A stretch of DNA of 20,000 nucleotides, taken from an uncultured virus (IMG/VR IMGVR_UViG_3300025018_000005). Taxonomy: Duplodnaviria; Heunggongvirae; Uroviricota; Caudoviricetes. Positions within the stretch are counted from its first letter, which is position 1, and each line of letters begins with the position of its first letter. The notes beneath the pieces are model-generated. The model was not told where the DNA came from and did not search any database. It saw only the letters and a list, made by a program, of their open reading frames with translations. The stretch lies in IMG/VR virus record IMGVR_UViG_3300025018_000005, one strand, 5' to 3'. Positions 1 through 20,000 of this stretch are shown one piece after another. Position numbers and translations under genes: made by a program.

Positions 1-5
1 AAAAA

Positions 6-326
6 GTGGCAATGAAACTTGTGTTTGATAACGAGCAAGAAGAGTATCTTCAGTATTTTCCAGAAGACAAGGAGAAGCTCGATGTTATTAAATGGCGTTT
101 TGATTCAATGATCTGGCACGTTATTGGAAGTTTTACTGCGGCAAGCGAAATTTCAAATGGAGATCAAAAGCAGTTTGCTCTATCGGTTAAAGACTCTATT
201 TTTAAGCCGCTACTGTTCTCGATGAAAAACAGAGGAGAAACACCTTGGCAGGCATTTGCTGGATTGACAGAAAAAAACAAGATCGCTATGTTCAAAAAAT
301 TCATAGAATATGTTGACTTTGATTAG
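6..326 (+). CDS. hypothetical phage protein (likely start ATG 12 or GTG 6)
   Basis: 106-aa ORF in the + strand gene run; no recognisable motif. Confidence 0.7.
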   Translation: MAMKLVFDNEQEEYLQYFPEDKEKLDVIKWRFDSMIWHVIGSFTAASEISNGDQKQFALSVKDSIFKPLLFSMKNRGETPWQAFAGLTEKNKIAMFKKFIEYVDFD

Positions 327-341
327 ATAGTCGATTATTCT
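313..341 (+). promoter_or_regulatory. sigma70-like promoter
   Basis: TTGACT-17bp-TATTCT, followed by RBS AGGAGG before ATG 370. Confidence 0.6.
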
Positions 342-369
342 CGATTGAAATTAAACAGCAGGAGGCTTT

Positions 370-612
370 ATGAATATATCTGACAACTTACTTAACAAGC
401 TAACAGATTCAGAATTTGTTGTTTGTGATGGATATGAAGACGAAGCAGATCCGTCAACCTACATGGTTTCAATTTATCGAAAGCGAGATGGGTTTCACAT
501 ATCTGAGGAAGATTATGGTGAATATCTTGGGCAGAAAGTCCGAGATGTGATTGTAGAGCTTTGCGAGGAAGGATTTTGGGAGGTAGAATATGCAGAACTA
601 CAAAATCGATAA
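370..612 (+). CDS. small acidic hypothetical protein
   Basis: 80-aa D/E-rich ORF with strong RBS caggagg. Confidence 0.8.
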   Translation: MNISDNLLNKLTDSEFVVCDGYEDEADPSTYMVSIYRKRDGFHISEEDYGEYLGQKVRDVIVELCEEGFWEVEYAELQNR

Positions 613-1351
613 GGCGTTGTGTGAAGATTTACTCAATCTTAGGATTAATGAATTTTGTTTTGGAAGGAAAGAAAGCGAAGGCGGGCATGATGTTGATATG
701 GTATTCATATTGCCAAACTAAGCAGAGATACTAACGGCACCTGTAGACCATAAGAACTGGCTGCATTATAAGGGTGAGTTCGATGGGGTTAAGGTTGACT
801 ATCTCTTTGTCTTAGAGTGTGTTTTTTATGATTCGATCATCAACGGGTTAAGTCACGTACCTTACGAGTGCTTGCGTAGTGATTTCGGTGTCAATGAAGA
901 ACTTGCTGGAGAGGTAGATGACTATTTATTTACCTATCGCGCCTTAAAAAGCTATCGTGGATTATTGAGAAAGGATATAAAGCAGGCTCGTGCTTATAAA
1001 GCAAATAAATCTACTTATAAATACGAAAAGAAGGTTGGATTTATATCAGATGCAATATTACTGATCAGTAAGTATGTGAAAAATGTTGGCGTATCTGAGA
1101 CAGAGCTTAATATACTAAAAGGCGATGACTTCTTGATAAGTGCTCAAGTTATACACGACAAAATGCAGCTCGAAATGAATAAGATGTTTGATCGTGGTGA
1201 GCTACCAGAGATGTACAGTGGTTGGGAATATGAGTACGGATATTGGGGAAGCGTAGACACATCAAAAAGTCATGTTGATATTGTTGAAAAAATTGTACAT
1301 GTTTTTTCGAAAGGAGTAATAAATGAAAGCAATTATTTGTGTAGGAATTAG
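590..1351 (+). pseudogene. putative nucleotidyltransferase (Pol-beta-like) interrupted by an in-frame TAA at 719-721
   Basis: ATG 590 has RBS GGGAGG. The frame reads MQNYKIDK...FGRKESEGGHDVDMVFILPN*AEILTAP...KVDYLFV... and continues in frame into the 872..1351 ORF. The FGR..DVD and later VD motifs resemble NTase catalytic motifs. Confidence 0.55.
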
Positions 1352-2192
1352 CGGTAGCGGAAAGACTACTTGGGCGGAAGAGTATGTTCGGAATCGTGCC
1401 GACTGGATTGTTGTGTGTCGAGACGATATTCGATTTAATGGTGGGTCCAAGATCTGGAATAACTGGACATTCAACAAAAAGAATGAAGATGAAGTTACTC
1501 GCAAGTACTGGGAGTTAATTGAGTACGCTGCATTACAGGGGATGAATGTTATTCTTGCTGATACCAATTTGAATATCGGTCGTAGGATCGACATGGCTAA
1601 TAAGCTGATTGAGATGGGGTATGAAGTCGAAGAAAAGCACTTCGACGTTGATCTTCGAGACGCCATTTCACGAGACAATCAGCGATTTGGCGGTGTCGGT
1701 AGTGATGTTATTTTACGCCAGTGGTGCCAGTACAAAGGTGATGAATATGGTAAGTATGTCGCTGGTGATGGTGAAAAGGTTTATGTTGTTGACATTGATG
1801 GAACAGTAGCAGAATCACAAGGGCGAGGCTGGTACGACTGGGAGCGTGTCGGTGAAGACTTGCCTAAGACTTGGGTCATGGACATTGTGAAAGGGTTAAA
1901 CGCACAGGGTTACGGCATTGTGTTCCTGAGTGGTCGAGATGGATCTTGCTATGACATTACCAAGCAATGGCTATACGATCATTTCGGTAGCGATTTTGAG
2001 CTGTTTATGCGTGAAGCTGGCGATATGCGCAGAGACAGCATTATCAAGCGGGAATTGTTTGACACACATATCCGAAATGTGTATAACGTACAGGCTGTGA
2101 TTGATGATCGTCAGCAGGTGCTGCACGAGACTTGGGGGCCATTAGGCGTAAACGTTCTTTGTGTTGGATTGCCAGCACTTAATAATTTTTAA
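1323..2192 (+). CDS. pseT: polynucleotide 5'-kinase / 3'-phosphatase (T4 PseT-like)
   Basis: N-terminal P-loop GISGSGKTT, RDDIR, DTNLN; C-terminal HAD motifs DIDGT, LSGR, MR..GD.R.D..IK, IDDR. Confidence 0.95.
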   Translation: MKAIICVGISGSGKTTWAEEYVRNRADWIVVCRDDIRFNGGSKIWNNWTFNKKNEDEVTRKYWELIEYAALQGMNVILADTNLNIGRRIDMANKLIEMGYEVEEKHFDVDLRDAISRDNQRFGGVGSDVILRQWCQYKGDEYGKYVAGDGEKVYVVDIDGTVAESQGRGWYDWERVGEDLPKTWVMDIVKGLNAQGYGIVFLSGRDGSCYDITKQWLYDHFGSDFELFMREAGDMRRDSIIKRELFDTHIRNVYNVQAVIDDRQQVLHETWGPLGVNVLCVGLPALNNF

Positions 2193-2203
2193 CAGGAGGC
2201 TTT

Positions 2204-2791
2204 ATGACAATTCATATTATGTTGGATTTAGAGACAATGGGCGTAGGCATTTCTCCTGCGATTATGGAGATTGCTGCTGTTGTGTTTGATCCAGAAGGCA
2301 ATACTCAAGATATTGAACACCACTTTCATTCAGGAGTGACGCTTGCGTCGTCTGTTATGTCTGGATTAAAGATAACAGACAGCACCATCGATTTTTGGCG
2401 CAAGCAGTCTGATGCCGCAAAGCAGAGTATGTACAGCTCTCAAACAACCGGCAATGAGCTTCTTGGTGTTGCTCTTGAGTGGTTTTTTGAGTGGATTGGT
2501 GAGCTAAAAGCTGAGTTCAAGGACGACGATATTCGCCTATGGGGAAATGGCATCCTTGCAGACAACCTATGGCTCTATTCAGCCTGCGAGGCTGTTGGAA
2601 TAGATTTTAGCAGTAATGTTAGTCACTGGGAGCACTCAGACTTCAGGACGCTAATGGAGACATGTGAGGCGGTTACAGGAGTCAATCCAAAGAAAGAGCT
2701 TGATTTTGTTGGCGTGCAGCACAATCCAGTTGATGACTGCATTCATCAAATTAAGTGTGTACAAGCTGCTTTTGCAGAGTTAAAAAAATAA
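2204..2791 (+). CDS. DEDDh 3'-5' exonuclease (RNase AS / exonuclease VIII-like)
   Basis: HIMLDLETMG, TIDFWRKQS, LWGNG, DFRT and HNPVDDCIHQ motifs. Confidence 0.88.
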   Translation: MTIHIMLDLETMGVGISPAIMEIAAVVFDPEGNTQDIEHHFHSGVTLASSVMSGLKITDSTIDFWRKQSDAAKQSMYSSQTTGNELLGVALEWFFEWIGELKAEFKDDDIRLWGNGILADNLWLYSACEAVGIDFSSNVSHWEHSDFRTLMETCEAVTGVNPKKELDFVGVQHNPVDDCIHQIKCVQAAFAELKK

Positions 2792-2802
2792 ATTAAAAAG
2801 TG

Positions 2803-2831
2803 TTGACAGTTGTTTGGTGTAGGCTTAATAT
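2803..2831 (+). promoter_or_regulatory. sigma70-like early promoter
   Basis: A-rich upstream element, TTGACA-17bp-TAATAT. Confidence 0.7.
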
Positions 2832-2862
2832 ACTTACATCAAACAACGGCAGGAGAAACAAA

Positions 2863-3183
2863 ATGATTGATAAAGTTAAAACACTAAAAGATTTAATCTC
2901 ATCAAGCAACTCACGAGTTATGTCTGTAAAATTTATCAAAGCTGATGGCACTGAGCGTGTCATGGCTTTCAACCCAAAAACAGCGAAGGGCATTAAAGGC
3001 GAAGCTGCATCTGATTCAGCAAAACAAGCGGTAGCTACTCGCAAGAAAAATAATCCAAACTTAATTTCTGTTTGTGATCAGTCTCTGCTTGCAAAAGGCG
3101 ATCCAGCAGAAAGATGCTGGCGGTCAATCAATTGTGAAACAGCAATTGAAGCGCATATTGGGGGTCGAGTGATTCCGCTGTGA
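2863..3183 (+). CDS. WYL-like / SH3 beta-barrel protein (DUF2693/WYL_2-like)
   Basis: RBS AGGAG before ATG 2863; SVKFIKADGTERVM...WRS signature. Confidence 0.7.
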   Translation: MIDKVKTLKDLISSSNSRVMSVKFIKADGTERVMAFNPKTAKGIKGEAASDSAKQAVATRKKNNPNLISVCDQSLLAKGDPAERCWRSINCETAIEAHIGGRVIPL

Positions 3184-3440
3184 AGATGAGTGCTACAGAG
3201 TTTGCAAGCAAGTGCGAAGATCTTGCTAGAGTATTGCAGACGCAAAAAGCTGTAAGAAGTGTGCATAGTCCAATATACAAGTCTGGCATTACACTATACG
3301 CATACACGCAAGGCTATTTTGGAATGGAAGAGACGTTTTACGTGCTAAATACGGATAATGGCGTTATCTATACTCGTCACCTAGATTTAGATGTTAAACT
3401 AAAAAGCTCAAACGAGTTTTTGGAGGTTGTGAATGCTTAA
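3180..3440 (+). CDS. hypothetical protein
   Basis: GTGA overlap with the upstream stop; 86 aa. Confidence 0.7.
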   Translation: MKMSATEFASKCEDLARVLQTQKAVRSVHSPIYKSGITLYAYTQGYFGMEETFYVLNTDNGVIYTRHLDLDVKLKSSNEFLEVVNA

Positions 3441-3645
3441 AGTATTATGGTATCTATGGGTAGCGATAAGAGAGCTTGTTATTCTTGTTTTATTCTTATT
3501 GTTACTACCTATGTTTCTCGTTATTGGAAAGCTAAACAAAGAATTTTCATATAATATGAAGGCCTATGTTGACAACAAGATAAAACTATTAGAGAATGTT
3601 ATTGAATCAGTTGAGAAGGAGATTAAAGATGTCGAAGAAAAATAA
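3433..3645 (+). CDS. small membrane protein with C-terminal coiled coil
   Basis: RBS GGAGG; hydrophobic stretch LVILVLFLLLLPMFLVIG. Confidence 0.7.
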   Translation: MLKVLWYLWVAIRELVILVLFLLLLPMFLVIGKLNKEFSYNMKAYVDNKIKLLENVIESVEKEIKDVEEK

Positions 3646-3817
3646 AGCGAAAGAATTGAGTGTCGTAGCAAAAGAAACACTTGCAAACGATAACCTGCCT
3701 GAGTTTACGATTGGTAGAGATACCTATAAAGGCCGTGACCCAATGCATCAGGTTGTTGGTGGTCAGATTATTAAGGTTCAGGCTGGAATTCCGTATGTAA
3801 AGGTGATCCATGATTGA
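3629..3817 (+). CDS. hypothetical protein (MSKKNKAK...)
   Basis: RBS AAGGAG before ATG 3629; overlaps both neighbours. Confidence 0.65.
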   Translation: MSKKNKAKELSVVAKETLANDNLPEFTIGRDTYKGRDPMHQVVGGQIIKVQAGIPYVKVIHD

Positions 3818-4160
3818 TTACGGTGATATGGTTGCAAAACTTGCGAAGTCTGGTGAAGAAATATTAGCTACACTTACACCAGAAAAAGCTCATGCAATCC
3901 ACATGAGTTTAGGTGTTGCTGGTGAAGCAGGTGAGCTGGTTGACGTAATCAAGAAGTATGTTGCTTATAATCGAGAGCTTGACAAGGATTCTGTTATCAA
4001 AGAAATGGGTGATCTTGAGTTTTATCTTGAAGGATTGCGACAAGGACTTGACATTACTCGTGAACAGGTGCTTAATGCAAACATTGAAAAGCTTAGTAAG
4101 CGGTATAATGGTTTCGAGTACTCTGATCAAGCCGCAAATGATCGAGTTGATGTAAAATAG
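3810..4160 (+). CDS. MazG-like nucleotide pyrophosphohydrolase
   Basis: LGVAGEAGELVDVIKK...KEMGD..FYL...NIEKLSKRY..F..QAANDR all-alpha NTP-PPase pattern. Confidence 0.88.
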   Translation: MIDYGDMVAKLAKSGEEILATLTPEKAHAIHMSLGVAGEAGELVDVIKKYVAYNRELDKDSVIKEMGDLEFYLEGLRQGLDITREQVLNANIEKLSKRYNGFEYSDQAANDRVDVK

Positions 4161-4201
4161 CAAAACGACTAGCCGGACGTAAGCGGCTGCTTACACGCAT
4201 A

Positions 4202-4313
4202 GGGATTGGACGCTATGAGCTACGGCTTTAATCACGCCAATCAAATTTCAAGAGGGATGATGCCTCCTTGAGGCACATATCTGGTTAACGGGTTCGAATC
4301 CCAGCCAGTCCCA
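4202..4313 (+). ncRNA. tRNA-like structured element (non-canonical)
   Basis: GGGATTGG (4202-4209) pairs with CCAGTCCC (4305-4312); GGG-TTCGAAT-CCC T-arm; internal hairpin TGCCTC-CTT-GAGGCA; no canonical anticodon arm. Confidence 0.45.
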
Positions 4314-4332
4314 AGCCGTGTGCGTTAAATAA

Positions 4333-4403
4333 TCCAAGTTAGCTTTAATTTGAAAAACATAGACACTTTGGATATGCAGGTTCGAATCCTGCACGGGGTG
4401 CCA
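4333..4403 (+). pseudogene. degenerate tRNA / tRNA-like element
   Basis: perfect T-arm GCAGG-TTCGAAT-CCTGC, then 8 nt and CCA (4401-4403); D-arm-like TAGCTTTAATTTGAAAAAC; acceptor and anticodon stems do not pair. Confidence 0.5.
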
Positions 4404-4428
4404 AATTTGAAATTAATTAGGAGGGTCT

Positions 4429-4800
4429 ATGAATATCGATACTCAGCGGAGAATATTAAAGGCTTGCAAGATTTGCGGGCTAAAGGCAAGCCCAGCAAGA
4501 TCACTAATGACAGGTAATCGTTATGTATCGCTAACCAATAATGATAATGCTTTTGACACAATTAGCTTTCACCCGAACAACGATTTAGGCCATGCAATGG
4601 AGCTTCTTACTGCAATTGGCGGTACGATAGAGATCAATAACTCTGAGTCTAAGTGCTATGTAAGACTTGAAAATTGCTTTAATGAGTGGGTAATTGGATC
4701 ATGGGCGTCAGAGCCAAAAAACAAAACCAAAAACATATGCAATGCGATACTTGATTGCATATTAACAAAATCACAAACAATAACAGGAGAGGCAATATGA
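4429..4800 (+). CDS. phage protein, ABA-sandwich/NinX-like
   Basis: RBS GGAGG; FHPNNDLGHAMELL...ICNAIL pattern. Confidence 0.55.
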   Translation: MNIDTQRRILKACKICGLKASPARSLMTGNRYVSLTNNDNAFDTISFHPNNDLGHAMELLTAIGGTIEINNSESKCYVRLENCFNEWVIGSWASEPKNKTKNICNAILDCILTKSQTITGEAI

Positions 4801-5204
4801 ATTTTTACGAAGAAAGAGTGCAAGCATTGACATCATTGCAAAATAAGAAAAATGTGGTTGACTTCGATGTTGCAGCAAAAAAGACTGAGCTTGACTCGCT
4901 AAAAGAGTCTCAAGACAAGCTGCAAGAGCAAATCGACCTTGTGTTGGCCGAGATCACAAGCCACATGAAGAGTGATGGCGTCAAGCATGTTGACAAGGAT
5001 ATTTTTGAGATCAAGATTCCGAAAGGCCGCGAGGTGATTGTCATTGAAAACGAAGATGAGTTGCCAGATGAGTTCTTTGAGACAAAGAAGGTCGCGTCAA
5101 AGAAGCTTATTAAGGTAAAGCTCGATGCTGGTGAGACAGTGAAAGGCGCTAAGAAAGTTGTCAATGATGCAGTAGCCAAGGTAACTTTCAAGGAGCCTGA
5201 TTAG
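4797..5204 (+). CDS. Siphovirus Gp157-like protein
   Basis: ATGA overlap, RBS AGGAG; N-terminal coiled coil, then VIENEDELPDEF...KKLIK..L.AGETVKGA. Confidence 0.75.
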   Translation: MNFYEERVQALTSLQNKKNVVDFDVAAKKTELDSLKESQDKLQEQIDLVLAEITSHMKSDGVKHVDKDIFEIKIPKGREVIVIENEDELPDEFFETKKVASKKLIKVKLDAGETVKGAKKVVNDAVAKVTFKEPD

Positions 5205-5205
5205 C

Positions 5206-5496
5206 ATGGATGTAAGAATAGTATGCGCCGCAAATCGAGTTGTTTTTGACGATGGCTATGAAGCTGTTTTAATAGGAGCTAGACACTGGGACAGGCGCAT
5301 GAGCGAGCAAGCAAATGAATATATAAAAGCTCACGGCAAGTGTAAGCATAATGATCGCCGAAGCGATCAAGGATTCATTGATCAGTTTGGAAACTATCAC
5401 ACGAGAGAGGAAGCTTGGATTATTGCGGAGAAAAACGGGCAGATAATTAGAAATGTATCTAAAGCAGGAGTTCTTTATTCGGAGAACCTTTACTAG
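5206..5496 (+). CDS. conserved hypothetical phage protein
   Basis: IVCAA...GARH...QGFIDQFG.Y..REEA..IA...GQI...LYSENLY pattern typical of a widespread phage family. Confidence 0.8.
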   Translation: MDVRIVCAANRVVFDDGYEAVLIGARHWDRRMSEQANEYIKAHGKCKHNDRRSDQGFIDQFGNYHTREEAWIIAEKNGQIIRNVSKAGVLYSENLY

Positions 5497-5518
5497 GATT
5501 ATCGCTTGTTATCTTGTA

Positions 5519-5527
5519 TGCTATAAT
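5519..5527 (+). promoter_or_regulatory. extended -10 promoter
   Basis: TGcTATAAT about 30 bp upstream of ATG 5557. Confidence 0.5.
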
Positions 5528-5556
5528 AGCATAAACAAATTATAAGTGAGGCTGTC

Positions 5557-5970
5557 ATGGCTGGTGCTCCAAAGAAAATGATAAGCGACCTTCCTGAAGG
5601 CTGGAAGGAGGCGATGATTGCTTGCGGCATGAAAGGCAAGACTCAACGCTACCTTCAGAAGCGGGTTTTGCACATCGATCAAAAAACATTTGACCGGATG
5701 CGCAAGGATGAGCCTGAATTTGAACAAGCCGTTCAAGAGTTTAGGGCTGAAGCTGCTATTTACTGGGAAGAGTTAGCAGAGGCTTACGCTCGTGGCGATG
5801 AGGGTGTCATCAATCAATTCAGCAACTTTAATGCCTTGAAGTATAACATCAAGAACCGACCTTATGTTGGATGGCATGATAAAGAAGTTGTTGAAAGTGA
5901 GACAACCATCAAAGCAGACGATTCCGCAACCAAGCTGTTTGCTCAGATCCTAGAACAAACTAAGAACTAA
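5557..5970 (+). CDS. probable terminase small subunit (HTH DNA-packaging protein)
   Basis: N-terminal GAPKK, HTH-like segment, then PEFEQAV...AAIYWEE...LKYNIKNR...W.DK, as seen in P22-gp3-like TerS. Confidence 0.6.
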   Translation: MAGAPKKMISDLPEGWKEAMIACGMKGKTQRYLQKRVLHIDQKTFDRMRKDEPEFEQAVQEFRAEAAIYWEELAEAYARGDEGVINQFSNFNALKYNIKNRPYVGWHDKEVVESETTIKADDSATKLFAQILEQTKN

Positions 5971-5988
5971 AATAAAAACAATAAATTG

Positions 5989-6013
5989 AAAGGCACTTTT
6001 ATGTGCCTTTTTT
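5989..6013 (+). terminator. intrinsic terminator
   Basis: AAAGGCAC-ttttat-GTGCCTTT followed by a T-run. Confidence 0.8.
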
Positions 6014-6014
6014 G

Positions 6015-6043
6015 TTGCATTGAGTTTTGTTTGCAGGTATAGT
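6015..6043 (+). promoter_or_regulatory. sigma70-like promoter
   Basis: TTGCAT-17bp-TATAGT, RBS GGAGGT downstream. Confidence 0.55.
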
Positions 6044-6073
6044 GTTGTTATTAATTAATTGGAGGTGAATGAA

Positions 6074-6550
6074 ATGATAGGAACAGACGAGTACTACACA
6101 AGCGAAGCTAAGCCAGTAGTTGATAAGCTAAGCGTATTTGATGCGTGTGCGAATAATGAGCCTGATGTTAACGACACTGATGTCGTCGAGACTGAAAGCC
6201 AGTGGCTGCCGGAGGTTGGTGAAGAATACGAACTAAAACCCTATTGGCATAGAGTAACCATTACCACGTATGACACAAATGGCGGCGACTGCCATATTGT
6301 GTTTTGGAATCATCACGAACAAAGCTATGACTATAGGGTTAACCCTGAACAATTCCGCCCAATCAAAAAAGCCGATCAGATTGAACAAAAAAAGCGTGAT
6401 GCAATAAAAGACGAAATCAGAGGCATGCTGTCATATCCAACGTCGAACGATGAAAAGGTTGTTGATCTGGTTTATGAGTGGCATATTTCAATGGTAACCA
6501 AATCTGGCGTAGACATTAGTCCAGTGATGAAGGAGAAAGGCGATGAGTGA
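6074..6550 (+). CDS. hypothetical phage protein
   Basis: RBS GGAGGT; WLPEVGEE...QFRPIK motifs common in gammaproteobacterial phage proteins. Confidence 0.75.
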   Translation: MIGTDEYYTSEAKPVVDKLSVFDACANNEPDVNDTDVVETESQWLPEVGEEYELKPYWHRVTITTYDTNGGDCHIVFWNHHEQSYDYRVNPEQFRPIKKADQIEQKKRDAIKDEIRGMLSYPTSNDEKVVDLVYEWHISMVTKSGVDISPVMKEKGDE

Positions 6551-6905
6551 ATTTGTATGCAAAGTGAGGGTCAGCTCGAATACTTGGTTTAGCAAAGATA
6601 CGTTGCACGCTGAAAAGACATTTCGGGTACTGCGTAAAACATCAAAAGTTGGTGATGTTATTGGCGATGAGTGCGCTAACTGTGGCGCTGAAGACGCTTT
6701 AAGAGCGCTGACTAAAAACATTGATATGAAAGATGGAATTTACAATCTTAATGCGACTTATTACCGAGACTACGAAAGTGGAATGATAGATGATATTGAA
6801 TATGAATTGACCGAGGAAGCCGCTTCCGCTATCGTCAAAAAGTACGGCATGGGGTCAATGTATGAGCGGCTAATGAGGCTAAACGCCGAGGCGGTGGAAG
6901 AATGA
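6543..6905 (+). CDS. hypothetical protein
   Basis: RBS AAGGAG, overlapping the upstream stop; 120 aa. Confidence 0.75.
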   Translation: MSEFVCKVRVSSNTWFSKDTLHAEKTFRVLRKTSKVGDVIGDECANCGAEDALRALTKNIDMKDGIYNLNATYYRDYESGMIDDIEYELTEEAASAIVKKYGMGSMYERLMRLNAEAVEE

Positions 6906-7072
6906 CCACATGGGGCCGAATTGTCGAACCGGTGACTGAAATCGACGTGGCAAAAAACCGAGACGGCGAAACAAAAACGCATTATCTCAAACATGACATG
7001 GCTATATGTCAATACGAAGAAATGACAAACTACACGCCACCAGCGGCAGAAACCAAAAAGGGTAAGTTCTAA
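6902..7072 (+). CDS. hypothetical protein (56 aa, MTTWGRIVEP...KKGKF)
   Basis: translated by hand; ATGA overlap with the upstream gene. Confidence 0.55.
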   Translation: MTTWGRIVEPVTEIDVAKNRDGETKTHYLKHDMAICQYEEMTNYTPPAAETKKGKF

Positions 7073-7168
7073 TGATTGAAACAATATCGCTAGCCAGATT
7101 GCTAGTTGTTGCAGAATATCAAAGGTCTTGCAGTATAGTTACCAGTAAAGAATCTATAGGGTTGCATT

Positions 7169-8044
7169 ATGAAAACTAATTTGAGCGTAAGTTTCAGCGG
7201 CGGCCGAACAAGCGCATACATGGCTAAATGGCTGATCGATAATAAATCAGATGAATATGAACTAAATTTTATCTTTGCCAACACCGGCTTGGAAGACGAA
7301 AGGACGCTTAGGTTTGTCAACGATTGCGATAAAAGATGGGGGTTGAATTTAGTTTGGGTTGAAGCTGTCGTGCATCACAATGAAAGGAAAGGATCAACTC
7401 ACAAGGTCGTTACATTTGAAACAGCAAGTAGAAATGGTGAGCCATTCGAGCAAGTAGTTAAAAAATACGGCATACCTAACAAGGACTACCCGCACTGCAA
7501 CAGGGAATTGAAGTTGAACTCAATGAATTCATATATAAAGGAGAAGTTTAACGAAAAACCGCCATTTGCTATCGGCATAAGGGTTGACGAGATAGACCGT
7601 ATAAACCCAGACTACAACGATAAAAAGTTACTTTATCCGCTAGTATTCTGGCATCCAACGACAAAAGAACAAATTAGGTACTGGTGGGCTGGTCAGGACT
7701 TTGACTTAGAAGTTCCTGAGCACTACGGCAATTGCGTTACGTGCTGGAAAAAATCAGATCGCAAGCTTATGACCATTGCAAAGCATGAGCCAGAAAGATT
7801 TGATTTTATGGCAAGAATGGAACGAGATTATAGCTTTAGCGGCGCAAAAATGTATGACGATGCTGGAAATGAATTGACTAGAAGGTGGTTTAGAAAGTAC
7901 AGAACAACGAGTGACATAATTGCGTCAAGTCGAGAACCATTTAACGAATTTGTCGATTACATGCCAGAGCTTCAATATTCAATGTTTGATGAACTTGATC
8001 AATCTGGTGGGTGTTCTGAAAGCTGCGATATTTATAGCGATTAA
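7169..8044 (+). CDS. PAPS reductase family (PP-loop adenine nucleotide alpha-hydrolase) protein
   Basis: VSFSGGRTS, FANTGLE..TLRFV, CNRELK, GIRVDE, YPL, GNCVTCWKKS, C-terminal GCSESC. Confidence 0.85.
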   Translation: MKTNLSVSFSGGRTSAYMAKWLIDNKSDEYELNFIFANTGLEDERTLRFVNDCDKRWGLNLVWVEAVVHHNERKGSTHKVVTFETASRNGEPFEQVVKKYGIPNKDYPHCNRELKLNSMNSYIKEKFNEKPPFAIGIRVDEIDRINPDYNDKKLLYPLVFWHPTTKEQIRYWWAGQDFDLEVPEHYGNCVTCWKKSDRKLMTIAKHEPERFDFMARMERDYSFSGAKMYDDAGNELTRRWFRKYRTTSDIIASSREPFNEFVDYMPELQYSMFDELDQSGGCSESCDIYSD

Positions 8045-8051
8045 ATAGAAA

Positions 8052-8219
8052 ATGAAAACTAACCGAGGCTTCTGCAAGCCAAAAATGAACAGTGGCAAAT
8101 TGCGAAGTTTTAGACGACTTGAGCATAAATGCACGCTGGCAGAGCTAAGCTATTACTTTGAAATAAGCACAGCGCAGGCTTGCAGGATTCGATCTAAGCA
8201 GAATTGGCGCGAGCGGTAA
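8052..8219 (+). CDS. small basic HTH-like protein (55 aa)
   Basis: hand translation MKTNRGFCK...TLAELSYYFEISTAQACRIRSKQNWRER; HTH-like C-terminus; weak RBS. Confidence 0.45.
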   Translation: MKTNRGFCKPKMNSGKLRSFRRLEHKCTLAELSYYFEISTAQACRIRSKQNWRER

Positions 8220-8405
8220 ACGATGTCGAGACGTTCTGTGACCGAGCAGACGAGCCAGAATGGACAGAACAGGCACGAGAGGCACTGGGTATGGTTGAAA
8301 ACTTAATGGGTAAGTAATGATAGCCCTGTTAATATCTATAACATTCCTATTGATAGCCGCAGCAGTTCACGCCATTATGGGTGACGATTAATTCAAACAA
8401 AAGTG

Positions 8406-8434
8406 TTGACACGCCACTGATTAGGCATTAGTAT
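8406..8434 (+). promoter_or_regulatory. sigma70-like early promoter
   Basis: AAAAGTG-TTGACA-17bp-TAGTAT, similar in context to the 2803 promoter. Confidence 0.7.
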
Positions 8435-8468
8435 TATCACATTAGAAACGATCTTGTAAGGAGTCGAT

Positions 8469-8777
8469 ATGAGTTTACTAGACAAGCGAGAAATGAGCTT
8501 GCAACATGAAATAGATGTGCAGGATGACGAAGATACGCGCTATCAACGGCTGGTGGGTAGAGTAGAGGGTTTAATTATTGACTGGGAGTACGATCAAATT
8601 GATGAGCTTATAGCTGAGCTTATTGATGATGGAGTTGTTGATTGTAGCTTTTCATTTTTCGAATACTTATCAGAAGTTGAAAGTGATTATACTGCGGCGG
8701 TTCTGATTAGGCAGGATGTTGAGAAGTATGCTGGGTATGTCGCTGATATGTTTTTTGGTTGTTTGACATTTAAGTAG
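8469..8777 (+). CDS. acidic hypothetical protein
   Basis: RBS AAGGAG; D/E-rich 102 aa. Confidence 0.8.
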   Translation: MSLLDKREMSLQHEIDVQDDEDTRYQRLVGRVEGLIIDWEYDQIDELIAELIDDGVVDCSFSFFEYLSEVESDYTAAVLIRQDVEKYAGYVADMFFGCLTFK

Positions 8778-8802
8778 ATTAGGATGGCAAAAGGAGAAAA
8801 GC

Positions 8803-9444
8803 ATGTTGACTTATGAAGAACGGGTAAAAGCAATATTGGCTAGTAGTTTAGTTCACAAAGAAACGCTTGTGGGCGGATTACAGAGATTGGTTGATGGTGA
8901 TTTATCGCATATTGGTGATGCTATCGCGAATGGGTATGAGATTGAATTCCGTGGTTTTCGTGGCGATTTGGGGGATGGTGGTAGCCATGACTTTTCAGGG
9001 GATGTTGATCGCTATCGGGTAAAAGGGAGGATGTTTGATTTAGGTGGGATCGAGATTCCAATGCCTGCTAAGATCGAGGATGTGGAAATTGGTGAGGAGT
9101 ATTGGTTTGCGGATTTAGTGTCAAATGATGTTGAGAGTGTAATGACTACAGAAGATCAAATAGAGTTGGCAAAAAAAGAAGCAACAGAAGCTGCTATAAA
9201 GCTTGAAAACCTTAAAAACGCTTATGCGTTAGAAACATGCCCATTTAATATTGGCGACATAGTGGATATGGTCGGCTGGAAACACAAAGGCGAGAAAATA
9301 AAGATAACATCAATATGCGCGCCACGGTTTTCGTACGATTTGCGTTGGAAGGTTTTCGGTGCAATTCTAAAAGCAGATGGGACAGTCGGTAAAAACTTCG
9401 CTGATTTTTCAGAAACAGACTATAGGGTAAGTAAGGGGGAATAG
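8803..9444 (+). CDS. hypothetical protein, possibly a fusion of two genes (second half from ATG 9142)
   Basis: RBS AAGGAG; the two halves differ in composition. Confidence 0.7.
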   Translation: MLTYEERVKAILASSLVHKETLVGGLQRLVDGDLSHIGDAIANGYEIEFRGFRGDLGDGGSHDFSGDVDRYRVKGRMFDLGGIEIPMPAKIEDVEIGEEYWFADLVSNDVESVMTTEDQIELAKKEATEAAIKLENLKNAYALETCPFNIGDIVDMVGWKHKGEKIKITSICAPRFSYDLRWKVFGAILKADGTVGKNFADFSETDYRVSKGE

Positions 9445-9446
9445 TT

Positions 9447-9599
9447 ATGCGGTACAAGGTAAAAGTAACAGAAAAACATTCTGCTATTGTTTTGGTTGAT
9501 GCTGAGTCAGCGGAAGAGGCTAAGGGTAAAGCAGTAGAAGAGGCTAACTGTGAATTTGAATCGGTTTACGATTCTGAAATTCTTGACGAGGAAGAATGA
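9447..9599 (+). CDS. small protein, DpnD/PcfM-like (50 aa)
   Basis: hand translation MRYKVKVTEKHSAIVLVDAESAEEAKGKA...; RBS AAGGGGG. Confidence 0.65.
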   Translation: MRYKVKVTEKHSAIVLVDAESAEEAKGKAVEEANCEFESVYDSEILDEEE

Positions 9600-9600
9600 C

Positions 9601-9927
9601 ATGGAAAAGTATCAGCATGAAAAAGGGCAATGGATTCATACAGGGGTGCAAGCAGATGATGAGCTATCCATCGATCTGTTTACAGAGTCTGAGTACAACA
9701 ACGAAGAAAACTATCAACTGTACTTTCACTCAAACTTAGGCAGTCTAACGATTCTTGATCGAATGACTGGCTTCGGCTTTCGAGATGTTGAAACTGGCTA
9801 TCGAGATCCAGATGGTAAGTTTTGGCTTGCAAGTGGTCAGCAAGATGTTTTATTGAGTAGCGCAAAGACTATTGGAGAGGCTATTGAATGGGTGAAGACC
9901 AATGCAAATACTTGCGTTGAGTGTTAA
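9601..9927 (+). CDS. hypothetical protein
   Basis: ATG 9601 after RBS GAGGA, directly after the previous stop. Confidence 0.75.
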   Translation: MEKYQHEKGQWIHTGVQADDELSIDLFTESEYNNEENYQLYFHSNLGSLTILDRMTGFGFRDVETGYRDPDGKFWLASGQQDVLLSSAKTIGEAIEWVKTNANTCVEC

Positions 9928-9948
9928 TTGATAATGGGGGATTGCGAT

Positions 9949-10179
9949 ATGAATACTTCTGAAAAAGTTGCTGTATTAATTGGGGTTGTTTTTTTTATTG
10001 TTATTGTTTTTCTTTCTTTTCTTATTTGCTTTTATTACGGAGAAGAAAAAGCAATAAAAAACTACATTAAAAACAATTGCACTGAAACAAAAATAGTTGA
10101 CGCGATTGGATCGCCTATGTATGATTGTTCTGGAATTGAATTGAAAGGGTTAGATTATGAATCAAAAAGAATTGAATGA
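9949..10179 (+). CDS. single-pass membrane protein
   Basis: hydrophobic VAVLIGVVFFIVIVFLSFLICFYY segment. Confidence 0.65.
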   Translation: MNTSEKVAVLIGVVFFIVIVFLSFLICFYYGEEKAIKNYIKNNCTETKIVDAIGSPMYDCSGIELKGLDYESKRIE

Positions 10180-10621
10180 GATATTAGATCTTCACAAAAA
10201 ATGGGTGAATAATGATGGTGGTCAACGTGCTATTTTGAGTGGTGTTGATTTGAGTTATGTTGATTTTAGTAATGCTGATTTAAGTGGTGCTGATTTAAGT
10301 AATGCTAATTTTACTAATGCTAATTTGACTAATGCTAATTTTTATCGTACTAGTTTGACTAATGCTATTTTGACTAATGTTTATTTGCGGAATTGCGTAG
10401 GTAATTCAACAAATATTAAAACGTTGTTTATTTTCGATGAGTACAATATTTCATATACAAAAGATTTACTTCAAATTGGATGTGAGCTTCATAAAATAGA
10501 GGAATGGTGGTGTTTTGACAATAATATGATTCTAGAAATGGATGGAAAAGAAGCACTCAAATTTTGGCGTAAAAATAAAGAAACTATCAAAGAAATAATA
10601 AAAAATAATCCAGCTTATTAA
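10157..10621 (+). CDS. pentapeptide repeat protein (copy 1)
   Basis: A(D/N)LxX repeats; N-terminal EILDLHKKW..GQRA; C-terminal LQIGC..H...W domain. Confidence 0.92.
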   Translation: MNQKELNEILDLHKKWVNNDGGQRAILSGVDLSYVDFSNADLSGADLSNANFTNANLTNANFYRTSLTNAILTNVYLRNCVGNSTNIKTLFIFDEYNISYTKDLLQIGCELHKIEEWWCFDNNMILEMDGKEALKFWRKNKETIKEIIKNNPAY

Positions 10622-10673
10622 AGTAGTAGGCATGATTGTTCTTGAATTGAATTGAATTGGAGTGGCGTAGCTT

Positions 10674-11096
10674 ATGACACGTATTAACTGTGTTCCAGTA
10701 GAGACATTAACAAACAAGCATCTTATGGCTGAGTATAAAGAGATTACAAGGCCATTCAATAAGGTGCTTGATCGCATCGAAAAGTATGGTATTGAAAATG
10801 CTTTGGCAGGCGTTGTAATAGCAGACAACTATATTCTCGGAAAAGGGCACGAGTCATTTTTCTTTAACAAATTAAAGTGGCTGTTTCATCGTCATAATTC
10901 TGTGTTTGATGAGTGCGTGAAGCGTGGCTTTGACGTTGATCAGGAGAAGTTCTGCAAGATTAGTGGTAGCTTTGTTCGGCGATTATGGGAGACAAAATAC
11001 TGGAATCAATGGCAGCCAACACCTGAAGACATGTATGTCAATATGGCAAGGTTATGCCATCGCCATTTTGGGGAAAAGGTAGATTCTTTTAAATAG
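10674..11096 (+). CDS. denV: pyrimidine dimer DNA glycosylase / endonuclease V
   Basis: MTRIN.VPV..LT.KHL.AEY.EI.R.F, Y.LG.GH..FFF.KL..L..R, RGF and W.PT motifs matching T4 DenV. Confidence 0.92.
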   Translation: MTRINCVPVETLTNKHLMAEYKEITRPFNKVLDRIEKYGIENALAGVVIADNYILGKGHESFFFNKLKWLFHRHNSVFDECVKRGFDVDQEKFCKISGSFVRRLWETKYWNQWQPTPEDMYVNMARLCHRHFGEKVDSFK

Positions 11097-11392
11097 GGTT
11101 AAGTGCTTGATATGGATTTTGGGTAAAAGCACCTATAGATGTTGATAAGTGTAGGTAATAGGCTTTGTAATTTTGGGAAAAAGGCAAAAGTTAAAAGGTG
11201 CAAGCATGTTAAATTTAGATGCAAGCAATGTTTTTTCGGGGAAAAGCAATATTTCAGCCAATGAGCAGTAGGTGTACATAAGGTTGGTTTGTCGTTGGGC
11301 TTGGCTTTTGGTTGGCTGTTTTCTGGTTGTTTCCTGGTCGACTGGCGATTGTTTGCTTTGAATGGTGGCTTTTTATGAGTGAAAAAAAATAG

Positions 11393-11485
11393 TTGACAAC
11401 GGTTTTAAATAGCTTTATTGTATAGGCGTCAATTAAGACAAAATTTAAAAGGTGAGATTATGTTTAAACTTAACGAGCAACAAAT
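11393..11485 (+). repeat. promoter + RBS + first ~9 codons cassette (copy 1)
   Basis: TTGACA-17bp-TATTGT...aggtgagatt ATG TTT AAA CTT AAC GAG CAA CAA AT; near-identical to 13442-13533. Confidence 0.9.
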
Positions 11486-11975
11486 CAAATTGGCAGAATA
11501 TTTAAAATTAATTAATGTAAATTATTCAGTGCGTTATGCTTCAAATAACGAGCATGATAACGAATGGCCTAGCGACTTGTGGCGCGCCTCTTTTGGAAAA
11601 AAATCGTTTAATTTTAATACCGGTTTAGGTCACCGTGTAACGGTATCTGGTAGAGTACAATCCGCAGGCAAAAAGTATTTTGATCTTATTGGCGGATTTA
11701 ATAGCGATGTTTTCCACGTTATTGGCGGTGTAAGTCCAACTAAAAAAATGGCGGCAATTGCGCCACAAGCGGCTGATGTTCTTTATTGTTTATTACTTGA
11801 TATGCAAGCGCACGATTATAGCTTTGAAGGTTGGTGCGGCGACCTTGGTTATGATACTGATTCACGCAAAGCAAAATTAATTTATAAAGCTTGCAATCAA
11901 ATCTATTTTGACATGGTTTCTGTTTTTACAAGTGAACAAATTGAAACATTAAACGAACTATTACAGGACTATTAA
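11460..11975 (+). CDS. conserved hypothetical early phage protein
   Basis: RBS AGGTG before ATG 11460; P..ADVLYCL..D.....SFE.WC.DLGYD.DSRKA..IY.AC motif. Confidence 0.8.
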   Translation: MFKLNEQQIKLAEYLKLINVNYSVRYASNNEHDNEWPSDLWRASFGKKSFNFNTGLGHRVTVSGRVQSAGKKYFDLIGGFNSDVFHVIGGVSPTKKMAAIAPQAADVLYCLLLDMQAHDYSFEGWCGDLGYDTDSRKAKLIYKACNQIYFDMVSVFTSEQIETLNELLQDY

Positions 11976-11976
11976 A

Positions 11977-12093
11977 ATGAAAATGATTAAAACCGAAAAA
12001 GGTCAAAAACTTGATAAACGTGAACGTGTTGAAGCTTATAAAGAGCGGAAACAACGTGGCGAACGTCGAGCACTAAAGCGTATTTATTGTTAA
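11977..12093 (+). CDS. small Arg/Lys-rich peptide (38 aa)
   Basis: hand translation MKMIKTEKGQKLDKRERVEAYKERKQRGERRALKRIYC; RBS AGGA. Confidence 0.6.
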   Translation: MKMIKTEKGQKLDKRERVEAYKERKQRGERRALKRIYC

Positions 12094-12099
12094 TTTGTG

Positions 12100-12135
12100 G
12101 GTTGTATTGTTGGTTGTATTGTTGGTTGTATTATG
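12100..12135 (+). repeat. 12-bp tandem repeat x3
   Basis: GGTTGTATTGTT GGTTGTATTGTT GGTTGTATTATG. Confidence 0.85.
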
Positions 12136-12145
12136 GGGGTAATTA

Positions 12146-12259
12146 ATGAAGTTTCTAGTTATTTTGGCGGTCATGGCTTTAGTGTTTGGGGTTGATCTGG
12201 TTTCCGGTTTGATTTTCATAGCTGTTTGCTTCGCTGGAATTGTAACCGGTAAGATTTAA
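12146..12259 (+). CDS. small hydrophobic membrane peptide (37 aa)
   Basis: MKFLVILAVMALVFGVDLVSGLIFIAVCFAGIVTGKI; RBS GGGGGT; followed by a terminator. Confidence 0.55.
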   Translation: MKFLVILAVMALVFGVDLVSGLIFIAVCFAGIVTGKI

Positions 12260-12265
12260 ATGGAT

Positions 12266-12295
12266 AGGGCGTTATTAAGGTGACGCCTTTTTTTT
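12266..12295 (+). terminator. intrinsic terminator
   Basis: AGGGCGTTA...TGACGCCTT followed by a T-run. Confidence 0.75.
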
Positions 12296-12427
12296 GGAGT
12301 AAAGAAGATGAAATTTGCAATTGATTTTTGCGCGTGCTTTCTGTTTATTTGCGCGTGGCTTGGCTTGTTTACTATTGCGCGTGTTTTTGGTTTAGTAAGT
12401 ATTTTTGGTTTTTCTTTTTGTTGTGTG

Positions 12428-12456
12428 TTGACATTGGCAATTTTGTTAGGCATAGT
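12428..12456 (+). promoter_or_regulatory. sigma70-like promoter
   Basis: TTGACA-17bp-CATAGT. Confidence 0.55.
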
Positions 12457-12504
12457 TCTGTTTGTTGGCAGTAAGATTAAAAAATAGATTGAATTAACTG
12501 AAAT

Positions 12505-12852
12505 GTGAATGAAATGAAATACATCCTTGAACGGCATACATACGCGCCGGAAATGAATAAAATTCATTTTTTGAAAGGCGGGGAAATTCTAGTTAGTGGA
12601 ATTACTAGCTTAAAAGAAGTGCGTGAAAAGCTTTTCAAGCCGCGCAAAAAGGGCTTGTATTGTGTGTGCGAAAGCGTTTATGATTCTAGCGAGTGGCGTT
12701 CACTGCATAGAGTAGTTGCTAGTGGGTATTGTAATTCTAGAAAAGAGGCGCTAGATTTTTGTAATAGCAAGTTCAAGCAAGCTGGCGGACCGCTGATTGA
12801 CGGTAGTGTATTACCACCGAACAAATTAAAATTCACTTTTAAATACTTTTAA
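12505..12852 (+). CDS. hypothetical protein
   Basis: 115-aa ORF downstream of a promoter; start uncertain (12505 or 12514). Confidence 0.65.
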   Translation: MNEMKYILERHTYAPEMNKIHFLKGGEILVSGITSLKEVREKLFKPRKKGLYCVCESVYDSSEWRSLHRVVASGYCNSRKEALDFCNSKFKQAGGPLIDGSVLPPNKLKFTFKYF

Positions 12853-12931
12853 ATACTTTTAAATATTGGGGCTTTATCATGTAAAACACAATTCGAATTG
12901 AAACGTTTAACCCTATTTTGTTTTAAGGGTA

Positions 12932-12960
12932 TTGACACTGGTTTGAAATAGCTTTATTGT
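12932..12960 (+). promoter_or_regulatory. early promoter of the same family as 11393 and 13441
   Basis: TTGACA-CTGGTTTGAAATAGCTT-TATTGT; spacer nearly identical to the 11393 promoter. Confidence 0.75.
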
Positions 12961-13000
12961 TTTGGTGTTGTTTAAATTTAAATTAATTGAGGGTTAGATT

Positions 13001-13435
13001 ATGAATCAAAAAGAATTGAATGAGATATTAGAGCTTCATAAGAAATGGCTAAATAATGATGGTGGTAAGCGTGCTGATTTTACTGATGCTAATTTGACTG
13101 GTGTCAGATTGGCTGATGCTAATTTGAGTCATGCTGATTTGACTGATGCTATTTTGACTGATGCTGATTTGACTTATGCTAATTTGACTGGTGCTAATTT
13201 AAGTAATTGTATAGGTAATTCAAAAAATATCAAAACGTTGTTTATTTTTGATGAATACAACATTTCGTATACAAAAGATTCACTTCAAATAGGGTGCCAA
13301 AATCACCGGATAGAGAATTGGTTTGGATTTAATGATAATAGAATTTTAGAAATGGATGGAAAAAAAGCGCTAAAATTCTGGCGTAAAAATAAAGAAAATA
13401 TTAGATCAATAATAAAAAATAATCCAGCTGATTAA
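13001..13435 (+). CDS. pentapeptide repeat protein (copy 2)
   Basis: paralogue of 10157..10621 with an identical start context (gggttagatt ATG AAT CAA AAA GAA TTG AAT GAG ATA TTA GA), 10 aa shorter. Confidence 0.92.
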   Translation: MNQKELNEILELHKKWLNNDGGKRADFTDANLTGVRLADANLSHADLTDAILTDADLTYANLTGANLSNCIGNSKNIKTLFIFDEYNISYTKDSLQIGCQNHRIENWFGFNDNRILEMDGKKALKFWRKNKENIRSIIKNNPAD

Positions 13436-13441
13436 TGTTGC

Positions 13442-13533
13442 TGACAACGGTTTAAATTGGGTTTATTGTATAGGCGTCAATTAAGACAAAATTTAAGAGG
13501 TGAGATTATGTTTAAACTTAACGAGCAACAAAT
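13442..13533 (+). repeat. promoter + RBS + first ~9 codons cassette (copy 2)
   Basis: near-identical to 11394-11485; -35 is CTGACA. Confidence 0.9.
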
Positions 13534-13693
13534 AAAAGTAGTTTTGGTGCCAAGCGCAAAAGAGCGTGCCGAAAAGTTCGGAGGAAAGCCAAGTGACTAT
13601 ATAAAGCTGTTTACTGCGCATGCTAAATGTCAGATTGAAAACCGTGAAAAAGAAACAATAGAGCTTATAAATAGAGTTTATAAAAAAAGGTGA
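13508..13693 (+). CDS. hypothetical protein (61 aa) sharing MFKLNEQQIK with the 11460 ORF
   Basis: RBS GAGGTG. Confidence 0.7.
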   Translation: MFKLNEQQIKVVLVPSAKERAEKFGGKPSDYIKLFTAHAKCQIENREKETIELINRVYKKR

Positions 13694-13697
13694 GATC

Positions 13698-13868
13698 ATG
13701 ACAATTGACAAATTTGTGGATCGTTTTAATAGCAAAAAAGTTTGGCTTGTTAAACGTAGTAATTGTGGGCATTATTGGCTATCGTGTGAAGTTGCTGGAA
13801 TTGTCGTTAGTGGCTGGCAACGTGTTAGTTTGAAATGGGTTTTAAATGTTGTAGCGGGTGAATTATGA
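13698..13868 (+). CDS. hypothetical protein (56 aa, MTIDKFVDRFNSKKVWLVKRSNCGHYW...)
   Basis: translated by hand; RBS AGGTG. Confidence 0.65.
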   Translation: MTIDKFVDRFNSKKVWLVKRSNCGHYWLSCEVAGIVVSGWQRVSLKWVLNVVAGEL

Positions 13869-14015
13869 TCTATCAAAGCGAATTGAGAGAAGTGGTAAAC
13901 ACGGTAAACGGTAAAACGCGCTACTACGTGAGAAATGTAGGTTTGGTATTGACACGGGTGTTGTGTGCGGGTGTTGTGTTTGTGTAGTTTGAATTAATTG
14001 AATAAGGGTTTTAAA

Positions 14016-14303
14016 ATGAAAATAGCGGATATAAAGAAAGCGCTGGATATGATAAACGGTAAACCTGTTTTAGTTTCTGGTAGATCTGGCAATATAGCTT
14101 TAATTGTCAATGAATCAGAGAATATAGGGTATGATATAGCGTTCTCATCTCAAAGTAGCTTAAAGATCGTAAAGTTTAAGCGTGAACCTTATCAATGTTT
14201 TGAAATTATGACCGGTTACGAGCGATTGACATTAAAACAAGGTCAATTTGCTAGAGCTGAATTAATAAAGCGTTTTATTCCAGAGCTGGAATATACTTTA
14301 TAA
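14016..14303 (+). CDS. hypothetical protein
   Basis: RBS AAGGG before ATG 14016. Confidence 0.7.
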   Translation: MKIADIKKALDMINGKPVLVSGRSGNIALIVNESENIGYDIAFSSQSSLKIVKFKREPYQCFEIMTGYERLTLKQGQFARAELIKRFIPELEYTL

Positions 14304-14314
14304 AGGGGTTTAAA

Positions 14315-14542
14315 ATGACTGTATTAATTGGGTGCACTTTGCGCAATGGTCGCAAAATAGTAAAGCAAATGACATTAACAAAAGAGCAAGTTGAAATCCT
14401 GGTTGTCGATGCTTTTCAGAATGATGTTTCAAAAGCTTTCAATTGTTTTCCAACGCTAAAGCAAGGGAATACATTTAAATTCAAGTGGCGTGATCATGGT
14501 GTGACTCTATCGCCGTTGAACGGTCATATTGATAATTATTAA
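14315..14542 (+). CDS. hypothetical protein
   Basis: RBS AAGGGG; last gene of the + strand run. Confidence 0.7.
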   Translation: MTVLIGCTLRNGRKIVKQMTLTKEQVEILVVDAFQNDVSKAFNCFPTLKQGNTFKFKWRDHGVTLSPLNGHIDNY

Positions 14543-14554
14543 TGGTAATTGAAC

Positions 14555-14579
14555 AGGGTACTAATCAGTGCCCTTTTTT
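14555..14579 (+). terminator. intrinsic terminator
   Basis: AGGGTACT-aatc-AGTGCCCT followed by a T-run. Confidence 0.8.
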
Positions 14580-14793
14580 GGTGCGTGTTATATTAGATAG
14601 ATTGAATATAAACGGATATTGATATAGTTGTAAATGATATAGTGTATCATTTTCCCCTTTTCGTAATAGGGGTAGGCTATTAAGACGATAGTTTTAGTCT
14701 ATTATGACGGAAAACACGCAAAGCCCGACCTAGATTATTTATCCTGGTTCTTGTCCGACCATTCAACTTTTTACACTTTGTTACAAATATTAT

Positions 14794-14822
14794 TTGACTC
14801 ACTTAAATAATATAGCTATAGT
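14794..14822 (+). promoter_or_regulatory. sigma70-like promoter
   Basis: TTGACT-17bp-TATAGT. Confidence 0.7.
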
Positions 14823-14856
14823 TCGTTCATCAACTCACTAGATAGGAACTACCATC

Positions 14857-14979
14857 ATGATCAAGTCACTTCTCAAGCTAGCATTGTTACCGATTAAATT
14901 AGTTTGGATTCTTGTTTCTTACAACTGGTATATGACTTACGCAATTGGCATGATCTACACTGCTTTGCAGTACTTTTGA
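14857..14979 (+). CDS. small hydrophobic membrane peptide (40 aa)
   Basis: MIKSLLKLALLPIKLVWILVSYNWYMTYAIGMIYTALQYF; has its own promoter, RBS AGGA and terminator. Confidence 0.65.
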   Translation: MIKSLLKLALLPIKLVWILVSYNWYMTYAIGMIYTALQYF

Positions 14980-14992
14980 GCCTTCCAACTAT

Positions 14993-15014
14993 AAAGCCAT
15001 TCGGGCTTTTTTTT
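14993..15014 (+). terminator. intrinsic terminator
   Basis: AAAGCC-attcg-GGCTTT followed by a T-run. Confidence 0.7.
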
Positions 15015-15308
15015 CGTCCCTAGTTCGTACTATAGTGCGAGATACTTTGCGCACTAAATATTGCGTTTAACGCAACAATAATTCACTCCCATTCTAATAA
15101 TACCAATGTAATACCATTCTACTGCCTAGCCTATACTATACCGCACTCATTCCAACCATTCACGCCAGCCTATATCGCCTCACGACGGCCTTTCTATACC
15201 TATCACGTACTAGGGTATAGCTTCAATGCATCGCAGCGCATACGGCTTTCTATGGTGTCCTAGCTTCAGCGCCATAGCACAACACCAACCAAATGTCAAG
15301 CTAGCCAA

Positions 15309-15326
15309 TGTAAACCTATCTTTACA
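15309..15326. promoter_or_regulatory. TyrR box consensus match
   Basis: TGTAAA-CCTATC-TTTACA = TGTAAA-N6-TTTACA. Confidence 0.5.
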
Positions 15327-15405
15327 GTTAGTGTCGTACGTTGTCATTATGACAGGGTATGCAAATTTGCATAGGCTATATTCATTTGTTCATGGCTATG
15401 GATTA

Positions 15406-15666
15406 CTGGTCGGATATACAGTATTTCAGCATAGACTATTCTAAGTTGTATTACTGGATAGGCATACAGTGTTCTAGCTTGGATTATTATGGGGTGGATT
15501 ATGGGTGGATATACAGTGTTCTAGCTTGGATTAGTCTTGGTTGGACTATTGGATATGTATACAGTATTGACACGTTTGTATGCCATATCTGTACACTTAA
15601 ACAGTGTATGGATATACAGTATTCAATCTCAATTATTCCAAGTTGGACTACTGTATTGATATACAG
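15406..15666. repeat. ~48-bp degenerate tandem array carrying LexA (SOS) boxes
   Basis: CTG(T/G)-N8-ACAG at 15406, 15454, 15589, 15651; degenerate copies with one mismatch to that pattern at 15501, 15549, 15604; exact 23-mer ATACAGTGTTCTAGCTTGGATTA at 15464 and 15511. Confidence 0.8.
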
Positions 15667-15672
15667 AATGGC

Positions 15673-15779
15673 TGTGGATATCCTGTGGATAACCAGGCTT
15701 TACACTGTGGATAACTTGTTAGTATCTTGTGGGTATCTTGTGGATAACTTCGTCGATCCTGTGGATATCCTGTGGATAA
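15673..15779 (-). repeat. phased array of DnaA boxes
   Basis: TGTGGATAA (reverse complement TTATCCACA) at 15684, 15706, 15739, 15771; variants at 15673, 15728, 15760; ~11-bp period. Confidence 0.88.
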
Positions 15780-15804
15780 GTACCCCGCCTACACCCCCTT
15801 TTGA

Positions 15805-15824
15805 TACTGTATGGATGTACAGGC
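15805..15824. promoter_or_regulatory. strong LexA box
   Basis: TACTGTATGGATGTACAGGC. Confidence 0.7.
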
Positions 15825-15942
15825 CTACCACTTCACTATTTTTCAAATTTTAATTCAGGTACATTAGCTTCCTCTAATATCCACCATACTAGACCCCCTA
15901 GTCCACCCCCCTTCCTACCCACTCTACCTACACTCACCAATC

Positions 15943-15971
15943 TTGACATCCTAAAATTTTTCACATAAAAT
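15943..15971 (+). promoter_or_regulatory. strong sigma70 promoter
   Basis: TTGACA-17bp-TAAAAT; RBS AAGGAG before ATG 16001. Confidence 0.8.
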
Positions 15972-16000
15972 TCACACTCAATTAACTCAAAGGAGTCGTT

Positions 16001-16243
16001 ATGAAATCACCAATTTACGAAGCAGCACTCAGAGGATCACGATGCGGATGCTCATCATGTGGCCGTGTATTTGCAAGTCTGGCAGCGTTTGACAAGCACA
16101 GACAGGTAATCCAAGACACACAGCTCAATCCAAGCCAAGATCCATACACCAAGCAATGCACAGACCCATTGACTCTTGGTATGCAAGTCAAACCGCATCC
16201 AACTGAAATCGTCTATCAGTTCCCACCAATCTCCAAAAACTAA
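16001..16243 (+). CDS. FDxHR-type putative zinc-binding phage protein
   Basis: CSSCGRVFASLAAFDKHR...C.DP..LGM. Confidence 0.75.
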   Translation: MKSPIYEAALRGSRCGCSSCGRVFASLAAFDKHRQVIQDTQLNPSQDPYTKQCTDPLTLGMQVKPHPTEIVYQFPPISKN

Positions 16244-16288
16244 CCACTAATTCCAATCTTCAAACCAAATCCCACAATCCACTCGTAC

Positions 16289-16310
16289 AAAAGGGGCTAT
16301 TAAGCCCCTT
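16289..16310. terminator. terminator hairpin between convergent genes
   Basis: AAGGGGCT-atta-AGCCCCTT with an upstream A-run (T-run on the - strand). Confidence 0.7.
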
Positions 16311-16378
16311 CTCGCATTCATATTTAACTATTTCAGACGTTTTCTACCCTACACCTAGGCTACCCTACTGCCTACCCC

Positions 16379-16846
16379 CTAAAACCCTCCTAATTCGTCA
16401 ATAGAGATCACCTTGATATTCTGCCACCATGCGCATCCGTCAGCCTCAAACACTAGACCGTCGTCGTCATCAAGCTCAATCGCAGTCAACACCCCTATCA
16501 CCCATTCTTCGTCATCAAAAAACTGATACAGCTTCCCGATCTCGATCTTGAATCCAAGCTTCTCCTCCAAAGCTTCATGCTCACTCAGCACCTTCCGAAC
16601 CTTCTCACCAGTCTCAATCAAAATCAACGAGCTAACGTAACTCAATCCACGATCACCTTCTGAGTGCCAAGCGCCATAATCATCCCAACCACAAAAAAAC
16701 AACTTAGCAATCTGCAAACCTCCGTCAGCAAATCCAAACCGAACAATATCTCCATCACAATCCCAGTATGGCTTCCCAGTTTCAATCTCGTAGCCAAGGA
16801 CTTCAACACAGCCTTCGCGAACTTCACCCATTTCACCAACTCCCAT
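16379..16846 (-). CDS. acidic hypothetical protein with an internal repeat
   Basis: RBS GGAGG; EVLGYEIETGKPY and EKLGFKIEIGKLY repeat. Confidence 0.8.
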   Translation of the reverse strand: MGVGEMGEVREGCVEVLGYEIETGKPYWDCDGDIVRFGFADGGLQIAKLFFCGWDDYGAWHSEGDRGLSYVSSLILIETGEKVRKVLSEHEALEEKLGFKIEIGKLYQFFDDEEWVIGVLTAIELDDDDGLVFEADGCAWWQNIKVISIDELGGF

Positions 16847-16881
16847 TTCAACCTCCTCTCACCCCTCAAAATTCACCATGA

Positions 16882-16910
16882 ATCTTACCCATAAATTCAC
16901 CCTGTGTCAA
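16882..16910 (-). promoter_or_regulatory. sigma70-like promoter
   Basis: - strand TTGACA-17bp-TAAGAT upstream of 16846. Confidence 0.7.
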
Positions 16911-17905
16911 GCCCTAATTTTCACCCCCTGAAAATCCCACCAATTTCACAGCCATTTTCACCCCAAATTTTCACCTCGAAATCCACTCCATTTTTCCCAT
17001 CAAAATCTCACTCCGAACACAACCGCACTTCAAAACACTACCTTGTCATTTTGACAACCATCTTAAAATTTTATTTAAAATAAAAAAGGAGGGATCAAAG
17101 GGAAGTAATAGGGTGGGGGAAAGCTGTAGGAAACTTAACTATATTATTTATATTATTTAAATACTTTTATTATATATATATTACTATATACCCCTACTTT
17201 ACTGGGCTCGAACACTGTTTTATTTAAGGAGAAACGATTCTCCTTTTATTCGATTTTTTCTCCTTTTATTAAAATCCTGTCCACTTGGACAACTTCTGTC
17301 ACAACCGAATCTCACTCCTATATTCCAAAAACAACACATTTCAATCATTCTTATAACCATTTCATACAGTACATTTTGACGACCTAACCAGCAGATATTT
17401 CAAATCCTCCTGAAATTCTACCAAAACTAACACCAAAAACAGTACAAAAAATAACCAAATGCACCCATTTAATACCCATGAAATCCACTCTAAAACCCCT
17501 ATAAAAACACCGTTCAAATACCTACTAAAAACCACCTCAAAACCAACCAAAACACGCACCAAAAACACACTTATTTTTACCATTTAAACCACCGTTCAAA
17601 TCATCCAAAACACCAAATGAAAACACCCCAAAACCCATCAATTTTCATCCAAAAATACCACGTTCAACTAACCAAATCACCACCTAAAACACCACTGTCC
17701 CGCCGAAATCCCAGCCTGTTTTTCGGACAGCTCCATACCAATCCAACCTAATTCCAACCCAAATTCCAACCCATCCCACACCCAATACCCTGATAAAACA
17801 CCAAAAAACATCCATAAACCAAGTGTGCTATAGTGTGAATCTGCTCAGAAATCGAGCAAAAATAAAGCATAGTACCCACCAAAAACAACCGAAATAGGAC
17901 TAAAA

Positions 17906-18205
17906 ATGGAAGAAATAATCGAGAAAGAGATACAGGAAAAGAACCTAAACGCACCAAGACTGACGCCAGATTTGATCGATGCAACTATCAAATCTGAGCA
18001 ATATTATGTGTTTCCGAACACCACTCTAACGGTCTGCGCGCTTACTTTGCGCAATGGATTTACGGTGACAGGCGAGAGTGCAGCAGCGTCACCAGCTAAT
18101 TTTGATGAAGAAATTGGTAGAAAGATAGCGCGCGATAATGCCCGAAATAAGATTTGGCAGCTTGAAGGTTATCTATTGTGTACTAAATTGAGTGAATCAG
18201 CTTAA
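17906..18205 (+). CDS. Gp49 family protein (phage N4 Gp49 / Sf6 gp66-like)
   Basis: EKEIQEKNLNAPRLTP...TLTVCALTLRNGFTVTGESAAASPANFDEEIGRKIARDNARNKIWQLEGYLL. Confidence 0.88.
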   Translation: MEEIIEKEIQEKNLNAPRLTPDLIDATIKSEQYYVFPNTTLTVCALTLRNGFTVTGESAAASPANFDEEIGRKIARDNARNKIWQLEGYLLCTKLSESA

Positions 18206-18238
18206 AATAAAAGCCATCCATATACTTAGCCAAATAAA

Positions 18239-18260
18239 AAAGGGTGGAAATCCACCCTTT
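18239..18260. terminator. bidirectional intrinsic terminator
   Basis: AAAGGGTGGA-aa-TCCACCCTTT between convergent genes. Confidence 0.8.
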
Positions 18261-18363
18261 AGCTCTAATAAACAAACTTAAACCATGTTAATGCGCGTCT
18301 ACAAACTCACCAGTAATAACCCCATCACCACAAGCAACCCTCTTGCTAACATAGCTAACACCA

Positions 18364-18546
18364 TCATCTAACCCCTTCTGGAAACACCAACTTTCCACCC
18401 TTATCTCCACCCTCAATCCACTGAAAATCAAACTTGTCTTGTATCAGCCATTCATCACCTACATCGATCATGTCCAGTACAACCTTCTCAGCGACGGTTT
18501 CTGCGATCAACGTAATCCGCCCATTCTCGTTCAAAACTGCTTTCAT
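18364..18546 (-). CDS. hypothetical protein
   Basis: RBS AGGAGG; 60 aa, possibly frameshift-truncated. Confidence 0.7.
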   Translation of the reverse strand: MKAVLNENGRITLIAETVAEKVVLDMIDVGDEWLIQDKFDFQWIEGGDKGGKLVFPEGVR

Positions 18547-18557
18547 AACCCCTCCTA

Positions 18558-18905
18558 TTATTCATCAAACTCATGTGACATTTCAAAATCTCTAAACCGA
18601 GAAACCTCATCAAGCACAAACATATGCTCGTCATTTGCAAGCTTATCCCTATGGCAATCACTACCGTAAACAGCGACATGCCATCTAACAATAAATGATT
18701 TATGGGTTAAAAACTGATCAATTTCGTCATCGCCAATCAACCCCTCACACATCCCTATGAAGGTATGCCACTGATCCACTGACATATTAATGGCTAGCAT
18801 TGCCTCACTAACTTCATCGCCTCTCAGCTCATGATAACCTCTGACGATCCTATCTCTGAACGCTATCCTAGCTCCTTCCCTCAAGCCTTCTTTTGATACT
18901 TTCAT
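18558..18905 (-). CDS. hypothetical protein
   Basis: RBS GGAGG; 115 aa. Confidence 0.75.
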   Translation of the reverse strand: MKVSKEGLREGARIAFRDRIVRGYHELRGDEVSEAMLAINMSVDQWHTFIGMCEGLIGDDEIDQFLTHKSFIVRWHVAVYGSDCHRDKLANDEHMFVLDEVSRFRDFEMSHEFDE

Positions 18906-18927
18906 ATCCTCCCCTTCAAGCCATTCA

Positions 18928-19164
18928 TCAACACCGATTACAATTCACACCAGCGGCACCAGCGGCGTTTATGACATCTACTATGTCGACATCACCACCT
19001 AACGTACCATACCTATCATCAGCCAACTTCTCAAGCCGCTCATTTTCATCGTAATCCTCGGTCATACCACGCCAATAACCGCCATCATCCCCCATGACAA
19101 GCTCAAGCTTACCACTATCAAACTCCCCACTTTTTACATCTTGAAACAATTTCTCGTAATTCAT
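18928..19164 (-). CDS. acidic hypothetical protein
   Basis: ATGA overlap with the upstream gene; 78 aa. Confidence 0.75.
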   Translation of the reverse strand: MNYEKLFQDVKSGEFDSGKLELVMGDDGGYWRGMTEDYDENERLEKLADDRYGTLGGDVDIVDVINAAGAAGVNCNRC

Positions 19165-19424
19165 GATGCCTCACTCCTCCCATCTACACCACTAAGCGGC
19201 TTCTCATTAATAATCTTTGCAGCTAAATCTTCTAGTCGATAGACGAACTCCTGTTGCTCCTGCGCCAGAACAGGTAGCGACTCAGCAATCCGCTTCACGC
19301 CCCTATCCGACTCAGCAAGCTCAAGCATTTTCTTCTTGTCTAGGCCAGTAAAACTACCTGTTTCTATGTACCTAACCCACTGCATTATTGCAAAATACGC
19401 AATACTATCGTCACTCTCAAACAT
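19161..19424 (-). CDS. hypothetical protein (MFESDDSIAY...)
   Basis: RBS GGGGG before ATG 19424. Confidence 0.7.
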   Translation of the reverse strand: MFESDDSIAYFAIMQWVRYIETGSFTGLDKKKMLELAESDRGVKRIAESLPVLAQEQQEFVYRLEDLAAKIINEKPLSGVDGRSEAS

Positions 19425-19536
19425 TATCAAGCCCCCACAACTTAATGTGAGCACTCGTAATAGGCTCACCAAAGCCATCAACAACCTTATCTTGATCCAA
19501 TACCTCTAATTCTTTAATCAATTCCTCAAGCTTCAT
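19417..19536 (-). CDS. small hypothetical protein (39 aa, MKLEELIKELEVLDQDKVVDGFGEP...)
   Basis: translated by hand; RBS AGGAGG. Confidence 0.6.
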   Translation of the reverse strand: MKLEELIKELEVLDQDKVVDGFGEPITSAHIKLWGLDNV

Positions 19537-19554
19537 GACCCCTCCTATTTTAAT

Positions 19555-19902
19555 CTAAAAAACAACCAACGCACCATTTACACCCTCAACAACCACTGTA
19601 TTTGGGTATAGGAGCCTCGTTTCAACGCCATCAAGGTAAGTGACACGCTTCAGCACCTTATTGATGCTAACAACCGATTCAACCTCAATACCATCGCATA
19701 TAACCCTTGCCGGATACCCAAGCCTCGCAACTTCTACGCTATCGGATGTTATCTCGCATTCATCACAATCAGCCAGCAACTCCAGTGCAGACACGACTTC
19801 TTCAGGCAGCTCATCAATATACTCACCCAATAGATCTATCAGTGTTTTAACCTTGTCAATATTCATAACATCCACTTTGATACTTAAGCTCTTACTAGCC
19901 AT
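19555..19902 (-). CDS. hypothetical protein
   Basis: RBS GGAG; 115 aa. Confidence 0.75.
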   Translation of the reverse strand: MASKSLSIKVDVMNIDKVKTLIDLLGEYIDELPEEVVSALELLADCDECEITSDSVEVARLGYPARVICDGIEVESVVSINKVLKRVTYLDGVETRLLYPNTVVVEGVNGALVVF

Positions 19903-19904
19903 AC

Positions 19905-20000
19905 TTATTTCTCCACCAAATCATACTTAGACTCAAGCCATTCAACGACACTGAGAAACCCCTTGTCCTGCCATTCATCAGCGTTACCATACAATTCAGC
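19905..20000 (-). CDS. 3' end of a hypothetical protein running off the window
   Basis: ...AELYGNADEWQDKGFLSVVEWLESKYDLVEK*. Confidence 0.55.
   Translation of the reverse strand, partial: AELYGNADEWQDKGFLSVVEWLESKYDLVEK

Follow-up and report, generated by a model that had tools for sequence, protein, structure and literature searches.

A clustered array of LexA-type and DnaA boxes in an uncultured groundwater phage has a core that aligns with that of the T5 injection-stop region

RESULTS

A gene-poor region where two gene arms converge

The window, meaning the whole 20,000-nt stretch of DNA analysed here, belongs to an ~81-kb uncultured groundwater phage, of which 47 kb of sequence was read. 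Two convergent arms of genes flank a gene-poor region, which is framed by the following features.

14555..14584, + strand: terminator-like intrinsic hairpins closing the long + strand arm (stems 14555-14574 and 14568-14584, with a T run after each)
14794..15009, + strand: self-contained mini-gene (promoter-like site 14794-14822, hydrophobic 40-aa ORF 14857-14979, terminator 14993-15009)
15825..15942, no strand: C-run blocks (on the + strand) around a short AT-rich stretch at 15838-15862, with a GC skew of -0.79
15943-15971, + strand: promoter-like site, TTGACA / 17 nt / TAAAAT, 11/12 positions, ahead of an 80-aa gene
16001-16243, + strand: gene for an 80-aa zinc-binding protein (PF24071, E 2.4e-7)
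16293..16308, no strand: GC-rich hairpin read from the sequence, GGGGCT / loop / AGCCCC, a putative terminator

The ORF list puts the end of the + strand arm's final gene at 14542, and the hairpin at 16293..16308 separates the 80-aa gene from the convergent last gene of the - strand arm (16379-16846). The first-pass annotation had placed both the meeting of the arms and a flip in strand bias here. The arms do converge and the skew does change from + to - across the region; at fine scale the flip lies at ~14650, and the 80-aa + strand gene stands between the array described below and the - strand arm. The region had also been said to contain only one 40-aa ORF, which does not hold literally, since it is overlapped by mechanical ORFs of 164, 72, 55, 48 and 45 aa. 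We rejected the 164-aa frame across the repeats as coding, because its codon score is 0.00 (vs 0.13-0.38 for 26 window genes), it contains no Glu and a Pfam search gave no match. The 40-aa ORF has a codon score of 0.19, inside the range of the window genes, and was also without a Pfam match. A tRNA search found none, and Rfam returned one sub-threshold match (15.6 bits vs a 74-bit cut-off).

Relatives of this phage were sought in several ways. A DNA search of a phage collection for near or distant relatives gave no match, tblastn with two neighbouring proteins found none, three viral-contig scans with flanking proteins recovered the same phage only, and a 155-aa neighbour had no homologue except itself among 5.8 billion proteins. 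The stretch is present in 24 runs. Contigs from four of them are almost the same (run X22 has 5 differences over 685 nt of the region) and carry no conservation signal.

Palindromes upstream of the array

Perfect palindromes occur at 7.6 per kb in the region, compared to 3.2 per kb in the rest of the window. Those upstream of the array, and the promoter-like site among them, are as follows.

14632..14652, no strand: palindrome AAATGATATAGTGTATCATTT with 8-bp arms, annotated at first pass as a Zur/Fur-like site
15061..15075, no strand: palindrome TTGCGTTTAACGCAA
15309-15326, 15342-15354 and 15358-15373: three palindromes, TGTAAA-N6-TTTACA, TGTCATTATGACA and TATGCAAATTTGCATA, respectively, overlapping the 15321-15350 site
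15321-15350, + strand: promoter-like site, TTTACA / 18 nt / CATTAT with TG, pointing into the array; a putative promoter

The palindromes proposed at 14632, 15061, 15309, 15342 and 15358 are thus present, while the one proposed at 15025 is imperfect. Their assignments to regulators fared less well. The 14632 site mismatches the Fur consensus at 5/19 positions, equal to three other matches in the window, and with agreement at background level the Zur/Fur reading was dropped. The perfect TyrR-type box at 15309 is single and is indistinguishable from the chance palindromes expected here.

LexA-type and DnaA boxes cluster beyond chance

The array itself consists of four features.

15404..15668, + strand: six co-oriented 20-bp units, consensus near TACTGKATGGATATACAGTA, starting at 15404, 15452, 15499, 15547, 15602 and 15649
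15587..15606, no strand: separate perfect CTGT-N8-ACAG palindrome (core 15589-15604)
15672..15779, + strand: seven co-oriented DnaA boxes with an 11-bp period, starting at 15673, 15684, 15706, 15728, 15739, 15760 and 15771
15805..15824, no strand: seventh unit with a perfect LexA-type core, CTGTATGGATGTACAG, its 16-mer identical to the box of three other phage families

When one mismatch is allowed, CTGT-N8-ACAG has 10 matches in the window, six of them at 15406-15822, and three cores are perfect (15589, 15651 and 15807). The 20-bp repeat copies at 15499 and 15547, with a degenerate left half, raise the LexA-type count to eight. CTGT-N8-ACAG serves as the LexA motif in some bacterial groups only, and its assignment here assumes such a host. 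The 20-bp units are spaced 47-55 bp apart, and every unit of the 15404..15668 array is embedded in a 47-48-bp repeat that also carries TTGGAYTA. Their right half, GGATATACAGT, is far better conserved than the left; the left CTG core is missing in three of the eight LexA-type units, while the units at 15404, 15452 and 15649 retain both the CTG and CAG cores. The LexA-type units also contain weak DnaA-like cores (TGGATAT).

With the same tolerance, TGTGGATAA has eight matches in the 20-kb window, six of them at 15673-15779 and all of these on the + strand. Four are perfect (15684, 15706, 15739 and 15771), and the seventh box is TGTGGGTAT at 15728, with two mismatches. The 11-bp period extends over 9.8 copies. 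Three pairs have boxes 2 nt apart (15673/15684, 15728/15739 and 15760/15771), at pair-to-pair distances of 55 and 32 bp, with an extra single box at 15706. The gaps between LexA and DnaA boxes are 6 nt and 27 nt.

Comparison with shuffled sequence separates local density from overall abundance. Whole-window totals are at chance for both motifs (26/200 shuffles reach 10 LexA-type matches; for DnaA boxes the shuffle mean is 6.24 and 59/200 shuffles reach eight), whereas local clustering is enriched. Six LexA-type matches inside 450 bp arose in 0/2000 shuffles, and three perfect boxes in 6/2000. First-order Markov shuffles gave neither four perfect DnaA boxes (0/2000) nor six boxes inside 120 bp (0/2000). 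The first-pass counts of eight LexA-type and seven DnaA boxes are upheld, and the two sets (15404-15824 and 15673-15779) cluster far beyond chance. All four perfect DnaA boxes and all three perfect LexA cores in the 47 kb read fall in 15589-15822; elsewhere in the 47 kb neither motif recurs in perfect form, and DnaA boxes appear only as isolated one-mismatch matches.

The array core aligns with the T5 injection-stop core

A likeness to the T5 injection-stop region had been suggested, and it holds at the level of sequence. The T5 injection stop has been known for decades; available accounts of this 50-year-old problem offer no mechanism, and leave the function of the element unproven. In the annotated T5 iss (9140-10149, NC_005859), we found a perfect LexA box at 9409-9428 that directly abuts co-oriented DnaA-box pairs, and a second copy of the module lies at 6121-6228. 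The perfect core is present in all five T5-like phages compared (T5, Vibrio VCPH, Sugarland, Eos and FZ41), which were retrieved by BLAST and not by pattern, while their AT spacers vary. The window core consists of a LexA box followed by GGATATCCTGTGGATAA, and MAFFT aligns both with the T5-likes' GGATAACCTGTGGATAA. Specifically, window positions 15649-15692 align with T5 9409-9457 and with three other T5-likes, and Sugarland was confirmed by scan. A 17-mer, GGATAWCCTGTGGATAA, is common to T5 and the window.

According to the available text of the Davison preprint (bioRxiv 10.1101/866236), the T5 core is IRD'-spacer-IRC' (Repeat Region 3), with an inverted twin, IRC-spacer-IRD (Repeat Region 2), and its DnaA boxes form pairs with ~3 nt separation, the pairs lying about five helical turns apart. 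LexA occurs 0 times in the main text of that preprint, and the LexA half of the module is apparently unreported in the literature searched. Both T5 and the window combine a long untranslated stretch, rich in repeats and palindromes and adjoining convergent genes, with co-oriented DnaA boxes whose pair members are 2-3 nt apart and a LexA-type palindrome 5' of the first DnaA pair. The window element appears to be of the same module class as the T5 IRD'-spacer-IRC' core, in which a LexA operator adjoins tandem DnaA boxes with a CC spacer, expanded to an 8 + 7 array.

The differences are equally clear. T5 has one LexA box and two DnaA pairs per copy, compared to eight LexA-type and seven DnaA boxes in the window; the gap between the LexA box and the first DnaA box is 6 nt in the window but 0-2 nt in T5-likes, and in T5 itself the two abut. 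T5 carries an inverted second copy a few kb away, whereas none exists within the 47 kb read here, and the T5 module lies at the inner boundary of a long terminal repeat, ~8% in from the first-entering end. T5 belongs to the Demerecviridae and encodes A1 and A2, which are needed for second-step transfer. In the 47 kb, tblastn with nine T5 pre-early proteins (A1, A2, dmp and six more) gave nothing above noise (best E 0.14). The portal matches Pseudomonas, Xanthomonas and other siphoviruses at ~25% identity, with no Salmonella phages among the matches tallied, although T5-likes include 274 Salmonella records. By its portal matches and the lack of A1, A2 and dmp in 47 kb, the window phage is not T5-like. 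Only one arrangement would reproduce the first-step geometry of T5, a genome end next to the large terminase gene, and we discarded it: the 70 bp separating that gene from the - strand block hold two back-to-back promoter-like sites.

Composite modules recur in unrelated phages

We surveyed other genomes for the composite pattern CTGT-N8-ACAG followed by TGTGGATAA-CC-TGTGGATAA. Among viruses it occurs at 65 loci, comprising a T5-like cluster of 45 instances and seven unrelated flank families (example loci L141, L166, L170, L164, L175, L165 and L180). The reversed-pattern control gave 0 viral loci, and a CAGT-N8-ACTG control gave seven loci of two sequence types. Cellular genomes (596 Gb) yielded six composite loci. 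Two of these are T5-like DNA on one 3-kb contig; the other four are without AT spacers or true DnaA pairs, and by our own calculation ~3.5 are expected by chance.

In T5-likes and the seven other families alike, the LexA box lies 0-2 nt from the first DnaA box. In the seven families the modules occupy non-coding regions of 345-1135 bp that hold private repeats and G/C runs, and one LexA box is flanked by one or two DnaA pairs, compared to the window's 8 + 7 array. Across 12 non-T5 loci chosen to represent the seven families, the module lies mostly between divergent blocks, by terminase, lysis or tail-fibre genes. The LexA 16-mer at 15807 is identical in L164, L166 and L170, and the 16-mer at 15651 is identical in L141; beyond the ~45-nt core, the window has no similarity to the other module loci. 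In four near-complete genomes of 36-46 kb and a further record that is 58% complete, LexA boxes are confined to the module's non-coding region (one box in three of these records, two in the same region in another, and one at both contig ends in the last). A search of five module-bearing records for a T7-type RNA polymerase gave no match, and its positive control was likewise silent.

A set of 98 viral loci carries the same DnaA-box 21-mer and shows no enrichment of LexA boxes nearby: one of three perfect LexA boxes falls within the 65,112 of 388,401 nt near the clusters. The pairing of LexA with DnaA boxes is therefore lineage-restricted.

DISCUSSION

A possible loading platform for two host proteins

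We consider the best explanation, at a little short of an even chance, to be that 15400-15825 is a T5-type cis-acting platform that loads two resident host proteins, LexA and DnaA. LexA dimers would occupy the predicted CTGT-N8-ACAG boxes, while a DnaA oligomer would form on the seven predicted co-oriented boxes, spaced by one helical turn. Naked DNA in the cell could thereby acquire a large LexA/DnaA nucleoprotein complex at the junction of the convergent, early-type arms. Such a complex may act as a gate or barrier to machines that track along DNA (RNA polymerase, replication forks or DNA translocation), and could be relieved or remodelled through LexA cleavage and the DnaA-ATP level.

The available text of Wurihan et al. 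(2018, PMC6015884) describes a host precedent at the E. coli uvrB promoter, where LexA and DnaA boxes are interleaved as in the window and the two proteins compete at overlapping boxes; uvrB, recN and dinJ are repressed by both. At uvrB the boxes belong to a host promoter whose transcription starts are defined, whereas the window sites mostly overlap no convincing promoter. Because the LexA units contain weak DnaA-like cores and the boxes touch in other families, LexA and DnaA probably compete or cooperate here, as at uvrB. Several observations argue against the platform: three LexA-type units lack the left core, and the 47-48-bp repeats would also suit a phage-encoded iteron binder; the gaps of 6 nt and 27 nt exceed the 0-2 nt of the other families; the 47 kb yielded neither an inverted second copy nor A1, A2 or dmp; LexA boxes are not enriched at the 98 loci sharing the DnaA-box 21-mer; and the non-T5 modules lie mostly between divergent blocks, not between convergent arms as in the window.

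Alternative explanations

A theta replication origin is an unlikely alternative. On this view a phage initiator would bind the 20-bp units as iterons, host DnaA would be recruited by its boxes, and transcription from the 15321-15350 site would activate the origin. P1 oriR, pSC101 and F oriS are plasmid or phage-plasmid origins with iterons and DnaA boxes, and by description the window resembles them: three or more iteron-like direct repeats adjoin the DnaA-box array, and the promoter-like site is directed into the repeats. Moreover, one of the surveyed viral DnaA-box clusters lies beside a Rep3 initiator and another beside a primase-helicase. The window nevertheless differs from those origins in having no AT-rich unwinding block, no adjacent rep, convergent genes and a unit spacing of 47-48 bp, unlike classical iterons, which are spaced roughly 22 bp apart. 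The 40-mers by the boxes range from -45 to -55 kcal/mol, compared to a window mean of -50.7, and 15380-15830 contains no block of low stability. The short AT-rich stretch at 15838-15862 has a value of -44.2; the minimum for the window, -32.8, belongs to the 40-mer at 17141-17180. Pfam and PHROGs identified no initiator, helicase, primase or polymerase gene from 10 kb left to 17 kb right of the window. As the flanking arms converge, replication forks starting here would oppose all transcription head-on, and the + to - skew has the polarity of a terminus and not of an origin, although phage skew also follows transcription and its polarity therefore carries modest weight. T5 origins were mapped away from the homologous T5 core, according to the available text of the Davison preprint (bioRxiv 10.1101/866236). 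Without an easily melted block by the boxes or an initiator gene in the 47 kb, and with convergent genes and terminus-type skew, an origin here is disfavoured.

It is improbable that the array is instead a dual operator, in which LexA and DnaA would repress a promoter at 15656-15684 and read-through from 15321-15350, tying the 80-aa gene to SOS and DnaA status. The 15656-15684 site does have its -35 within a LexA box and its -10 within a DnaA pair, the three host genes under both repressors provide a model (available text of PMC6015884), and in one other family DnaA boxes overlap a promoter-like site ~110 nt upstream of the small terminase gene. Yet the 15656 site is weak, matching just 9/12 positions, while the strong 11/12 site at 15943-15971 lies 119 nt past the last box and overlaps no LexA or DnaA site, and fifteen sites far exceed the needs of one 80-aa gene. 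The earlier observation that the sites are not clearly operators of local promoters is upheld, as most overlap no convincing promoter.

Equally doubtful, if not more so, is a decoy, whereby the amplified genome would titrate both proteins: loss of free LexA would derepress SOS in undamaged cells, and loss of free DnaA would block host initiation and derepress DnaA-controlled genes. LexA and DnaA pools are limited and multicopy sites titrate them, and E. coli datA is a non-origin DnaA-box cluster that titrates DnaA by loading many molecules; like datA, the window has a DnaA-box cluster outside an origin, though datA is without LexA boxes. Each genome carries many strong predicted sites, and expansion of the array increases its capacity. 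Some titration would be an arithmetical consequence of multicopy sites, which is a separate matter from a selected function. A decoy requires no fixed order, orientation or spacing, whereas in T5-likes and the seven other families the LexA box runs up against the first co-oriented DnaA box; this near-overlap (0-2 nt) favours coupled binding over independent decoys. Furthermore, the one or two LexA boxes in five other records amount to a small capacity.

A phage-encoded dimeric binder of the 47-48-bp repeats (as a centromere, packaging site or terminal-repeat element), with an incidental LexA likeness and host-bound DnaA boxes, would account for the right half being conserved well above the left, for the second conserved motif TTGGAYTA and for the record with the module at both contig ends, but is very unlikely, given that identical LexA-type 16-mers sit beside DnaA pairs in unrelated phages without a repeat array, that the 47 kb yielded neither ParA/ParB nor another candidate binder, and that the contigs continue unbroken through the region.

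A wider class of phage elements

The LexA/DnaA platform can be placed in a broader, and more doubtful, proposal. Since the module is present in unrelated phages and only at chance level in cellular genomes, it may be a device of general use to phages, assembled from a host protein that signals DNA damage (LexA) and one that signals replication status (DnaA). Composites of LexA operators and DnaA boxes could then form a widespread, unrecognised class of phage cis-elements, acting as an SOS-sensitive lock on incoming DNA that would govern entry in steps or the transition away from the earliest programme. If so, the T5 injection-stop core would be one instance and the window phage an amplified 8 + 7 version, and LexA, besides DnaA, would be a missing host factor in the T5 injection-stop problem. 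T5 and E. coli offer a direct test of this idea, and even as a decoy or an origin the element would still stand out as a natural array of host-factor sites of unusual clarity.

A clustered array of predicted LexA and DnaA sites

The window comes from the genome of an uncultured tailed phage recovered from aquifer metagenomes, and we found no sequenced relatives of it. We read 47 kb of sequence, composed of the window, a 35.7-kb viral record that matches it from 1284 onward in reverse orientation (completeness rating 44%) and an 80,606-nt metagenome contig carrying a 99%-identical copy of the window DNA. The + strand arm extends from 10 kb or more to the left of the window up to 14542, with genes for YopX, Lar-like, Gad1 anti-Gabija, phosphoesterase, RNA ligase, polynucleotide kinase-phosphatase, exonuclease, MazG, Gam-like, PAPS-reductase-like, pyrimidine-dimer glycosylase and two pentapeptide proteins. 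The − strand arm (16379 to ~25115, window numbering) has about 25 small genes of unknown function, beyond which the large terminase, portal, scaffold, major head and adaptor genes lie on the + strand. Between these convergent arms lies the platform (15400–15825), a dense, non-random array of predicted host-type LexA and DnaA sites that belongs, by its sequence, to the class of the T5 module.

Features of the gene-poor region (window coordinates)
14555–14584: terminator-like hairpins closing the + strand arm
14794–15009: self-contained unit with a promoter-like site, a 40-aa strongly hydrophobic ORF of gene-like codon usage and a terminator
Between that unit and 15321: C-rich stretch with palindromes
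15321–15350, pointing rightward: promoter-like site with three palindromes over it
15404–15668: six LexA-type 20-bp units set in 47–48-bp repeats
15589: separate perfect LexA-type box
15672–15779: seven DnaA boxes with an 11-bp period
15805–15824: seventh LexA-type unit
Right of that unit: C runs flanking a short AT stretch
15943–15971: strong promoter-like site ahead of the gene for an 80-aa zinc-binding protein

The 14794–15009 unit could encode a small membrane peptide or a small RNA. The + strand becomes C-rich from ~14650, and the platform forms a G-rich island within this domain.

The first-pass annotation had counted seven DnaA boxes and eight LexA-type boxes, and both counts are reproduced. 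Six of the window's eight DnaA-box matches (≤1 mismatch) fall at 15673–15779, all in the same orientation and four of them perfect; the seventh box (15728) has two mismatches. Likewise, six of the ten CTGT-N8-ACAG matches (≤1 mismatch) fall at 15406–15822, three of them perfect, together with two copies of the 20-bp unit that have a degenerate left half. Against a shuffled background, the window totals of both motifs are at chance level, but their clustering is beyond chance: four perfect DnaA boxes, six DnaA boxes within 120 bp and six LexA-type boxes within 450 bp were each reached in 0 of 2000 Markov shuffles, and three perfect LexA cores in 6 of 2000. Within the 47 kb read, no perfect DnaA box or LexA core occurs outside the platform. 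The palindrome density of the gene-poor region is ~2.4-fold that of the remaining window.

Other parts of the annotated cluster found no support. The Zur/Fur-like site matches no better than background, and the single perfect TyrR-type box is indistinguishable from the few palindromes with 6-bp arms expected by chance. The region was also described as holding a single 40-aa ORF; a 164-aa frame does span the repeats, though we judge it non-coding because its codon score is 0.00 (versus 0.13–0.38), it contains no Glu and it has no family match.

The same class of module in the T5 injection stop signal

The annotated T5 injection stop signal (9140–10149) is untranslated and lies between convergent genes within the terminal repeat. 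It contains a perfect LexA box (9409–9428) with pairs of co-oriented DnaA boxes immediately after it; another LexA box, accompanied by two perfect DnaA boxes, is found at 6121–6228. The DnaA-box part of this module is already published: the Davison preprint (bioRxiv 10.1101/866236) describes eight paired DnaA boxes kept across 25 T5-like phages, with membrane-bound DnaA proposed as what stops injection, and its main text does not mention LexA. A 2026 paper still terms the mechanism poorly understood. We found no paper linking LexA to the T5 module or describing phage LexA/DnaA composites in the literature covered, which lay mostly outside subscription journals and the original T5 sequence papers and does not prove their absence.

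A BLAST query with the T5 core returned 534 records, four of which were retrieved. In these four and in T5, a perfect LexA core abuts the DnaA boxes, with differing AT spacers; in one of the five, a vibriophage, similarity is limited to the 50-nt core. In a MAFFT alignment, the window's LexA box and GGATATCCTGTGGATAA align with GGATAACCTGTGGATAA of the T5-like phages, upholding at the sequence level the likeness to the T5 injection-stop region that had been proposed. Separately, the injection-stop repeats beside the T5 core (L114, the T5 record, 9653–9718) contain Fur-box-like sequences with 3–4 mismatches in 19, and a similar palindrome, GAGAATGATTCTC, comes after the module in two other compared loci (L175 and L156).

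Distribution of the composite and controls

We scanned viral contigs for a LexA core followed after 0–12 nt by GGATA-N3-TGTGGATA and grouped the 65 matching loci by their 400-nt flanks. The T5-like group accounts for 45 instances; the seven others comprise 11, 5, 3, 2, 2 and 1, plus one contig matched at both ends. The reversed pattern gave no viral-contig loci, and replacing the LexA core with an unrelated palindrome (CAGT-N8-ACTG) gave seven, of two sequence types. Across 596 Gb of cellular genomes the composite occurs at six loci. Two of them sit in T5-like DNA on a single 3-kb contig; the remaining four, with GC-rich spacers, lack a true DnaA pair and compare with ~3.5 that we calculate would arise by chance.

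Two LexA 16-mers of the window are identical to boxes of non-T5 families, with no similarity to those families beyond the roughly 45-nt core. At the 12 non-T5 loci examined, the modules lie within 345–1135-bp non-coding regions that carry G/C runs and repeats private to each, mostly between divergent blocks and neighboured by small or large terminase, holin-endolysin or tail-fibre genes. Four near-complete genomes and a 58%-complete record from these families were checked, and all their perfect LexA cores fall in the module's non-coding region. G003, a 38,679-nt record (99% complete, classed linear), carries the module at both ends (119–134 and 38658–38673), suggesting a position within or beside a terminal repeat.

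The window's exact tandem DnaA-box 21-mer is carried by 98 viral contigs (L001–L098). LexA boxes are not enriched near these 98 loci, so that the LexA/DnaA pairing is a feature of certain lineages only. Among the 80 loci compared with flanks, 42 have 5–21 DnaA boxes, mostly co-oriented. The flanking ORFs scanned at 26 of these loci (51 proteins) include terminase (five loci), lysis-type (four) and GP88-family (four) proteins, one Rep3 initiator and one primase-helicase. By our own coordinate tally, about one quarter of the loci lie ≤350 nt from a contig end.

Proposed mechanism and alternatives

Of the roles considered for the platform, the likeliest is a cis-acting gate or barrier at the junction of two early-type arms, responsive to SOS and DnaA status. 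LexA and DnaA, present in the cell before infection, would bind it on gaining access to the DNA and assemble into a large complex. In non-T5 families the LexA operator abuts the first DnaA box or overlaps with it, and the window's LexA-type units hold weak DnaA-like cores (TGGATAT); consequently, the two proteins probably compete or cooperate here, by analogy with their interplay at the host uvrB promoter (PMC6015884). Titration of both proteins during genome multiplication would be an unavoidable side effect, and it may be a selected trait.

These sites may control local promoters, but fifteen of them look excessive for such a task. The obvious alternative, a replication origin, appears unlikely. 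No low-stability block adjoins the DnaA/LexA boxes, no initiator or replication gene was found within the 47 kb read, and the skew polarity at the platform is of the terminus type. Transcription converges there, so that forks leaving the platform would run head-on everywhere. An origin keeps a low probability, since for a phage none of these four tests settles the matter and the sequence read covered all but 33 kb of the genome. T5-style two-step injection lacks support, as the phage is not T5-like, no second inverted module copy was found in the 47 kb read, and the sole end position giving the T5 geometry is filled by two back-to-back promoter-like sites. These overlapping sites serve the large terminase gene and the gene that opens the − strand block, which are 70–80 bp apart (11816–11896 in the compared record L113; window ~25115–25195); one strand carries TTGACA/TATTAT and the opposite strand an extended −10, TGTTATAAT.

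Other features of the gene arms

The + arm (compared record L115, 5807–6811 and 9164–10321; window 1323–2192) encodes a Gad1-family anti-Gabija protein, matched at E = 1.9e-63, and an RNA ligase neighbouring a polynucleotide kinase-phosphatase; these last two make up a tRNA-repair pair of a type employed against anticodon nucleases. Two paralogous pentapeptide-repeat proteins have nearly identical ends (10157–10621 and 13001–13435), and two ORFs (11418–11975 and 13457–13693) share their first 30 N-terminal residues. This pattern looks like a segmental duplication within the + arm. A second non-coding stretch lies within the − strand arm (16900–17360). A − strand promoter-like site there has copies of the ATTTTCACC motif upstream of it, at 16918, 16952 and 16966. 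The stretch also contains the window's least stable 40-mer (17141–17180), where the contigs of several runs diverge.
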